Shown here: positions 1-64,000 of the stretch, one piece after another
Layout of the letters: each line of letters begins with the position of its first letter
Numbering within the stretch: position 1 is the stretch's first letter
Assembly: GCA_947627975.1 (NCBI GenBank)
Contig: CANQYB010000002.1
Location: forward strand, 4,740 to 68,739
Length of the DNA stretch: 64,000 nucleotides
Origin: an uncultured Bacilli bacterium
GTDB taxonomy: Bacteria > Bacillota_I > Bacilli_A > RF39 > UBA660
Reading direction: 5' to 3'
The notes under the pieces: generated by a model
Database searches by the model: none
Told to the model about the DNA's origin: nothing
Seen by the model: the letters and a program-made list of their open reading frames with translations, nothing else
Position numbers and translations under genes: made by a program

Positions 1-582
1 ATAATAATTTGATAAAAATCCACATTCTATCAAAACTCCTGGAACTTCTAATTTATTATACATGTAATAATTATTATTTTTCATAAGTTTTATTTTTCTA
101 TTTGTGTTTGTTTTTTTGTTTAAATCATGTTGTAAAATTTGGGCAATTTTTTTATTTGTTTTAAATTTATTATTATAAAAAATTTGAGGCCCATAATAAG
201 ATGAATCTGATAAATAGTTTAAATGAATTGAATAATATACATATGCATTTGAATTATTTATTAATTTAATTCTATTATCAAAATCGCTTTTTTTTCTCCT
301 ATAATAATTAGGAGATGCTAAATCATAATCGCCATCTCTTGTCAAGTAAACATTAGCCCCATATTCAACTAAATAATTTCGTAAATATTTTCCTATTTTT
401 AAATTTAAATCTTTTTCTAAAATATTTTTATAACTAGTCCCTGGGTCTTTTCCTCCATGACCAATATCTAAAATAATAGTTTTACCTAATAAAGATAAAT
501 CATGCGTATCTATTGCCTTAGGTGAAAAAGTAAATAATAAAAAAGTAAATGTAAAAATAATTATAAATTTATATGTTTTCAT
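1..582 (-). CDS. cwlD: N-acetylmuramoyl-L-alanine amidase (Amidase_3, CwlD-like), partial; the C-terminus runs off the window start
   Basis: Reverse translation from the ATG at 580-582 gives MKTYKFIIIFTF..signal peptide..IILDIGHGGKDPGTSYKNILEKDLNLKIGKYL..YLTRDGDYDL. The DxGHGGxDPG motif and a signal peptide are typical of Amidase_3/CwlD. It is not in the ORF track because it is truncated by the window edge. Confidence 0.55.
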   Translation of the reverse strand, partial: MKTYKFIIIFTFTFLLFTFSPKAIDTHDLSLLGKTIILDIGHGGKDPGTSYKNILEKDLNLKIGKYLRNYLVEYGANVYLTRDGDYDLASPNYYRRKKSDFDNRIKLINNSNAYVYYSIHLNYLSDSSYYGPQIFYNNKFKTNKKIAQILQHDLNKKTNTNRKIKLMKNNNYYMYNKLEVPGVLIECGFLSNYY

Positions 583-678
583 AATAAAATATATGAAAAT
601 AAAACATATTTATTTATAATTAATATTATTTTATACGATTTATTAATTTCTGATTTCTAAATTATTTTTTTATCATTT

Positions 679-1572
679 TTATTTTTTCATCTCTTTAATA
701 GCAATTGTAGCTGCTATACTTCCATCACTTACTGCCGTAGTTAATTGTCTTAAGTTTTTTACTCTTGCATCTCCTGCTGCATAAATACCATTTGTTTTAG
801 TATAAACATCATTTGAAGTTATTATATATCCTTTATCATCTAAATCAACTATATTTTTAAAAATTTCGTTTTTAGGCTCTTGTCCAATTGCTATAAATAA
901 ACCATCAATTTTTAAACTCATTTTTTTATTTAAATTATTTTTTACAACAATACTTTCTAGTTTTTTATTTCCCTCTAAAGATATAATTTCAGAATTAAAA
1001 ATAAAATCTACGTTATTTTTTGTTTTTAATTCTTCAATATATTTATTTTCCCCACTAAAAGTATCTCTTCGATGAATTAAATAAACTTTGGAAGCTAAAC
1101 TAGATAAATATATTGCTTCTTCTAAAGCAGAATTTCCTCCCCCATTAACAGCTACTATTTTATTTTTGTAAAAATTTCCATCACACGTTGCACAATAAGA
1201 TACACCTTTACCAATAAATTTTTGTTCATTTGCAATATTTAATTTTCGATTTGTAGCGCCAGTAGCTATAATTACTGAATTAGCAACATATTTATTTTTT
1301 TCGGTTAAAACTGTCTTATCTTTTTCAATTTTAATAACAGTTTCAAATTTTATTTCTACACCTAAATTTTTAACTTGGGAGTATAAATTTGTAGCAAAAT
1401 CAAATCCTGATATTGATTCTATTCCTGGATAATTTTCTATTTTATTGGCATTTATTATTTGTCCACCATAATTTTTAGCTTCTAAAACGAGAACTTTTTT
1501 ATTTGCTCTTTTTAAATATAGCGCGCTTGTAAGTCCCGTAGGCCCAGCTCCAATAACTATAACATCATACAT
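679..1572 (-). CDS. trxB: Thioredoxin-disulfide reductase
   Basis: N-terminal FAD-binding GAGPTG, the redox-active CATCDG motif, a second GGGNSALEEA dinucleotide-binding motif, and a length of 297 aa. Confidence 0.85.
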   Translation of the reverse strand: MYDVIVIGAGPTGLTSALYLKRANKKVLVLEAKNYGGQIINANKIENYPGIESISGFDFATNLYSQVKNLGVEIKFETVIKIEKDKTVLTEKNKYVANSVIIATGATNRKLNIANEQKFIGKGVSYCATCDGNFYKNKIVAVNGGGNSALEEAIYLSSLASKVYLIHRRDTFSGENKYIEELKTKNNVDFIFNSEIISLEGNKKLESIVVKNNLNKKMSLKIDGLFIAIGQEPKNEIFKNIVDLDDKGYIITSNDVYTKTNGIYAAGDARVKNLRQLTTAVSDGSIAATIAIKEMKK

Positions 1573-1623
1573 ATAAATATTCCTTTCATTTTTTGTTATT
1601 TATAAAAAAGATTGATTTAAAAA

Positions 1624-3507
1624 TCAATCTTCATTACTATCTTTATTATCAATCATGTTTTCAATGCAATCAATATTTTTATTTTCAACAATTGCATCAA
1701 TTTGTTCTTTTGTTATTGTTTCATATTTCATTAATGCTTCACTGATTAACATAACTAAATCTTTATTCTTTTGTAAAATAGATTTAGATTCTTTATAACA
1801 TTGATCAATAATTTTTCTTTCTTCTTCATCTATTTCATGTGCTACTTTATCAGAGAAATTTTTAGTTTTTCCATAATCTCTACCTAGGAAGACACTTTCA
1901 TTTGGTGTCTCTAATTGTAATGGTCCAAGATCACTCATTCCATATTCTGTAACCATACTTCTAACTATTGAAGTTGCTTTCTTAAAATCGTCTGATGCTC
2001 CAGTTGTTATTTGACCTAAAAATAATTCCTCTGCAACACGTCCTGATAATAAACCAGTTATGCTTGCCAATAATTCTTCTTTAGTTGAAATAGCAATTTT
2101 TTCTTCTTTTGGTAACATCATAGTATATCCCCCAGCCATTCCACGAGGAATAATTGTTATTTTATGTACTTCATTTGCATCCTTTAATTTTAATCCAACA
2201 ACAGCATGACCAGCCTCATGAATACTTACAAGACGTTTTTCTTTTTCAGTTATTTTTCTAGAAGTTTTAGCTGGACCTAATAAAACTCTATCTGTAGCTT
2301 CATCTATTTCATTCATATTAATTTCACTTTTATTTCTTCTAACAGCAAGTAAAGCAGCCTCATTTAATAAATTTTCAAGATCTGCACCACTAAATCCTGG
2401 AGTTCTTGCAGATATATTTTTTAAATTAATATCAGAGCCTAATTTTTTATTTTTAGCATGAACTTCAAGAATTTGTCTACGTTCATTTGAATCAGGTAAA
2501 CTAACAGTTACTTGTCTATCAAATCTTCCTGGACGAAGCAATGCTGGATCTAATACATCTGGTCTATTTGTCGCAGCAATTATAATAATACCTGTATTTT
2601 CACCAAAGCCATCCATTTCAGTTAATAATTGGTTAAGTGTTTGTTCTCTTTCATCATGTCCGCCACCAATACCACTTCCACGTTGACGACCAACAGCATC
2701 TATTTCATCAATAAATATTAAACATGGAGCAGTTTGTTTTGCTTGCTTAAACATATCTCTTACACGAGAAGCTCCAACTCCAACAAATAATTCAACAAAG
2801 TCTGAACCACTTATAAAGTAAAATGGTACGTTTGCCTCACCTGCAACAGCTCTAGCTAGTAATGTTTTTCCTGTTCCTGGAGGACCTACAAGTAAAACAC
2901 CTTTAGGAATTCTTGCACCTAAAGCTTGAAATTTTTTAGGATTTTTTAAAAAGTCAATTAATTCGGCAACTTCTTCTTTTTCTTCTTTTAAGCCAGCAAC
3001 ATCCTTAAATTTAACTTTTTTCCCTCCATCAGATAATCTTGCTTTACTTTTTCCAAAATCCATTGATTTGCTATTTCCACCTGCCAATTTTGAAAAAAAT
3101 ATAAAACAAATAACAGCTAATAATACAAGTGGTAATAAATTTACAATTATATTAATTACAGAATTATTTTCAGGATTTGACTTTGTCGTTACTTTAAATC
3201 CTTGATTATCCGCATATACTAATATTTTTTTCATTACACTTTCTGATAATGGAACTTTAACCTTAAAAGATTCATCATTTTTATAATCTTTTAATTTTCC
3301 AGAAATATCATATATTCCCGCACCAGTTTTAGTAGTTATTGTAATTTCTGAAACGTCTCCATCACTTAATTCTTTAATCAATTCATCATATGAAAAATCA
3401 TTAATTTTAACAGTAGAAAAATTAAATAAAAATAAAACGCCAATTATTACAACTGCTAAAATTAAGTATGGAAAAAATGCTTTATTTAAATTCTTTTTAT
3501 TTTTCAT
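1624..3507 (-). CDS. ftsH: ATP-dependent zinc metalloprotease FtsH
   Basis: Two TM segments, an AAA+ Walker A GPPGTGKT, a DEIDA Walker B, and the zinc-binding HEAGHA motif; 627 aa. Confidence 0.95.
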
Positions 3508-4831
3508 TTAAAAATTCCTCCTTTAAGCTATACTTTATTATTATATCACACTTTTGACTTTTGTCTTTATCAAATTTAGATTTTTTTATTCCTGGAATCC
3601 ATAAAACACGTTTTTTACTATCAATTAAAATAGGTTGAATTTCTCTTTGCCCTTTAGGAATCTTACTATCTATAAAAACACGATTTACTTTTTTATGGCC
3701 ATTTTTAAGTTCAATTATTAATCCATCTTCCTTATTAATTATGTAAAGTGGCAAATCAATATCTTTTAAAGATAACCTAAAAATATTATTACTTTTTTCT
3801 GTGCTTTTTTCTATAATTTCTAATTTATAGTTATTATTTTCATAATATTTTTCAAATTTAATTACTTCTTTTTTTGGTTTCTCATTATTTATTTTATTAA
3901 AATATATATACCCATATTCTTTTTTAATATTTAAATTATTAGGAAAACAAATATTAGTATTTTGTTTTTTTGAATTGATTAATTTAAATAATAAATTAAT
4001 ATGTCTATCATTTAACAGATAAATATTATCATCATATATTTTATATAATATTTCCTTTATTATACTTTTTTGTATAAGAGGTTCTTCTTTTTTTAATTTA
4101 GAAATGTTTAAATAATTATTTTTATATATATAATCTATTTTATTTATAACTAAATTTTTTATATAATCATCATATTCAATAATTAAATTGCTAAACTTAT
4201 TAAATTTTTCTATTACTTTATTATTTTCCTTGTGTAATAAAGGTAAAATATCAATTCTAAATCTGTTTCTTGTATATTCCTTGCTAGCATTTGTTTTATC
4301 TAAAACATATGGTATATTATTTTTTTTGTTATAATTAATTATTTCCATTTTAGATTTATTTATTAAAGGTCTAACAATTATATATCCATTTCTTTTTGTT
4401 TCTCTTTTAAAACCTGAATATCCTAAAAAAGATGTTCCTCTTACTAAATGCATAAGAATTGACTCAATTAAATCATCCCCATGATGAGCAGTAAATAAAT
4501 ATTTTGCATTATATTTATTAATTATTTTTTCCATATAATTATATCTAATATCTCTTGCTTCCTTATGAAAATTTTGATTAGTATAATTTTCAATTTTCAT
4601 AGTTTCAAAAATTAATTTTCTTTCTTGACAATAATTTTTTACAAAAATTTCTTCATCTTTACTTTCTTTTCTTACATTATGATTAATATGAGCAACGATA
4701 ATTTTTATTTTCTTTGAAACTTTTAATAACAAATTTAACAAACACATTGAATCAGGACCACCAGAAAGAGAAACAACTACTATATCATTGCTTTTAAGTA
4801 AATTATCTAAATAGTTTATTTCTTCAATCAT
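3497..4831 (-). CDS. tilS: tRNA(Ile)-lysidine synthase
   Basis: N-terminal PP-loop SGGPDS; position next to ftsH as in Bacillus (yacA); the C-terminal half is Asn/Lys-rich and low in complexity. Confidence 0.8.
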   Translation of the reverse strand: MIEEINYLDNLLKSNDIVVVSLSGGPDSMCLLNLLLKVSKKIKIIVAHINHNVRKESKDEEIFVKNYCQERKLIFETMKIENYTNQNFHKEARDIRYNYMEKIINKYNAKYLFTAHHGDDLIESILMHLVRGTSFLGYSGFKRETKRNGYIIVRPLINKSKMEIINYNKKNNIPYVLDKTNASKEYTRNRFRIDILPLLHKENNKVIEKFNKFSNLIIEYDDYIKNLVINKIDYIYKNNYLNISKLKKEEPLIQKSIIKEILYKIYDDNIYLLNDRHINLLFKLINSKKQNTNICFPNNLNIKKEYGYIYFNKINNEKPKKEVIKFEKYYENNNYKLEIIEKSTEKSNNIFRLSLKDIDLPLYIINKEDGLIIELKNGHKKVNRVFIDSKIPKGQREIQPILIDSKKRVLWIPGIKKSKFDKDKSQKCDIIIKYSLKEEFLNEK

Positions 4832-4842
4832 AAAAGTCCTCC

Positions 4843-5589
4843 TTAATATTTTATTTGTGCTAGATATAAACCTTGTGGTGGGGCAGTTGGTAATCTTTTT
4901 TCAATTTTTTTATCTAAAATATTTTTTACTTCTTGTAAAGTTATTTTATTTTGACCAACATACATTATTGCTCCAACTAAATTTCTTATCATATATGTAT
5001 AAAAACTTTTTCCAACAAATTTAATTGTTATAATATTTCCTCTTTTATTTATTTTTATACATTTTATAATAGATTCGTAATTATTATTAAATCTTTTCCC
5101 AGAAACAAAATATTCAAAATCGTGTGGTCCTTCAAATATTTTACAGCACTTTTTCATTTGCTTATAGTCTAATTTCTTAGAAAATTGATACATGTAGCTT
5201 TGATAAAAAGGTGTTTTTTCACCAATATTTATTTTATAAAAATAAGTCTTTAATTTGACTGAAAATCTCGCATGAAAATTTTCGTTAACTAAAATACAAT
5301 TTTTTATAACAATAAATTTATCAATATAATTATTAATTACTTTTATTAAATCTTTTGGGTTAATATAATTATTTAATTCAAAATGAGCTGTTTGACCTAA
5401 AGCATGCGCCCCTTTATCAGTTCTTCCTGCACCCCAAATGTTTGTTTGACATTTATTAATTTTACTTAATACTCTTTCTATTTCTCCTTGCACTGTTTTA
5501 GTATCTTTAAGGCGCTGAAACCCATTAAATTTTGACCCATCATAAGCAAAAGTTATTAAATACTTATATTTTTTATTATTATTGCACAT
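4843..5589 (-). CDS. truA: tRNA pseudouridine(38-40) synthase
   Basis: GAGRTDKGAHALGQ catalytic Asp motif; about 248 aa. Confidence 0.85.
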   Translation of the reverse strand: MCNNNKKYKYLITFAYDGSKFNGFQRLKDTKTVQGEIERVLSKINKCQTNIWGAGRTDKGAHALGQTAHFELNNYINPKDLIKVINNYIDKFIVIKNCILVNENFHARFSVKLKTYFYKINIGEKTPFYQSYMYQFSKKLDYKQMKKCCKIFEGPHDFEYFVSGKRFNNNYESIIKCIKINKRGNIITIKFVGKSFYTYMIRNLVGAIMYVGQNKITLQEVKNILDKKIEKRLPTAPPQGLYLAQIKY

Positions 5590-6370
5590 CTCTATACACC
5601 GCTTTAATTAATTCATTAAGACTATTATAATATATAAAAGGATGAATTTCATCATTAATCAAATTACAAAATTTTGTAATTGGCGCAATATCTAAATATT
5701 TACTTATATTTTTATCTTGTAAAAAACTTTTGTTGTAATAACTAATTCTTTTATTGTTTAAAATATATAAATCATCAACAAAATCTAATATAAATTGTGC
5801 ATTGTTAGAAATACAAATTATAGTTTTGTTATATTCTTTCTGAAGATTTTTTAATAGTTTTTTCAAATTAATTTGATCTTTATAATTAAAGTGTCTTTCA
5901 AAATTATCAAGTATTATTATTTCTGGATTATAAATGATAATAGAAGCCAAATAAACTTTCTTTTTTTCACCAAATGATAAATTTTTTATTTTTTTATATA
6001 AATACTCTTCGTTAAGTCCAACCATATTTAAAATTTCAATCATTCTTTTTTGTTTATTACAATTAACATTATAAAATTCTAAACCTTTTTCTAATTGTTT
6101 TTTTACTGTTTTAAATTTTTTATAGTAATTAATATCATCAAAAAGTACTCCAATTTTATTGTGTAAATTATGACTTACGCCCCTTATATTAATTTCCTCA
6201 TTCTCTATTAAAATTTTACCATTATTAATAGTTTTTAATCCAGCAAATACTTTAGCTAAAATACTTTTATCATCATCCCCAATAAAACATGTAACTCTGT
6301 TGGCATTTATTGAAAAACTTTCATTCATAAAAACATTATCAATTGTAACTTTACAAAATTCTATTTCCAT
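5579..6370 (-). CDS. ABC-type ATPase-like protein with a degenerate P-loop (EcfA'-like)
   Basis: The ABC signature LSFGEKKKV and a Walker-B-like IIILDN are present. The Walker A position reads GDDDKS instead of GxxGxGKS. It overlaps truA by 11 nt in an ecfA-ecfA'-truA-like arrangement. Confidence 0.5.
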   Translation of the reverse strand: MEIEFCKVTIDNVFMNESFSINANRVTCFIGDDDKSILAKVFAGLKTINNGKILIENEEINIRGVSHNLHNKIGVLFDDINYYKKFKTVKKQLEKGLEFYNVNCNKQKRMIEILNMVGLNEEYLYKKIKNLSFGEKKKVYLASIIIYNPEIIILDNFERHFNYKDQINLKKLLKNLQKEYNKTIICISNNAQFILDFVDDLYILNNKRISYYNKSFLQDKNISKYLDIAPITKFCNLINDEIHPFIYYNSLNELIKAVYRDVQ

Positions 6371-6846
6371 AATGCTTCCACCAACTCTCTTTCATTTTTA
6401 AATAGTTTGTCTATTAAATTGTAGTGCTTTAGTTGAATAGACAAATCAATAATAAAAGGATTTTTTAAGCCCAACCGTTTAATTATTTTTTCATTTTCTA
6501 ATACTTTTAAAGTTTTTCCATTAATTAAAATTTTACAATTATCTAAAATATATAAATAATCAGAATATAAAATGTCTTCAGGATTTGTAGTTGTATATAC
6601 TAATTTTAAATTATTAGATAAAATATGATTAAAAAATTTATCTTTTTGTTCCTTATTTAAATCCCATAAATCATCGTCTAAAAATATAATTGATTTATTT
6701 TTATTTAAATTAAAATTTTTATTTTTTATAAATATAGCATCTTCTTTAAAATTTTTATATAAATCATTTAAAGCAATAGATTTGCCAGAAGCACAAGGAC
6801 CAATTATACAAATAATATTATTATTTTTTAATACTTCTTTAAACAT
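6361..6846 (-). CDS. Short P-loop ATPase (ABC-like RecA core without the helical signature subdomain)
   Basis: Intact Walker A IIGPCASGKS, a Walker-B-like IIFLDDD and an H-loop-like region. It has no LSGGQ signature and is only 161 aa. It overlaps the downstream ABC-like gene by 10 nt. Confidence 0.45.
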   Translation of the reverse strand: MFKEVLKNNNIICIIGPCASGKSIALNDLYKNFKEDAIFIKNKNFNLNKNKSIIFLDDDLWDLNKEQKDKFFNHILSNNLKLVYTTTNPEDILYSDYLYILDNCKILINGKTLKVLENEKIIKRLGLKNPFIIDLSIQLKHYNLIDKLFKNERELVEALWK

Positions 6847-6911
6847 TTAATCACCAACTTTTATATTCTATTATACAAAATTTTTGTAAAAAAAAAAGTA
6901 AAAGTTTTCTT

Positions 6912-7220
6912 TTACTCTACTACTCTAATAATTTTTTCTCCGTCTTTTGAATAAAGATAGGTTTCGCGAGCATAACGGGCAATATAATCAGGATCTTGCA
7001 GTTTAGTAGCATCAGCTTTTAATTGAATCTCTTCTTTAGACAATTTTTTATATTCATCTTTAAGTTTATTAGTTTGTTTAACATTATTAAAAATTTGAGT
7101 CCAATAACCAAATAAACTAACAGACATAAAACCTATAATTGCAAATAAAACTAATGTTGCAAAAAGCATTCTTCTTTTTGCTTTTTTTGATACTTTAGAT
7201 TTTCTTTCCATTATAGTCAC
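6912..7220 (-). CDS. divIC: Septum formation initiator (DivIC/FtsB family)
   Basis: Single TM segment, a coiled-coil, the C-terminal DPDYIARYARETYLYSKDGEKII motif, and a position next to yabQ/yabP as in Bacillus. Confidence 0.6.
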   Translation of the reverse strand: MTIMERKSKVSKKAKRRMLFATLVLFAIIGFMSVSLFGYWTQIFNNVKQTNKLKDEYKKLSKEEIQLKADATKLQDPDYIARYARETYLYSKDGEKIIRVVE

Positions 7221-7238
7221 CTACTATATAGTAGTATA

Positions 7239-7553
7239 TCATTTGACTTTAAACTTTTCAAATAATTTTTTAATTGGTATACGCTTTATTAACATAATTA
7301 TTTTCTTCTGAGCAAATAAGTAACCTAAAATTACACAAAATATAAAATAAATATGTACATATCCACCATTTACTTTTATTAATAAAAGTAAATACAATAG
7401 TATATTATCTATAACAAAAATTATAGTAAAAGCTATTTTAAACAAATTGTTTTTATTATTTAAATTATTGTAGTTAATACAAGTAAAAATAGAAAAAAAT
7501 ATTCCAAATATAAATGAAAAAATTAGTGATTTTAGTTGAATAAACTGATTCAT
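7239..7553 (-). CDS. yabQ: Spore cortex biosynthesis membrane protein YabQ-like
   Basis: Small polytopic membrane protein immediately downstream of yabP, overlapping it by 1 nt; the order is conserved. Confidence 0.45.
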   Translation of the reverse strand: MNQFIQLKSLIFSFIFGIFFSIFTCINYNNLNNKNNLFKIAFTIIFVIDNILLYLLLLIKVNGGYVHIYFIFCVILGYLFAQKKIIMLIKRIPIKKLFEKFKVK

Positions 7554-7858
7554 TATTTAAATAATTTTGAGATAAAACTATTTTCTTTATTTTTGTTTTT
7601 ATCATCTATATAACTAAATCCATTAATTTGGCCTTTTATTGATACATTACCTTCATGAGTATCTAATTTTATCATTTCTAAATTTTGGCCTTTTATTAAT
7701 ATTGAACCCATACTACTATCAAGCAAAAATTCTTCTTTATCAAAACTAACAATTTTTTTAATTCCCGTAATAATAATATTTTTTCTTTCACTTACACTTA
7801 TTTTATGACTTAAATTACTAGCATCTATAATATTATCCATATTTATTTTTCCTTTCAA
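7553..7858 (-). CDS. yabP: Sporulation protein YabP
   Basis: About 100 aa, a YabP-family beta-rich sequence, and the conserved yabP-yabQ-divIC order. Confidence 0.65.
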   Translation of the reverse strand: MKGKINMDNIIDASNLSHKISVSERKNIIITGIKKIVSFDKEEFLLDSSMGSILIKGQNLEMIKLDTHEGNVSIKGQINGFSYIDDKNKNKENSFISKLFK

Positions 7859-7903
7859 AAAATAATATGCAAAAAAAAATTAGTTTAGAACTAATTTTAA
7901 TTT

Positions 7904-8182
7904 TTACTCATTATCTTTTGGTGCTTCTTCAGCATTATTATATGCTTCAATAATTTTGTCTTCAAACATTTTACGAACTTCAGGATTTATTGGATGAGCA
8001 ATATCTCTATAACCACCAGAAGTAGTTTTTCTACTAGGCATAGCTATGAACAATCCATTATCACCTTCAATAATTCTAATGTCATGAACAGCAAATGAGT
8101 CATCTAACAAAACTGATGCAAGTCCTTTCATTCTAGAACCTTCTTTTTCAATTTTACGTACATTAACAGATGTAATTTGCAT
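7904..8182 (-). CDS. spoVG: Septation/sporulation regulator SpoVG
   Basis: [42 protein letters not shown] is a near-textbook SpoVG sequence. Confidence 0.9.
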
Positions 8183-8255
8183 AATACACTCACTTTCTAA
8201 AGTTTTCCAACTTAATTATATTTTAAGATATAAATTGGAAAAAATCAACAATATT

Positions 8256-8468
8256 TTATATATATGTTAACACAACATCTTTTGTTATAATATCAGCATA
8301 ACTAAAACTTTTACTTTCTCCATTTATTAATATCGTAAAAATATATGGATAAATTTCATAAATACTTCCAATATATTCATCAACTTTATTTCTATTTCCA
8401 TATACTTTAACTCTTACTGTTTTACCAATATTATTTTTTATTTCATCTTTTATCAAATTTATATTCAT
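8256..8468 (-). CDS. veg: Veg (biofilm-related small protein)
   Basis: About 70 aa, GKTVRVKV..YPYIFTIL..FSYADIIT matches the Veg/DUF1021 pattern; it is adjacent to yabG as in Bacillus. Confidence 0.65.
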   Translation of the reverse strand: MNINLIKDEIKNNIGKTVRVKVYGNRNKVDEYIGSIYEIYPYIFTILINGESKSFSYADIITKDVVLTYI

Positions 8469-8482
8469 TTAAAACCCCCTTT

Positions 8483-9262
8483 TTATCTTGGAAATCCTAC
8501 ATACATAAGCCCATTACATTTTAACCCCCCTATGCCATCTTTCCCATATTTAGTTTTGCTTAACAAATTAATTAAATCAATTTCTTGATTGCGTTCTGTT
8601 AAAGCAATAGTTGATGCTATTATAGCTGGATCTAAAGCATGAATATTTATTCGCTTAGGACTTGAAGCAAAATTTGCTCCTGCTTTTATTAGTTCTTCAT
8701 AATTACTTTGACATGCCCCAGCAATAATAACCAATTTTTCATGACTTTTCTCAATTTTACGTGCTAATTTTACAGCTTTTATAAAATTATTTGAATTTTT
8801 ATAACTGTTTTCTCCCTTTTTATTATAATATGCATCATGCCCAGTAATGATTACAATATCAGGACTATACTCTTTTATTAAACTAGTTATTACATTGGGA
8901 ATATCACTTTCATTTATTTGTTTCCCTATAGCTAAAACTTTGGCTTGTTTATAAAAATCTAAACACCTTTTTAAATAATCTTCATCTCCATCAATATGTA
9001 ATATTTTTGCTGGTAAATAAAAAAAATCATTTCTATCTTCCTTAAGATTTATATAAGCATCTTTTACAAATTGTTCCTCAACTACATTATGCTCATAAAT
9101 TGTTAAATCTTTATAATTACTATCAGCATATAATCTTATATCTATTCCTTTTAAATAATAAATATTATTTTTTATATTTAATACTTTAAAAATAATATCA
9201 TGATTATAGCTTTTTCTAGTAACAAGATCTCCTTTTTTTATTTTCAAAAAAATATCACCCAT
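8483..9262 (-). CDS. yabG: Sporulation-specific protease YabG (peptidase U57)
   Basis: The conserved C-terminal half is IVIITGHDAYYNKKG...LVIIAGACQSNYEELIKAGANFASSP. The position ksgA-(insert)-yabG-veg matches Bacillus. Confidence 0.75.
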   Translation of the reverse strand: MGDIFLKIKKGDLVTRKSYNHDIIFKVLNIKNNIYYLKGIDIRLYADSNYKDLTIYEHNVVEEQFVKDAYINLKEDRNDFFYLPAKILHIDGDEDYLKRCLDFYKQAKVLAIGKQINESDIPNVITSLIKEYSPDIVIITGHDAYYNKKGENSYKNSNNFIKAVKLARKIEKSHEKLVIIAGACQSNYEELIKAGANFASSPKRINIHALDPAIIASTIALTERNQEIDLINLLSKTKYGKDGIGGLKCNGLMYVGFPR

Positions 9263-9306
9263 ACATTATATGCAAGAGTGATATAAATTTTCTTTTTAAA
9301 TAAAAT

Positions 9307-10131
9307 TTATTTTTTAACTAAAACATTTTCTTTTTCATGTGAATCAAATACTAATAAAAAATTTTTTAAAGATTTTAATAATGTAGTGTCAATGATTTGT
9401 TTAGATATATTATAAATACTTGCAAGTATTTCAGTCTTTATTCCTAAAAAATATGTAATTAATATATTATAAGACATATTATCCATATCATCCTTTAATT
9501 CTTCATTTAATATTTCAGCTTCCTTTTTTATATTACATAAATTATCTTTTTTATAATAAATCAAAATATTGGTAATTCCAATAACTGCATAATTATTAGC
9601 TATATTATTTAACATTAATATTCTTTTTTCTTTAAAATCATTTATTGAATTTTCTAAATTTAAAATATTATATATTAAATTTATATCCCAGTACATACCT
9701 ATTGAATCTAATTTTAATGTTCGATTTACTGTTAATTTATTGTTATTATATAAAAATCTTTGTTTTTTTAACCACTTAGCTATTTTTAAATTATCAGGAA
9801 TAATTAAATTTTTATGATTTTTAAAGTATTCTTTAGCTATTTTATAATTTTCATCCCATTGTTTTCTTTCTTTAAGGTAAAAAGAAAAATCATTATTATT
9901 TTTTGATTTATCATAAATTTGCCAAACCATTCCAATGTTATTTAATTTTTCTTCTCTTTCTTTACTTAATTTGTTTTTCTTTTTGAAATCTCGTTGCTTA
10001 CTAATCCAATCACCCAGTTTTACTCCATCAATAATATATCTTCTTGGTACTTTTAAATTACCTTTTGCCTCATAATACTTTTTAGCAATTTTATATTTTT
10101 CATTCCATAAATCATTTCTTGTTTTTTTCAA
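9307..10131 (-). CDS. HA (helicase-associated, PF03457-like) repeat protein with a C-terminal sigma region-4-like HTH; TTG start
   Basis: Two W-x-E-x-Y...GNL-x-VP...LG-x-WI-x-x-QR repeats. The C-terminus NMSYNILITYFLGIKTEILASIYNISKQIIDTTLLKSLKNF fits the sigma-70 r4/LuxR-type HTH pattern. The start is a TTG 4 nt after a GAGGTGA Shine-Dalgarno that contains the upstream gene's TGA stop. Confidence 0.55.
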   Translation of the reverse strand: MKKTRNDLWNEKYKIAKKYYEAKGNLKVPRRYIIDGVKLGDWISKQRDFKKKNKLSKEREEKLNNIGMVWQIYDKSKNNNDFSFYLKERKQWDENYKIAKEYFKNHKNLIIPDNLKIAKWLKKQRFLYNNNKLTVNRTLKLDSIGMYWDINLIYNILNLENSINDFKEKRILMLNNIANNYAVIGITNILIYYKKDNLCNIKKEAEILNEELKDDMDNMSYNILITYFLGIKTEILASIYNISKQIIDTTLLKSLKNFLLVFDSHEKENVLVKK

Positions 10132-11492
10132 ATTATCACCTCTTTACCCTAAATGTTTTATTTTTTTCCCAATTAATTCCTATTGATTCTAATAATTCTA
10201 TTTTTTCTAAAGATAAATCATTATTTAGGTATTTATCGCGTTGTTCTTTTAACCATTTTCCTAAATTTAATTCATTAAAACTATAATCATCGCTTACTGC
10301 TAAATTTTGATTTAATTGAAAATATTGTAATGCATTAGTATAGTTTTTATACCAAATAAGTTCTTCTTGAGTATTACCTTTTTTATTTTCAATTTTTTTG
10401 GGATTTAGGCTATTTGTTTTTATATTTACATGCCATGTTATTCCAATATTATTTAATTTTATTACTTTTTCTTGACTCAAATTTTTAAAATTTTTAGCTT
10501 GATATTCAATCCACTCTCCAAGTTTTACTCCATCTACAACATAATTTTTTGGTATTTTTAAATTACCGTGTTCTTTGTAATATTTCTCTGCACATTTATA
10601 TTTTTCATCCCAGGTATAATTAACTTGCCAAATCATTCCAATACTATTTAATTTATCTATTTTTTCTTTACTTAATTTGTTTTCTTTTTTTAATTTACGT
10701 TGTCTAAAAATCCAATCTCCCAACAAAAAATTTTCTACCTTATAATTTACTGGGACTTTCAAATTACCATGTTCCTTATAATACTTTTTAGCAATTTTAT
10801 ATTTTTCATTCCATAAATCGTTTCTTGTTTTTTTCAAATTATCACCTCTTTACCCTAAATGTTTTATTTTTTTCCCAATTAATCTCTATTAATTCTAATA
10901 ATTCTATTTTTTCTAAAGATAAATCACTATTTTGGTATTTATTACGTTGTTCTTTTAACCATTTTCCCAAATTTAATTCATTAAAACTATAATCATCGCT
11001 TACTGCTAAATTTTGATTTAATTGAAAATATTGTAATGCATTAGTATAGTTTTTATACCAAATAAGTTCTTCTTGAGTATTAACTTTTTTATTTTCAATT
11101 TTTTTGGGATTTAGGCTATTTATTACCACATTTTCATGGCTTGTTATTCCAATATTATTTAATTTTATTACTTTTTTTTGACTCAAATTTTTAAAATTTT
11201 TCTTTTGATTTTCAATCCACTTGCCAAGTTTTACTCCATCTACAATATAATTTTTTGGTACTTCTAAATTACCGTATTCTTTATAATATTTTTCTGCATA
11301 CATGTAATTTTCATCCCAAGTATAATTAACTTGCCAAATCATTCCAATACTATTTAATTTATCTATTTTTTCTTTACTTAATTTATTTTTTTTATTTAAT
11401 TTACGTTGACTTCTTATCCATGCACCTAAGCAATAATCTTCATCTTTATAATAAATTGGTACTTTTAAATTACCGTGTTCTTTATAATATTT
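10081..11492. repeat. Tandem direct duplication of a ~706-bp unit (10081-10786 and 10787-11492)
   Basis: Direct alignment at a 706-nt offset: about 95% identity over the first ~340 bp of each unit and about 85-90% over the remainder. Each unit includes the stop/SD/TTG-start junction. Confidence 0.8.
10136..10837 (-). CDS. Stand-alone HA-repeat protein (three repeats), a tandem duplicate of the 3' end of the sigma gene; TTG start
   Basis: Three HA-like repeats. The C-terminal ~100 aa are about 95% identical to the C-terminus of the upstream sigma-HA protein, and the N-terminal 20 aa are identical to the downstream 274-aa protein. The same stop-in-SD junction is present. Confidence 0.6.
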   Translation of the reverse strand: MKKTRNDLWNEKYKIAKKYYKEHGNLKVPVNYKVENFLLGDWIFRQRKLKKENKLSKEKIDKLNSIGMIWQVNYTWDEKYKCAEKYYKEHGNLKIPKNYVVDGVKLGEWIEYQAKNFKNLSQEKVIKLNNIGITWHVNIKTNSLNPKKIENKKGNTQEELIWYKNYTNALQYFQLNQNLAVSDDYSFNELNLGKWLKEQRDKYLNNDLSLEKIELLESIGINWEKNKTFRVKR

Positions 11493-13613
11493 TTCTGCAC
11501 ATTTATAATTTTCATCCCAAGAATATAAAATTTGCCATTGCATTCCTAATTTATTTAACTTATTTATTTGATCATCAGTTAAATTTCCACTTTTTTTAAA
11601 TTTTCTTTGATCTGATAGCCAATCTCCTAACTTTCTTCCATTAACTTCATATTTTTGAGGAATATCTAAATTACCATACTTTTTATAATATTTTTCTGCA
11701 TACATGTAATTTTCATCCCAGCTATAATTAACTTGCCAAACCATTCCAATACTATTTAACTGTTCTATTTTTTCTTCACTTAATTTATTTTCTTTTTTTA
11801 ATTTACGTTGATGACTAATCCATGAACCTAGGCAATAATTATCTACTTCATAATCTATTGGTACTAATAAATCACCATATTTCTTATAATATTCATCAGC
11901 TTTTAAAAAAACTTCTTCCCATGTACATGGAATTTGCCATTGCATTCCTAATTTATTTAACTTATTTATTTGATCATCAGTTAACATTCCCTTTTTTCTT
12001 AATTTTCTTTGATTTGATAACCATTTGCGTAGCTTTCTTCCATTAACTTCATATTTTTGAGGAATATTTAAATCACCATGTTTTTTATAATATTTTTCAA
12101 CATCCATGTAATTTTCTTCCCAAAAATCATTAACTTGCCATTTCATTCCTAATTTATTTAACTGTTCTATTTTCCAATCTGTTAGTTTATTTTCTTTTTT
12201 TAAGTTACGTTGAGAATCAATCCACTCTCCAAGTTTTACTCCATCAACAATATAATTTATTGGGACATTTAAATTCCCACTTTCTTTGTAATAATTTATG
12301 GCTAGTTTATAATTTTCAGTCCATAAATTATTTTTATAATTTTCTTGTTGATAATTTTTTTCTTGTTTATTATTTTGTTTTTGTTTATCCTCATTAGTAT
12401 CGCTTATTTGTTGAATAATGTTTCCTTTAAAATTTTGTTTTTCATGAATATATCTTTTTAATTTACGTAGTGCCTTATATTCAATTTGTCTAATTCTTTC
12501 ACGTGTTACATTAAATCTTTTTCCAACGTCTTCTAAAGTATATTCGATACCATCAATAAGTCCAAATCTAAGTTCTATTACTCCTTTTTCTCTTTCATCT
12601 AAACGGTTAAGTACTTCTTTAACTTGAGCTTTTAGTACATCATTAATAGCTTTTTCTTCAGGATTAATATTTGAGTCGTCAGGTATAACATCACCAAAAC
12701 GCGAATCATCTTCACCAATTGGTGATTCAAGTGATATTGGATCTTGAGATATTCTCATTACTTCTTTAACTTTATCAACGGAAATACCCATTTTTTTAGC
12801 AATCTCTTTTTCACTTGGTTCTCTTTTTAACTCTAAAGCCATTTGTCTTTGTATAGTATTTACTTTATTAATAATTTCTACCATGTGTATGGGAACACGA
12901 ATAGTTTTCCCCTTATCAGATATAGCACGAGTTATTGCTTGTTTAATCCACCAAGTAGCATATGTTGAAAATTTATATCCCTTTTCATAATCATATTTAT
13001 CCAAAGCTTTAATTAACCCACAATTTCCTTCTTGAATTAAATCTAGAAATGATAATGAACTTCTTCCTACATATTTTTTGGCAAAAGAAACTACTAATTT
13101 TAAATTGGAATCAATAAATTTTTTTCGAGCAATTTTATCACCATTTGCAATTTTTTTTGCTAATTCTTTTTCTTCTTCTTGACTCAACAAAGGATACTTA
13201 TTTATCTCTTGTAAATATATTCTTACTGAATCATAAATTTGATTATTATAACTTTCATAAAAATTAATTATTTTATCATCAAATGTATTTTCTACCGTAA
13301 TATTATTAATAAGACAATAAGCATCAATTAAATTTTTAGCAATTGAATTTTCAAATATTGTATTTGATTTATCATTTTTTATATTATTTAAATTTTTTTC
13401 AACAACGATTTTTAAAATATATTTTAACGTATTATGACTATTTACTAAATTTATATATAATTCTATATCATCAACAATACTTGTATTTAATTTAATTTCA
13501 TATTCAATAATTTTACAAATATCCATCAAATATTTATAATTTAGTTTGTAACTTGAATCTATCTTACAGTTATTGTCAATATAATCAAATATGCTTTTAC
13601 TAAAACTATCCAT
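10842..13613 (-). CDS. Group-1/2-type sigma-70 (RpoD-like, regions 1.2-4.2) fused to about seven C-terminal HA-domain repeats
   Basis: Residues 1-~400 carry the sigma regions: [26 protein letters not shown] (r1.2), [41 protein letters not shown] (r2), RVPIHMVE (r3), [29 protein letters not shown] (r4.2). Residues ~430-923 are seven ~65-aa repeats of the form W.ENY..AEKYYK.HGNL.IP..Y.V.G.KLG.WI..QR. Total 923 aa. Confidence 0.8.
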
Positions 13614-13633
13614 TATATAACCCCCAAAAAATT

Positions 13634-13661
13634 ACTAATAGGTATTATATCATTTTTTTTT
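13634..13661 (-). promoter_or_regulatory. Near-consensus sigma-A promoter with extended -10 driving the sigma-HA operon
   Basis: Minus-strand read: TTGAAA, a 16-nt spacer, then TGATATAAT, followed by a GGGGGT Shine-Dalgarno and the ATG at 13613. Confidence 0.5.
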
Positions 13662-13712
13662 GGTTTTTCAACTATTTTTAAAAAAACAAAATAAAAAAAA
13701 TTGCTTTATTTA

Positions 13713-14495
13713 TTATAAATTATTAGCAATTTCTATGAAAATTTCTATAGATATTTCTTCCGCCCTAACATTTTCATTAAATCCATATTTTTTAAGTACA
13801 TCTTGTATTTTTTTATAATTAAAATTTTTAATATTATTTTTCAACGTTTTTCTTTTTTGTGTAAATGATTCATTAACTAATTTAAAAAATAATTCTTCGT
13901 TTTTTAAATAAAATTTTTTCTTTTTAGGCGTAAATTTAACAATAGCACTATCAACACTTGGCATGGGATAAAAATTACTTTTATTAACATCAAAAAGTTT
14001 TTCAACATCAAAATAATAATTCAAAAAAATAGTTAACGAATTATATTGTTTTGTTTTTACTTTTGCAGTAAAACGATCAGCAACTTCTTTTTGAACCATA
14101 AGAATAATTTCATTTATATTTAAATCTAAATTAATAATTTTTTTAATAATTGGTGTTGTTATATAATAGGGAATATTAGCAATAAAAGAAACTTTATCAT
14201 AATTTATTGAATTTATATCTTCTAAAATATTACTAGTCATAAAATCACTATATATAATTTTGGTGTTTTTATCTTTTATATTATCTAAAAATAATTTTGT
14301 ATCTTTATCAATTTCATAACATATTATTTTTTTATTTAATTTTTTTAAATGTTTAGTAAGCATTCCAGACCCTGGACCTATTTCAATTATTAAGTTATTA
14401 GTACTAACATTTATATTATTTATAATTTTTTCAATTATTTTATCATTATTTATAAAATTTTGTCCAAATTTCTTTTTAAATTTAAATTTTTCCAT
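13713..14495 (-). CDS. rsmA: 16S rRNA (adenine1518/1519-N6)-dimethyltransferase
   Basis: FGQNFL..IIEIGPGSG..NIPY motifs of KsgA/RsmA. Confidence 0.9.
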   Translation of the reverse strand: MEKFKFKKKFGQNFINNDKIIEKIINNINVSTNNLIIEIGPGSGMLTKHLKKLNKKIICYEIDKDTKLFLDNIKDKNTKIIYSDFMTSNILEDINSINYDKVSFIANIPYYITTPIIKKIINLDLNINEIILMVQKEVADRFTAKVKTKQYNSLTIFLNYYFDVEKLFDVNKSNFYPMPSVDSAIVKFTPKKKKFYLKNEELFFKLVNESFTQKRKTLKNNIKNFNYKKIQDVLKKYGFNENVRAEEISIEIFIEIANNL

Positions 14496-14513
14496 AATAC
14501 AAAAAAGTGCTAA

Positions 14514-15083
14514 TTAAACACTTTGCCATCCATTTCTTAAAATTTCGTAATTGATGTTACTACTTCCGACATCTTTTTTAGCTATACTTGTATTTTCAAC
14601 TAGTAAATCAAGCGTGTTTCCAGATACTCCTCTATCTAATACAATTGCAATTACCGGTTCACTAGATATAGAATCTTTTTTAAACCTAACAATTGTTCCA
14701 CAAGAGTATTTTTTTGATGAAGCAACAATTCTAATATTACCAAATTGTGAATCATTATAGTATACATTGCCATTTGATAAATCTATAGAAGAATCACAAG
14801 CAAGATGTCCTCCACAACTTGGACAATTATAAACATAGCCAGTAAGTTTTCCTTTTACTGTGTTTTCTAAAGTATTTGTATTATTACTATTTTCTGAATT
14901 ATATTCTTCTTTGACAATTTTTTCTGACATAAGTTTCATAGCATTTAAATCTAACGACTTATTTAAATTAGAATTTTCAACTTTACTTAAGCTGCTAGAA
15001 GAATTTATTTCTACAACCAAAAGTAAAGATAAAACTAAAGAAAACTGAATAGTTTTTAAAACATATTTTGCAATTTTTTTCAT
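14514..15083 (-). CDS. Secreted 3D-domain protein (short YabE/YuiC-like)
   Basis: Signal peptide, then a C-terminal 3D-like region (YSCGTIVRF...VIAIVLDRG); it occupies the yabE position between tatD and ksgA. Confidence 0.45.
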   Translation of the reverse strand: MKKIAKYVLKTIQFSLVLSLLLVVEINSSSSLSKVENSNLNKSLDLNAMKLMSEKIVKEEYNSENSNNTNTLENTVKGKLTGYVYNCPSCGGHLACDSSIDLSNGNVYYNDSQFGNIRIVASSKKYSCGTIVRFKKDSISSEPVIAIVLDRGVSGNTLDLLVENTSIAKKDVGSSNINYEILRNGWQSV

Positions 15084-15127
15084 GTTTCACCTCAAATTTT
15101 CTATGTTTTATTATACCATAATAGATC

Positions 15128-15895
15128 TTATATGTCAAAAATTCGACTTATATTATCATTTGTAATCTTTGCCAATTTTTGAGGAGTAATATTATATAAA
15201 TCACACAAAAATAATGCTATATTATAAATATTTTTAGGTTCATTTTTTTGCCCTCTAAATGGTTCTGGAGTTAAATAAGGACTGTCAGTTTCTAGAACAA
15301 TATTTTCTAGCGAAATTTTTGTTAATACTTCTTTTAACTTACAATTTTTAAAAGTGACAATTCCATTTACACCTAGTAAATACCCCATTTTAATATAAAT
15401 TTTAGCAGTTTCTATACTTCCTGAAAATGAATGTATAATACCTTTAACATTATATTTTTTTAAAATCTTTATTGTATCCTCTGTAGCGTCCCTTGAATGA
15501 ATCACAACTGGTATTTGAAATTTTTCAGCAAGTTTTAATTGATATTCAAAAATTTCTTTTTGTTTTATTTTATCAATATCCTCGTAATGATAATCTAACC
15601 CAATTTCTCCTATACCAATTATTTTATTTTCATTTATATTTTTTTCTAAAAACAATAAATCATCTTTATTTAAATTTTTTAATTCTGATGGATGAATTCC
15701 AATTACTCCATACATTTCAGGAATTTTTTTTACATAATCCAATATTTCTATATTAGAATTATTATTTATTCCACTATTTATAAATCTATTTACCTTAAAT
15801 TTTTTAGCATTTTTAATTACATTTAAAATATTTTCAAAATTTTCATATTCATCTTTTAAAAGATGACAATGTGTATCTGTAAACATTAATATCAC
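15128..15895 (-). CDS. tatD: TatD-family metal-dependent DNase/hydrolase
   Basis: Begins FTDTHCHL; GEIGLDYH and VVIHSRDA motifs; 255 aa. Confidence 0.85.
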   Translation of the reverse strand: MILMFTDTHCHLLKDEYENFENILNVIKNAKKFKVNRFINSGINNNSNIEILDYVKKIPEMYGVIGIHPSELKNLNKDDLLFLEKNINENKIIGIGEIGLDYHYEDIDKIKQKEIFEYQLKLAEKFQIPVVIHSRDATEDTIKILKKYNVKGIIHSFSGSIETAKIYIKMGYLLGVNGIVTFKNCKLKEVLTKISLENIVLETDSPYLTPEPFRGQKNEPKNIYNIALFLCDLYNITPQKLAKITNDNISRIFDI

Positions 15896-15941
15896 CTATA
15901 ATGATTATATTAACATTAAATAATTTATGCAACTTAAAAAA

Positions 15942-16466
15942 CTATATATCCAATTTAGAGCTTATAAGCAAAGAAATAAATTTCATTAATATTTTAAATT
16001 CGTTATCAATTTTATTATCACTTAATAAAATAATTACTCCCATACTATCACTACCTGAAATAATTGGAAAAATTGAATAATACATATTTGGTTTATAATC
16101 GCTTGTAATTTCTAAACTTTCGCTGTATTCTGATGTAATATTTTTTCTTTCATTTAATAAATCTATTATTTTATTAGAAATTAACTTGTTATTTATTTCA
16201 TCATAAATATTAACTGTAGCAATTATTTTATCTCTATCTGTAACAATAATTTTTTCGTTAGTTAAATCTCCCAATAATTCCGTAATATTTTTTACATAAG
16301 TTAAAGCATCTTCCATTTTAGAATATTTTTTTAATATTATTGATGATTCATCAATAAAAATTTCCATATTTTCTCCATCTCTTATTTTCAAATTACGTCG
16401 AATTTCTTTAGGAATAACTAAACGTCCTAATTCATCGATTCTCCTTATTATACCAGTTGCTTTCAA
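15942..16466 (-). CDS. spoVT: Stage V sporulation protein T (AbrB-N domain plus GAF-like C-terminus)
   Basis: MKATGIIRRIDELGRLVIPKEIRRNLKIRDGENMEIFIDE is near-identical to the SpoVT N-terminus; 174 aa. Confidence 0.8.
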   Translation of the reverse strand: MKATGIIRRIDELGRLVIPKEIRRNLKIRDGENMEIFIDESSIILKKYSKMEDALTYVKNITELLGDLTNEKIIVTDRDKIIATVNIYDEINNKLISNKIIDLLNERKNITSEYSESLEITSDYKPNMYYSIFPIISGSDSMGVIILLSDNKIDNEFKILMKFISLLISSKLDI

Positions 16467-16578
16467 AATAAAACACTTCCATTCTAGTAATATTTTGTTT
16501 ATTTTTTATTTTCTTATTCAAAATTTAATATATTTTCACTTATAATGTTATTATAAAGTAAAAAAACAATATTATTAT

Positions 16579-16606
16579 TGACAATTTTTACCAACATAAC
16601 TATACT
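16579..16606 (+). promoter_or_regulatory. Sigma-A-type promoter upstream of ppa
   Basis: TTGACA, a 16-nt spacer, then TATACT, about 25 nt before the ppa RBS. Confidence 0.4.
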
Positions 16607-16629
16607 AATAAAAAAAGAAATAAAAGAAA

Positions 16630-17127
16630 GTGATGAAAATGATAGTAGAAGCATTGATAGAAATTCCTTATGGAACAAGAAATAAATATGAAATTGATAA
16701 AAAAAATAATAGAATTAAACTTGATAGAGTATTATATTCAAGCGTAACATATCCTGCAGAATATGGATATATTGAAAATACTTTAGCAGGTGATGGAGAT
16801 GCTTTAGATATTTTAGTTTTATCAAGTTCTGCGACATTTCCTGGTTGCATAGTAGATGCAAGAGTAGTAGGTTATTTAGATATGATTGATAAAGGTCAAA
16901 ATGATCAAAAAGTAATTGCTGTTTGTGCTAATGATCCACGATACAATCACATCCAAACCTTAGAAGATATACCACTACATACAAAAAAAGAAATAAAAGA
17001 ATTTTTTAATACTTATAAAGATTTGCAAAACATTGAAGTTAAAATTGGAGACTTTCATAATTTAGAAGAAGCAATTAATTTAATAGAAAAATGTAAACAA
17101 AATTATTTAAAAAATTTAAATAATTAA
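16630..17127 (+). CDS. ppa: Inorganic pyrophosphatase (family I)
   Basis: YPAEYGYI and DGDALDIL motifs of family I PPase; 165 aa. Confidence 0.9.
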   Translation: MMKMIVEALIEIPYGTRNKYEIDKKNNRIKLDRVLYSSVTYPAEYGYIENTLAGDGDALDILVLSSSATFPGCIVDARVVGYLDMIDKGQNDQKVIAVCANDPRYNHIQTLEDIPLHTKKEIKEFFNTYKDLQNIEVKIGDFHNLEEAINLIEKCKQNYLKNLNN

Positions 17128-17169
17128 TTTAAACTTATCATATAAATTTAATAATTCAATAAAAATTAA

Positions 17170-17198
17170 AAAAATTAACTTAATTAAGTTAATTTTTT
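17170..17198. terminator. Bidirectional terminator-like perfect palindrome between ppa and mfd
   Basis: AAAAAATTAACTTAATTAAGTTAATTTTTT: a perfect 15+15 palindrome with A/T runs on both sides, between convergent genes. Confidence 0.45.
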
Positions 17199-20100
17199 AT
17201 TTCCCGGGAAATAATTTTATAAATAATTCTATTAAATAATATATATAATGTTTTTCTAAATTATTTAAATATAATTTAATATAAATTTTTTTAAATTTGT
17301 AAGAAATATTAAAATTTCTAGTTAAATTTGAAGTTATAATTAATAATTTATCACCAGCAATTTCATTACTAATTTTTTCTGGTAATTCTATTTCTATATA
17401 ATCATCTTTTTGAATAATTTTTTCTATAAAATTTTGCTTAGCTATTTTTTCAAACCATTCTTCATGCATATAAATATTTAGTTCTTCATCTATTTTTCCA
17501 AATCTATCTTCTATTTCATTTTTAACATTTAATAATGATTCATAAGAATTAATTTCATTAATTTTTTTATGTAATTCAATTTTTATTTTTTCATCATCTA
17601 TATAAGTATCTTTAATATGAGTATTAACATTTAATAAAGATTGACTAGTATAATCAATTTCATCCACTTCTAATCCTTGTATTTTTTTCATTTCGTTATT
17701 TACCATTTTTATATATAATTCTAATCCCACACTATCTATGTATCCTGCTTGTTGGCTTCCTAAAATATCTCCAGCTCCTCTAATAGCAATATCTCTCATT
17801 GCTATTTTATAACCACTTCCTAATTCGGTAAATTCTTTAATTGCTTGTAATCTTTTAACAGCAATATCATTCAACATTTTATTTTTATTGTATAAAAAAT
17901 ATGCATAAGCAATTTTATCACTACGTCCAACTCTTCCTCTAATTTGATAAAGTTGTGCCAGTCCAAAATAATCGGCATTATAAATAATTAACGTATTAGT
18001 ATTAGGTATATCAATTCCCGTTTCTATAATTGTTGTACAAATTAAAATATCATATTTGTATTCAATAAAATCTTGCATTATATTTTCTAATTCATTTTTA
18101 GTCATCCTACCGTGAGCAAAAACAATTCTAGCTTCTGGAACTAATTTTTTTATTTCACTTACTTTTTTTTCAATATTTTTTATATTATTATATAAAATAA
18201 ACACTTGGCCTTTTCTAGATAATTCTTTGTAAATTGCATCTTTAATAAGTAAATCATTTTCTTTTATAACATAAGTTTGTATTGGATATCTATTTATAGG
18301 AGGAGTATCAATAATTGATAAATCCCTAAGACCTGAAATAGCCATTTTTAATGTTCGTGGTATAGGTGTTGCAGTTAATGTTAAAACATTTAAATTTGCT
18401 TTTAATTTCTTTATTTTTTCTTTATGAACAACGCCAAATCTTTGTTCTTCATCAATTATTAAAAGACCAATTTTTTTAAAGGTAACATCATTACTTAATA
18501 ATCTATGGGTTCCAAATACTAAATCTATTTTTCCTGTTTTTATTTCATTTATTATTTCTTTTTGTCTTTTTTGACTTACAAATCTGTTTAATAAAGCAAC
18601 ATTTATACCATATTTTGCAAACCTTTTTACTGCCAATTTAAATTGTTGAGTAGATAAAATAGTAGTTGGACATAAATAAGCAACTTGATACCCATTAAGT
18701 ATTGTTTTAAAAATTCCCCTAAAAGCAACTTCAGTTTTTCCAAATCCAACATCACCACATAATAAACGATCCATGGGAATATCACTATGCAAATCATTAA
18801 AAATATCATCTATAGCCTTTTTTTGATCTATTGTTAATTCATATTCAAAATCTTCGGCAAATAATTTTTCCTCGGGAAAATCTATATATTTTGGACTTTT
18901 TGTAGATTTGCGTTTTGCATAAATATTTAGTAATTCTTGAGAAATATCTTTTATTTTTTTACTTAAATTTTGTTTTGTCTTATACCAAGTACTTGATGAT
19001 AATGAATTAATTTTTGGAACATTCCCATCCTTATCAGAATATTTAAAAATAGAGTCAATTTTTTCTACGGGAACATATATTTTATCATTATTTTTATAAA
19101 TAATTTGTAAATAATCTTTAGGTATTCCACTTTTAGTTAAAGTCTTAATTCCATTATAAATTCCTATTCCAAAATTGTAATGAACAACATAATCTCCTAA
19201 ATTTAATTCTGCATAATCTTTAATTTTTCTACCTATTTTATATATGTTTCTATAATTAGTTTTTTTAATTTCTATTTTTTCAATATCATATGGTGATATT
19301 AAAATATAATTATTAATTTCAAAACCTTTATTGATATCACTATAAATCAAATTAATTTTATTTTCATTTATATCATTTAAATTAGTAACTATCAAATTAT
19401 CAGAAAAAATATTTTTTAAAATATTATTCTGTTGTTGATTAAATGTTGATAAAATAACTGTTTTACCATTTTCAATGCTTTTTATTACACTATTTTTTAA
19501 TAGTTCAAAATTCCCATAAAAATTATTAATTTCTTTACTGTTATAAATTACATTTTCTATTTTATTATATTTATTATCACAAAAACCTGATAAATAAGTA
19601 AAATCTTTAATTATAATTTCTTGAAATTCATACATAAATTTAGTATTATCATTTATATTTTCTTTTTCTTTATAATTGATTATTTCTCTTTCTAAATTTA
19701 TATTTGCTTCATAAATTTGATTATAATTTATAAAAAAAGTGTAAGGATTATTTAAATATTCAAATAAACTATTGTGTTTTTCTAAATTATTTTCATTAAA
19801 ATTTTCTAATGTGATTTTTTCTATTTTATTAGTTGATAATTGAGTATCAGTATTAAAATATTTTATTGTTTCAATAATATTTCCAAAAAATTCAATCCTA
19901 ATTGGTTTTTCTTCAAAAGGCATAAAAATATCTATAATAAATCCTCGAGATGCATATTCGCCAGTTGATGTAACAATGGATTCTTTCTTATAACCTAATT
20001 CTTCAATTTTTTTTAATAAATCATTTTTATTTATTTCCTGATTTATAGAAATCGTATACTTATCATTTTTTATAGGTGGTAAATATTTTAAATATCCCAT

Positions 20101-20424
20101 TAAATTTGTTACTATAATAATATTATTTAATTTATCAATTTTATCTAAAGTTTCTAATCTTTTTACTTTAAGTTCAGGAGAAGTCGCTAAAGCCATAAAA
20201 TTAATAAAATCATCCATTGGAAATAAATAAACATCCTCATATATGTTTTTTATATTTTCATAATATTTATTTGCTTCAAATAATGTAGAAGTAATAACTA
20301 AAGAATTTGATTTGTTTTTTTTATGTTTTTCAACAATGTAAAAAGAGTTTAACTCATTTGTTAAACCAACTACATTAATGTTATTTTCATAATTAAAAAA
20401 ATTTAAAAATTTCATAAAAATCAC
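17197..20424 (-). CDS. mfd: Transcription-repair coupling factor
   Basis: 1075 aa; a UvrB-homology N-terminus, the RNAP-interaction domain, a superfamily-2 helicase core (GFGKTEVA, DEEQRFG) and a TRCF C-terminus. Confidence 0.9.
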   Translation of the reverse strand: MIFMKFLNFFNYENNINVVGLTNELNSFYIVEKHKKNKSNSLVITSTLFEANKYYENIKNIYEDVYLFPMDDFINFMALATSPELKVKRLETLDKIDKLNNIIIVTNLMGYLKYLPPIKNDKYTISINQEINKNDLLKKIEELGYKKESIVTSTGEYASRGFIIDIFMPFEEKPIRIEFFGNIIETIKYFNTDTQLSTNKIEKITLENFNENNLEKHNSLFEYLNNPYTFFINYNQIYEANINLEREIINYKEKENINDNTKFMYEFQEIIIKDFTYLSGFCDNKYNKIENVIYNSKEINNFYGNFELLKNSVIKSIENGKTVILSTFNQQQNNILKNIFSDNLIVTNLNDINENKINLIYSDINKGFEINNYILISPYDIEKIEIKKTNYRNIYKIGRKIKDYAELNLGDYVVHYNFGIGIYNGIKTLTKSGIPKDYLQIIYKNNDKIYVPVEKIDSIFKYSDKDGNVPKINSLSSSTWYKTKQNLSKKIKDISQELLNIYAKRKSTKSPKYIDFPEEKLFAEDFEYELTIDQKKAIDDIFNDLHSDIPMDRLLCGDVGFGKTEVAFRGIFKTILNGYQVAYLCPTTILSTQQFKLAVKRFAKYGINVALLNRFVSQKRQKEIINEIKTGKIDLVFGTHRLLSNDVTFKKIGLLIIDEEQRFGVVHKEKIKKLKANLNVLTLTATPIPRTLKMAISGLRDLSIIDTPPINRYPIQTYVIKENDLLIKDAIYKELSRKGQVFILYNNIKNIEKKVSEIKKLVPEARIVFAHGRMTKNELENIMQDFIEYKYDILICTTIIETGIDIPNTNTLIIYNADYFGLAQLYQIRGRVGRSDKIAYAYFLYNKNKMLNDIAVKRLQAIKEFTELGSGYKIAMRDIAIRGAGDILGSQQAGYIDSVGLELYIKMVNNEMKKIQGLEVDEIDYTSQSLLNVNTHIKDTYIDDEKIKIELHKKINEINSYESLLNVKNEIEDRFGKIDEELNIYMHEEWFEKIAKQNFIEKIIQKDDYIEIELPEKISNEIAGDKLLIITSNLTRNFNISYKFKKIYIKLYLNNLEKHYIYYLIELFIKLFPGK

Positions 20425-20975
20425 CTTAAATTATTTAAATGATCTTTAGTATATTTTAACCCATAATTAATAAAACTATAAATGATATTTTTGTAAAAAT
20501 AATAATTTTCTTCTAAATATTTATTTTCTTCTTTACTAAAATCACCTAAAACAAAATTAATTACATTATTAATATTATCATTTTTTATTCCTATTTTTAA
20601 TCTAGTAAATTCATCACTATTTAAGGAAGAAATAATAGATTTAATGCCATTATGTCCTCCACTACTACTATTATTTTTTAATTTGATATTTTTAAATATT
20701 ATATCAATATCATCTTGAACTACTAATATATCATCAATTTTTATTTTAAAATATTGAACAAATTTTACTACACATTCTCCTGAATTATTCATAAATGTCT
20801 GAGGTTTTAGAAAAATTACTTTCTCATTATTAATTGTAGTTTCATAATATAATCCTTGAAATTTAGTGGACCACTTATTAATTTTTAAAATGTTATCTAG
20901 AACCATAAAACCAATATTATGTCTATTATTTTTATATTTAATTCCGGGATTACCTAAACCTACTATCAGTTTCAT
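20421..20975 (-). CDS. pth: Peptidyl-tRNA hydrolase
   Basis: LIVGLGNPG..Y..RHN.GF is the N-terminal Pth motif; 184 aa. Confidence 0.9.
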   Translation of the reverse strand: MKLIVGLGNPGIKYKNNRHNIGFMVLDNILKINKWSTKFQGLYYETTINNEKVIFLKPQTFMNNSGECVVKFVQYFKIKIDDILVVQDDIDIIFKNIKLKNNSSSGGHNGIKSIISSLNSDEFTRLKIGIKNDNINNVINFVLGDFSKEENKYLEENYYFYKNIIYSFINYGLKYTKDHLNNLR

Positions 20976-21775
20976 ATTATCTCCTTCATAACATTATTTT
21001 CATCAACACTAAAATTGTAGATTTGCCCGTCAATTTCGACTTTAAATTCTCTTTTTAATATATTTACACTTCTTACTATTCCTTCTCCAAATTTAGTATC
21101 CACTGTTTTTCCAACTTGTGGTAAACCTACTAAACATTTAGAATATTCATCATCCTCATATTTTAAACAACATAGTAATCTTCCACAAGAACCATTTATT
21201 TTCGATGGGTTTAAAGAAATATTTTGATTTTTAGCCATGTTCATTGAAACTGAATCCATGTGTTTTAAAAAAGAAGAACAACACAAAATTTTTCCACATA
21301 CCCCAACTCCACCACATTTTGCAGCTCTATCTCTAGCACCAAGTTGTCTTAATTCAATTCTAGTTTTATAAATAGAAGCTAACCTTTTAGCTAATTCCCT
21401 AAAATCAACCCTTTCATCAGCATAAAAATTTAATAACAATTGATTTTTATCAAAAGTAAATGAGGCATCTATAAACGTCATTGATAAATCTAATTGTTTT
21501 GCAATATTTCTGGCTTTTTTTAAGGCTATTTGGGAAAGTTTTAAATTTTCTAAATATTGCTCTTCATCTTTTTTAGATGCTTTTCTAATAATATTTTTAT
21601 ATTCTTTAATATTTTTAACACTGGATTTGTCAATTAAATTTGTCACTTTTCCATATTGTAAACCTTTTTCAGTTTCAACAATTACTTTTGCATCTTTTTC
21701 TAATTCAAAATTTGAACCATCAAAATAATATTCTTTTCCATTGTTTTTAAAAATAACTCCATAAATTTTATTCAT
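20972..21775 (-). CDS. ricT: PSP1-domain protein YaaT/RicT (stage 0 sporulation, RNase Y regulator)
   Basis: PSP1 C-terminal domain with a Cys cluster (CCLKYEDDEY); adjacent to holB as in Bacillus. Confidence 0.8.
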   Translation of the reverse strand: MNKIYGVIFKNNGKEYYFDGSNFELEKDAKVIVETEKGLQYGKVTNLIDKSSVKNIKEYKNIIRKASKKDEEQYLENLKLSQIALKKARNIAKQLDLSMTFIDASFTFDKNQLLLNFYADERVDFRELAKRLASIYKTRIELRQLGARDRAAKCGGVGVCGKILCCSSFLKHMDSVSMNMAKNQNISLNPSKINGSCGRLLCCLKYEDDEYSKCLVGLPQVGKTVDTKFGEGIVRSVNILKREFKVEIDGQIYNFSVDENNVMKEII

Positions 21776-22589
21776 TTATTTTCCCCATTTCTATAGCAAA
21801 TTGATCCAGTAACATTTCTATATTAACATTAAATTGAATTTTTTGTATAGTATTATAGGTTAATTTCATTTTTTTAATTAATTTATCTGAATTATTATTT
21901 AGTAAATAATTTAAATCATTATCATAAATATTATTTTCATATGCCAGTTTATATAAATTCATAATTTCCTCTAAAATAACCTGAATTGCAAATTTATCTT
22001 TTAATACTTCTTCTAAAATTTGTTTTGTGTAAATTAAAGCATTATCGTTATTTGATTCAAGAATTTTTATATAATTTTTTATTATATCCTCATATTTAAA
22101 ATAATTACTATTAACATCATCTTTATATATAGCTTTTATTATTTGACATCTACTTTTTATGGTACTCATAACAGATTCTTTATTATTTGTTATCAAAAAC
22201 CCTAATATTTTTGTTGAAGGTTCTTCCATAAATTTTAACATGGTATTTGCTGAAGGTCCATTTAATCTTTCAGCATTAAATATTATATATATGTTATATT
22301 CTGTATAAACTGGTTCATATTTAAATTTATCTTTTAAATATAATATTTGCTCTTTCTTTATATTATTTCCATCACTTCTAATAGTTATTAATGATGGTAA
22401 TTCTTCTTTTTCTATCATTAATTCAATATTAGAATGCTCCATCATATTATTTTTTTCACAAATTTTAGTTAATAATTTTTTTAGTTCATTATAACATTTT
22501 TCATAATTATTTGTTTCAAGCAAAAAAGCGTGAGCTAGTTTATTCTCACAATATTTATCAAATAAATTTTGACTCCACTTTTCTAACAT
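21768..22589 (-). CDS. holB: DNA polymerase III delta' subunit
   Basis: AHAFLL motif, an AAA+-like fold without a full P-loop, and the holB-yaaT order. Confidence 0.65.
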   Translation of the reverse strand: MLEKWSQNLFDKYCENKLAHAFLLETNNYEKCYNELKKLLTKICEKNNMMEHSNIELMIEKEELPSLITIRSDGNNIKKEQILYLKDKFKYEPVYTEYNIYIIFNAERLNGPSANTMLKFMEEPSTKILGFLITNNKESVMSTIKSRCQIIKAIYKDDVNSNYFKYEDIIKNYIKILESNNDNALIYTKQILEEVLKDKFAIQVILEEIMNLYKLAYENNIYDNDLNYLLNNNSDKLIKKMKLTYNTIQKIQFNVNIEMLLDQFAIEMGKINE

Positions 22590-22604
22590 AATTCCACCTA
22601 CAAA

Positions 22605-22799
22605 TTAAATAATTATCATATACATTATAAATAATGAAACAATTCCTGGTAATCCCAAAAAAGTTGAAATTATTAATGTAAAAATATTGATAGGAATTAC
22701 AATATTCATAGATTCAAATATTAAATTAATACCATATAAACATATAAAAGCAAAACATATTTTTTTTATTAATCTAAAAATTATTTTAATAATAATCAC
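22605..22799 (-). CDS. bofA: Pro-sigma-K processing inhibitor BofA-like small membrane protein
   Basis: 64 aa, two TM segments; the C-terminal IPINIFTLIISTFLGLPGIVSLFIMY aligns with B. subtilis BofA VPINLVTTAISGILGIPGIAALVVI; it neighbours recR. Confidence 0.5.
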   Translation of the reverse strand: MIIIKIIFRLIKKICFAFICLYGINLIFESMNIVIPINIFTLIISTFLGLPGIVSLFIMYMIII

Positions 22800-22830
22800 C
22801 TCAATAATTATATGAGGTTGTCCATGTTTT

Positions 22831-23430
22831 TTATGATATTTTTTTCCTATCTTGTATAGCTTTATCTAAAGTTAAAGCATCTAAGTAATCAATTTCTGCA
22901 CCATGACTTATTCCATAAGATAATCTAGAAATTTCCACATTTTCATTTTCTAATATTTTCTTTAAATATAATGTAGTTGCCTCACCTTCAATAGACGATT
23001 TTAATGCAATAATCAATTCACAATTATTTAGTTTTCGACATCTATTTACTAATGATGAAATGTTTATATCATCTGGGCCAATACTATCAATTGGTGATAT
23101 TAAACCATTTAGCACATGATAAGTTCCATTATAATTGCCTATTTCTTCAAAATTAAAAACACTTTTTGAGTCCTCTAAAACACAAATTAATTTTTTATTT
23201 CTACTATCGTCAGAACAAATGTCACATAAATCTTTATCAGTAATAAATCCACAATTTTTACAAGGATGTAATTTAAATTTACATTCTTTTATTGTGTTAG
23301 AAAATTCTTCTACTTTATCCTTATCAATATCTATAATCGATAAAGCAAATCTTTCTGCTGTTTTTTTGCCAATTCCAGGTAACATTTTAAAAAAATTAAT
23401 TGTTTTTTCTAATGATTCTGGGTATATCAT
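22831..23430 (-). CDS. recR: Recombination protein RecR
   Basis: HhH N-terminus, a C4 zinc finger (CKNCGF..CDIC) and a Toprim domain; 199 aa. Confidence 0.9.
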   Translation of the reverse strand: MIYPESLEKTINFFKMLPGIGKKTAERFALSIIDIDKDKVEEFSNTIKECKFKLHPCKNCGFITDKDLCDICSDDSRNKKLICVLEDSKSVFNFEEIGNYNGTYHVLNGLISPIDSIGPDDINISSLVNRCRKLNNCELIIALKSSIEGEATTLYLKKILENENVEISRLSYGISHGAEIDYLDALTLDKAIQDRKKIS

Positions 23431-23724
23431 TTAAAATAGTCCATTTAAAGAGTTTCCATATACTCCCATTACTTCTTCAGTTTTATCATTAATTTTTTTC
23501 ATTGCATCATTGTAGGCAATTTTAATCATATCTTCAAGCATTTCTTTATCATCTATTACTACATCATCACTAATTTTAACCATTAATAATTCTTTATTAC
23601 CATTAAATTTTAATTCCACCCATTGAGATTTTCCTAAAAATTCTTGATTATTTAATTCTTCCTTTTTTTTCATAATTTCTCTTTGCATCTTTTGAGCTTG
23701 TGCCATAATATTTTGCATATTCAT
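23431..23724 (-). CDS. ebfC: Nucleoid-associated protein YbaB/EbfC
   Basis: MNMQNIMAQAQKMQREIMKKKEEL... is the characteristic YbaB sequence, between dnaX and recR. Confidence 0.85.
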   Translation of the reverse strand: MNMQNIMAQAQKMQREIMKKKEELNNQEFLGKSQWVELKFNGNKELLMVKISDDVVIDDKEMLEDMIKIAYNDAMKKINDKTEEVMGVYGNSLNGLF

Positions 23725-23739
23725 ATTAATTCACCTTCC

Positions 23740-25398
23740 TTATTTTATTTCAATAATTTCTTTAGAAAATAAATCCATAACAGTATTTTCTAATTCACTA
23801 CCTTTATCTTTTTTTTCTTTTTCTTTATTATTTTTTAATAAATCTTCTTTCATATTATATTTTATATTTTTTTTAATATTATTAGCATAAATAATTTTTT
23901 CTTTATTAAATTCTTTTTCCGTAATAGCTATAAATTTATATTTAAAATTTTTAAATTTCTCAAATAAATTCTCGATTTCTATTATCTTTTGGTTAATTAA
24001 ATTTGCTTGTATAATATCTTCAGTAGAAATAATAGCATATTCATCTGATGCAGCAACAATTTTAGTATCCAAAATAATTGATAAAAATTCTTTATTATTT
24101 TCTTTTATGTATTCTATAAATTTATTCCAAAAATTATTTAATTCTATTTTTTTATCTTTATTTGCTTTACAAAAACAATTATTTATTCTTATTGAAATTA
24201 TTTCCCGGGAAATAATTTTATCATCTTCAACCATTTTATTTTCAATATCTTTATTTTCATCAATATTATTAATTTTAACTTTTTCATCAACTTTTTCGAT
24301 GCTAATTATTTTCTCATCATTTTGTTTTTCAATATTTATTTTTTCATTTTCAATTTTAGTTATATTTTGAGATTTATTATCAACATCTATATAAGATAAT
24401 AAAATAATTTCGATTAAATTAAAAGGATTTGTTAATAATTTTAAATTATCCAACTTATCTGTTAATTCATACATTAATTTTTTTATTTTTTCAAATATCA
24501 GATTATTATTTAATTCAAATTTATATTTCAAAGCTTCGTCTTTTAAATATAATAATAACTTTTCAATAAATATTTTATAATCTGTATTATTTTCTTTTAA
24601 TATTTTAATATTATCAATTAATTTTTTATTATTATTTAGAATTAATGATTCAACTATATCTTTTATAATTTTATGAGAAACATTTCCTAATAAATTATTG
24701 ACATCATCAATAGATATTTTTCCATTATTATTAAGTTGATCAAGTATACTTAAAGCATCTCTTAATCCACCATCACTAATTAATGAAATTTCATTTAAAG
24801 ATTCGTCACTAATTTTAATATTTTCTTCTTCAGAAATAAATTTCAAATAATTAAATATTTCTTTAGAATCTAATTTCTTAAAATCAAACCTTTGGCATCT
24901 AGAAAGAATTGTAATAGGTACTTTTTGAATGTCCGTAGTAGCCATTATAAATATAACATGACTAGGAGGCTCTTCTAGTGTTTTTAATAAAGCATTAAAT
25001 GCTTCCGTAGTTATCATATGAAATTCATCAATAATATATATTTTATATTTAGAATTTGTTGGCAAAACATTAATATTATTTCTTAGTTCTCTTATTTCAT
25101 TGATACCGTTATTTGAAGCAGCATCAATCTCAATTATATCAGGACTATCATTATAAGTTAAACAGTTTTGACATTCATTACATGATACACCATTTTTTCT
25201 ATTTAAACAGTTAATTGTTTTAGCAAAAACCTTAGCAGTGGAAGTTTTACCTGTTCCTCGAGGGCCTGAAAAAATATAAGCATGTGATATTTTATTAGAC
25301 AATATAGAATTTTTTAAAGTTTGAATAATATACTTTTGTCCCACAATACCATCAAAATCTTTTGGTCTATATTTTCTATATAAAACTTTATAATTCAT
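23740..25398 (-). CDS. dnaX: DNA polymerase III subunit gamma/tau
   Basis: GPRGTGKTS Walker A, a Cys4 zinc module (CLNRKNGVSCNECQNC), the box VII SRC motif, and a Lys/Asn-rich tau-like C-terminus. Confidence 0.9.
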   Translation of the reverse strand: MNYKVLYRKYRPKDFDGIVGQKYIIQTLKNSILSNKISHAYIFSGPRGTGKTSTAKVFAKTINCLNRKNGVSCNECQNCLTYNDSPDIIEIDAASNNGINEIRELRNNINVLPTNSKYKIYIIDEFHMITTEAFNALLKTLEEPPSHVIFIMATTDIQKVPITILSRCQRFDFKKLDSKEIFNYLKFISEEENIKISDESLNEISLISDGGLRDALSILDQLNNNGKISIDDVNNLLGNVSHKIIKDIVESLILNNNKKLIDNIKILKENNTDYKIFIEKLLLYLKDEALKYKFELNNNLIFEKIKKLMYELTDKLDNLKLLTNPFNLIEIILLSYIDVDNKSQNITKIENEKINIEKQNDEKIISIEKVDEKVKINNIDENKDIENKMVEDDKIISREIISIRINNCFCKANKDKKIELNNFWNKFIEYIKENNKEFLSIILDTKIVAASDEYAIISTEDIIQANLINQKIIEIENLFEKFKNFKYKFIAITEKEFNKEKIIYANNIKKNIKYNMKEDLLKNNKEKEKKDKGSELENTVMDLFSKEIIEIK

Positions 25399-25441
25399 AA
25401 CACCCTCCTTAATTTATTATAACAAAAAAAGATTATTATTA

Positions 25442-25861
25442 CTATCTAATATTTTTAAAAAAGTTTGATAATAAATTTTTATAATTAATACTTAATTTTT
25501 TATATTTATAGAACATATGTTCATATTTTGTTTTGTTATATTCATTATTATCTAATTTTTTAGTAATTAAATAATAAACATTTTTTATTCTAGATTCATT
25601 TATTACTTTTTCACACATACTACATGGTTTTAGTGTTACGTATAAATCGCAATCATCTAATCGCCAATCTTTTATTTTTTTTTGAGCTTTAATTATTGCA
25701 TTAATTTCTGCATGAGAAGTAACAATATTTGTTTTTAATCTGCTGTTATGAGATTTAGAAATAACTTTATTATTTTTTACAATAACACATCCAACTGGAA
25801 CTTCATTTTTTCTATATGATTTTAAAGCTTCTTTAATAGCTAATTCAAAATAATACTTCAT
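25442..25861 (-). CDS. tadA: tRNA-specific adenosine deaminase
   Basis: HAEINAI and PCSMC deaminase zinc motifs; the likely start is MKYYFELAIKEA, downstream of the first ATG. Confidence 0.85.
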   Translation of the reverse strand: MKYYFELAIKEALKSYRKNEVPVGCVIVKNNKVISKSHNSRLKTNIVTSHAEINAIIKAQKKIKDWRLDDCDLYVTLKPCSMCEKVINESRIKNVYYLITKKLDNNEYNKTKYEHMFYKYKKLSINYKNLLSNFFKNIR

Positions 25862-25877
25862 TTTTTTCCTTTCAAAT

Positions 25878-25962
25878 AAAAAGTGCACACAAATAGAGAT
25901 TGATGTGGCTGCTGTATTCCTACTCTGACCAGATTACAATATATTTGTTGCACAAATAAATT
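25878..25962 (-). ncRNA. ffs: Small (4.5S-type) signal recognition particle RNA
   Basis: Minus-strand sequence ..CUGGUCAGAGUAGGAAUACAGCAGCCACA.. matches the SRP domain IV consensus GGUCAGGUCCGGAAGGAAGCAGCCA. It is flanked by pairing 5' UUGUGCAAC / 3' GUGUGCAC arms. The position between tadA and dnaX matches the Bacillus scr locus. Confidence 0.6.
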
Positions 25963-26016
25963 ATAACAAATTAATATTATTAATTCAAGAATCATTATTT
26001 TTATATTTTAAATTTA

Positions 26017-26069
26017 ATGTTTCACGTGAAACATATTATTAAAGAGCAAAAATGTTTCACGTGAAACAT
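26017..26069. repeat. Two copies of the perfect 18-bp palindrome ATGTTTCACGTGAAACAT separated by 17 nt
   Basis: Copies at 26017-26034 and 26052-26069; the second is followed by TTTTTTC. Possible terminator for the gyrBA operon and/or an operator. Confidence 0.7.
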
Positions 26070-26329
26070 TTTTTCTTTTAATCGAATTTTCTAAAATTAT
26101 GATTATTGATATGATTCTTACAACATTTAATTTTAACAGAATTATAATTTTTATTGAATTTTTTATTTTCATATAAATAAGGTTTAGTATAATTTGGTAT
26201 TCGTTCATTTATAATCTTAGAATTTTCTAATATAAATAATTCATTTAATAAAAATAATCTATATAAATAGTGAATAACTGAATCATATTTTGATATACTT
26301 TTATTCATTTTAAAACCTCCCTTTAAATA

Positions 26330-28858
26330 TTAATTTTCTTCTTCAATTTCTTCATTTTCTTTATTTACTAAACTAATTTCAGCAACTTTTTGATTTTCTT
26401 TCAAATTAATTAATTTAACTCCTTGAGTAACTCTTCCTAACGTAGAAATTTGACTTAATGGAGTTCTTATTATCATACCTGAATCAGTTATAATCATTAA
26501 ATCTTGGTTTTCTTCAACGATTTTAAATGAAGCAATTGTTCCATTTTTTTCAGTAATACTTAAAGCTTTTACTCCTTTACTACCTCTTTTAGTTTGTCTA
26601 TATTCAGATACATTAGTTTTTTTACCATATCCTTTTTCAGTTACAATTAGTACTTGATTATCTTCATTAGTTACTTCTGAACCAATACATTCTGAACCAT
26701 CTAAATTAATTCCTTTTACACCTGTTGCAGTTCTTCCCATAACTCTAACTTCATTTTCATTAAATTTTACCATTCTACCATTAGATGAACCAATTAAAAC
26801 TATATCATTTCCAGTAGTTTTTCTTACGGAAATTAAAGAATCATTATTTTTAAGACTAATACAAATTTTGCCAGTTGCTCTTATATTATCAAAATCACTT
26901 ATTCTAGTCTTTTTAACAATACCTTTTTTAGTAGCAAACATCAAATATTTATATTTTTCTTCGCTATTATTTAATTTAATTATTGAATTTATTTTTTCAT
27001 CTTTTTCAATTTGTAATAAATTAACTATCGGTATTCCTTTCGCTTGGCGGCTAAATTCTGGTATCTCATATCCTTTTAATCTATAAACTTTTCCCTTATT
27101 AGTAAAGAATAAAACATAATCATGTGTTGATAAATTAATCAAGTGTTTTACATAATCTTCTTCGTTAGTTGACATTCCTTTTACACCCGTTCCGCCTCTA
27201 TTTTGAACTTTATATGTATCAGAATTTAATCTTTTAATATAACCATTGTTTGTTAAAGTAATTATTATATTTTCCTCTGGAATCAATGATTCATCTTCAA
27301 TATAATCAATTGCTGTCATATCAATTGTTGTTCTTCGATCATCAGAATATTTATTTTTTATTTCAGTTAATTCTTCTTTTATAATATTCAAGACTTTTTG
27401 TTCTGATGCAAGAATTGATTTATATTCTTCTATTTTTAATAACAAATCTTTTAATTCTTCCTCAATTTTAGATCTTTCTAAACCTGTTAATCTTCTTAAT
27501 TTTAATTCTAAGATATTATCAGTTTGAATTAAAGATAAATTAAATTTATTCATTAATGTTTCTCTTGCAATTTGATCGGTTTTAGATGATTTTATAATTT
27601 TTATTACTTCATCTATATTATCTAAAGCTATTTTATATCCTTCTAAAATATGAACTCTATTTTCAGATTTATTTAATTCAAAACGAGTTCTTCTAATTAT
27701 AACTTCTTTTTGATGGTCAATATATTTAGAAATAATTGATTTTAAATCTAAAGTTTTTGGAATTAAGCCATCTAGCATTAATAATATTATGCTATAAGTA
27801 GTTTGAAAAGCTGTATGTTTATATAAATTATTTAAAACAACTTGTGGATTCGCATCTTTTTTTAAAGTAATAGTTATTTTTACTCCATTTTTTAAATCTG
27901 TATGATAATCTGAAATTCCATCAATAATTTTATTGTGAACAAGTTCAGCTACTTTATTTTTTAAATCAAAAGTATTTATTCCATAAGGAACTTCAGTAAT
28001 AATAATATTACTGTGTCCTTTGTGTTCTTCAATTATAGCTTTACTTCTTATTGTTATAGTACCTCTTCCAGTTTCATAAGCCTTCTTAATACCAGAATTT
28101 CCTAAAATTATACCTCCTGTAGGAAAGTCTGGTCCTTTTATATAATTCATAAGACCTAAAACATCAATATCAGGATTATCTATATAAGCAATACAACCAT
28201 CAATTACTTCGCCAAGATTATGAGGAGGAATATTAGTTGCCATTCCAACAGCTATTCCCATTGTTCCGTTAACTAAAATATTAGGAAATTTTGATGGCAA
28301 AACTTTAGGTTCTTTAGTAGTTTCATCAAAGTTTGGATCAAAATCAACTGTATCTTTATTTATATCTCTTAAAAGTTCCAATGAAATTTTTGATAATCTA
28401 GATTCTGTATAACGCATTGCTGCTGCTCCATCACCTTCAATATTACCAAAGTTACCATGACCATCAACAAGTAAATATCTTTGACTAAAATTTTGAGCCA
28501 TTCTAACCATTGCTTCATATATAGATGAATCTCCATGTGGATGATAGTGTCCCATAACATAACCAACTGTAGTTGCTGATTTTCTGTGAGGTTTATCGGG
28601 TGTATAACCTGATTCATACATTGACCATAAAATTCTTCGATGAACAGGTTTTAATCCATCTCTTAAATCTGGTAGTGCACGAGAAGCAATAACGCTCATT
28701 GAATAACTTAAAAATGATTTTTCAACTTCATCTACAATATTATTTTCAGTTAATTTATCTCTTTCATGAAAAACACCATTAAATTCATTTTCTTCACTAG
28801 TATTTTCTTCATTTATTATTTCATTTTCATTTTCTATATTTTTATTTTCACTATCCAT
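26330..28858 (-). CDS. gyrA: DNA gyrase subunit A
   Basis: Active-site Tyr region AAAMRYTE, the QRDR, and a C-terminal beta-pinwheel; 842 aa. Confidence 0.95.
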
Positions 28859-28869
28859 TTTATACCTCC

Positions 28870-30795
28870 CTAAATATCAAGATTTTCAACATAACCAGCT
28901 TGTTCTTCAATAAATTTTCTTCTTGGTTCAACATCATCACCCATTAACTTAGAAAAAACAGCATCTGCTTTAACACAATCATCAACAGTTATTTGTCTTA
29001 AAGTTCTAGATTCTATATCCATCGTTGTTTCATTTAATTCATCGGGATCCATTTCTCCTAAACCTTTCATACGAGCTATTTCTGCTCTTTGTCTAATATT
29101 TTCAGGTAAAGAAACTAAATATTGTTCCTTTTCTTCATCAGTTAAAACATATTTTCGAACTTTTCCATGGGATATTCTAAATAATGGTGGTTGTGCAGCA
29201 TAAACATGACCTTTTTCAACAATTGGTCTAAAAAATCTATAAAATAAAGTTAATAATAATACTCTAATATGGGCTCCATCAACATCGGCATCTGTCATTA
29301 TAATTATTTTATCATATCTCAATTTATCCAAATCAAATTCATCACCAATACCTGTTCCAAAAGCCGTAATTATTGTCCTTATTTCTTCATTATTTAATGC
29401 TCTATCTAATCTATTTTTTTCAACATTTAAAATTTTTCCTCTAAGAGGCAGTATTGCTTGAGTCATTGAATCTCTACCTTCTTTGGCAGATCCACCAGCT
29501 GAATCACCCTCGACAATAAAAATTTCTGATACTTTAGGATCTTTACTTTTACAATCAGATAATTTTCCATAAAAATTAGTTATAGTTAAATCTCCTTTAC
29601 GAGAAATTTCCCTTGCTTTTTTTGCAGCATTTCTAGCACGACATGCAAGCATAGATTTTTCAACAATTAATTTAGCTTCATCAGGATTTTCCAGTAAAAA
29701 TTTTTCAAATCCCTTTGAAAAAACATTATCAGCTAATTTTCTAACTTCAGAATTTCCAAGCCTTCCTTTAGTTTGACCTTCAAATTGAGGATTGGGATGT
29801 TTACAAGAAATAATCATTGTAAGTCCTTCTTTAACATCTTCACCTGTTAAAGATTCATCTTTTTCTTTTAAAATATTATTTTTTCGAGCATAATTATTTA
29901 TAACTCTTGTTAATGCTCTTTTAACTCCTTCTTCATGAGTTCCACCATCATGAGTGTTAATATTATTAACAAACGAATATATATTTTCGTTATATCCAGT
30001 GTTATATTGCATTGCAACTTCAAACATAACACCATCATCTTCACCTTCTAAATGAATAATATCTTCATGTATAGGTGTTTTTCCTTGGTTTATAAACTTA
30101 ACATACTCAGAAATACCACCTTCATATATAAATGTATCCCCAGTAGTATCTTTTTCATCTCTATCATCTCTTAAAGTAAGTCTCAATCCTTTATTTAAAA
30201 AAGCAAGTTCTCTAACACGAGTTAATAAAGTATTATAATCATATATTTCAGTATCAAATATATCTGGGTCTGGTTTAAATGTTACATGAGTTCCAGTTCG
30301 ATTTTTTTCGCATGTGCCAATTTCTTTTAAAGATTCTACTGTATGTCCACCATTTTCAAAGCGAATATAATATATTTTTTCATTTTTATAAACTTTTACT
30401 TCTACCCACTTTGATAAAGCATTTACAACAGATGCTCCAACTCCATGAAGTCCTCCAGATACTTTGTATCCACCTCCACCAAATTTTCCACCGGCATGTA
30501 ATACAGTATATACCGTTTCAACTGTACTTTTTTTAGTTTTAGGATGTATATCAACAGGTATTCCTCTTCCATCATCTTTAACTGTTATACTATTATCTTT
30601 ATTAATTATAATTTCTATATTTTCACAATAACCAGCTAAAGCCTCATCAATTGAATTATCCACAATTTCCCATACTAAATGATGTAAGCCCTTAACATCT
30701 GTTGTACCTATATACATACCTGGTCTTTTTCTAACTGCTTCTAATCCTTCCAAAACTTGAATATCTGATGCATCATAATGTTCATTATTTTTCAT
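28870..30795 (-). CDS. gyrB: DNA gyrase subunit B
   Basis: GHKL ATPase, Toprim EGDSAGG and [11 protein letters not shown] motifs. The start is taken at MKNNEHY; the first in-frame ATG at 30816 would overlap recF further. Confidence 0.95.
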
Positions 30796-31885
30796 ATATT
30801 TTTTCCTCCACTCCATTTTCAGTTATAATAAATATTTTACTATTTTTCAAAATTTCTTCTTTAACATTAAAAATATTAGTTGTTGTAATAAATATTTGAA
30901 TATTTTTATTTAATAATTTCATAATATTATTAATTTTATTATCATCCAGTGAACTATTTAAATCATCTAAAATTAAAATTGGATATTCTCCTTTTAATTT
31001 TTTAAATATTTCTATTTCTGCCAATTTTAAAGAAAGTATGGCATTTTTTTGTTGTCCTTCTGAACCATAATCTCGTAAATTATCTTCTGAAAGTAAAAAA
31101 ATTAAATCATCATGATGTATTCCAAATTGAGTTATTCCTAATGATAAATCCTTCTCAAAAAAATCTTTATATTTTTTAACTAATTGCTTTTTATTTAAAT
31201 TATTATAAGAAGATTCATATTTTATTAATAAACCATCAATACCAGTTATTTTTTTATAAAAATAATTAATATTTTCATTTATTTTATCAATAAAATTTTT
31301 TCTTTCAATATTTATTTTTAGTCCTAATTCAATTAATTTATCAGTTAAAATATCTAAATAATCTTTTGATGAAAAACTATTTAAATATAAAGTTTTTAAA
31401 TAAGAATTTCTCTGTTTTAAAACTTTATTATATTCATTTAATAATTTTAAATAACTATTATTTAACTGAGAAATTTCAATATTTAATAATTTTCTTCTAT
31501 AATTTGGAGAATTTTTGATTATTTTTAAATCATCGGGAGAAAATAAAATTATATTTATATTTGAAATATAATCACTTAATTTTTCTTGTTTTTTATTATC
31601 TATTTTTACTTTTTTTCCAGCTGTAGATAATATAACTTGATAATTTTTTTTTAAATTAGTTAAAATATTTCCCTCAATTTTAGTACTAATAGAATTTTTT
31701 TTAATTATAATTTGTTCGTTGCTAGATCTAAATGTTTTTGTGAAGCCTAAAATGTATATACTTTCAATTAAATTTGTTTTTCCCATACCATTATTGCCAA
31801 TTATTATATTTGTACTTGGAATAAAATTTAAATTTATTTTTTCATAATTACGAAAATTTGTAAGTTTTAAATCTAGTATTTGCAT
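30785..31885 (-). CDS. recF: DNA replication and repair protein RecF
   Basis: Walker [10 protein letters not shown], the SMC-like signature YGSEGQQK and ILILDD Walker B; 366 aa. Confidence 0.9.
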
Positions 31886-31913
31886 TTTTTAGCCTCTTTT
31901 TCGTCGTATAATT

Positions 31914-31946
31914 AAAATAATAGGTATATTTGTATCCCTATATACC
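31914..31946 (-). terminator. Hairpin plus T-tract downstream of the comK-like gene
   Basis: ATAGGTATAT-N10-ATATACCTAT inverted repeat followed on the minus strand by TATTTTA. Confidence 0.35.
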
Positions 31947-31988
31947 TATTAAAATTATATCATAAAAAAGCCTTATTTTAAAGTTTTT

Positions 31989-32435
31989 TTAATTTTTTTT
32001 TCTATTTCTTAAAACAGATTCTAATCTTGTTGCTCTAAGAATTTGATTATCAATAATTCCATATGATAAATTTAATTTTAAAAAATTATTATTTGTAAAT
32101 TCAATTTTTATAAAATTATCACATTTATAGTATTTTTCAATATATTTAAGCCTAATCCAAGTACATTCTTCTGCTTTTCTACTCGAAGCTGTTGGAAAAA
32201 AAATCATTTCTTTTGATTCTTCAACAATAATTGGTGATTTATGAGATACTCCAATTAAATTTTTTGTTCCTTTTTTTCTTCCCAATAATGTACTTCCAAA
32301 ATATTCACAACTATTTTCCATAATACTATTTACTGATTTTGAAATAATAAATTCATCATTTAATTCAATTATTTTTGAAGTATTTTTAGTTAATGGACAA
32401 ATTGCAATAGTTTCGTTATTTATTTCATAATTCAT
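31989..32435 (-). CDS. comK: ComK-family competence transcription factor homolog
   Basis: Aligns to B. subtilis ComK: INNETIAICPL with VNGATIAVLPE; CEYFGSTLLGRKKGTKNLIGVSHKSPIIVEES with CRFFGSSYAGRKAGTYEVTKISHKPPIMVDPS; IFFPTASS with IFLFPTLSS. The true start is MNYEI; the ORF's apparent MKGGKI N-terminus is the AGGAGG RBS read as codons. Confidence 0.6.
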   Translation of the reverse strand: MNYEINNETIAICPLTKNTSKIIELNDEFIISKSVNSIMENSCEYFGSTLLGRKKGTKNLIGVSHKSPIIVEESKEMIFFPTASSRKAEECTWIRLKYIEKYYKCDNFIKIEFTNNNFLKLNLSYGIIDNQILRATRLESVLRNRKKN

Positions 32436-32521
32436 TATTTTTCCTCCTTTCAAAAAATTTTAAAGCCTATTAAAACATATATAATTTAAAAAGATTGTCG
32501 AAAAAAAAAGCATACTTAAAT

Positions 32522-33640
32522 TTAGTATGTTTTTATTGGTAATAATAGTTGAATGAGAGTTTCATCTTTCACTGATTTTATAACTATAGGCTTAGAATCT
32601 CCATTCATTAAAATTAAAATATCGTTATCTTTTATTGTTTTTAAAGCTTCTAACATATATTTTGAACTAAATGATATGTCTAAATTATCTGAAACTTTAC
32701 TATCAACAACTAACTGTTCTTCAACTTTTCCAACTTCTACAGCAAAAGAACTTACTATTAAAATATTATTATTTAATTTCATTGATACAATATTTCTATC
32801 TTTACTTTGAGTAAGTAATGCAGCACGATCTATAGCTCCAGTAAAATCATTATTTTTAGTATTTATAATAAATTTAAATTCAGTTGGTATTAAAGTTGAA
32901 GTATCAGGATATGTTCCAGATAGTAAATTTGTTTGAAATAATAAATTTTTATATTTAAATAAAATTTTGTTATTAAATATATGTAATTCTATATCTTCTT
33001 TATTATCTAACATTTTTTCAAATTCTATTAAATTTTTGCCTGGTACTACTATATTAACACTTTCTTGAAAATTATTATCTAATTCGACAGTCTTTTTTGC
33101 TAATCTATATGAATCTGTTGCTATACATTCTAAAATATTACCATTAATTTTAATATTTATTCCAGTAAGTAAAGGTCTTGATTCTTGTGTACTAACAGCA
33201 AAAGAAGTCTGATTTATGATATTTTTAAATAATTCACTGTTTATAAAAATTGGATTTTTACTTTCGTCTATTTTTAAATTTGGATATTCACTTGGATCCA
33301 TACAATTTAAATTAAATTCATTATTTTCAGTATATATTTTTATTTTTATATTATCAATAACTTCAACATTTATTATATCACTTGGCATTTTTCTAATAAT
33401 ATCTAAAATGTATTTACTTTGAATTATAATTATGCCATTTTTTTCAATTTGGTTAATTTTTTTATTTTCAATAAATGCTTTTATTGTAAGTTCTGTATCA
33501 CTTGCTGTTAAATATAACCCCTTATCATTCAATTCCATTTTTATTCCATTTAAAATAGGAATAATGTTTTTGTTAGAAATAGCTTTACTAACATATGTTA
33601 AATTTTCTAAAAAAATTCCTTTTTCAATTGTAAATTTCAT
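32522..33640 (-). CDS. dnaN: DNA polymerase III beta sliding clamp
   Basis: 372 aa with three beta-clamp domains, immediately downstream of dnaA. Confidence 0.95.
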   Translation of the reverse strand: MKFTIEKGIFLENLTYVSKAISNKNIIPILNGIKMELNDKGLYLTASDTELTIKAFIENKKINQIEKNGIIIIQSKYILDIIRKMPSDIINVEVIDNIKIKIYTENNEFNLNCMDPSEYPNLKIDESKNPIFINSELFKNIINQTSFAVSTQESRPLLTGINIKINGNILECIATDSYRLAKKTVELDNNFQESVNIVVPGKNLIEFEKMLDNKEDIELHIFNNKILFKYKNLLFQTNLLSGTYPDTSTLIPTEFKFIINTKNNDFTGAIDRAALLTQSKDRNIVSMKLNNNILIVSSFAVEVGKVEEQLVVDSKVSDNLDISFSSKYMLEALKTIKDNDILILMNGDSKPIVIKSVKDETLIQLLLPIKTY

Positions 33641-33755
33641 AATAATTCCTTCTTTCTTTTAATAATAATAACGGTGTTAAAATATGTTGAAAACTATAGA
33701 TGTTCTTTAAATATAAAGAAAATAATGTTTAATTATTAACATTTTTTTAGCAAGT

Positions 33756-35111
33756 TTATAACATATCTTTAATATTTGAAATAATTTCATTTAATTTTTT
33801 ATTACTTTTAATGTCATTTGAAATTTTATCAACAGCATGAATTACTGTAGCATGATCTCTACCTCCAAATTCTAAACCAATTTTTATTAATGATTCCTCA
33901 GTTAACATTCGACACATATACATAGCAATTTGCCTTGGATAATTAATATTACTTGTTCTTTTTTTGCTTTTTAAATCATTAATAGTAATATTATAATAAT
34001 CAGCAACACTTTTTTGAATTTTACTTATATTATTTGTAATATAAATATTTTTATTAGTATAATCTTTTAAAGCTTCCATTGCTATTTCTAAAGTAATATG
34101 TTGAAAACCCATTATCGCTGTATAAGCATATAACCTTGTAATTGCCCCTTCCAAATGCCTTACATCATTTTCACAAGAATTAGCAATAAATTCAATAACA
34201 TCATCATCTATTTTTTTAGCAACATCATGTCCATTTATTTTATTTTTTAAAATTTGTTTTTTCAAAATAATATCAGGAGGCAAGATATCAACAGGAAGTC
34301 CCCAAGCAAAACGTGTTCTTAATCTATCTTCAAGTAATTTTAAATCATCTGGGGATCGATCTGAAGATATTATTATTTGTTTATTTGCCGAATATAGATA
34401 ATTAAAAGTATTAAAAAATTCTTGTTGAGTTTTTTCAGCTCCAGCTAAAAATTGTATATCATCAATAATTAAAACATCTACATTACGATATTTATCCTTA
34501 AAATATTCCACATAATTTTGATTATTTCCAGTTACATTTCTAATTCCAGTAAAATCAGTAGTAAATTCATCACTTGTAACATATAAAACATTTAAATTAG
34601 AATTTTCTTTAATATAATTGCCAATTGCATGCATCAAATGAGTTTTTCCAACACCACTTTTTCCATAAATAAAAAGAGGATTATACAGTTCTCCAGGATT
34701 TTGAGCAACAGAAAGGCCTGCAGTTTGAGCAAATTTATTAGATTCACCCACTATAAAATTTTGAAAAGTATATTTATTATTTAAATTAGTATTAACTATA
34801 TTTTTTTTGTTTGTATTATCATTAATAATTGATTCAATTGGTTCATTTTTCATTTCATCTTCTAATACAAAATCTATATCATAATTTTCTCCCGTTAAAG
34901 ATTGAAATGTTTCTTCAATTAAATCATAGTAATTTTTCATAAGTAAGTTTTTTTGTAAAATCATTGGTACTTGGATGATGGCTTTACCATTTTCAATTTC
35001 TAAAAGAGATGCATCTTTAAACCATGTGTTAAAAGAAATTGGATTAACTTTATTATTAATTATTGCTAAAAAATTTTGCCATAAAGTTTGAATATTCAAA
35101 ATCATCACCAC
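33756..35111 (-). CDS. dnaA: Chromosomal replication initiator protein DnaA
   Basis: AAA+ Walker A GKSGVGKTHL, LIIDDIQF Walker B, and the C-terminal DNA-binding domain with HATV. Confidence 0.95.
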   Translation of the reverse strand: MVMILNIQTLWQNFLAIINNKVNPISFNTWFKDASLLEIENGKAIIQVPMILQKNLLMKNYYDLIEETFQSLTGENYDIDFVLEDEMKNEPIESIINDNTNKKNIVNTNLNNKYTFQNFIVGESNKFAQTAGLSVAQNPGELYNPLFIYGKSGVGKTHLMHAIGNYIKENSNLNVLYVTSDEFTTDFTGIRNVTGNNQNYVEYFKDKYRNVDVLIIDDIQFLAGAEKTQQEFFNTFNYLYSANKQIIISSDRSPDDLKLLEDRLRTRFAWGLPVDILPPDIILKKQILKNKINGHDVAKKIDDDVIEFIANSCENDVRHLEGAITRLYAYTAIMGFQHITLEIAMEALKDYTNKNIYITNNISKIQKSVADYYNITINDLKSKKRTSNINYPRQIAMYMCRMLTEESLIKIGLEFGGRDHATVIHAVDKISNDIKSNKKLNEIISNIKDML

Positions 35112-35404
35112 CCTAAGTCTATAACTTAATTTTAAACTAAAAAATTTTAAAATTAAAGAAAAAACTTATATGTTTATATTTATTCACAGAAATTGTGAAT
35201 AAAAAAATTTTATTTATCATTTATAATAACTTAAAAATTAAAAGTTATCAACATTTTCCACAAAATAAATTATTTTTTTAACAGTTAATAAATAACTTAT
35301 CCACAAAAATTGTTAATAAATTAAAATTTTATTAAATTTATTGACTTTATAAATTGTTCATAATATAATAATAGGGCTTAATTGAAAAAAGGTGGTGAAT
35401 GTCT
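35112..35404. promoter_or_regulatory. oriC segment with a DnaA-box cluster in the dnaA-rpmH spacer
   Basis: Boxes TTATTCACA (35180-35188), inverted TGTGAATAA (35194-35202), TTTTCCACA (35254-35262) and an exact consensus TTATCCACA (35297-35305). The flanks are AT-rich, and gene orientation switches here. Confidence 0.65.
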
Positions 35405-35533
35405 ATGGCAACAAAAAGAACTTATCAACCAAATAAAAGAAGAAGAAGTAAAAAACATGGATTTTTTGCTAGAAAAAAAAGTAATATTTTAAAATCAAGA
35501 AGAAAAAAAGGTAGAAAAGTATTATCTAAATAA
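35405..35533 (+). CDS. rpmH: 50S ribosomal protein L34
   Basis: MATKRTYQPNKRRRSKKHGFFARKK...GRKVLSK. Not in the ORF track because it is under 60 aa; a GGTGGTGA RBS lies upstream. Confidence 0.85.
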   Translation: MATKRTYQPNKRRRSKKHGFFARKKSNILKSRRKKGRKVLSK

Positions 35534-35578
35534 ACCACAATTTTTTTGTGGTTTTTTTTCTAAATGGAGTTGGTGTTA

Positions 35579-35917
35579 ATGAAAAAAAAATTTATTGTTA
35601 AAAAAAAAGAAGAATTTAATGATATTATTAGAAATTCTAAATATATAAAAAATGATTATTTTGTTATATATATAAAAAAAAATAATTATAATTATAATAG
35701 ATTTGGAATTGCTATATCAACTAAAATAGGAAAAGCAGTATTTAGAAATAAAATTAAAAGAAGGATACGAAATATAATAAAAGAAAATAATTTATTATTT
35801 AAAAAATCATATGATTATATTATAATGATAAAAAGAGGTAAATTTAATTATAATTATGATATTTTAAATAATGAATTAAAAAAATTACTAAATGAGGAGA
35901 AAATATATGAAAAATAA
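35579..35917 (+). CDS. rnpA: Ribonuclease P protein component
   Basis: A basic ~113-aa protein immediately after rpmH. The start is taken at MKKKF after a GGAG RBS. Confidence 0.8.
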   Translation: MKKKFIVKKKEEFNDIIRNSKYIKNDYFVIYIKKNNYNYNRFGIAISTKIGKAVFRNKIKRRIRNIIKENNLLFKKSYDYIIMIKRGKFNYNYDILNNELKKLLNEEKIYEK

Positions 35918-36914
35918 TAAAAAGATATTAATTTTAATAATAATTTTTGTTTTATTAATATCAACTGGATGTACAAAAACATTAATAAGTAAAGATAATA
36001 AAGCAGTCAAAAATCCTGAAACTAATCAAAGTTTAACTGCAAATATTTTATGTAAGCCTACTGATAAGACCTTGTATAAAATATATGAGAAAAATGAAAA
36101 ATCCATGACTGTCAAATTAAAAGATTTACCTACTTGTAAAAATTTTACTCCAGGAAAAGTAAAATATGAAAGTATTTGGAATTCAATTTTTATAAAACCA
36201 TTAGCTTGGTTAATTATAAAATTAGGAAATGTTGTTAGTAGTTATGGTTTAGCTGTAATGATCTTAGGCTTTTTAATAAGATTAATAATGGTTCCATTTA
36301 CAAAAAAAACATTAATGCAATCTGAAAATATGCAAAAAGCTCAACCTGAGTTAAAAAGAATTGAAAATAAATATGCTGGTAAAAATGATAATGAATCAAT
36401 GATGGCAAAAAGTCAAGAAATGATGATGGTATATAAAAAGTATGGAATAAGTCCTTTATCAGGATGTTTAATGTCATTTATTCAACTTCCATTATTTTTT
36501 GCTTTTTTAGAAGCTATAAATAGAATTCCTGCTGTATTTGAGGAAACATTCTTAGGATTACAGTTAGGAACAACTCCATTAAAAGGAATTAGTAATGGAA
36601 ATTATATTTATATAATACTAATTGTTTTAATAATTTTAACAACTTATTTATCATTTAAATTTTCTATGAATACTACTAATAATAAAGATACTCAATCCCA
36701 AATGCAATTTATGACGAGATTTATGTTAATATTTATTTCAATTGCCTCATTGTCATTACCTGCAGCAATTGGTTTATATTGGATAGTAACTAATGGATTT
36801 TCAGTAATTCAAAGTTATATAATAAAAAAAGAAAAAAAAGATAGTAAAAACCAAAATAATAAAAATAAAAAAAATAAAGTAAAAACTGGGAAAGTTAAAA
36901 ATATAAATAAGTAA
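35907..36914 (+). CDS. yidC: Membrane protein insertase YidC (lipoprotein type, SpoIIIJ/YqjG-like)
   Basis: Lipobox LLISTGC, five TM segments and a basic C-terminal tail, following rnpA. Confidence 0.85.
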   Translation: MKNNKKILILIIIFVLLISTGCTKTLISKDNKAVKNPETNQSLTANILCKPTDKTLYKIYEKNEKSMTVKLKDLPTCKNFTPGKVKYESIWNSIFIKPLAWLIIKLGNVVSSYGLAVMILGFLIRLIMVPFTKKTLMQSENMQKAQPELKRIENKYAGKNDNESMMAKSQEMMMVYKKYGISPLSGCLMSFIQLPLFFAFLEAINRIPAVFEETFLGLQLGTTPLKGISNGNYIYIILIVLIILTTYLSFKFSMNTTNNKDTQSQMQFMTRFMLIFISIASLSLPAAIGLYWIVTNGFSVIQSYIIKKEKKDSKNQNNKNKKNKVKTGKVKNINK

Positions 36915-36928
36915 AGGAATGGTTTTAT

Positions 36929-37543
36929 ATGAAAGTATTAGAATTTGATGGAAAAGATGAACAAGTAGCATTAGAAAAAGCTTTAAAAGAGTTAAATGTT
37001 TCTGAAAAAAATGTTATATATAAAACAGAAAAAGTAAAGGGAAAAATTTTCAAATCATCAGTTATAATAAAAATTATAACTTTAAAAGAAATACAAGAAT
37101 TTGTTAAAGAATATTTATCAAATTTAGTTAAAAGTATGGGAATTGATGAAATTAATTTTGAATCTTCTATCAATAATAATACCATTAATATAAAAATGTA
37201 TTCATCTAATAATTCAATTTTAATTGGAAGAGAAGGAAAAACTTTAAAAGCATTAGAAATTATTATAAAACAAGTAATTTTAAATAATATAAACATGAGT
37301 CCAAAAATAATTTTAGATGTTGAAAATTATAAAGATAAGCAAAATTATTTTTTAGAGAAAGTTGCAAAACAAGTAGCAAGAGAAGTAAAAAAAACTAAAG
37401 TCCCTGCTTCATTAGAAAACATGAATTCATATCAAAGAAGAATAATACACAATTGCTTAAATAATTTTAAAGGTATTAAAACTGAAAGTGAAGGAGAAGA
37501 ACCACATAGACATGTAGTTATTAAACCAAAAGAAGAAAATTAA
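36929..37543 (+). CDS. khpB: RNA-binding protein Jag/KhpB (KH plus R3H domains)
   Basis: About 204 aa; a KH-like central region and a C-terminal R3H-like SYQRRIIHN. Confidence 0.75.
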   Translation: MKVLEFDGKDEQVALEKALKELNVSEKNVIYKTEKVKGKIFKSSVIIKIITLKEIQEFVKEYLSNLVKSMGIDEINFESSINNNTINIKMYSSNNSILIGREGKTLKALEIIIKQVILNNINMSPKIILDVENYKDKQNYFLEKVAKQVAREVKKTKVPASLENMNSYQRRIIHNCLNNFKGIKTESEGEEPHRHVVIKPKEEN

Positions 37544-37602
37544 TCTTCTTTTTTTTTTATTTCTGTTTTATAATAACAATTGTTAAAGAAGGAGGTAATA
37601 TA

Positions 37603-38955
37603 ATGGAAGATACTATTTGTGCAATTTCTACAGCTCAATCAATTGGTGGAATTGCAATTATTCGAGTTAGTGGTAAAGATTCTATAAAAATTGTTAATAA
37701 GATTTTTAAGGGAAAAAATTTAGAAAAAGTTTTAAGTCATACTATTAATTATGGATATATTGTTTCTAATGAAGAAAAAATAGATGAAGTATTAGTTACC
37801 GTTATGAAATCTCCTAAATCCTATACTATGGAAGATATAGTCGAAATAAATACACATGGGGGAATAACTACCACAAATAAAGTTTTAGAATTACTACTTT
37901 TAAATGGATGTAGATTAGCAGAGGCTGGAGAATTTAGTAAAAGAGCTTTTTTAAATGGAAGATTAGACTTAATTGAAGCTCAATCTATAAATGATTTAAT
38001 TGAAAGTCAAACGGAGAATCAAAGAAAAATGGCTATGAATAATTTAACTGGAAAATTATCTTCTAAAATTCAAAAATTAATGGATTATATAATAGAAATA
38101 AGTGCAAATATTGAAGTTAATATTGATTATCCTGAATATGAAGATGAATTAGTCATAACTTATGATATTTTAGAAAACAGATTAAATAAAATTAAATTTG
38201 ATATAGAAAATATTTTAAAAGAAAGTAAAACTGGAAAATTAATTAAAAATGGAATTAATATTGCTTTAATTGGTTCACCAAATACTGGTAAAAGTAGTTT
38301 ATTAAATAAATTAATAGAAGAAGAAAAAGCAATAGTTACAAACATTCCGGGAACTACAAGAGATATAATTGAATCATCATTTTTATTAAATGATTATAAA
38401 ATTAATTTAATAGATACAGCTGGAATTAGAAAAACTACTGATTTAATAGAAAAAATGGGTATTGATAAATCACTTAATCAAATTGAAAAAGCAGATTTAA
38501 TTTTATTAATATTAGATGGATCTAAAAAATTATCTAATGAAGATACTGAACTTTTAAAAAAAATAAAAAATTATAATTATATTATTTTTATTAATAAAAA
38601 TGATTTAAAATTAAAAATCGAACTGGAAAAATTAAATAAATTTGATTATGTAATTGGAAATACTATTAATAATAATTTAGATGAATTAAAAGAAAAAATT
38701 ATTTCTAAATTTTCGTTAAATTTACTAGATCAAAAAGAATTAGTTTTTATTACTAATACCACGCATCAAGTTTTATTGAAAGATACTTTAAAAATTATAG
38801 ATAATATTTTTTTAAATATTAAAAAAAATATTCCAATTGATATGTTAACAATTGATTTAAGAAAATGCTATGAGAACCTTGGTAAAATAATTGGAAAAAC
38901 ATATGAAGAAGATTTAATAGAAGAAATGTTTAAAAAATTTTGTTTAGGAAAGTAG
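37603..38955 (+). CDS. mnmE: tRNA modification GTPase MnmE
   Basis: G-domain GSPNTGKSSLLN, DTAG, and the C-terminal CLGK tetrapeptide. Confidence 0.9.
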   Translation: MEDTICAISTAQSIGGIAIIRVSGKDSIKIVNKIFKGKNLEKVLSHTINYGYIVSNEEKIDEVLVTVMKSPKSYTMEDIVEINTHGGITTTNKVLELLLLNGCRLAEAGEFSKRAFLNGRLDLIEAQSINDLIESQTENQRKMAMNNLTGKLSSKIQKLMDYIIEISANIEVNIDYPEYEDELVITYDILENRLNKIKFDIENILKESKTGKLIKNGINIALIGSPNTGKSSLLNKLIEEEKAIVTNIPGTTRDIIESSFLLNDYKINLIDTAGIRKTTDLIEKMGIDKSLNQIEKADLILLILDGSKKLSNEDTELLKKIKNYNYIIFINKNDLKLKIELEKLNKFDYVIGNTINNNLDELKEKIISKFSLNLLDQKELVFITNTTHQVLLKDTLKIIDNIFLNIKKNIPIDMLTIDLRKCYENLGKIIGKTYEEDLIEEMFKKFCLGK

Positions 38956-40814
38956 GTGATTTTTTGTTAGAAAATGTAGATGTAATAGTTGTGGGAGCAG
39001 GACATGCAGGATGTGAAGCAAGTTATGCAACATCAAAATTAGGATTTAAAACTCTTTTAATAACTTTAAATAAAAATAATATAGCTGATATGCCTTGTAA
39101 TCCATCAATTGGAGGAACAGCAAAAGGAATAGTTGTAAGAGAAATTGATGCTTTAGGTGGAATAATGGGGAAAATAGCTGATTTTTCATTATTTCAAATA
39201 AAAATGTTAAACAATGCCAAAGGGCCTGCAGTAAGATCATTGCGAGCACAAGAAGATAAAATTTTATATCCAAAAAACATGTTAAAAAAATTATCTGAAA
39301 ATAAAAATTTATATATTTTGGAAAATTCTGTAAAAAATATTGTAGTTGAAAATAATAAAGTAGTAGGAGTTATTTTAGAAAATAATGAAATTGTAAAATC
39401 AAAAATTGTAATATTAACAACTGGTACTTATCTAAATTCAGAAGTTTTAATAGGAGAAAATAAAAAAAGTGAAGGTCCTCATGGAGAAAAAAATGAAAAA
39501 TTTTTGAGTAAAAATTTAGCAAAATTAGGCTTTAAAATCCAAAGATTAAAAACTGGTACTCCCCCAAGAATTAAAAATGACTCTATAAATTTTGATATAT
39601 TAAAAAAAGAATGTGGGGATGATTTATATTATACTTTTAGTTTTGATGATAAACCTTACTATAAAAAAGAAAATCAAAGATGTTGCTATCTTCTTTATAC
39701 TAATGAAAAAACTCATCAAATAATTTTAGATAATTTAAATAAGTCTAGTATGTATGGTGGATATGTTACTGGTGTAGGCCCAAGATATTGTCCATCAATT
39801 GAGGATAAACTAGTAAGATTTAAAGATAAAAATAGACATCAACTTTTTTTAGAACCAGAAAGTGATTTTTATGATGAGTGGTATTTACAAGGATTTTCAA
39901 CTAGTATGCCTACTCATATTCAAGAACAAATGGTTCATAGTTTAAAAGGCTTAGAAAATGCTCAAATTACTAAATATGCCTATGCTATTGAATATGATGC
40001 AATTGATCCATTGCAATTAAAAAATACTTTAGAAACAAAAATTGTGGAGAATTTATTTACTGCAGGTCAAATAAATGGAACAAGTGGATATGAAGAAGCT
40101 GCATCGCAAGGATTAATTGCGGGAATTAATGCTTCTTTAAAATTAAAAAACAAAAAACCTTTAATATTAAAAAGAAATGAAGCTTATATTGGGGTTTTAA
40201 TTGATGATTTAGTTACAAAAGGAACTAATGAACCTTATAGACTGTTAACATCTCGAGCAGAGTTTAGATTACTTCTACGTCATGACAATGCCGATATAAG
40301 ACTTAGAAAATATGGATATGAAGTTGGTTTAATAAATGAAAATCAATATAATTTATTACAAGAAAAACAAGAGATATTAAAAAATATTATTGAATATATG
40401 AATAATAGATATTTAAGTAAATCAGAACTTTTAGCTTTAAATATTGAAAATAATAATAGCTATAATTTATCTAAATTATTAAAAAGACCAGAAATAAAAA
40501 TTGATGATATAAAAAATTTAATACCTATAGAAATGTCAGATGATATTAAAAACCAAATTGAAGTTTCAATAAAATATGAGGGTTATATAAAAAAAGAGGA
40601 AAAAAATGTGGAAAAACTATTAAATTTAGAAAATAAAAAAATTCCTCAAAATATTGATTATAAAAAAATAACTAATTTAGCAACAGAAGCTAAAGAAAAA
40701 CTTGAAAAAATACGACCAACAACTGTTGCTCAAGCAAGTAGAATTAGTGGAGTAAATCCATCAGATATATCTATGCTATTAATTTATTTAAAAAAGGAAT
40801 ATAGTAATGAATAA
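38940..40814 (+). CDS. mnmG: tRNA uridine 5-carboxymethylaminomethyl modification enzyme MnmG
   Basis: FAD-binding DVIVVGAGHAGCEA. The real start may be the TTG at 38964 after an AGGTGA RBS, which removes the overlap with mnmE. Confidence 0.9.
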   Translation: MFRKVGDFLLENVDVIVVGAGHAGCEASYATSKLGFKTLLITLNKNNIADMPCNPSIGGTAKGIVVREIDALGGIMGKIADFSLFQIKMLNNAKGPAVRSLRAQEDKILYPKNMLKKLSENKNLYILENSVKNIVVENNKVVGVILENNEIVKSKIVILTTGTYLNSEVLIGENKKSEGPHGEKNEKFLSKNLAKLGFKIQRLKTGTPPRIKNDSINFDILKKECGDDLYYTFSFDDKPYYKKENQRCCYLLYTNEKTHQIILDNLNKSSMYGGYVTGVGPRYCPSIEDKLVRFKDKNRHQLFLEPESDFYDEWYLQGFSTSMPTHIQEQMVHSLKGLENAQITKYAYAIEYDAIDPLQLKNTLETKIVENLFTAGQINGTSGYEEAASQGLIAGINASLKLKNKKPLILKRNEAYIGVLIDDLVTKGTNEPYRLLTSRAEFRLLLRHDNADIRLRKYGYEVGLINENQYNLLQEKQEILKNIIEYMNNRYLSKSELLALNIENNNSYNLSKLLKRPEIKIDDIKNLIPIEMSDDIKNQIEVSIKYEGYIKKEEKNVEKLLNLENKKIPQNIDYKKITNLATEAKEKLEKIRPTTVAQASRISGVNPSDISMLLIYLKKEYSNE

Positions 40815-41526
40815 AGATGAGTTTGTAATAGAATTAAAAAAACTAAATATAAAAGTTAATGATGGCATGTTAGAAAAATTGGAAAAATATAAAAATTTAT
40901 TAATTGAAGAAAATAAACATTATAATTTAACATCTATAACTTTGGATAAGCAAATATATTTAAAACATTTTTATGACAGTTTAACAATAATAAAACAAAT
41001 AGATTTAAATAAAATAAAAACTGTATTAGATGTAGGAACAGGAGCTGGATTTCCAGGTATAATTTTAAAAATATTTTTTCCAAATCTAAAAGTTTTTTTA
41101 TTAGATGCAAATAATAAAAAAATTTATTTTTTAAATTTAGTTATAAAAAAGTTAGATTTAAATGATATATATTTATTTCATGAAAGGTGTGAAATTTTTG
41201 CTCATAGATATTTAAATTATTTTGACTTAGTAACTTCAAGAGCTGTTTCATCACTTGATAATTTATTAGAAATGTGTTTACCAATGGTTAAAATTAATGG
41301 TTATTTTATACCATTAAAAGGCGATATAGAAAAAGAATTAAGAGAAAATGAAAAAGTTTTACCTTTATTAGGTAGTAAATTAGAAAGTGTAATTAAATTT
41401 TTATTACCTATTGAAAAAAGTATTAGAACAATTCCAAAATTTAAAAGAATAAAAAAAATAAAAAATATTTATCCACGATCTTATGATAAAATCAAAAAAA
41501 ATCCATTGAAAAAAATAAAAATATAG
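40807..41526 (+). CDS. rsmG: 16S rRNA (guanine527-N7)-methyltransferase
   Basis: SAM-binding DVGTGAGFPGI; GidB family. Confidence 0.85.
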   Translation: MNKDEFVIELKKLNIKVNDGMLEKLEKYKNLLIEENKHYNLTSITLDKQIYLKHFYDSLTIIKQIDLNKIKTVLDVGTGAGFPGIILKIFFPNLKVFLLDANNKKIYFLNLVIKKLDLNDIYLFHERCEIFAHRYLNYFDLVTSRAVSSLDNLLEMCLPMVKINGYFIPLKGDIEKELRENEKVLPLLGSKLESVIKFLLPIEKSIRTIPKFKRIKKIKNIYPRSYDKIKKNPLKKIKI

Positions 41527-41564
41527 AGTAAAATAAAATAAGAATAGAAAAAGGGGCTGTAAGT

Positions 41565-42698
41565 ATGAATTTAGAGTCAGAAATTTTACAAGTTAATATA
41601 GATGATATAATTCCTAATAGATTTCAACCTAGATTAAATTTTGATGAAAAAGCATTAAATGAACTTGCAGCATCAATTAAAGAACATGGAATTATCCAAC
41701 CACTGGTTTTAAGAAAAACTGGAGATAAATATGAAATTATTGCTGGTGAACGTAGATATAAAGCTGCGTGTATTGCAGGTCTTACAACAGTTCCGGCCAT
41801 TATTTCTAATATTGATGACAATGCAAGTGCTGAAGTAGCAGTAGTAGAAAATGTTCAGAGAAAAAATTTATCGGCAATAGAAGAGGCAAAATCATATGAA
41901 AAATTAATAAAAAATAATAATTTAACTCAAGAACAATTAGCTACTAAAATGGGAATAAGTCAATCTGCTGTTGCTAATAAATTACGTTTATTAAATTTAG
42001 ACGAAGATGTTCAAAATGCATTGCTCAATGAAAAAATATCAGAAAGACATGCTAGAAGTTTATTAGCTTTAAAAAACAATGATGATCAAAGAAAAATGTT
42101 ACAAAAAATTTTAAATGAAAGATTAACAGTAAAACAATTAGACGAAGAAATAAAAAAAATAACTAATCCAGGCAGTGTAACAGATGATATACCTTTAGTT
42201 GAAAATATTGATCCAAATATTGATGAAATAAAAAATAATGCTGAAGATATAAATTTAGAGCCAATTCCAAAAGTTAATATAGTTGAAGAACAAAATGATC
42301 AAAATGATAATTCATCAGACGAACTTTCAAATAGATTTTTTAATTTTTTGGATGAAAATAGTGATGTTTTGGAAAATAATAATTTAAATAATTCAACTTT
42401 AGAAGAAAATGAAAAACAAGAAACTTCAAATAATATTTTTGAATTTAATCCTCTTAAGGATGAAAAAAAACAAGAAGAACCTTTAGAGACATTAGAAACT
42501 TTGGATATGAATTCAAATAAAATATCTGAAAAAATTGAAGATTTAAATGACAATAATAATGAGAATATAAGTTTAACGGATGCTATAAATGAAATAAGAA
42601 AATTAATTAAATCATTGGAAGAAAAAGGAATAAATATTAATATTGATGAAATAGATTTTAATAATATGTATCAAATAATTTTAAAAATACCAAAATAA
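41565..42698 (+). CDS. ParB/Noc-family nucleoid protein with a long acidic, Asn-rich C-terminal extension
   Basis: ParB box IIAGERRYKAA and an HTH in the N-terminal ~200 aa. The C-terminal ~170 aa are D/E/N-rich and low in complexity. No parA/soj is adjacent. Confidence 0.7.
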   Translation: MNLESEILQVNIDDIIPNRFQPRLNFDEKALNELAASIKEHGIIQPLVLRKTGDKYEIIAGERRYKAACIAGLTTVPAIISNIDDNASAEVAVVENVQRKNLSAIEEAKSYEKLIKNNNLTQEQLATKMGISQSAVANKLRLLNLDEDVQNALLNEKISERHARSLLALKNNDDQRKMLQKILNERLTVKQLDEEIKKITNPGSVTDDIPLVENIDPNIDEIKNNAEDINLEPIPKVNIVEEQNDQNDNSSDELSNRFFNFLDENSDVLENNNLNNSTLEENEKQETSNNIFEFNPLKDEKKQEEPLETLETLDMNSNKISEKIEDLNDNNNENISLTDAINEIRKLIKSLEEKGININIDEIDFNNMYQIILKIPK

Positions 42699-42708
42699 TG
42701 GTATTTTT

Positions 42709-44625
42709 TTAATATGTTGGTTGAGTTCCATTTATAAAGTAAAATAAAGTATTGCTATTTTCATTATATTTTCCAGTTATAGGGTCAAGGGGAACAGCTA
42801 TAATATTCTTAGGGACTTCATACCAATTATTATCTGTATTTTTTAAAGCACTTTCACTAGTTGCAGCCCAAATATTTTTAGATATTCTGGAATATTTAGT
42901 ATTTAAATTTCCTCCTAAATCATTTCCATTCCAAACAAGTGTTAAAACATTTTTATTATATCCAATTGTCCAGTAATCAGTTTTAGTTGATCCACTTTTT
43001 AGTGCATATTTATGAGAAATTTGATTTTTAATACTTAATGCAGTTGGCTTATTATAACTAATAAAATCTGAATTATAAGTTGATGTTAGTAATTCATTTA
43101 AAATATATACATTATTTGGATCTAATATTAAATTATCATACTTTTTAAATTCATATAAAACGTCTTTGTTATCATTTTCTATTTTATTTATAAAGTGTAA
43201 TTTTCTTTTATAACCACCACTTGCAAGTGTAGTATATGCATTGGCAAAATCAATCATACTAATTTCATTAGTTCCTAATGGAAGAGAAATATTGTTTTGT
43301 AATTTAGCCTTAATTCCCATATATTTAGCTTCTTTTACTAATGTATCTTGTCCCAAGAACATGTGAGTTTTGATTGCATAAACATTATCTGAATAAGCAA
43401 TGGCTGCAGCCATAGTTATATCTTTATTTCCATAAACTTCATTATAATTTTTAGGCTTATAAATTTCGTTATTTGCAAAAACAAATGATGTTTTTTCACT
43501 TTTAAAAGTAGTTGACGATGTCAAGCCATTTTCTAAAGCTGCATAATATAAAATAGGTTTCATTGTAGAACCAACTTGTCTTTTTGCTTGAGTGGCTCTA
43601 TTGAATTGACTATTTTGATAATTTCTACCACCACTTAAGGCAATAATGCTTCCATCATTAGGATTAATTACTAAGGAAGCAACTTCAGTTTCATCATCTA
43701 ACATATAGGAATTTATTGAATTTTCCAAAGCAGTTTGAACTTCCATATTTAAATTTGTATAAATTTTTAGATTACCAGTTTTTATTAATGATGAGGGAAT
43801 TTCATCAATATTTTCGAGCTCTTTAATTACTTCATCTTGATAATACATTAAAGTATTTAGATTATTACTTGTTCTTTTTCCATATATTTCTATTTTATTT
43901 TTAAATAGATTTTTATATTCTTCTTTTGATATATAGCCTTCTTTTAACATTTTAGATGCAATATATTTAGCTCTTTTTTTAGTATTATCTAAATTATTAA
44001 TAGGATTAAATTTACTGGGATTTTTAGGAATAGCGGCTAAAATAATTGATTCATCAAGATTTAAATCTTTTGCTTTTTTATTAAAATAATAATTTGCTGC
44101 ATCTTCTATTCCATAATTACCTTGTCCATAATTAATTGTATTTAAATATCCCTCTAAAATATCTTTTTTTTCATAATGCATCTCTAAATTTAAAGTAAGA
44201 ATTGCTTCTTCAGCTTTTCTTCCCCAAGTTTTATCAAAATCTAAATACAAATTTTTTATATATTGTTGAGATATAGTAGAAGCTCCTTGTACTATTTTTC
44301 CAGATTTCCCATTTATAAATAAAGCTTTAATAATTCTTAAAAAATCAAAACCATTATGATTATAAAAGTTTTTATCTTCACTAGCTATAACGGCATTTAT
44401 GGTATACTTAGAAATATCTTTAATATTTGCCCATTTTTTAGTAGTAGAGCCAGTATATATAAGATTATTTTTATTATCGTATATGTACATTTGATTACTT
44501 TTTTTAATATCAATTTTGGGTGAAAAATAGGCATAAAAAATGAGAGAGAATATACTTATAATTCCCACAATTATAAAAAAAATTATAGATTTTAAAATTA
44601 TTTTTTTATTTTTCATTTTTATCAC
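42709..44625 (-). CDS. Class A penicillin-binding protein (glycosyltransferase GT51 plus transpeptidase)
   Basis: N-terminal TM segment, GT51 motifs EDKNFYNHNGFD and GASTISQQ, and a downstream transpeptidase domain with STMKP (SxxK). Confidence 0.8.
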   Translation of the reverse strand: MIKMKNKKIILKSIIFFIIVGIISIFSLIFYAYFSPKIDIKKSNQMYIYDNKNNLIYTGSTTKKWANIKDISKYTINAVIASEDKNFYNHNGFDFLRIIKALFINGKSGKIVQGASTISQQYIKNLYLDFDKTWGRKAEEAILTLNLEMHYEKKDILEGYLNTINYGQGNYGIEDAANYYFNKKAKDLNLDESIILAAIPKNPSKFNPINNLDNTKKRAKYIASKMLKEGYISKEEYKNLFKNKIEIYGKRTSNNLNTLMYYQDEVIKELENIDEIPSSLIKTGNLKIYTNLNMEVQTALENSINSYMLDDETEVASLVINPNDGSIIALSGGRNYQNSQFNRATQAKRQVGSTMKPILYYAALENGLTSSTTFKSEKTSFVFANNEIYKPKNYNEVYGNKDITMAAAIAYSDNVYAIKTHMFLGQDTLVKEAKYMGIKAKLQNNISLPLGTNEISMIDFANAYTTLASGGYKRKLHFINKIENDNKDVLYEFKKYDNLILDPNNVYILNELLTSTYNSDFISYNKPTALSIKNQISHKYALKSGSTKTDYWTIGYNKNVLTLVWNGNDLGGNLNTKYSRISKNIWAATSESALKNTDNNWYEVPKNIIAVPLDPITGKYNENSNTLFYFINGTQPTY

Positions 44626-44687
44626 TATTTTTATTATGATAAAAAAAATGCAAATTATGAGTGCATTAATTTAAGTCTTATGTTATA

Positions 44688-45074
44688 ATGTTCCAAGAAA
44701 AACAAGGAAGTGGTTTTTTGGATGTTTTTATAAATACTCTAATTTATGAAAATAAAGTATTAACTGAAAAAAATAATATAAAAGCTAAATTAGATAATGT
44801 AAATAAGAAATTAAAATATTTTGAAGATAAAGTTTTAGTAAATATCGATTATAATAATAAAATAATTCAAAGAGAAGATGAGTTTAAAAAAATTAAAATT
44901 AAAAATAATAAAATTGAAATTACAATACCAGAAATTAATGATAAATTAATTTTAGATGTAGATGATTTTAAATTTATAATTAAAAATGATATAATTGAAA
45001 TTTCCTATAAAATTATTCAAAGTAATGCTATAATTAAGTATAATATAAAATTACTTGGTAATTACTATTTTTAA
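44688..45074 (+). CDS. Hypothetical protein
   Basis: A 128-aa ORF overlapping the argS RBS region; no recognisable motif. Confidence 0.25.
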   Translation: MFQEKQGSGFLDVFINTLIYENKVLTEKNNIKAKLDNVNKKLKYFEDKVLVNIDYNNKIIQREDEFKKIKIKNNKIEITIPEINDKLILDVDDFKFIIKNDIIEISYKIIQSNAIIKYNIKLLGNYYF

Positions 45075-45087
45075 AAAGGAGGACAAT

Positions 45088-46788
45088 ATGATAATTGATA
45101 AATTAAATGAAATATTAAAAAAAGTACTAAAAAATTGTAATTACGAAGATAATAATTTTAGTTTAATTGTATCAAGAAGAAAAGATTTATGTGATTATCA
45201 ATTTGATGGAGTATTTAAAATTGCTTCTCAAAAATCGTTAAATCCTAAAGATATTGGTCTAAAAGTATTAAGTGAATTCCAAAAATTAAATCAAGAAAAA
45301 AATTATTTTAAAAATATTGAATTTGTTTTACCAGGATTTATAAACTTAACATTAAGTGATGAATTTATTAATAATGAATTGAAATTAATGAATGATAATG
45401 AAAAATTTAATATAAAAACAACAACAAATCCTCAAAAATTTGTTCTTGATTATGGTGGTCCCAATATAGCAAAACCATTACATGTTGGTCATTTAAGAAC
45501 AGCAATTATAGGAGAATCAGTAAAAAGAATAATTAACTACATTGGTCATAAAACAATTAGTGATGTTCATTTAGGTGATTTTGGCTTACAAATTGGGCAA
45601 GTAATTTATGGAATAATTGAAGAAAATATAGAATTAGATAAATTAACGTTAAATGATTTAAATATTTTATATCCTAAATACAGTGCACTATCAAAAGAAG
45701 ATGAAGAAATAAAAAATAAATGTGCAGAAATTACTAGATTAATACAAAATAATGATAATATATATAAAAATTATTATGATAAAATATTAGAATTATCTAA
45801 AAAAGATATTCAAAGAATATATGATTTTTTAAATGTTAAATTTGATTATTGGTATGGTGAAAAAGATGCAAATAATTATATAAAATATGTAGAAGAAATA
45901 TTAAATTCAAAAAAATTACTTCAAGAAAGTAATAATGCTTTAGTAGTTTCTGTTCAAGAAGATAGCGATAAAAAAGAAATTCCTCCTTTAATTTTTAAAA
46001 AAAGTAATGGAGCTTATCTTTATGGATCAACTGATTTAGCTACGATTTATCAACGAGAAAAAGATTTTAAACCTGATTATATTTTATATTGTACAGACTT
46101 AAGACAGTCTCTACACTTTAATCAAGTATTTAGGGTAGCTAAAAAAGCTAATTTGACAAAAGCTAATTTAGAACATTTAGGATATGGTACTATAAATGGG
46201 AAAGATAATAAACCATATAAAACTCGAAATGGTAAAACTCCAAAATTAGATGAATTATTTAAGGAGATAAGATTAAATTTTGAAAATATAAAAGTAGAAA
46301 ATAAAAATATGTCTAATAAAGATTTAGATATAATTGTTAATTCTATAATAAAGTTTGCTGATTTTCAAAATAACTATGAAAAAGATTACATATTTGATAT
46401 TAGTAAATTTTCAAATGTAGTAGGAAAAACTGGTCCTTATATTTTATATACATATTTAAGAGTAAATAAAATAATAAATGAAGTTAATATTTCAGTAACA
46501 GATTTGAGTAATAATATATATAATAAACAAGATAGAGAATTAAGAATAAAATTATTAGAATTAGATTCTATTATCCAAAGTGCATTTATAAATAGAATGC
46601 CAAGTATAATAGCAAATTATTTATATGATCTATGTGTAATATTAAATGTATTTTACCAGAGTAATCATATAATAAATTTAGAAAATAAAAAACAGAAAGA
46701 AGATTGGATTTATATATTAAAATTAACAAATAGTATTATAAAAGAAATGCTTAATTTATTAATTATAGATATTCCATCTATAATGTAG
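45088..46788 (+). CDS. argS: Arginine--tRNA ligase
   Basis: Class I HIGH variant HVGHLRTAIIGE. The start is taken at MIIDKLNEI after an AAGGAGG RBS. Confidence 0.9.
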   Translation: MIIDKLNEILKKVLKNCNYEDNNFSLIVSRRKDLCDYQFDGVFKIASQKSLNPKDIGLKVLSEFQKLNQEKNYFKNIEFVLPGFINLTLSDEFINNELKLMNDNEKFNIKTTTNPQKFVLDYGGPNIAKPLHVGHLRTAIIGESVKRIINYIGHKTISDVHLGDFGLQIGQVIYGIIEENIELDKLTLNDLNILYPKYSALSKEDEEIKNKCAEITRLIQNNDNIYKNYYDKILELSKKDIQRIYDFLNVKFDYWYGEKDANNYIKYVEEILNSKKLLQESNNALVVSVQEDSDKKEIPPLIFKKSNGAYLYGSTDLATIYQREKDFKPDYILYCTDLRQSLHFNQVFRVAKKANLTKANLEHLGYGTINGKDNKPYKTRNGKTPKLDELFKEIRLNFENIKVENKNMSNKDLDIIVNSIIKFADFQNNYEKDYIFDISKFSNVVGKTGPYILYTYLRVNKIINEVNISVTDLSNNIYNKQDRELRIKLLELDSIIQSAFINRMPSIIANYLYDLCVILNVFYQSNHIINLENKKQKEDWIYILKLTNSIIKEMLNLLIIDIPSIM

Positions 46789-46799
46789 GAGGAAAAATT

Positions 46800-47246
46800 A
46801 TGAAAAAAATTGATAATGAAAAATTAGAAAACTTACCTTATGATGATATAGCATATGAAATACTGCTTAGTGAAAATCATAAAATGAAATTACAGACTTT
46901 GTTTAAAAAAGTAGGTGAAATAGCTGGATTAGATTCTAAATTTTACGAAGACAAAATAATAGATTTTTTTGAATTACTTTCAACAGATAAAAGATTTATT
47001 ATGTTGGAAAATGGATTTTGGGATTTAAGAGATAATCATAGCCATAAAATAAAAATAGAAGAAGAAGATGTAACAAACATAGATGATGATGAAACACTAG
47101 ATGAAACAAATGAAGAAGAAAATGAAGAAATTGAGGAAGAAGATATTTATTATGATGAAACTGAATTAGACGATGATGAAGATGATGATGATTATAAAGA
47201 ATTAGTCATAGTAGATGATAAAGATATAGATAATGATATTTCATAG
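46800..47246 (+). CDS. rpoE: DNA-directed RNA polymerase delta subunit
   Basis: N-terminal HARE-HTH-like domain (compare B. subtilis RpoE GRFLALSDQTWGLRSW with KRFIMLENGFWDLRDNH) and a highly acidic C-terminal tail. Confidence 0.6.
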   Translation: MKKIDNEKLENLPYDDIAYEILLSENHKMKLQTLFKKVGEIAGLDSKFYEDKIIDFFELLSTDKRFIMLENGFWDLRDNHSHKIKIEEEDVTNIDDDETLDETNEEENEEIEEEDIYYDETELDDDEDDDDYKELVIVDDKDIDNDIS

Positions 47247-47261
47247 AAAAGAGGAAATATT

Positions 47262-48323
47262 TTGATAGAAAGATTAGAAATTATATTAAAAAAATACAAC
47301 GATTTATCTGAAGAGCTATTAAAAGAGGAAATATTAAGTGATTATGCAAAAACTGCTCAACTTTCCAAAGAACAAAAAGAATTAGAAGAAACTGTTATAA
47401 TTTATAAAAAATATAAAAAAGTATTAGTTGATATTGAAGAATTAAAAAGTATGGAAAAAGATACGGAAATGATGGAAATTGTTAAAGATGAACTTTTTAA
47501 TTTAGAAAAGGAAAAAGAAACTTTAGAAGAAAAATTGCAATTTCTTTTAATTCCTAAGGACGAAAATGATGGAAAAAATATAATAATGGAAATAAGAGGA
47601 GCAGCTGGTGGAGATGAAGCAAATATTTTTGCAGGAGATTTATTTAGAATGTATTCTCACTATGCAGAAAAAATGGGATTTAAAATAGAAATTATGAATG
47701 CTGTAGAAGGAACAGCAGGTGGTTTTTCGCAAATAGAATTCATGATAACAGGAGAAAATGTTTATTCTAAATTAAAATATGAAAGTGGAGCTCATCGTGT
47801 ACAAAGAGTTCCAGAAACTGAATCTCAAGGAAGAGTTCATACATCTACAGCAACAGTTGTAGTTTTTCCAGAAGTAGAAAACAAAGAAGTAAATATTAAT
47901 GAAAATGATTTAAAAATAGATGTATATCATAGTAGTGGGGCAGGAGGCCAAAGTGTAAATACTTCAAATTCAGCAGTTAGAATTACCCATTTACCTACTA
48001 ATACAGTTGTTACTTATCAAACAGAAAGAAGTCAATTAAAAAATAAACAAAAAGCATTACAGGTTTTAGCGGCAAAACTACAAGATGAGCAAAGGCAAAA
48101 AGAAGAGAAACTTCTTGGGGATGCTCGTAAAAGCAAAATTGGAACTGGAGATAGATCAGAAAAAATAAGAACATATAATTATCCTCAAAATAGAATTACT
48201 GATCATAGAATAAATTTTTCAATTATGGAATTAGATAAAGTAATGAATGGAAATTTAGAACCAATTATTGATGCTTTAATTTTAGAAGATCAAAAAAGAA
48301 AATTAGCAGGAGAAAATAATTAA
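47262..48323 (+). CDS. prfA: Peptide chain release factor 1
   Basis: GGQ motif (SGAGGQSVN) and the PxT-region; 353 aa. Confidence 0.9.
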   Translation: MIERLEIILKKYNDLSEELLKEEILSDYAKTAQLSKEQKELEETVIIYKKYKKVLVDIEELKSMEKDTEMMEIVKDELFNLEKEKETLEEKLQFLLIPKDENDGKNIIMEIRGAAGGDEANIFAGDLFRMYSHYAEKMGFKIEIMNAVEGTAGGFSQIEFMITGENVYSKLKYESGAHRVQRVPETESQGRVHTSTATVVVFPEVENKEVNINENDLKIDVYHSSGAGGQSVNTSNSAVRITHLPTNTVVTYQTERSQLKNKQKALQVLAAKLQDEQRQKEEKLLGDARKSKIGTGDRSEKIRTYNYPQNRITDHRINFSIMELDKVMNGNLEPIIDALILEDQKRKLAGENN

Positions 48324-49147
48324 TGACAATTGATGATTTAATATTGTATGGAAAAAAATATGTTCATAAAGATCATGTTTTTCTTTTATTATCTGAACTG
48401 TTAAAAATAAATATTCTAGATATTTTTAATCATTTGGAAGATAAGGTTTCGTCTAAAAATATTGAAAGATTTAAAAAACAAATAGCTTTATTAAAAGATG
48501 GAAAACCTATACAATATGTTATTGGTAGTGTAAATTTTTATGGATATAATTTTTTTATAAATCAAAATGTATTAATACCTAGATTTGAAACAGAAGGTTT
48601 AGTTTTAGAAACTTATAAATTAATAAAAGCAAATTTTAAAAATAAAAATTTGAAAATATTAGATTTGGGAACTGGTAGTGGTGTAATTGGTTTAACTTTA
48701 AAAAAACTTGAACCAAATTTTCAAATAGATTTAGTAGATATTAGTGAAAAAGCATTAGAAGTTGCATCTTATAATTGTAAAAAATTAGGTGTAGATGCAA
48801 ATATTATAAAAAGTGATTTTTTTGAAAATATTAATTCTAAATATGATGTAATAATATCAAATCCACCATATATTAAATATGATGAAGAAATTGAAGACGT
48901 TGTAAAAAATAATGAACCTCATATTGCTTTATATGCTAAAGAAGATGGTCTATATTGTTATAAACAAATATTAAAAAATATTTCAAATCATTTAAATTCT
49001 AAATATATAATTGCTTTTGAAATAGGTATGACTCAAAAAAAAGACGTAGAAAATTTAATTAATAAATATTTAAAATTTTCCCAAATTTATACTAAAAAAG
49101 ATTTAAATAATAGGGATAGATATATATTTGTAACAAACTTTGAATAA
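48323..49147 (+). CDS. prmC: Release factor glutamine methyltransferase
   Basis: SAM-binding LDLGTGSG and catalytic NPPY; immediately downstream of prfA. Confidence 0.85.
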   Translation: MTIDDLILYGKKYVHKDHVFLLLSELLKINILDIFNHLEDKVSSKNIERFKKQIALLKDGKPIQYVIGSVNFYGYNFFINQNVLIPRFETEGLVLETYKLIKANFKNKNLKILDLGTGSGVIGLTLKKLEPNFQIDLVDISEKALEVASYNCKKLGVDANIIKSDFFENINSKYDVIISNPPYIKYDEEIEDVVKNNEPHIALYAKEDGLYCYKQILKNISNHLNSKYIIAFEIGMTQKKDVENLINKYLKFSQIYTKKDLNNRDRYIFVTNFE

Positions 49148-49150
49148 AAA

Positions 49151-49729
49151 ATGAAACTATTACTCTTAATTATATTGAAAGAAGGTAATAGTTTTATTAT
49201 GAAAAAAGTTATAATAATATTTCTAATAAGTGGCTTAGCTTTATTTTCAATAAAAAAAGTATCTTCTATTGAAATTCCAGATGATGCTATTAGAATTAGA
49301 GTGGTTGCATCATCCAATTTAGAAAGTGATCAAGAAATAAAATTAAAAGTAAAAGAAAATGTTCAAAATTTTTTAATTAAAAAATTAGAAAATAGTAAAT
49401 CAAAAGAACAAGTTAAAAAAATAATAGAAGATAACATAGAAAATTTAAATAATATTGTCAATAATGTTTTAATAAGTAATAATGTAAAAATGAATTATAA
49501 TATAAATTATGGATTAAATTATTTTCCTAAAAAAGTATATAAAGGTATTGAATATAAAGAAGGTTACTATGAATCATTAGTAATTACATTAGGAAATGGA
49601 AAGGGTAAAAATTGGTGGTGTATTTTATTTCCTCCCCTTTGCTTAATTGATGCCACGGAAACAGAAAATTTGACAGAAGTAGAATATAAATTATATGTAA
49701 AAAAAATCATTGAAAAATTTAAGAATTAA
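49151..49729 (+). CDS. spoIIR: Stage II sporulation protein R
   Basis: Signal peptide; IRIRVVASSNLESDQEIKLKVKENV matches SpoIIR IRLHV.ANSDS..DQ.LKL; WWCILFPPLC matches the SpoIIR WWCVLYPPLC motif. Confidence 0.7.
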   Translation: MKLLLLIILKEGNSFIMKKVIIIFLISGLALFSIKKVSSIEIPDDAIRIRVVASSNLESDQEIKLKVKENVQNFLIKKLENSKSKEQVKKIIEDNIENLNNIVNNVLISNNVKMNYNINYGLNYFPKKVYKGIEYKEGYYESLVITLGNGKGKNWWCILFPPLCLIDATETENLTEVEYKLYVKKIIEKFKN

Positions 49730-49770
49730 TTAATATAAAAGCGAATAAACTTATTTAGGGGGGCTAATAA

Positions 49771-50307
49771 ATGAATGAAATGATTTCGCTTATTTTAATT
49801 GGCATATCTTTAAGTTTAGATGCGTTTTCTTTAGCATTATCATTTGGTACAAATGAAATTGAAAATAAATATGAATTTATGCTTTCTTTAATAGTAGGAA
49901 TTTTTCATTTTTTTATGCCTTTAATTGGACTTTCAATAGGGAAATTGATTTTAAATTTATTAAATGTAGATCCAAATATTTTAATTGGTATTATTCTTTT
50001 ATTTTTAGCATTTACAATGATAAAAGATATGTTTACAAATGATAACTATTGTTTTTCCAAAACTTTTATGGGAATGATATTATTTGCTTTTAGTGTTAGT
50101 TTTGATAGTTTTTCAACTGGAATAGGACTATATGCTATTACAGATAATATATATTTAGCAAGTATTATATTTTCTTTTTTTAGTTTTTCCTTTACCTATT
50201 TAGGAATGATAATTGGAAAATATGCTAAAAAAAGATTAGGGAAAATAGCTGAAATTATTGGAGTAATTATTTTATTATTTGTTGGTATTATGTATTTATG
50301 TAAATAA
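49771..50307 (+). CDS. MntP/YtaF-like (DUF204) membrane protein, putative Mn2+ efflux
   Basis: Six TM segments; duplicated SLDAFS / SFDSFS motifs typical of MntP-family two-repeat proteins. Confidence 0.55.
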   Translation: MNEMISLILIGISLSLDAFSLALSFGTNEIENKYEFMLSLIVGIFHFFMPLIGLSIGKLILNLLNVDPNILIGIILLFLAFTMIKDMFTNDNYCFSKTFMGMILFAFSVSFDSFSTGIGLYAITDNIYLASIIFSFFSFSFTYLGMIIGKYAKKRLGKIAEIIGVIILLFVGIMYLCK

Positions 50308-50366
50308 AATGTCTTTAAAATTGACAAATAGTAGCTATATGAATTAAGATTAAAGTGGTGAAGTAT

Positions 50367-51620
50367 ATGAAAATTATTGAAATAATTGGAAATAAAGAAT
50401 TGACTGGTACTATAAAAGTAAGTGGGGCAAAAAATAGTGCGGTTGCTTTAATTCCTGCCGCAATCTTATGTGATGAAGATGTTATTTTAGAAAATGTTCC
50501 TGATATTTCTGACACATATGATTTATTTAATATTTTAGATCTTTTAAATATTCAAAAAGATTATAAAAATAATGAATTAAAATTAGATTTAAAAAATATG
50601 AAAAACTGTGAAATAAAAAAAGAATTATCTCAAAAACTACGAGCTTCTTATTATTTTATGGGAGCCCTTTTAGGAAAATTTAAAAAAGTTACTATTTATT
50701 TTCCCGGGGGATGCAGTATAGGTGCAAGACCAATAGATTATCATATTAAAGGTTTTAAGCAAATGGGAGTAAATATAAAAATAGATAATGATAAATATGA
50801 GCTTGATGCAAGAAATTTGCATGGTGCTGATATATATTTGGATTTTGAAAGTGTTGGGGCAACTATTAATTTAATTTTAGCTGCTACTAAGGCTAAAGGG
50901 TTAACAGTTATTCATAACGCCGCAAGAGAACCAGAAATTGTCAATGTTGCAACATTTTTAAATAGTATGGGAGCAAAAATATCTGGAGCGGGAACTAACG
51001 AAATAACAATAGAGGGAGTAAATTATTTAAAAAAAGGAAGAGGAGAAATAATTCCTGATCGGATTGAAGCCTTAACATATATAATTATCGGGGCTTTAGT
51101 TGGGAAAAATTTAAAAATAGAAAATATTATTCCTTCACATATTCAGGCTTCACTTTCTAAATTAAAAGAAATAGGGGTTGATTATATCGAAAATAAAAAT
51201 AGCATAATAATTAATAGTAAAAAAAATTATAAGGCTACAAATATTAAAACATTAGTTTATCCTGGCTTTCCAACTGATGTTGCTCAACCTTTTTCAGTTT
51301 TATTAACTCAATGTAGTGGTTTATCAAATATAAAAGAAACAATTTTTGAAAATAGAATGGGACATATGCCATATTTAAATAAAATGGGAGCAAATATTAA
51401 ATACAATCTAAAAGAAGCAAATATCAAAGGACCTACTAAATTAAAAGGAGAGGAAGTTACTGCTACGGATTTAAGAGCTGGGGCAGCCTTAGTTTGTGCA
51501 GGTTTAAAAGCTGAAGGAAAAACAGTTATTTTTGATGCGGAACATGTTTTAAGAGGATATGGACATTTAGAGGAAAAATTAACAAATGTTGGTGCTAAAA
51601 TAAATATTAAAGAAATATAA
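50367..51620 (+). CDS. murA: UDP-N-acetylglucosamine 1-carboxyvinyltransferase
   Basis: KVSGAKNSAVALIPAAIL, the catalytic Cys region FPGGCSIGARPID, and the EPSP-synthase fold. The start is taken at MKIIEI after a GGTGA RBS. Confidence 0.9.
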   Translation: MKIIEIIGNKELTGTIKVSGAKNSAVALIPAAILCDEDVILENVPDISDTYDLFNILDLLNIQKDYKNNELKLDLKNMKNCEIKKELSQKLRASYYFMGALLGKFKKVTIYFPGGCSIGARPIDYHIKGFKQMGVNIKIDNDKYELDARNLHGADIYLDFESVGATINLILAATKAKGLTVIHNAAREPEIVNVATFLNSMGAKISGAGTNEITIEGVNYLKKGRGEIIPDRIEALTYIIIGALVGKNLKIENIIPSHIQASLSKLKEIGVDYIENKNSIIINSKKNYKATNIKTLVYPGFPTDVAQPFSVLLTQCSGLSNIKETIFENRMGHMPYLNKMGANIKYNLKEANIKGPTKLKGEEVTATDLRAGAALVCAGLKAEGKTVIFDAEHVLRGYGHLEEKLTNVGAKINIKEI

Positions 51621-51656
51621 TAATAGCAAATGCTATTATTTTTTTTGAGGTGAAAT

Positions 51657-52406
51657 ATGAAAAAAGGCTTACCTATAATACTGATTATAATATCACTTAC
51701 TTTTATAGCTTATTATAAAATAAATAATGATAAAATTTCTTTTGTCGCCTTAGGAGATGGAATAGCATTAGGAGAAAATTCTAATAATAAAATTTCTAAA
51801 TCTTACAATGATTATTTAAAAAATCAAATTAGTAAAAATAAAAAAATAAAATTTTACAGTAAAGAATTTTGTAAAAAAGATTTGCGAATAAAAGACTTAA
51901 AAAATCAAATTGAATCTAATGATTTTATTAGTCAAAATAATAGAAAAATATCTATTAATCAAGCTATACATAATGCTAATTTATTAACATTATCAATTGG
52001 GGCATCTGATCTTTTTTATTCTTTAAAAATAAATAACAGTTATATTAAGGGAAATGATTTAGATAATATATATAAAAAAATTGATAAAATATTTATAGAT
52101 TTGGAAAATTTAATAAAACAAATTAGAAAAAATTATAACAAAAAACTTATTGTTATAGGGTATTATAATCCTTTGACTAATCAAAATTATATAAATAATG
52201 AAATTTATGATGAAGTATTTTCATATTGTAATGATTTATATTATAAGTTGTCATATAAATATAATTTTACATACATTAATACTAATAATATAATTAATAA
52301 AAATAAAAAATATCTTCCAAATGATAATAGTATTCATTTAAATAATATTGGCTACAAAAAAATTTCTAACGAAATTTATAAAACTTTGAATTTTGACAAA
52401 AAATAA
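51657..52406 (+). CDS. SGNH/GDSL-like hydrolase family protein (putative, secreted)
   Basis: Signal/TM N-terminus, then FVALGDGIALGEN resembling the SGNH block I, with GDG in place of GDS; about 249 aa. Confidence 0.35.
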   Translation: MKKGLPIILIIISLTFIAYYKINNDKISFVALGDGIALGENSNNKISKSYNDYLKNQISKNKKIKFYSKEFCKKDLRIKDLKNQIESNDFISQNNRKISINQAIHNANLLTLSIGASDLFYSLKINNSYIKGNDLDNIYKKIDKIFIDLENLIKQIRKNYNKKLIVIGYYNPLTNQNYINNEIYDEVFSYCNDLYYKLSYKYNFTYINTNNIINKNKKYLPNDNSIHLNNIGYKKISNEIYKTLNFDKK

Positions 52407-52429
52407 AAAATATGTTAATATTATTTTAC

Positions 52430-52800
52430 AAACTTGTTGTGGTGCACTATTCTAGTTACATGAAATTATCGGAAGGTAGGGCTAAAAATCTACTGCTTGT
52501 TAAAAAAATTTAACATGTCGTGCGAAATATAGAGATATTGTACTGATCATACAATGATTAATTTTATATTTTTATAGCGAATAATGATAAAAATTTATGT
52601 ATTAGGGAAAACCTCTAGAGTGTCAAGTTATAAAGATTAAAATGCGGACTAAGTGGCAATCGAGTCATTAATTTGGCGACAGTTAATTATTTTCTATAAA
52701 GAGAAATCGCCCGAGGGTAACCAAAGGAGAGAAAATAGAGAAATTCAACTCGACCTAAAGCCGTAAAATTAATTTATAATTTACCACACAAATATTTAAG
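52430..52800 (+). ncRNA. Candidate structured 5' leader or ncRNA of unknown class
   Basis: A roughly 370-nt non-coding stretch, markedly GC-richer than its surroundings, with several short complementary segments such as GGCGA...TCGCC and TCTAGAG. It ends in an RBS AAGGAGA plus ATG for the downstream membrane protein. Confidence 0.25.
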
Positions 52801-52807
52801 GAGAAAT

Positions 52808-53326
52808 ATGAATAAGAAGAGATGGATAATAAAAATATTTATAATCTCTTTTTTTCTAGCAATAATTTTTAGTTTAGGAACAAATGCATTTGCTAGTAAA
52901 TTTAATGAGATTATTCTTATTTTACTAACCCTTTTAGTTATTATTGTCGGAGTTATATTTGATATGATTGGAACAAGTGTTTTAACTAGCAAAGAATCTA
53001 CTTTTCATGCTATGTCTTCTAAAAAAATAAAAGGTGCATCTAAAACTGTAGATTTAATTAAAAATTCGGCAAGTGTTTCAAGTATTTGTAATGATGTTGT
53101 TGGCGATGTATGTGGAGTTATTAGTGGTTCTTTAGGAGTGTCATTAAGTATTCTTATTTCTAACAGATATAATGTGTCTTTATCTATAATGACCATTTTG
53201 ACGGCCGCTATTATATCAGCTTTAACAGTTGGAGGAAAAGCAATATTTAAACAAGTAGCTATTAAAAATAGTGATAAAATTATATATAAAGTTGGTTTCA
53301 TATTATCAGGCTTTAAAAAAAATTGA
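52808..53326 (+). CDS. Hypothetical polytopic membrane protein
   Basis: 172 aa with about four hydrophobic segments; no diagnostic motif. Confidence 0.4.
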   Translation: MNKKRWIIKIFIISFFLAIIFSLGTNAFASKFNEIILILLTLLVIIVGVIFDMIGTSVLTSKESTFHAMSSKKIKGASKTVDLIKNSASVSSICNDVVGDVCGVISGSLGVSLSILISNRYNVSLSIMTILTAAIISALTVGGKAIFKQVAIKNSDKIIYKVGFILSGFKKN

Positions 53327-53559
53327 AAAATAAAATTTAAGGCTATATTTCTATAGTTTATTACCAAAATTTTAAAATGGGGAACAAAGTTATAAATCTT
53401 CCTTTTTTAGATTTTAATTCCTTTTTTTATATAGAAATGTTTCACATTAATTGTAAAATACAAATAATATAAAAATAAACTTTACAAAATAAAAATAATA
53501 ATTTATAATTGTACTTATTAACGAGAAAAAATTTTTAAAATTAAATTATGGGGGTAATT

Positions 53560-55380
53560 ATGAATAAAGAAGAAGTAAGAAAAGATATTAATATTAATAG
53601 AAATCATTCATGGATAAAAGAAATATATTTAAGACATAAAGATGAGATGGATAGAAATATATTGGATTATTTTGGTAATAATATTACTTATAATGAACTT
53701 TTTAAAAATGCATCAGAACTTGCTAATGCTATGAAAGCAAATGGCTTAAAAAAAGGAGACGAATTCGTAGTATTTACTGATAGAATTCCAGAATATGTTT
53801 ATTTAATGTGTGCTGCTAGCATGATAGGAGCAATTATACATTTTGCTTCTGAAAAGTTTAATAGTGATTATATAAAAGAAATTATTCAAAATGCTAATAG
53901 TAATTTTTTATTCATTCAGGATAGAAAGTTAAAAAAACTTTTACCAATTTTGGAAAATTTAAAAAATTATAATATTATTACTTTTTCGCATAAACGTTCA
54001 TTATTAAATATAAATCCATTTTATCAACAATTAATTGATAAATTTTATGGTGATAGTAATGATACAGATATAAATCCATTTATTACTTATGATGATTTTA
54101 TTAGAAGTGGCAGTGCTTATAATAGAGATAAATTATTTGAAAAAATAAATTTAGATGATTCTTTTACTATTACATATTCTAGTGGCACTACTAAAAAAGG
54201 ATTTCCAAAAGGTATTGTTCACTCTAATAGACATTACATTACAATGGGGAGATATCACGATCCTGAAGTTTCTGGTGTACCATCTTTAAAAAAATTTAGT
54301 ACTTATTCTAATATACCAGCATATTCAAATACTTATATATTATCATCATTATCTGATAATTTAATTATGGGTGGTAAAGTAATATTAGATCCAATAGATG
54401 ATCCAGCTTATTTTACTATTGGAATGAAAATTCATAAATCGAATATGAATGTAGCTACACCAAGCGTTTGGTTATTAAATGCTTTAAATTTTTATTATAG
54501 TAATGATAAATATGGGATAAAATCATTACCTGATGCTTTATTTAATTTTGCTGGTGGAGAACCTCTTAGTGCTGGAGAAGAAAAATTTTTAAACAAATTT
54601 CTTAAAGATTTAAAAGGTGGAGTAAATATAACTCACACACCATTTTCTTTAGCTAAAATGTCAACAGCAGGTGCCGACTGTGAACATGGAAGTCTTTTTT
54701 ATAGAATATTAAGAGGTTATTTTAATAATTTGCCATATAGAATTGGTAGAAAAGATCCAATTGGTATGAAAATATATGATTTTGTTGATGTCCAAGTTTT
54801 AAGACCTGATGGAACTTATTGTAATCCTCTTGAGCATGGTAAATTAGTAGCAAATTCTGATTGTACTATGAAAGAATATAAAAATAATCCTGAAGAAACT
54901 AAGAATTTTTATATTAAAGATGCTTATGGTAAAATATGGGGAAAAATGAATATGTACGGTTATTTAGATGAAAAACATTATGTATCAATGAAAGGTAGAT
55001 ATACAGATGATAAAAGCATCCCTACATATAGAATAGCTGACGAAATATTAAAAGATACAAAAAAAATAATGTCTTGCGAAGTAGTTTCTTTAAAACAAGA
55101 TGATGGATTCATTTATGTTGCTCATATCATGCCTCAATTTAATACTTCTTTTAATAAAGAAAAAGTATTAAATGGAGCATTACAAAGATGTATTAAAGTT
55201 TTTGGAGACGGCATTCAAAATATTCTTTATTTTAAAATAAGAAATAGTTTTCCTTTATCTTTAAGTTCAAAAAGAGATTTGCTAGTATTAAAATCAGAAG
55301 GCTTAGAAAATGTAGAAAAAATTAATATTAAAGAGTATGAAGGTAAATCAAAAGTTAAAAGAAGTAAAAATTATTATTAA
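53560..55380 (+). CDS. AMP-binding (adenylate-forming) enzyme family protein
   Basis: AMP-binding core motif TYSSGTTKKGFPKGIVHSN; about 606 aa from MNKEEV, after a GGGGGT RBS. Confidence 0.65.
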   Translation: MNKEEVRKDININRNHSWIKEIYLRHKDEMDRNILDYFGNNITYNELFKNASELANAMKANGLKKGDEFVVFTDRIPEYVYLMCAASMIGAIIHFASEKFNSDYIKEIIQNANSNFLFIQDRKLKKLLPILENLKNYNIITFSHKRSLLNINPFYQQLIDKFYGDSNDTDINPFITYDDFIRSGSAYNRDKLFEKINLDDSFTITYSSGTTKKGFPKGIVHSNRHYITMGRYHDPEVSGVPSLKKFSTYSNIPAYSNTYILSSLSDNLIMGGKVILDPIDDPAYFTIGMKIHKSNMNVATPSVWLLNALNFYYSNDKYGIKSLPDALFNFAGGEPLSAGEEKFLNKFLKDLKGGVNITHTPFSLAKMSTAGADCEHGSLFYRILRGYFNNLPYRIGRKDPIGMKIYDFVDVQVLRPDGTYCNPLEHGKLVANSDCTMKEYKNNPEETKNFYIKDAYGKIWGKMNMYGYLDEKHYVSMKGRYTDDKSIPTYRIADEILKDTKKIMSCEVVSLKQDDGFIYVAHIMPQFNTSFNKEKVLNGALQRCIKVFGDGIQNILYFKIRNSFPLSLSSKRDLLVLKSEGLENVEKINIKEYEGKSKVKRSKNYY

Positions 55381-55480
55381 AAATAAACACTGAATAAATA
55401 GCGTTTATTTTTTTTAATTAAATTTATATAAATATAAACTTTAATATTTGACTAAATTTGTTTATATTTATATAATTTAA

Positions 55481-57322
55481 ATGATAGAGTTAGGAAGATG
55501 TTATATGTTTAATAGTTTTTCTTTAATATTAATGAGTTTAATTTTTATGTCAATTTTATTATTTAATTTTTCAAGAAACAAGCATATTAATACTATAGAA
55601 TTAAAGCTATATAATATTTTATTATATATAAATATTTTTGGATTAATTTTAGAAATGTTATGTTTTTGTTCAATAAAATTCTTAAGTAAAGGTAATTTTT
55701 TAACTTTATTAATTAATAAAGTATTTTTAAATTATTATATATTATTTATGATTATTTTTATAATATATGTTTTAGTTATATCTATGGAAATCAATAAATT
55801 TATAAAAAATAAAAAAAAGATTAAATTAATAGCTATTTTTGTTTTTTTAATTTTTAGTTTTATGGTATATATATTACCTTTAAATTTAAATTATGGTCAA
55901 AAAATATATTCTTATGGGCCTGCAGTTGTAACTGTTTATATTTATTCATTTATTATATTACTTTTTTGCATAATAATATTGTTAAAAAATTTTAAATATA
56001 TTAAATCTAAAAAATATTTGCCGATTATTATTTTTATTATTGGAAGTGGTATTGTTGGATACATTCAGACTATTAAACCGGAATTAACACTAAATACTAT
56101 AATAGAATCAGTAGTTTTATTTATAATGTATTTTACAATAGAAAATCCTGATGTAAAAATGATTCAACAATTAGAACTTGCCAAAGATACCGCTGAAAAA
56201 GCAAATAGAGCAAAAAGTGATTTTTTATCTAGTATGTCGCATGAAATAAGGACACCTTTAAACGCTATTGTCGGGTTATCCGATGATATATTAACATATG
56301 ATAATGTTCCTGATGAAGTAAAAGAAGATTCTAAAGACATAGTTGAAGCATCACATACTTTACTGGAAATTGTTGGTAATATTTTAGATATAAATAAAAT
56401 TGAAAGCGAAAAAATGAAAATTGTAGAAAATGTTTATAATTTTAAAGAAGAATTAATTTCAATTGCTAAAATAAATAAAGTAAGAATTGGAAATAAACCA
56501 ATTCAATACAATGTAAATATAGCAGAAGATATACCAAATTATTTATATGGCGATAAAACACATATAAAACAAATATTAAATAATTTAATATCAAATGCCA
56601 TTAAATATACTGATGAAGGTTATATAAATATAAGTGCTAAATGCATAAATAATAATGATACATGTTTACTTATAATTAGTGTTCAAGATACTGGAAGAGG
56701 AATTAAAGCAGAAGATATAGGGAAATTATTTACCAAATTTGAAAGATTAGATATTGAGAAAAATTCAACAACTGAAGGAACAGGATTAGGGCTTGCAATT
56801 ACCAAAAAGTTAGTAGAATTAATGAATGGTAAAATAAATGTATCAAGTAGCTATAAAAAAGGATCAATATTTATGGTTCAATTACCACAAAGAATTTATA
56901 AAAAAGAAATGCCTGATACTAATATAAAGTCAAAAGAAGAGATAAAAGAAAATTTTAAGAATAAAAAGGTTTTAATAGTAGATGATAATGCATTAAATAT
57001 AAAGGTGGCAAAAATAGCATTAAGAGATTTTGAAATGGAAATTGATGAATGTTATGATGGATTAAGTTGTTTAGAAAAAGTGAAAGAAAAAAAATATGAT
57101 ATTATTTTGATGGATATAATGATGCCAGAAATGAGTGGGGAAACTGCTTTAATTAAATTAAAAGAAATGCCAGGATTTAATACACCAGTAATAGCACTTA
57201 CAGCCGATGCAATAACTGGGGCTAAAGAAAAATACATTGAAGAAGGATTTGCCGATTATATTGCAAAACCATTTAAAAAAGAAGAAATTAAAGAAAAGTT
57301 AGATAATATATTTAATAAATAA
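55481..57322 (+). CDS. Hybrid sensor histidine kinase (membrane sensor, HisKA, HATPase_c, receiver)
   Basis: About six N-terminal TM helices; the H-box SHEIRTPLNAIVG; G-box GTGLGLAI; a C-terminal REC domain (LIVDDN...ILMDIMMPEMSG...KP). The alternative start MFNSF at 55505 follows an AGGAAG RBS. Confidence 0.85.
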   Translation: MIELGRCYMFNSFSLILMSLIFMSILLFNFSRNKHINTIELKLYNILLYINIFGLILEMLCFCSIKFLSKGNFLTLLINKVFLNYYILFMIIFIIYVLVISMEINKFIKNKKKIKLIAIFVFLIFSFMVYILPLNLNYGQKIYSYGPAVVTVYIYSFIILLFCIIILLKNFKYIKSKKYLPIIIFIIGSGIVGYIQTIKPELTLNTIIESVVLFIMYFTIENPDVKMIQQLELAKDTAEKANRAKSDFLSSMSHEIRTPLNAIVGLSDDILTYDNVPDEVKEDSKDIVEASHTLLEIVGNILDINKIESEKMKIVENVYNFKEELISIAKINKVRIGNKPIQYNVNIAEDIPNYLYGDKTHIKQILNNLISNAIKYTDEGYINISAKCINNNDTCLLIISVQDTGRGIKAEDIGKLFTKFERLDIEKNSTTEGTGLGLAITKKLVELMNGKINVSSSYKKGSIFMVQLPQRIYKKEMPDTNIKSKEEIKENFKNKKVLIVDDNALNIKVAKIALRDFEMEIDECYDGLSCLEKVKEKKYDIILMDIMMPEMSGETALIKLKEMPGFNTPVIALTADAITGAKEKYIEEGFADYIAKPFKKEEIKEKLDNIFNK

Positions 57323-57353
57323 TTGTTATATTTTTGTAAAACAAAAAACAGAG

Positions 57354-57382
57354 TTGACTTTTGTTTATTAGAATTTTATAAT
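57354..57382 (+). promoter_or_regulatory. Consensus sigma-A promoter for trpS
   Basis: TTGACT, a 17-nt spacer, then TATAAT, about 20 nt upstream of the GGAGG RBS. It is preceded by a hairpin AAAACAAAA..TTTTGTTT that could terminate the kinase transcript. Confidence 0.5.
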
Positions 57383-57404
57383 ATTAAAATATTTGGAGGC
57401 AAAA

Positions 57405-58397
57405 ATGAAAGAAAAAAAGAAAGTTTTAACGGGAATTAAACCAACTGGTGAGGTTACTTTAGGCAATTATATTGGTGCTATAAAACAAATGGTCAAATTG
57501 CAAAATGAATATGAATCATATATATTTGTTGCTGATTTACATGCCCTTACTATACCTCAAAATCCTAAAGAATTAAAAGAAAGAATAAAAAAATTTATTG
57601 CTATGTATATTGCTTGTGGAATTGATCCAGATAAATCAACTATTTATATTCAGTCTGAAAATGAGTATATTCCAGCAATATCTTATTTACTAGAATGTAG
57701 TACAACTTATGGTGAAGCATCAAGAATGATTCAATTTAAAGAAAAAAGTAAAAATAATGCTAATTTTTCTGTTGGTCTCCTTACATATCCAATATTAATG
57801 GCAGCAGATATTTTATATTGTGATACCGATTTAGTTCCAGTAGGAATTGACCAAAAGCAACATGTAGAACTTGCTAGAAATATTGCTGATAGATTTAATA
57901 AAAAATATGGTGAAACTTTTATTTTGCCTCAGCCTCTTACTACAACAGAAGGTGTTAAAATAAAAGATTTAAAAGATCCACTTAAAAAAATGAGTAAATC
58001 TGAAGAAAGTCCAACTGGGGTTATAAGTATGTTTGACACAAAAGAAGACATAATAAAAAAAATAATGAAAGCTACAACAGATAGTGACAATATTATTAAA
58101 TATGATATGGAAAATAAACCAGGTATATCTAATTTACTAAACATAGCAACTTCACTTGGAAATTTATCAATTCCTGAACTTGAAAAAAAATTTGAAAATT
58201 GTGGGTATGGTGAATTTAAAAAGTATGTTGCTGAATTAACATCTAGTCATATAGAAAATATTCAAAAAAAATATAATAAACTAATAAATAGTGATGAATT
58301 AGATAATATTTTAAACAAAGGTATCAAAAAATCTACTAAATTAGCTAAAGAAAAATATGAATTAATGAAGAAAAAATTAGGACTTTGTAGAAATTAA
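57405..58397 (+). CDS. trpS: Tryptophan--tRNA ligase
   Basis: Class I TGIKPTGEVTLGNY (HIGH-type) and KMSKS motifs. Confidence 0.9.
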   Translation: MKEKKKVLTGIKPTGEVTLGNYIGAIKQMVKLQNEYESYIFVADLHALTIPQNPKELKERIKKFIAMYIACGIDPDKSTIYIQSENEYIPAISYLLECSTTYGEASRMIQFKEKSKNNANFSVGLLTYPILMAADILYCDTDLVPVGIDQKQHVELARNIADRFNKKYGETFILPQPLTTTEGVKIKDLKDPLKKMSKSEESPTGVISMFDTKEDIIKKIMKATTDSDNIIKYDMENKPGISNLLNIATSLGNLSIPELEKKFENCGYGEFKKYVAELTSSHIENIQKKYNKLINSDELDNILNKGIKKSTKLAKEKYELMKKKLGLCRN

Positions 58398-58482
58398 TTT
58401 GCATTATTAAAAATTTATGTTATAATAACTAAGTCATGTGGATACTATGATTTGAAATATAATTATGGCGGGAGGAAAATTT

Positions 58483-58689
58483 ATGAAAAAAAACATTCAT
58501 CCAGAGATGAAAGAAACTACGGCAACTTGTGCATGTGGTGCAACATTTAAAGTAAAATCAATAAAAGAAAATATCCAAGTTGAAGTTTGTAGTAATTGTC
58601 ATCCATTTTATTCTGGAAAACAAGGACAACACAAGAAAACTGGAGCAGTAGATAAATTTAATCGTAAATATAATTTAAATCAAAAATAA
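58483..58689 (+). CDS. rpmE: 50S ribosomal protein L31 (zinc-binding type)
   Basis: MKKNIHPE...CxC...CSNCHPFYSGKQ; the start is taken after a GGGAGG RBS. Confidence 0.9.
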   Translation: MKKNIHPEMKETTATCACGATFKVKSIKENIQVEVCSNCHPFYSGKQGQHKKTGAVDKFNRKYNLNQK

Positions 58690-58750
58690 TAAGCAATAGC
58701 TTTAGTTGGCTTTTGCTATTTTTTTTGGTACAATATTTTTGGTGATAAAA

Positions 58751-59191
58751 ATGAAAATTGGTATTTGCTGTGATCATCATGGTATTAATATTAAGGAACA
58801 AATAATAGCTCACTTAAAAAATTTAAAATATGAAGTTGTTGATTATGGAACGTATGATAAAAAGCCAGTGGATTATCCAGATATTGCTTTTAAAATGGGT
58901 GAAGATATAGGGAAAAAAATTGATGTAGGTATTGCCATGTGCAGAACAGGAATAGGTATGAGTATTGCATTGAATAAGGTAAAACATGTTAGATGTGCTC
59001 ATGCAGAAAATATAAACGAAGCAAAACTTACAAGACTTGACAATGATGCAAACGCTCTTGCTTTTTCTACAGAACTTCCTTTAAATACTATATTTGAAAT
59101 TATAAATACTTTTTTGCAAACTTCTTTTTCAAATGAAGAAAGACATAAAAGAAGAATTGATAAAATAAAAGAATATGAGGATATGTTATGA
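58751..59191 (+). CDS. rpiB: Ribose-5-phosphate isomerase B
   Basis: MKIGICCDHHGINIKEQII is the RpiB/LacAB N-terminus. The upstream 15 codons of the ORF are probably not translated. Confidence 0.85.
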   Translation: MKIGICCDHHGINIKEQIIAHLKNLKYEVVDYGTYDKKPVDYPDIAFKMGEDIGKKIDVGIAMCRTGIGMSIALNKVKHVRCAHAENINEAKLTRLDNDANALAFSTELPLNTIFEIINTFLQTSFSNEERHKRRIDKIKEYEDML

Positions 59192-59388
59192 ATATAAAAG
59201 CTATTTTATATGTTATTTTTTTATTTTTGTCTGCATATACTTTATCAAGTATTAATTTTAATGCAATTATAAAAAAAAATAAAATAATTGAAACACGAAT
59301 ATTAATGATAATTTTATCATTTATTATGAGTTATTTATTAACTAATTTTATAACAGATTTTTTAAATGTAAGTAAAATTATAAAATAG
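59188..59388 (+). CDS. Small hypothetical membrane protein
   Basis: 66 aa with two hydrophobic segments; it overlaps the rpiB stop and sits 10 nt before spoIID. Confidence 0.3.
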   Translation: MNIKAILYVIFLFLSAYTLSSINFNAIIKKNKIIETRILMIILSFIMSYLLTNFITDFLNVSKIIK

Positions 59389-59398
59389 GGAGAAATTT

Positions 59399-60334
59399 AT
59401 GAAAAATAAAATATTACTTTTATTAGTTATTATTTTATTACCATTTACTATAATAAGCAGTTTTCGAAAATCGAAAACTGATTTTAATTTGCCTAAACAA
59501 TCAAAAGAAACTATTCAAAAAAAAGATACTAAAGAAATAACTGTGAGTGTAAATTTAGTAGATGAAAATAAAGTTGTTAACCTAGATTTAGAAAGTTATA
59601 TTGTTGGAGTTGTTGCTGGAGAAATGCCAGCATCGTATTCAACGGAGGCTTTACAATGCCAAGCAATAGCTGCTAGAAGTTATGTTGTTAATTACATGGA
59701 AGAAAATAAAAATTATAATTTAACTAATACAACTTCTAATCAAGTCTATTTAACTACAGATCAAATGAAAGCAAAATGGAATAGTAATTATGAAAAATAT
59801 TATAATAAAATTTTAATGGCAGTTGAAAGTACAAAAAATAAAGTAATGAAATATGATGGTAAAACAATTAAAGCATTTTATTTTGCAGTTAGTAATGGAT
59901 ATACTGAGGATGTAAAAAATGTTTTTGGTGGCAATTTGCCATATTTAAAATCTGTTGAATCAGATGATTCAAATTATAAAAATTATGTAAATACTATTAA
60001 TATTTCAAAAGAAGATTTTTGCTTAAAATTAAAAATTACTAATTGTGAAGAAATTAAAATTAGTAATATTATTAAAGATAATACTAATAGAATAAGTTCT
60101 CTAGTTGTAAATGATAAAATGTTTAAAGGGACAGATTTTAGACAATTATTAGCATTAAAATCAACAGATTTTGTTATAAACATAAATAATAATAAAGTAA
60201 CTATTACTACTAAGGGATCAGGACATGGAGTGGGTATGAGTCAATATGGAGCAGAAGTTTTAGCAAAAAAAGGTTATAATTATGAACAAATATTAAAAAA
60301 ATATTATCAAGGCATAGAAATAGAAAATATTTAG
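59399..60334 (+). CDS. spoIID: Stage II sporulation protein D (SpoIID/LytB domain)
   Basis: N-terminal TM segment and the conserved EALQCQAIAARSY block. Confidence 0.8.
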   Translation: MKNKILLLLVIILLPFTIISSFRKSKTDFNLPKQSKETIQKKDTKEITVSVNLVDENKVVNLDLESYIVGVVAGEMPASYSTEALQCQAIAARSYVVNYMEENKNYNLTNTTSNQVYLTTDQMKAKWNSNYEKYYNKILMAVESTKNKVMKYDGKTIKAFYFAVSNGYTEDVKNVFGGNLPYLKSVESDDSNYKNYVNTINISKEDFCLKLKITNCEEIKISNIIKDNTNRISSLVVNDKMFKGTDFRQLLALKSTDFVININNNKVTITTKGSGHGVGMSQYGAEVLAKKGYNYEQILKKYYQGIEIENI

Positions 60335-60383
60335 TATATTTAACAATTTTTGGTTAATACTTTAAATAGGAGAGTGATATAAA

Positions 60384-61034
60384 GTGAAACCAAAAAGAAA
60401 ATTAAAAAAATTTGTTATGCCTTTAGCTTATTTATCTAGTTTAGTAATAGTTGTTTTAGGAGGAATATTAGCGACTAATTTTATTGGAAAAACAAATAAT
60501 GATGATTTTTCGTATAATTATGTAGTTGGAGCTTTTAATCAAGATATTTCCCCAGTTAATGAAATTGTTAATGAAGAAATAATTAAACCTTTTACAAATG
60601 AAGCAGTGGAAATAGCTAAGAAATTTTATGATAAAGATAGTGATGAAGAAAGCCAACAAAAATCAATAATATATTTTGAAAATACATATATGCCTAATAC
60701 AGGTATATTATATAAAAATAATGAAACTTTTGAAGTCGTTGCAACTTTAGATGGAACAGTAACTTCAGTTAAAACAGATGAAATACTTGGAAATGTTGTG
60801 GAAATAAAGCATAACGCAAACTTAATTACAGTTTATGAGTCTTTAAGTGATGTGGAAGTAAAAGAGGGAGATAAAGTTTTACAAGGTGATAAAATAGGAA
60901 ATAGTGGTGAAAATAAAGTAGATCCTGCAAATAAAAACGAATTATTATTTGAAGTTTATTATAAAGGATTAATATTAAATCCTGAAAAATATTATGAAAT
61001 GGATATAAAAGACTTATCAGAAGAAACTGAATAA
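60384..61034 (+). CDS. M23/LytM-domain membrane protein, SpoIIQ-like
   Basis: N-terminal TM segment and a C-terminal LytM-like domain. The position between spoIID and spoIIID matches clostridial spoIIQ. Confidence 0.5.
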   Translation: MKPKRKLKKFVMPLAYLSSLVIVVLGGILATNFIGKTNNDDFSYNYVVGAFNQDISPVNEIVNEEIIKPFTNEAVEIAKKFYDKDSDEESQQKSIIYFENTYMPNTGILYKNNETFEVVATLDGTVTSVKTDEILGNVVEIKHNANLITVYESLSDVEVKEGDKVLQGDKIGNSGENKVDPANKNELLFEVYYKGLILNPEKYYEMDIKDLSEETE

Positions 61035-61090
61035 GTCTTTTTATGAATATATGCTAAATCAATAAAATATATTTTATTGAGGTGTATAAA

Positions 61091-61342
61091 ATGATAAGCA
61101 GTGAAATTAAAAATAGAGTTTTAAAAGAAGCTAATTATATTTTAAATACAAAAAAAACAATCAGAAATTTAGCAAAAAAATTTAAAATAAGTAAAAGTAC
61201 GGTACACAAAGATTTACATGAAAGATTAAAAAAAATCAATTTAAAAAAATATAATAAAATACAAGAAATAATGAAAGAACACATTAAAACACGACACATA
61301 AAAGGTGGAGAGTCAACTAAATTAAAATATTTAAATACGTAG
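61091..61342 (+). CDS. spoIIID: Sporulation transcriptional regulator SpoIIID
   Basis: KTIRNLAKKFKISKSTVHKDLHERL HTH and the C-terminal HIKGGESTKLKY match SpoIIID. The start is taken at MISSEI after a GAGGTG RBS. Confidence 0.8.
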   Translation: MISSEIKNRVLKEANYILNTKKTIRNLAKKFKISKSTVHKDLHERLKKINLKKYNKIQEIMKEHIKTRHIKGGESTKLKYLNT

Positions 61343-61912
61343 GTGATAAATTTGAAAAAAAAAGAAATAGTTATTATAATTTACGATGATATTTTATACT
61401 TAGAAAATAAAAATTATAAATTAGAAAATATAAAAAATGGTAAAGTAACAAACTATGAAAATGGAAAAAAAGAATTAGAAAAAATAATTAAAGAAAATAA
61501 ATTAAATAAAAGTATATTAAATAATAAAATTAATATAGTTGTTTCAAATAATATAGACGATTGTGATGTATTTGTTTATAAAAGTATTTTTGACAGTCTC
61601 CAATTTAATAAAATTAAAATATTTAATATGAAAGAAATTTTGACCAATAATTTAAATATTGAAAACACTTTATTAATTTTTTTTAATAAAGAAAATTATG
61701 AATTAAATTATAATTATAAAAAGTATATTTTAAATAATATTTTTGACCAATGTATTTATGATTATATAGAAAAAAATAAAATAAAAAAAATTATAATTTT
61801 TACTTATTTATATGATGTAGATAATATTATAAAAAATATAAAAAGTAAGTTTAATATAGATGTTTTATATAATAAAAATATTATTATGCAAATATTTTTA
61901 AAATTTGCATAA
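61343..61912 (+). CDS. Hypothetical protein (Asn/Lys/Ile-rich)
   Basis: A 189-aa ORF with low complexity and no motif recognised. Confidence 0.3.
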   Translation: MINLKKKEIVIIIYDDILYLENKNYKLENIKNGKVTNYENGKKELEKIIKENKLNKSILNNKINIVVSNNIDDCDVFVYKSIFDSLQFNKIKIFNMKEILTNNLNIENTLLIFFNKENYELNYNYKKYILNNIFDQCIYDYIEKNKIKKIIIFTYLYDVDNIIKNIKSKFNIDVLYNKNIIMQIFLKFA

Positions 61913-61972
61913 TTTTTTTTGCAATTTAATGGTAAAATATGGTATTATTTTACTATAAGGAAACTTTAACGA

Positions 61973-63208
61973 ATGAGGTTTATAAAAATGAAAAAAGATT
62001 TAAATAAAATTTTAAGTAGAACTTTGTTAACTTACACTTTTTTACTCTTCTTTGTGTTTATACTAAAAATAGCTGGATTTGATTATTTTGGTCTAGACAT
62101 AAATAACCCAGTTATAAAATCAATTGATGTTTTTGCAACTAGATTTCACTTGATAAATATATGGTATTTTATCACATTAACAATTTATTCATTTATAATT
62201 ATTAGTATTACTTGTAAAAATAGTGAAAAGAAAGTTTTCATTATATCCATAAGCATTTCAATTATTAATATATTATTAAATTATTTATTATTGAAACAAT
62301 ATTATAATGGAATTTTTAAAGTAATTTTTGATTTTGCGTTATTATTAACTGGATGTTTATTATGCAAAAGAGAAATAAAGTTTAAGGAATTGTTAAAAAG
62401 GTTTATAATAATGATTTTTTTAAATTTTATTTATCAGCTTATATCAATGTTAATAAGAAATTTCAATTATGTTAAAGATACAGATTTTATAAGTTCAATA
62501 TTGATAAATTTTGATTATATTGTAATGATGATAATTACGTATAAATTATATTTTATGAAAAGGAGAGATAAAAAATGGGTAGTTGGTTATTTTTCGGGCC
62601 TACTGACTTTATTAAAAAAGCAGTTAAAAGAGTTTCCAATAAAATTTTCAAAGACTAAAAATAAGGTAAAAAATACTAGCAATAAGGAGAAATTTGAAAC
62701 AAGTTTATATTTGTTTCTTTTCTTGCTTTGGAATATATTTCAAGTCTTTGTCGTATTATTTGTAGCTAAACTTAATAATGGTCTTACTGAATGTATATTT
62801 ATATTACTTTCATTTTGGATGAATAAAACAGTTTTTGGAAAAGCTTTTCATATGAAAAAAGCATCATATTGTTTTATAGTAAGTAATTTAGTATATTATG
62901 TTTTAGTAAGAATTTGTATATCCGTAAATATTTCGCTTTTATTTCCAATTATTTTAGGAGTTATGTTATCATATACTACTTCCTTAATTGTTAAATATAA
63001 TGAATTTAAACTATATAGAGGAATGCCTAAAGATGATTTAATTGCTCATTGTAAAATATGTAATTTAAATAATTATGATACACAATTAATGGTTGATTAT
63101 TATTGTAATAGAAAAACTGATATACAAATAGCAATGAAAAACAATTATTCAGTTGAAGCCATCAAAAAACAGAAAAAGAAAGTTAGAGATATATTAAATT
63201 CTCATTAA
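61973..63208 (+). CDS. Polytopic membrane protein with a C-terminal sigma-70 region-4-like HTH
   Basis: About eight hydrophobic segments. The C-terminal ~55 aa, YDTQLMVDYYCNRKTDIQIAMKNNYSVEAIKKQKKKVRDIL, fit the r4/LuxR-type HTH pattern. Confidence 0.4.
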   Translation: MRFIKMKKDLNKILSRTLLTYTFLLFFVFILKIAGFDYFGLDINNPVIKSIDVFATRFHLINIWYFITLTIYSFIIISITCKNSEKKVFIISISISIINILLNYLLLKQYYNGIFKVIFDFALLLTGCLLCKREIKFKELLKRFIIMIFLNFIYQLISMLIRNFNYVKDTDFISSILINFDYIVMMIITYKLYFMKRRDKKWVVGYFSGLLTLLKKQLKEFPIKFSKTKNKVKNTSNKEKFETSLYLFLFLLWNIFQVFVVLFVAKLNNGLTECIFILLSFWMNKTVFGKAFHMKKASYCFIVSNLVYYVLVRICISVNISLLFPIILGVMLSYTTSLIVKYNEFKLYRGMPKDDLIAHCKICNLNNYDTQLMVDYYCNRKTDIQIAMKNNYSVEAIKKQKKKVRDILNSH

Positions 63209-63514
63209 TAAAACGTATAAATATCGAGATTGATTTTATCAATCTCTTTTTTATTATATTAAAATAAAAATTTTTTAAAATTTAGTTAAAAATATTGATA
63301 AATTTATTATGACTTTTAATTATACTTTTTTACACTTTTTATAATGTATATTCGACTGTGCAAATAGAAACTTTTTTGTTATAGTTTGCTGTTTGTAGTA
63401 ACTAAATTTTATTATACGGTAATATCTTTCTAATGTCGGAATTTGACGAACGATTTTTATTGATAATAAATAGTTAGGTTATTAAAATAAAATTGTATCG
63501 AAAGGAGTGAAAAA

Positions 63515-63730
63515 ATGTTAGAAGGCCGTGTAAAATGGTTCAATAACGATAAGGGATATGGTTTTATCGAATGTAAAGATTTTGATGACATCTTTGTACA
63601 TTACTCTGTAATAATAAAAGATGGCTATAAGACTTTAAAAGAAGGTATGACTGTAGAATTTAAACTTATTGAAACTGAAAAAGGTTTGCAAGCTATTGAT
63701 GTAAAAGAATTACAACCAGCTACTATTTAG
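63515..63730 (+). CDS. cspA: Cold-shock protein (CspA family)
   Basis: GRVKWFNNDKGYGFI RNP1 motif; about 70 aa; a long AT-rich 5' UTR is typical for csp genes. Confidence 0.9.
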   Translation: MLEGRVKWFNNDKGYGFIECKDFDDIFVHYSVIIKDGYKTLKEGMTVEFKLIETEKGLQAIDVKELQPATI

Positions 63731-63777
63731 TAGTTTTTTTTCTTTTTATTTGTTATAATTAAGTTGGAGGGATACTT

Positions 63778-64000
63778 ATGAAAATTAATATTCGTGGGGA
63801 TAAAATAAAAATTACCCAAGCAATAAAAAAACATGTTGAAGATAAAATTTCAAAGTTGGATAAATATCTTGAAAATCCAAATAATGTTGAAGTATATGTT
63901 TTAATTAAAATAAAAGGAGAAAATCAAGTTATTGAAGTTACAATACCAACTAAAAAATTTACATTAAGAGCAGAGGAATCTCATTCAGATTTATATGCTG
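63778..64000 (+). CDS. hpf: Ribosome hibernation promoting factor, N-terminal part (runs off the window)
   Basis: MKINIRGDKIKITQAIKKHVEDKISKLDKY is the characteristic HPF/RaiA N-terminus. Confidence 0.75.
   Translation, partial: MKINIRGDKIKITQAIKKHVEDKISKLDKYLENPNNVEVYVLIKIKGENQVIEVTIPTKKFTLRAEESHSDLYA

Follow-up and report, generated by a model that had tools for sequence, protein, structure and literature searches.

A SigA-like sigma factor joined to an array of HA repeats in an uncultured, AT-rich gut bacterium

Results

A three-gene locus between ksgA and yabG

The stretch of DNA analyzed here (the window, 64 kb in length) comes from an uncultured, very AT-rich gut bacterium in which an extra copy of the main sigma factor carries HA repeats. 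Three genes, ORF A, ORF B, and ORF C, follow one another in that order on the minus strand between ksgA and yabG (Table 1). The initial annotation had placed a three-gene HA-repeat operon at these positions, inserted at the ksgA–yabG junction and headed by a gene in which sigma domain and repeats form a single reading frame. All of this holds. The two flanking genes are adjacent in most of 80 related genomes, and L003, an independent assembly from another sample, contains the same three ORFs, all intact, so that a frameshift or assembly artifact is unlikely. The three-gene locus is absent from this junction in all 80 relatives, one of which has a YabG that is 90% identical, and in none of the 80 does a sigma or HA gene lie less than 10 kb from yabG. 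The site occupied by the locus is a variable insertion hot spot.

Table 1. Genes, protein domains, and sequence features of the locus, in window coordinates
Feature	Position	Strand	Description	Basis
KsgA (RrnaAD) flanking gene	13713-14495			Pfam
Promoter-like site, sigma-A type	13644..13671	−	TTGAAA-16 nt-TG-n-TATAAT; within the 99 nt separating ksgA from ORF A	Motif match only
Shine-Dalgarno sequence	13621..13626	−	G-rich TGGGGG, 7 nt ahead of the ORF A ATG	Read from sequence
ORF A	10842-13613	−	923 aa, ATG start; sigma-HA fusion protein	ORF list, Pfam, NCBIfam
ORF A, residues 1-125	13239..13613	−	Family-specific helical N-terminal domain in place of region 1.1
ORF A, residues 126-392	12438..13238	−	Sigma-70 regions 1.2, 2, 3, and 4; housekeeping-type recognition residues, including TRERIRQIE	Pfam, NCBIfam
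ORF A, residues 393-430	12324..12437	−	Low-complexity Q/N/K-rich linker from region 4 to the HA array
ORF A, residues 431-923	10845..12323	−	Six HA repeats (67 aa = 201 nt period), spacer, degenerate terminal HA repeat
Tandem period of 706 nt	9909..11519	−	About 2.3 units: end of ORF A, whole of ORF B, start of ORF C
Gene-conversion tract	10884..10968	−	8/8 differences from L003 over 22.7 kb fall here
Junction 1, ORF A/ORF B	10838..10850	−	AAGAGGTGA + TAAT, directly before the TTG of ORF B
ORF B	10136-10837	−	233 aa, TTG start; three HA repeats
Junction 2, ORF B/ORF C	10132..10144	−	Identical to junction 1, before the TTG of ORF C
ORF C	9307-10131	−	274 aa, TTG start; two HA repeats and C-terminal domain
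ORF C, residues 1-160	9652..10131	−	Two HA repeats
ORF C, residues 161-274	9310..9651	−	C-terminal domain (CTD), sigma-region-4-like helix-turn-helix fold
YabG flanking gene (peptidase U57)	8483-9262			Pfam

The promoter-like site before ORF A matches at 11 of 12 positions and also has the TG of an extended −10 element. A near-perfect extended −10 sigma-A promoter had been proposed here initially. Because matches of this class are not enriched in the AT-rich region (68 observed versus 63 ± 9 in shuffles), the site does not amount to proof and is best regarded as a suggestive candidate for the promoter of ORF A, a motif match in AT-rich DNA. The proposed translational coupling of the three genes is confirmed in its design. 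Both junctions read AAGAGGTGA-TAAT-TTG, with the stop codon lying within the Shine-Dalgarno sequence and GAGG standing 7 nt ahead of the start codon, and the 61–71 nt that surround them are identical. A stop-in-Shine-Dalgarno junction like these precedes an HA19-CTD gene at another locus, L084.

ORF A has a complete sigma core and is a divergent paralog of SigA

The complete group-1-like core foreseen for ORF A is recovered by Pfam as regions 1.2, 2, 3, and 4 (Sigma70_r1_2, E = 7e-16; r2, 3e-20; r3, 5e-25; r4, 1e-17), with PF00140, PF04542, PF04539, and PF04545 all above their cut-offs. Its −10 and −35 recognition residues (regions 2.4 and 4.2) are unchanged relative to canonical SigA. Region 1.1, the acidic N-terminus of housekeeping sigma factors, is not detectable in the protein, and its scores fall below the RpoD equivalog cut-offs (391.5 versus 572 for NF006666, 380.7 versus 555 for NF004208, and 328.6 versus 354 for TIGR02393). 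Across the r1.2–r4.2 core, ORF A is 66–67% identical to the canonical SigA of its lineage, whereas those SigA proteins are 96.6–98% identical among themselves; they are 377–386 aa long, have region 1.1, and are encoded beside dnaG. ORF A is not adjacent to dnaG and lies between ksgA and yabG instead. No second sigma gene occurs elsewhere in the window. Judged from one contig of the host genome together with the SigA proteins of the lineage, these comparisons identify ORF A as a divergent paralog of SigA that is almost certainly not the housekeeping sigma. The suggestion that it could be that factor, relocated and extended, is not supported by sequence identity, profile scores, region 1.1, or location, and it is further opposed by the fact that relatives of ORF A occupy different loci, probably several per genome.

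HA arrays and a sigma-4-like domain

The repeats had been attributed to the HA (helicase-associated) family, PF03457, with about seven copies in the sigma protein, and a Pfam search matched this family in all three proteins. Against a cut-off of 28.4 bits, ORF A scores 381.5 (E = 1.2e-116; seven stretches), ORF B 158.5 (E = 5e-47; three stretches), and ORF C 108.8 (E = 1.6e-31; two stretches). In ORF A six repeats begin at residues 431, 498, 565, 632, 699, and 766, spaced exactly 67 aa apart, and the degenerate terminal repeat begins at 852. They have the three-helix fold seen in PDB 2KTA. The arrays are basic, carrying a net charge of +3.7 to +11.9 per 100 aa versus a background of +1.7; that of ORF A, at +3.7, is modestly above background. 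Despite the family name, no helicase domain is present in ORFs A, B, or C, their neighbors, or their relatives. DNA binding by HA is reported from a single NMR study of a distant Bacteroides homolog (Mills et al. 2013, cited in PMC12191111). A nucleic-acid-binding role for the array as an auxiliary module, as initially proposed, is plausible.

The CTD of ORF C has the helix-turn-helix fold of sigma region 4. Pfam returns no match to it at E = 10; hhalign sets its helix-turn-helix in register with that of sigma region 4, but only at E = 0.009 and a probability of 4%, short of a significant sequence match, and weak LuxR-type matches appear at E = 0.09–0.7. The R-E-R-x-R-Q residues that provide −35 contacts are not found in the CTD alignment, where the corresponding positions are K/E-x-E/D-V/I-E-x-N/K-R. 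The CTD might bind a protein, for example the beta-flap, instead of DNA. This domain of the third protein had gone unmentioned in the initial annotation.

Tandem duplication and gene conversion

ORF B repeats the final 233 codons of ORF A in tandem, with 90% nucleotide identity over 720 nt. This second gene arose through the 706-nt tandem duplication. The two copies have a dN/dS of 0.37–0.43 at a dS of 0.24, and a ratio of about 0.4 indicates that both are under constraint. Within the gene-conversion tract, each of the eight differences from L003 is the base found 706 nt downstream. Neither duplication nor gene conversion was part of the earlier description of the locus.

A small family of sigma-HA proteins

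In searches of 5.8 and 1.8 billion sequences, the only sigma-HA fusions detected were the window's own cluster and six related entries belonging to three further lineages; all are unnamed and absent from the literature searched. In agreement with the initial annotation, such fusions are not a widespread annotated architecture; the sigma-HA design is real, very rare, and undescribed, and its family is tiny and unannotated. Members begin with an N-terminal domain and the sigma core, continue with between 1 and about 24 HA repeats, and end in a sigma-4-like domain, the complete N-terminal domain-sigma-HA-CTD order being found in P0003 (1083 aa), P0012 (575 aa), P0139 (731 aa), and P0121 (2157 aa). 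In these relatives the sigma core, the HA array, and the sigma-4-like domain all belong to a single polypeptide, an arrangement absent from the initial annotation. The family was found only in gut Bacilli metagenomes of about 22% GC, at non-syntenic loci, and its members are probably present in several copies per genome. They often adjoin further sigma paralogs: three genes of this layout stand in a row at L084, and a short sigma paralog adjoins a sigma-HA3-CTD gene at L087. L001, which shares its sample and its coverage (218x) with L087, carries another copy.

Discussion

The architecture of this locus, its family, the paralog status of ORF A, the duplication history, and the fold assignments are established. 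DNA binding by the HA repeats of ORFs A, B, and C, promoter specificity, and any regulatory outcome are inferred. With moderate confidence, we propose that the three ORFs encode an accessory sigma-A-type factor, derived from the SigA of the lineage, that would make added DNA contacts. A holoenzyme containing ORF A should read sigma-A-like promoters, because the full r1.2–r4.2 core is kept and the −10 and −35 recognition residues are unchanged. The protein has the family-specific helical domain in place of region 1.1, and its disordered linker tethers seven basic HA modules. ORF B supplies an HA-only protein and ORF C an HA protein with a terminal sigma-4-like helix-turn-helix domain, a domain seemingly lost from ORF A and here provided in trans. 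Gene conversion and tandem duplication, in units of 201 nt and 706 nt, are also remodeling the array. The HA array and the extra sigma-4-like domain could together make DNA contacts beyond the core promoter, and such contacts may anchor or pre-position sigma on DNA, biasing RNA polymerase toward particular regions.

A broader version of this proposal, which we offer only tentatively, would recognize a new class of initiation factor: a SigA-derived sigma bearing a long DNA-binding array, variable in copy number from 1 to about 24 HA modules, that ends in a second sigma-4-like domain. Its holoenzyme might be held on DNA or measure the distance to a second upstream site, with repeat number acting as a tunable spacer or clamp and the separate HA/sigma-4-like proteins acting as partners. 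If so, it would be a sigma factor with a built-in activator or chromatin-like tether.

Other explanations must be weighed against an accessory, DNA-contacting factor. The C-terminal parts could be regulatory, with the sigma-4-like domain mimicking region 4 to occupy the beta-flap site or fold back on the sigma core, and with the HA proteins serving as anti-sigma or co-sigma modules, built in or as partners. The CTD does keep a sigma-4 fold from which the DNA-contact residues have been lost, two lineages have separate HA-CTD genes in translational coupling with the sigma gene, as fits stoichiometric partners, and ECF sigma factors whose C-terminal regulatory domains are fused to them (ECF41/42; PMC3426412) provide a precedent. 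We nevertheless consider this explanation unlikely, since it does not account for arrays in which DNA-binding-type repeats number from 1 to about 24, and since ORF A works here without a CTD in cis. That ORF A is the housekeeping sigma, moved to the ksgA–yabG junction and extended, the boldest idea of the initial annotation, is very improbable. Its complete r1.2–r4 core with unchanged recognition residues, its strong sigma-A-like promoter match, and its being the only sigma gene in the 64-kb window of a genome covered by one contig would all suit such a role. The core, however, is 66% identical to a SigA that is otherwise 97% conserved in the lineage, the protein scores below the RpoD cut-offs, region 1.1 is missing, the gene is absent from this locus in 80 relatives, and the family is non-syntenic and probably multi-copy.

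Decay offers another explanation, in which a single sigma-HA-CTD gene was split by deletion and duplication into three functionless ORFs at a selfish repeat locus. One ORF encodes everything in the relatives, duplication and gene conversion are active, and the shared end of ORFs A and B resembles the CTD tail of P0121 ("...EKNITLLKR"), which suggests an internal CTD deletion. Such decay is very unlikely given that the three ORFs are intact in two assemblies with an intact sigma core, that the duplicates show a dN/dS of 0.37–0.43 at a dS of 0.24, and that Shine-Dalgarno spacing is optimal at both junctions, whose design recurs in a relative with 48% identity. A role in conflict or defense is highly improbable. 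On the model of the MZA system, which contains a sigma, and of HA-PLD nuclease fusions, a sigma with HA arrays would sense foreign or modified DNA and turn on a response; HA occurs fused to PLD defense nucleases (PMC12191111), and the generic MzaA match, the variable insertion hot spot, and the fast-evolving repeat number would be in keeping with it. Yet the MzaA match is limited to the generic sigma core (297.8 versus 800 bits), PADLOC matches nothing in ORFs B and C or the relatives beyond that MzaA-type match, the surroundings contain no effector genes such as nucleases or helicases, and HA matches are absent from phage records.

Few bacterial proteins have been studied as thoroughly as sigma factors. 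Should the array contact DNA, the accessory factor proposed here would represent a new form of RNA polymerase targeting, in which contacts are built into sigma and do not come from the alpha-subunit C-terminal domain or from separate activators. The poorly understood HA domain would gain a tractable functional setting, and arrays of 1 to about 24 repeats, together with ongoing duplication and gene conversion, form a natural series on the role of repeat number. The family also suggests that uncultured gut Bacilli with reduced genomes have expanded sets of SigA paralogs; the transcription machinery of these bacteria is otherwise taken to be minimal.

Comparison with known systems

Literature searches returned no group-1-like sigma factor that combines a second region-4-like domain with a large array of DNA-binding repeats at its C-terminus. 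The group 1 SigA/RpoD proteins of Bacillota, exemplified in this lineage by P0271 ("Mycoplasma sp. CAG:776" RpoD, 379 aa), have the same regions 1.2, 2, 3, and 4 and the same 2.4/4.2 recognition residues as ORF A. In contrast to them, ORF A has a core that is 66% identical, a different helical N-terminal domain for region 1.1, and a location away from dnaG; it lacks the "RHPSRAKKLKDF" C-terminal tail and adds a linker and HA array of roughly 530 aa. Compared with HA proteins (PF03457) such as Bacteroides vulgatus BVU_0683 (PDB 2KTA), ORFs A–C are without a helicase or nuclease domain, their arrays are joined to a sigma factor or a sigma-4-like domain, and their repeats, spaced at exactly 67 aa, evolve through tandem duplications of recent date.

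MzaA of the MZA anti-phage system (NF041931, PDLC02203) is likewise a large member of the sigma-70 family that includes non-sigma parts, and its sigma core aligns to ORF A. Membership of ORF A was rejected on score and because the PADLOC match spans only profile positions 415–671 of 683, the sigma core; no Mza partner genes lie near ORF A. Uncharacterized long SigA-like proteins of low-GC Bacilli (P0011, 656 aa; P0013, 966 aa; P0032, 1035 aa) share with the family a SigA-like core preceded by a related N-terminal domain and followed by a C-terminal extension that ends in sigma-4-type helix-turn-helix modules. These three have no HA repeats, and their extra Sigma70_r4 copies, unlike the CTD of ORF C, are recognizable by Pfam.

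ORF A resembles the ECF41 and ECF42 sigma factors in having a C-terminal extension on the same polypeptide that likely modulates its activity. Those proteins belong to group 4, with only sigma 2 and sigma 4 and with SnoaL-like or TPR extensions. ORF A is group-1-like, and the presence of regions 1.2 and 3 rules out ECF membership. Its extension is of another kind as well, made up of repeats of the DNA-binding type together with a second sigma-4-like domain.

Domain organization of the operon

The initial annotation described three ORFs between ksgA and yabG, and all three are present on the minus strand at the coordinates given. Pfam assigned Sigma70 regions 1.2, 2, 3, and 4 to residues 128-386 of ORF A, and matched the helicase-associated (HA) repeat PF03457 in seven stretches of ORF A (E = 1.2e-116), three of ORF B, and two of ORF C, in agreement with the proposed identity of the repeats. 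These profiles place ORF A, with its complete sigma core, in the sigma-70 family and identify its repeats as genuine members of PF03457.

Features of the operon, its surroundings, and a related locus (window positions unless stated)
Feature	Position	Strand	Description
ORF A	10842-13613	minus	923 aa
ORF B	10136-10837	minus	233 aa
ORF C	9307-10131	minus	274 aa
KsgA/RsmA	13713-14495		flanking gene (Pfam)
YabG protease	8483-9262		flanking gene (Pfam)
Promoter-like site	13671-13644		TTGAAA-16 nt-TGaTATAAT, motif match
706-nt unit	11519 to 9909		~2.3 tandem copies
Putative conversion tract	10884-10968		all window-L003 differences
First half of ORF C C-terminal domain	9490-9640		ORF C residues ~165-215
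Cys-rich protein gene	14514-15083	minus	189 aa
gyrA-gyrB-recF-dnaN-dnaA	26330-35111	minus	gene names deduced solely from ORF size and order
Coding-strand switch	~35500		just past dnaA
Degenerate sigma-HA1-CTD gene	8267-9973 of locus L084		568 aa, directly upstream of the P0121 gene

In ORF A, HA repeats begin at residues 431, 498, 565, 632, 699, and 766, spaced exactly 67 aa apart, and a degenerate terminal repeat begins at residue 852. Between region 4 and the array lies a 38-aa Q/N/K-rich linker, and the array is therefore not contiguous with region 4. Repeat-position entropy identified a conserved scaffold (W1, Y5, A8, Y11, L18, L31, G32, W34, Q38, R39, L47, L55, and W62), moderate variability near the W-I-x-x-Q-R helix, and no TALE-like hypervariable pair. 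The arrays are basic: their net charge per 100 aa is +3.7 to +11.9, compared with +1.7 +/- 3.9 for the background.

Residues 161-274 of ORF C, its C-terminal domain (CTD), have no Pfam match. Modeled with AlphaFold from an alignment of 8 family sequences, the domain reached a mean pLDDT of 77.7 (82-93 over residues 205-260), and profile-profile alignment placed the CTD helix-turn-helix in register with sigma region 4.2, weakly (E = 0.009); the R-E-R-x-R-Q contacts of region 4 are not conserved. As modeled, ORF C ends in a sigma-4-like domain. A CTD profile search of 5.8 billion proteins returned a single fragment, P0267. In ORF C and in relatives alike, the first half of this domain carries the motif l..Li.nY.d..lTnlLiy.k and matches the LWY repeats of PSR2, an RxLR effector of Phytophthora (5gnc_A), with an E-value of 3.4e-10 that is the sum of six individually weak stretches. 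This likeness may be a helical-hairpin or compositional similarity.

Expression signals and duplication history

Both inter-ORF junctions read AAGAGGTGA-TAAT-TTG, with the stop codon within the Shine-Dalgarno sequence and GAGG 7 nt upstream of the start codon. ORFs A, B, and C are linked by translational coupling, as proposed earlier. A programmed +1 frameshift joining the ORFs was considered and rejected: an in-frame TAA follows the TGA stop, slippage from AGG to GGT would be poor, and in both the window and L084 lineages the TTG or ATG start has a proper Shine-Dalgarno sequence 7 nt upstream. As for the extended -10 sigma-A promoter that had been proposed, the motif is there, but in this 22.6% GC DNA its class is no commoner than in shuffled sequence (68 matches against 63 +/- 9), so the site is a good candidate only. 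No terminator-like site was found in the operon region, and scans for Rfam families and tRNAs found none there.

The same three genes occur in L003, a second assembly of the window species from another sample, which rules out a one-off frameshift or misassembly. The two assemblies differ at 8 positions in 22.7 kb, all within a single tract, and at each of them the L003 base is the one found 706 nt downstream. This pattern points to gene conversion between tandem copies; an assembler swap between copies is less likely.

Tandem duplication is visible at two scales: a 201-nt (and 402-nt) period through the ORF A array, and the 706-nt unit. ORF B duplicates the final 233 codons of ORF A plus the junction. 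The ORF A and ORF B copies are 90% identical in nucleotide sequence, with 61-71 nt around the junctions identical. At a dS of 0.24, their dN/dS of 0.37-0.43 indicates that both duplicates have been held under constraint for some time; these substitution ratios show purifying selection on the duplicated segments, and a pseudogene reading of the operon is less likely. The C-terminal tails of ORFs A and B resemble the CTD tail "...EKNITLLKR" of the relative P0121. We infer that the ancestral first gene lost its CTD by deletion and that its 3' unit was then duplicated, which would leave ORF C as the only CTD carrier at this locus.

Insertion site and relatives

A search with YabG through a collection holding a single genome for each GTDB species gave 80 loci from uncultured gut Bacilli, including "Mycoplasma sp. 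CAG:776," Ca. Caccenecus, Ca. Onthocola, Ca. Ventrenecus, and many rabbit MAGs; the top hit shared 90% identity with the window YabG. In most of these loci ksgA directly adjoins yabG, and about 12 of the 80 hold 1.5-7.7 kb of unrelated accessory genes between the two. The closest relative has two secreted proteins at the junction; genes found there in relatives also encode a 2492-aa surface protein, acyltransferase-like proteins, and HTH plus membrane proteins. In none of the 80 loci did tblastn detect sigma, HA, or CTD sequence up to 10 kb from yabG. The operon had been described as an insertion at the ksgA-yabG junction, and this comparison agrees. Given the varied accessory genes and the absence of sigma, HA, and CTD sequence, the junction is, by gene content, a variable insertion hot spot in related gut Bacilli, and the sigma-HA operon there is specific to the window species. 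No direct repeats of 9 nt or longer flank the insertion. Nearby, the Cys-rich protein, which has a signal peptide, a Cys-rich center, and no Pfam match at E 0.01, is conserved in almost every one of the 80 relatives, where its gene lies between tatD and ksgA. Farther along, the gyrA-gyrB-recF-dnaN-dnaA block and the strand switch past dnaA indicate that the window probably includes the replication origin.

Very few sigma+HA proteins emerged from the 5.8 billion proteins and 1.8 billion representatives searched, and their gene surroundings vary from member to member. Except for P0001, each is a single ORF with an N-terminal domain, a sigma core, HA repeats, and a CTD as in ORF C.

Sigma+HA proteins recovered from the protein databases
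Protein	Length	HA repeats	Identity or gene context
P0001			99% identical to window protein
P0002, P0003, P0004	1082-1083 aa	6	P0003: ftsW on one side, two-component system on the other
P0012	575 aa	1	
P0139	731 aa	3	downstream of recA and a 388-aa short sigma paralog
P0121	2157 aa	~24	locus L084; between leuS and proS

None has an annotated name, and the relatives come solely from ENA metagenome assemblies with neighboring accession numbers; the window protein is also in an NCBI assembly. At L084, the degenerate paralog upstream of P0121 has DDRISTYAFNLIISQIIKGIANF as its region 2.3/2.4, one degenerate HA repeat, and a CTD. Downstream of P0121, a 1386-aa HA19-CTD gene follows across a AAGAGGTGA-AAAA-ATG junction. 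A sigma-less HA gene coupled downstream through a stop-in-Shine-Dalgarno junction thus recurs in a relative only 48% identical. Loci L001 and L087 (the latter the P0139 locus) come from one sample at coverages of 218x and 219x, so that one genome probably holds at least three family members. A neighbor-joining tree of sigma cores has long branches and does not decide family monophyly. Four long SigA-like proteins of 656-1035 aa without HA repeats (P0011, P0013, P0032, and P0247) share a related N-terminal domain, and their C-terminal extensions hold 2-4 extra Pfam Sigma70_r4 stretches; the P0013 core is 80% identical to the canonical SigA of the lineage. These proteins suggest that extended SigA paralogs have radiated more widely than has been described.

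Function and comparison with known systems

ORF A had also been proposed as a possible housekeeping sigma, a reading that is now less likely. The canonical SigA of the lineage is a 377-386-aa protein with region 1.1, encoded after dnaG and before trmK. Its r1.2-r4.2 core is 96.6-98% identical across four named or widespread clusters, and the window core shares 66-67% identity with these clusters. YabG identity is 91% between CAG:776 and Caccenecus and 71% between each and the window; scaling by this ratio gives, as a rough extrapolation, an expected identity of ~89% for an orthologous SigA core. ORF A also scores below every RpoD equivalog cut-off. Its N-terminal domain is confidently predicted as a helical bundle (pLDDT 84, pTM 0.76) with little negative charge, and resembles region 1.1 neither by profile nor by fold. 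ORF A thus falls outside housekeeping SigA, and a canonical sigA is presumably present elsewhere in the genome. Because the region 2.4 and 4.2 recognition residues are unchanged from canonical SigA, sigma-A-like promoter specificity is expected; these residues have diverged in some relatives, such as P0012 and the first gene of L084.

For the HA fold (2KTA), DNA binding has been reported (Mills et al. 2013, as cited in PMC12191111). The basic HA arrays and the sigma-4-like domain could add DNA contacts outside the core promoter, which would anchor the window sigma on DNA or steer polymerase toward certain regions. The leading alternative is a regulatory role, in which the sigma-4-like domain and the HA proteins act on the sigma as mimics or partners and do not target DNA. 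A defense-system reading is less likely; PADLOC and PHROGs gave generic sigma-core matches only, and the HA protein had no tblastn match among 50,697 phage records.

In membership tests, ORF A grouped neither with MzaA nor with the ECF sigma factors. A JGI metagenome scan returned 80 loci, all with the sigma core only and none with HA. No description of a sigma factor combined with a helicase-associated domain was found in the literature searched, and the databases hold only a handful of unnamed examples, so the fusion is not a common annotated architecture. Overall, the sigma-HA fusion is a rare, undescribed domain architecture whose mechanism is potentially unusual.
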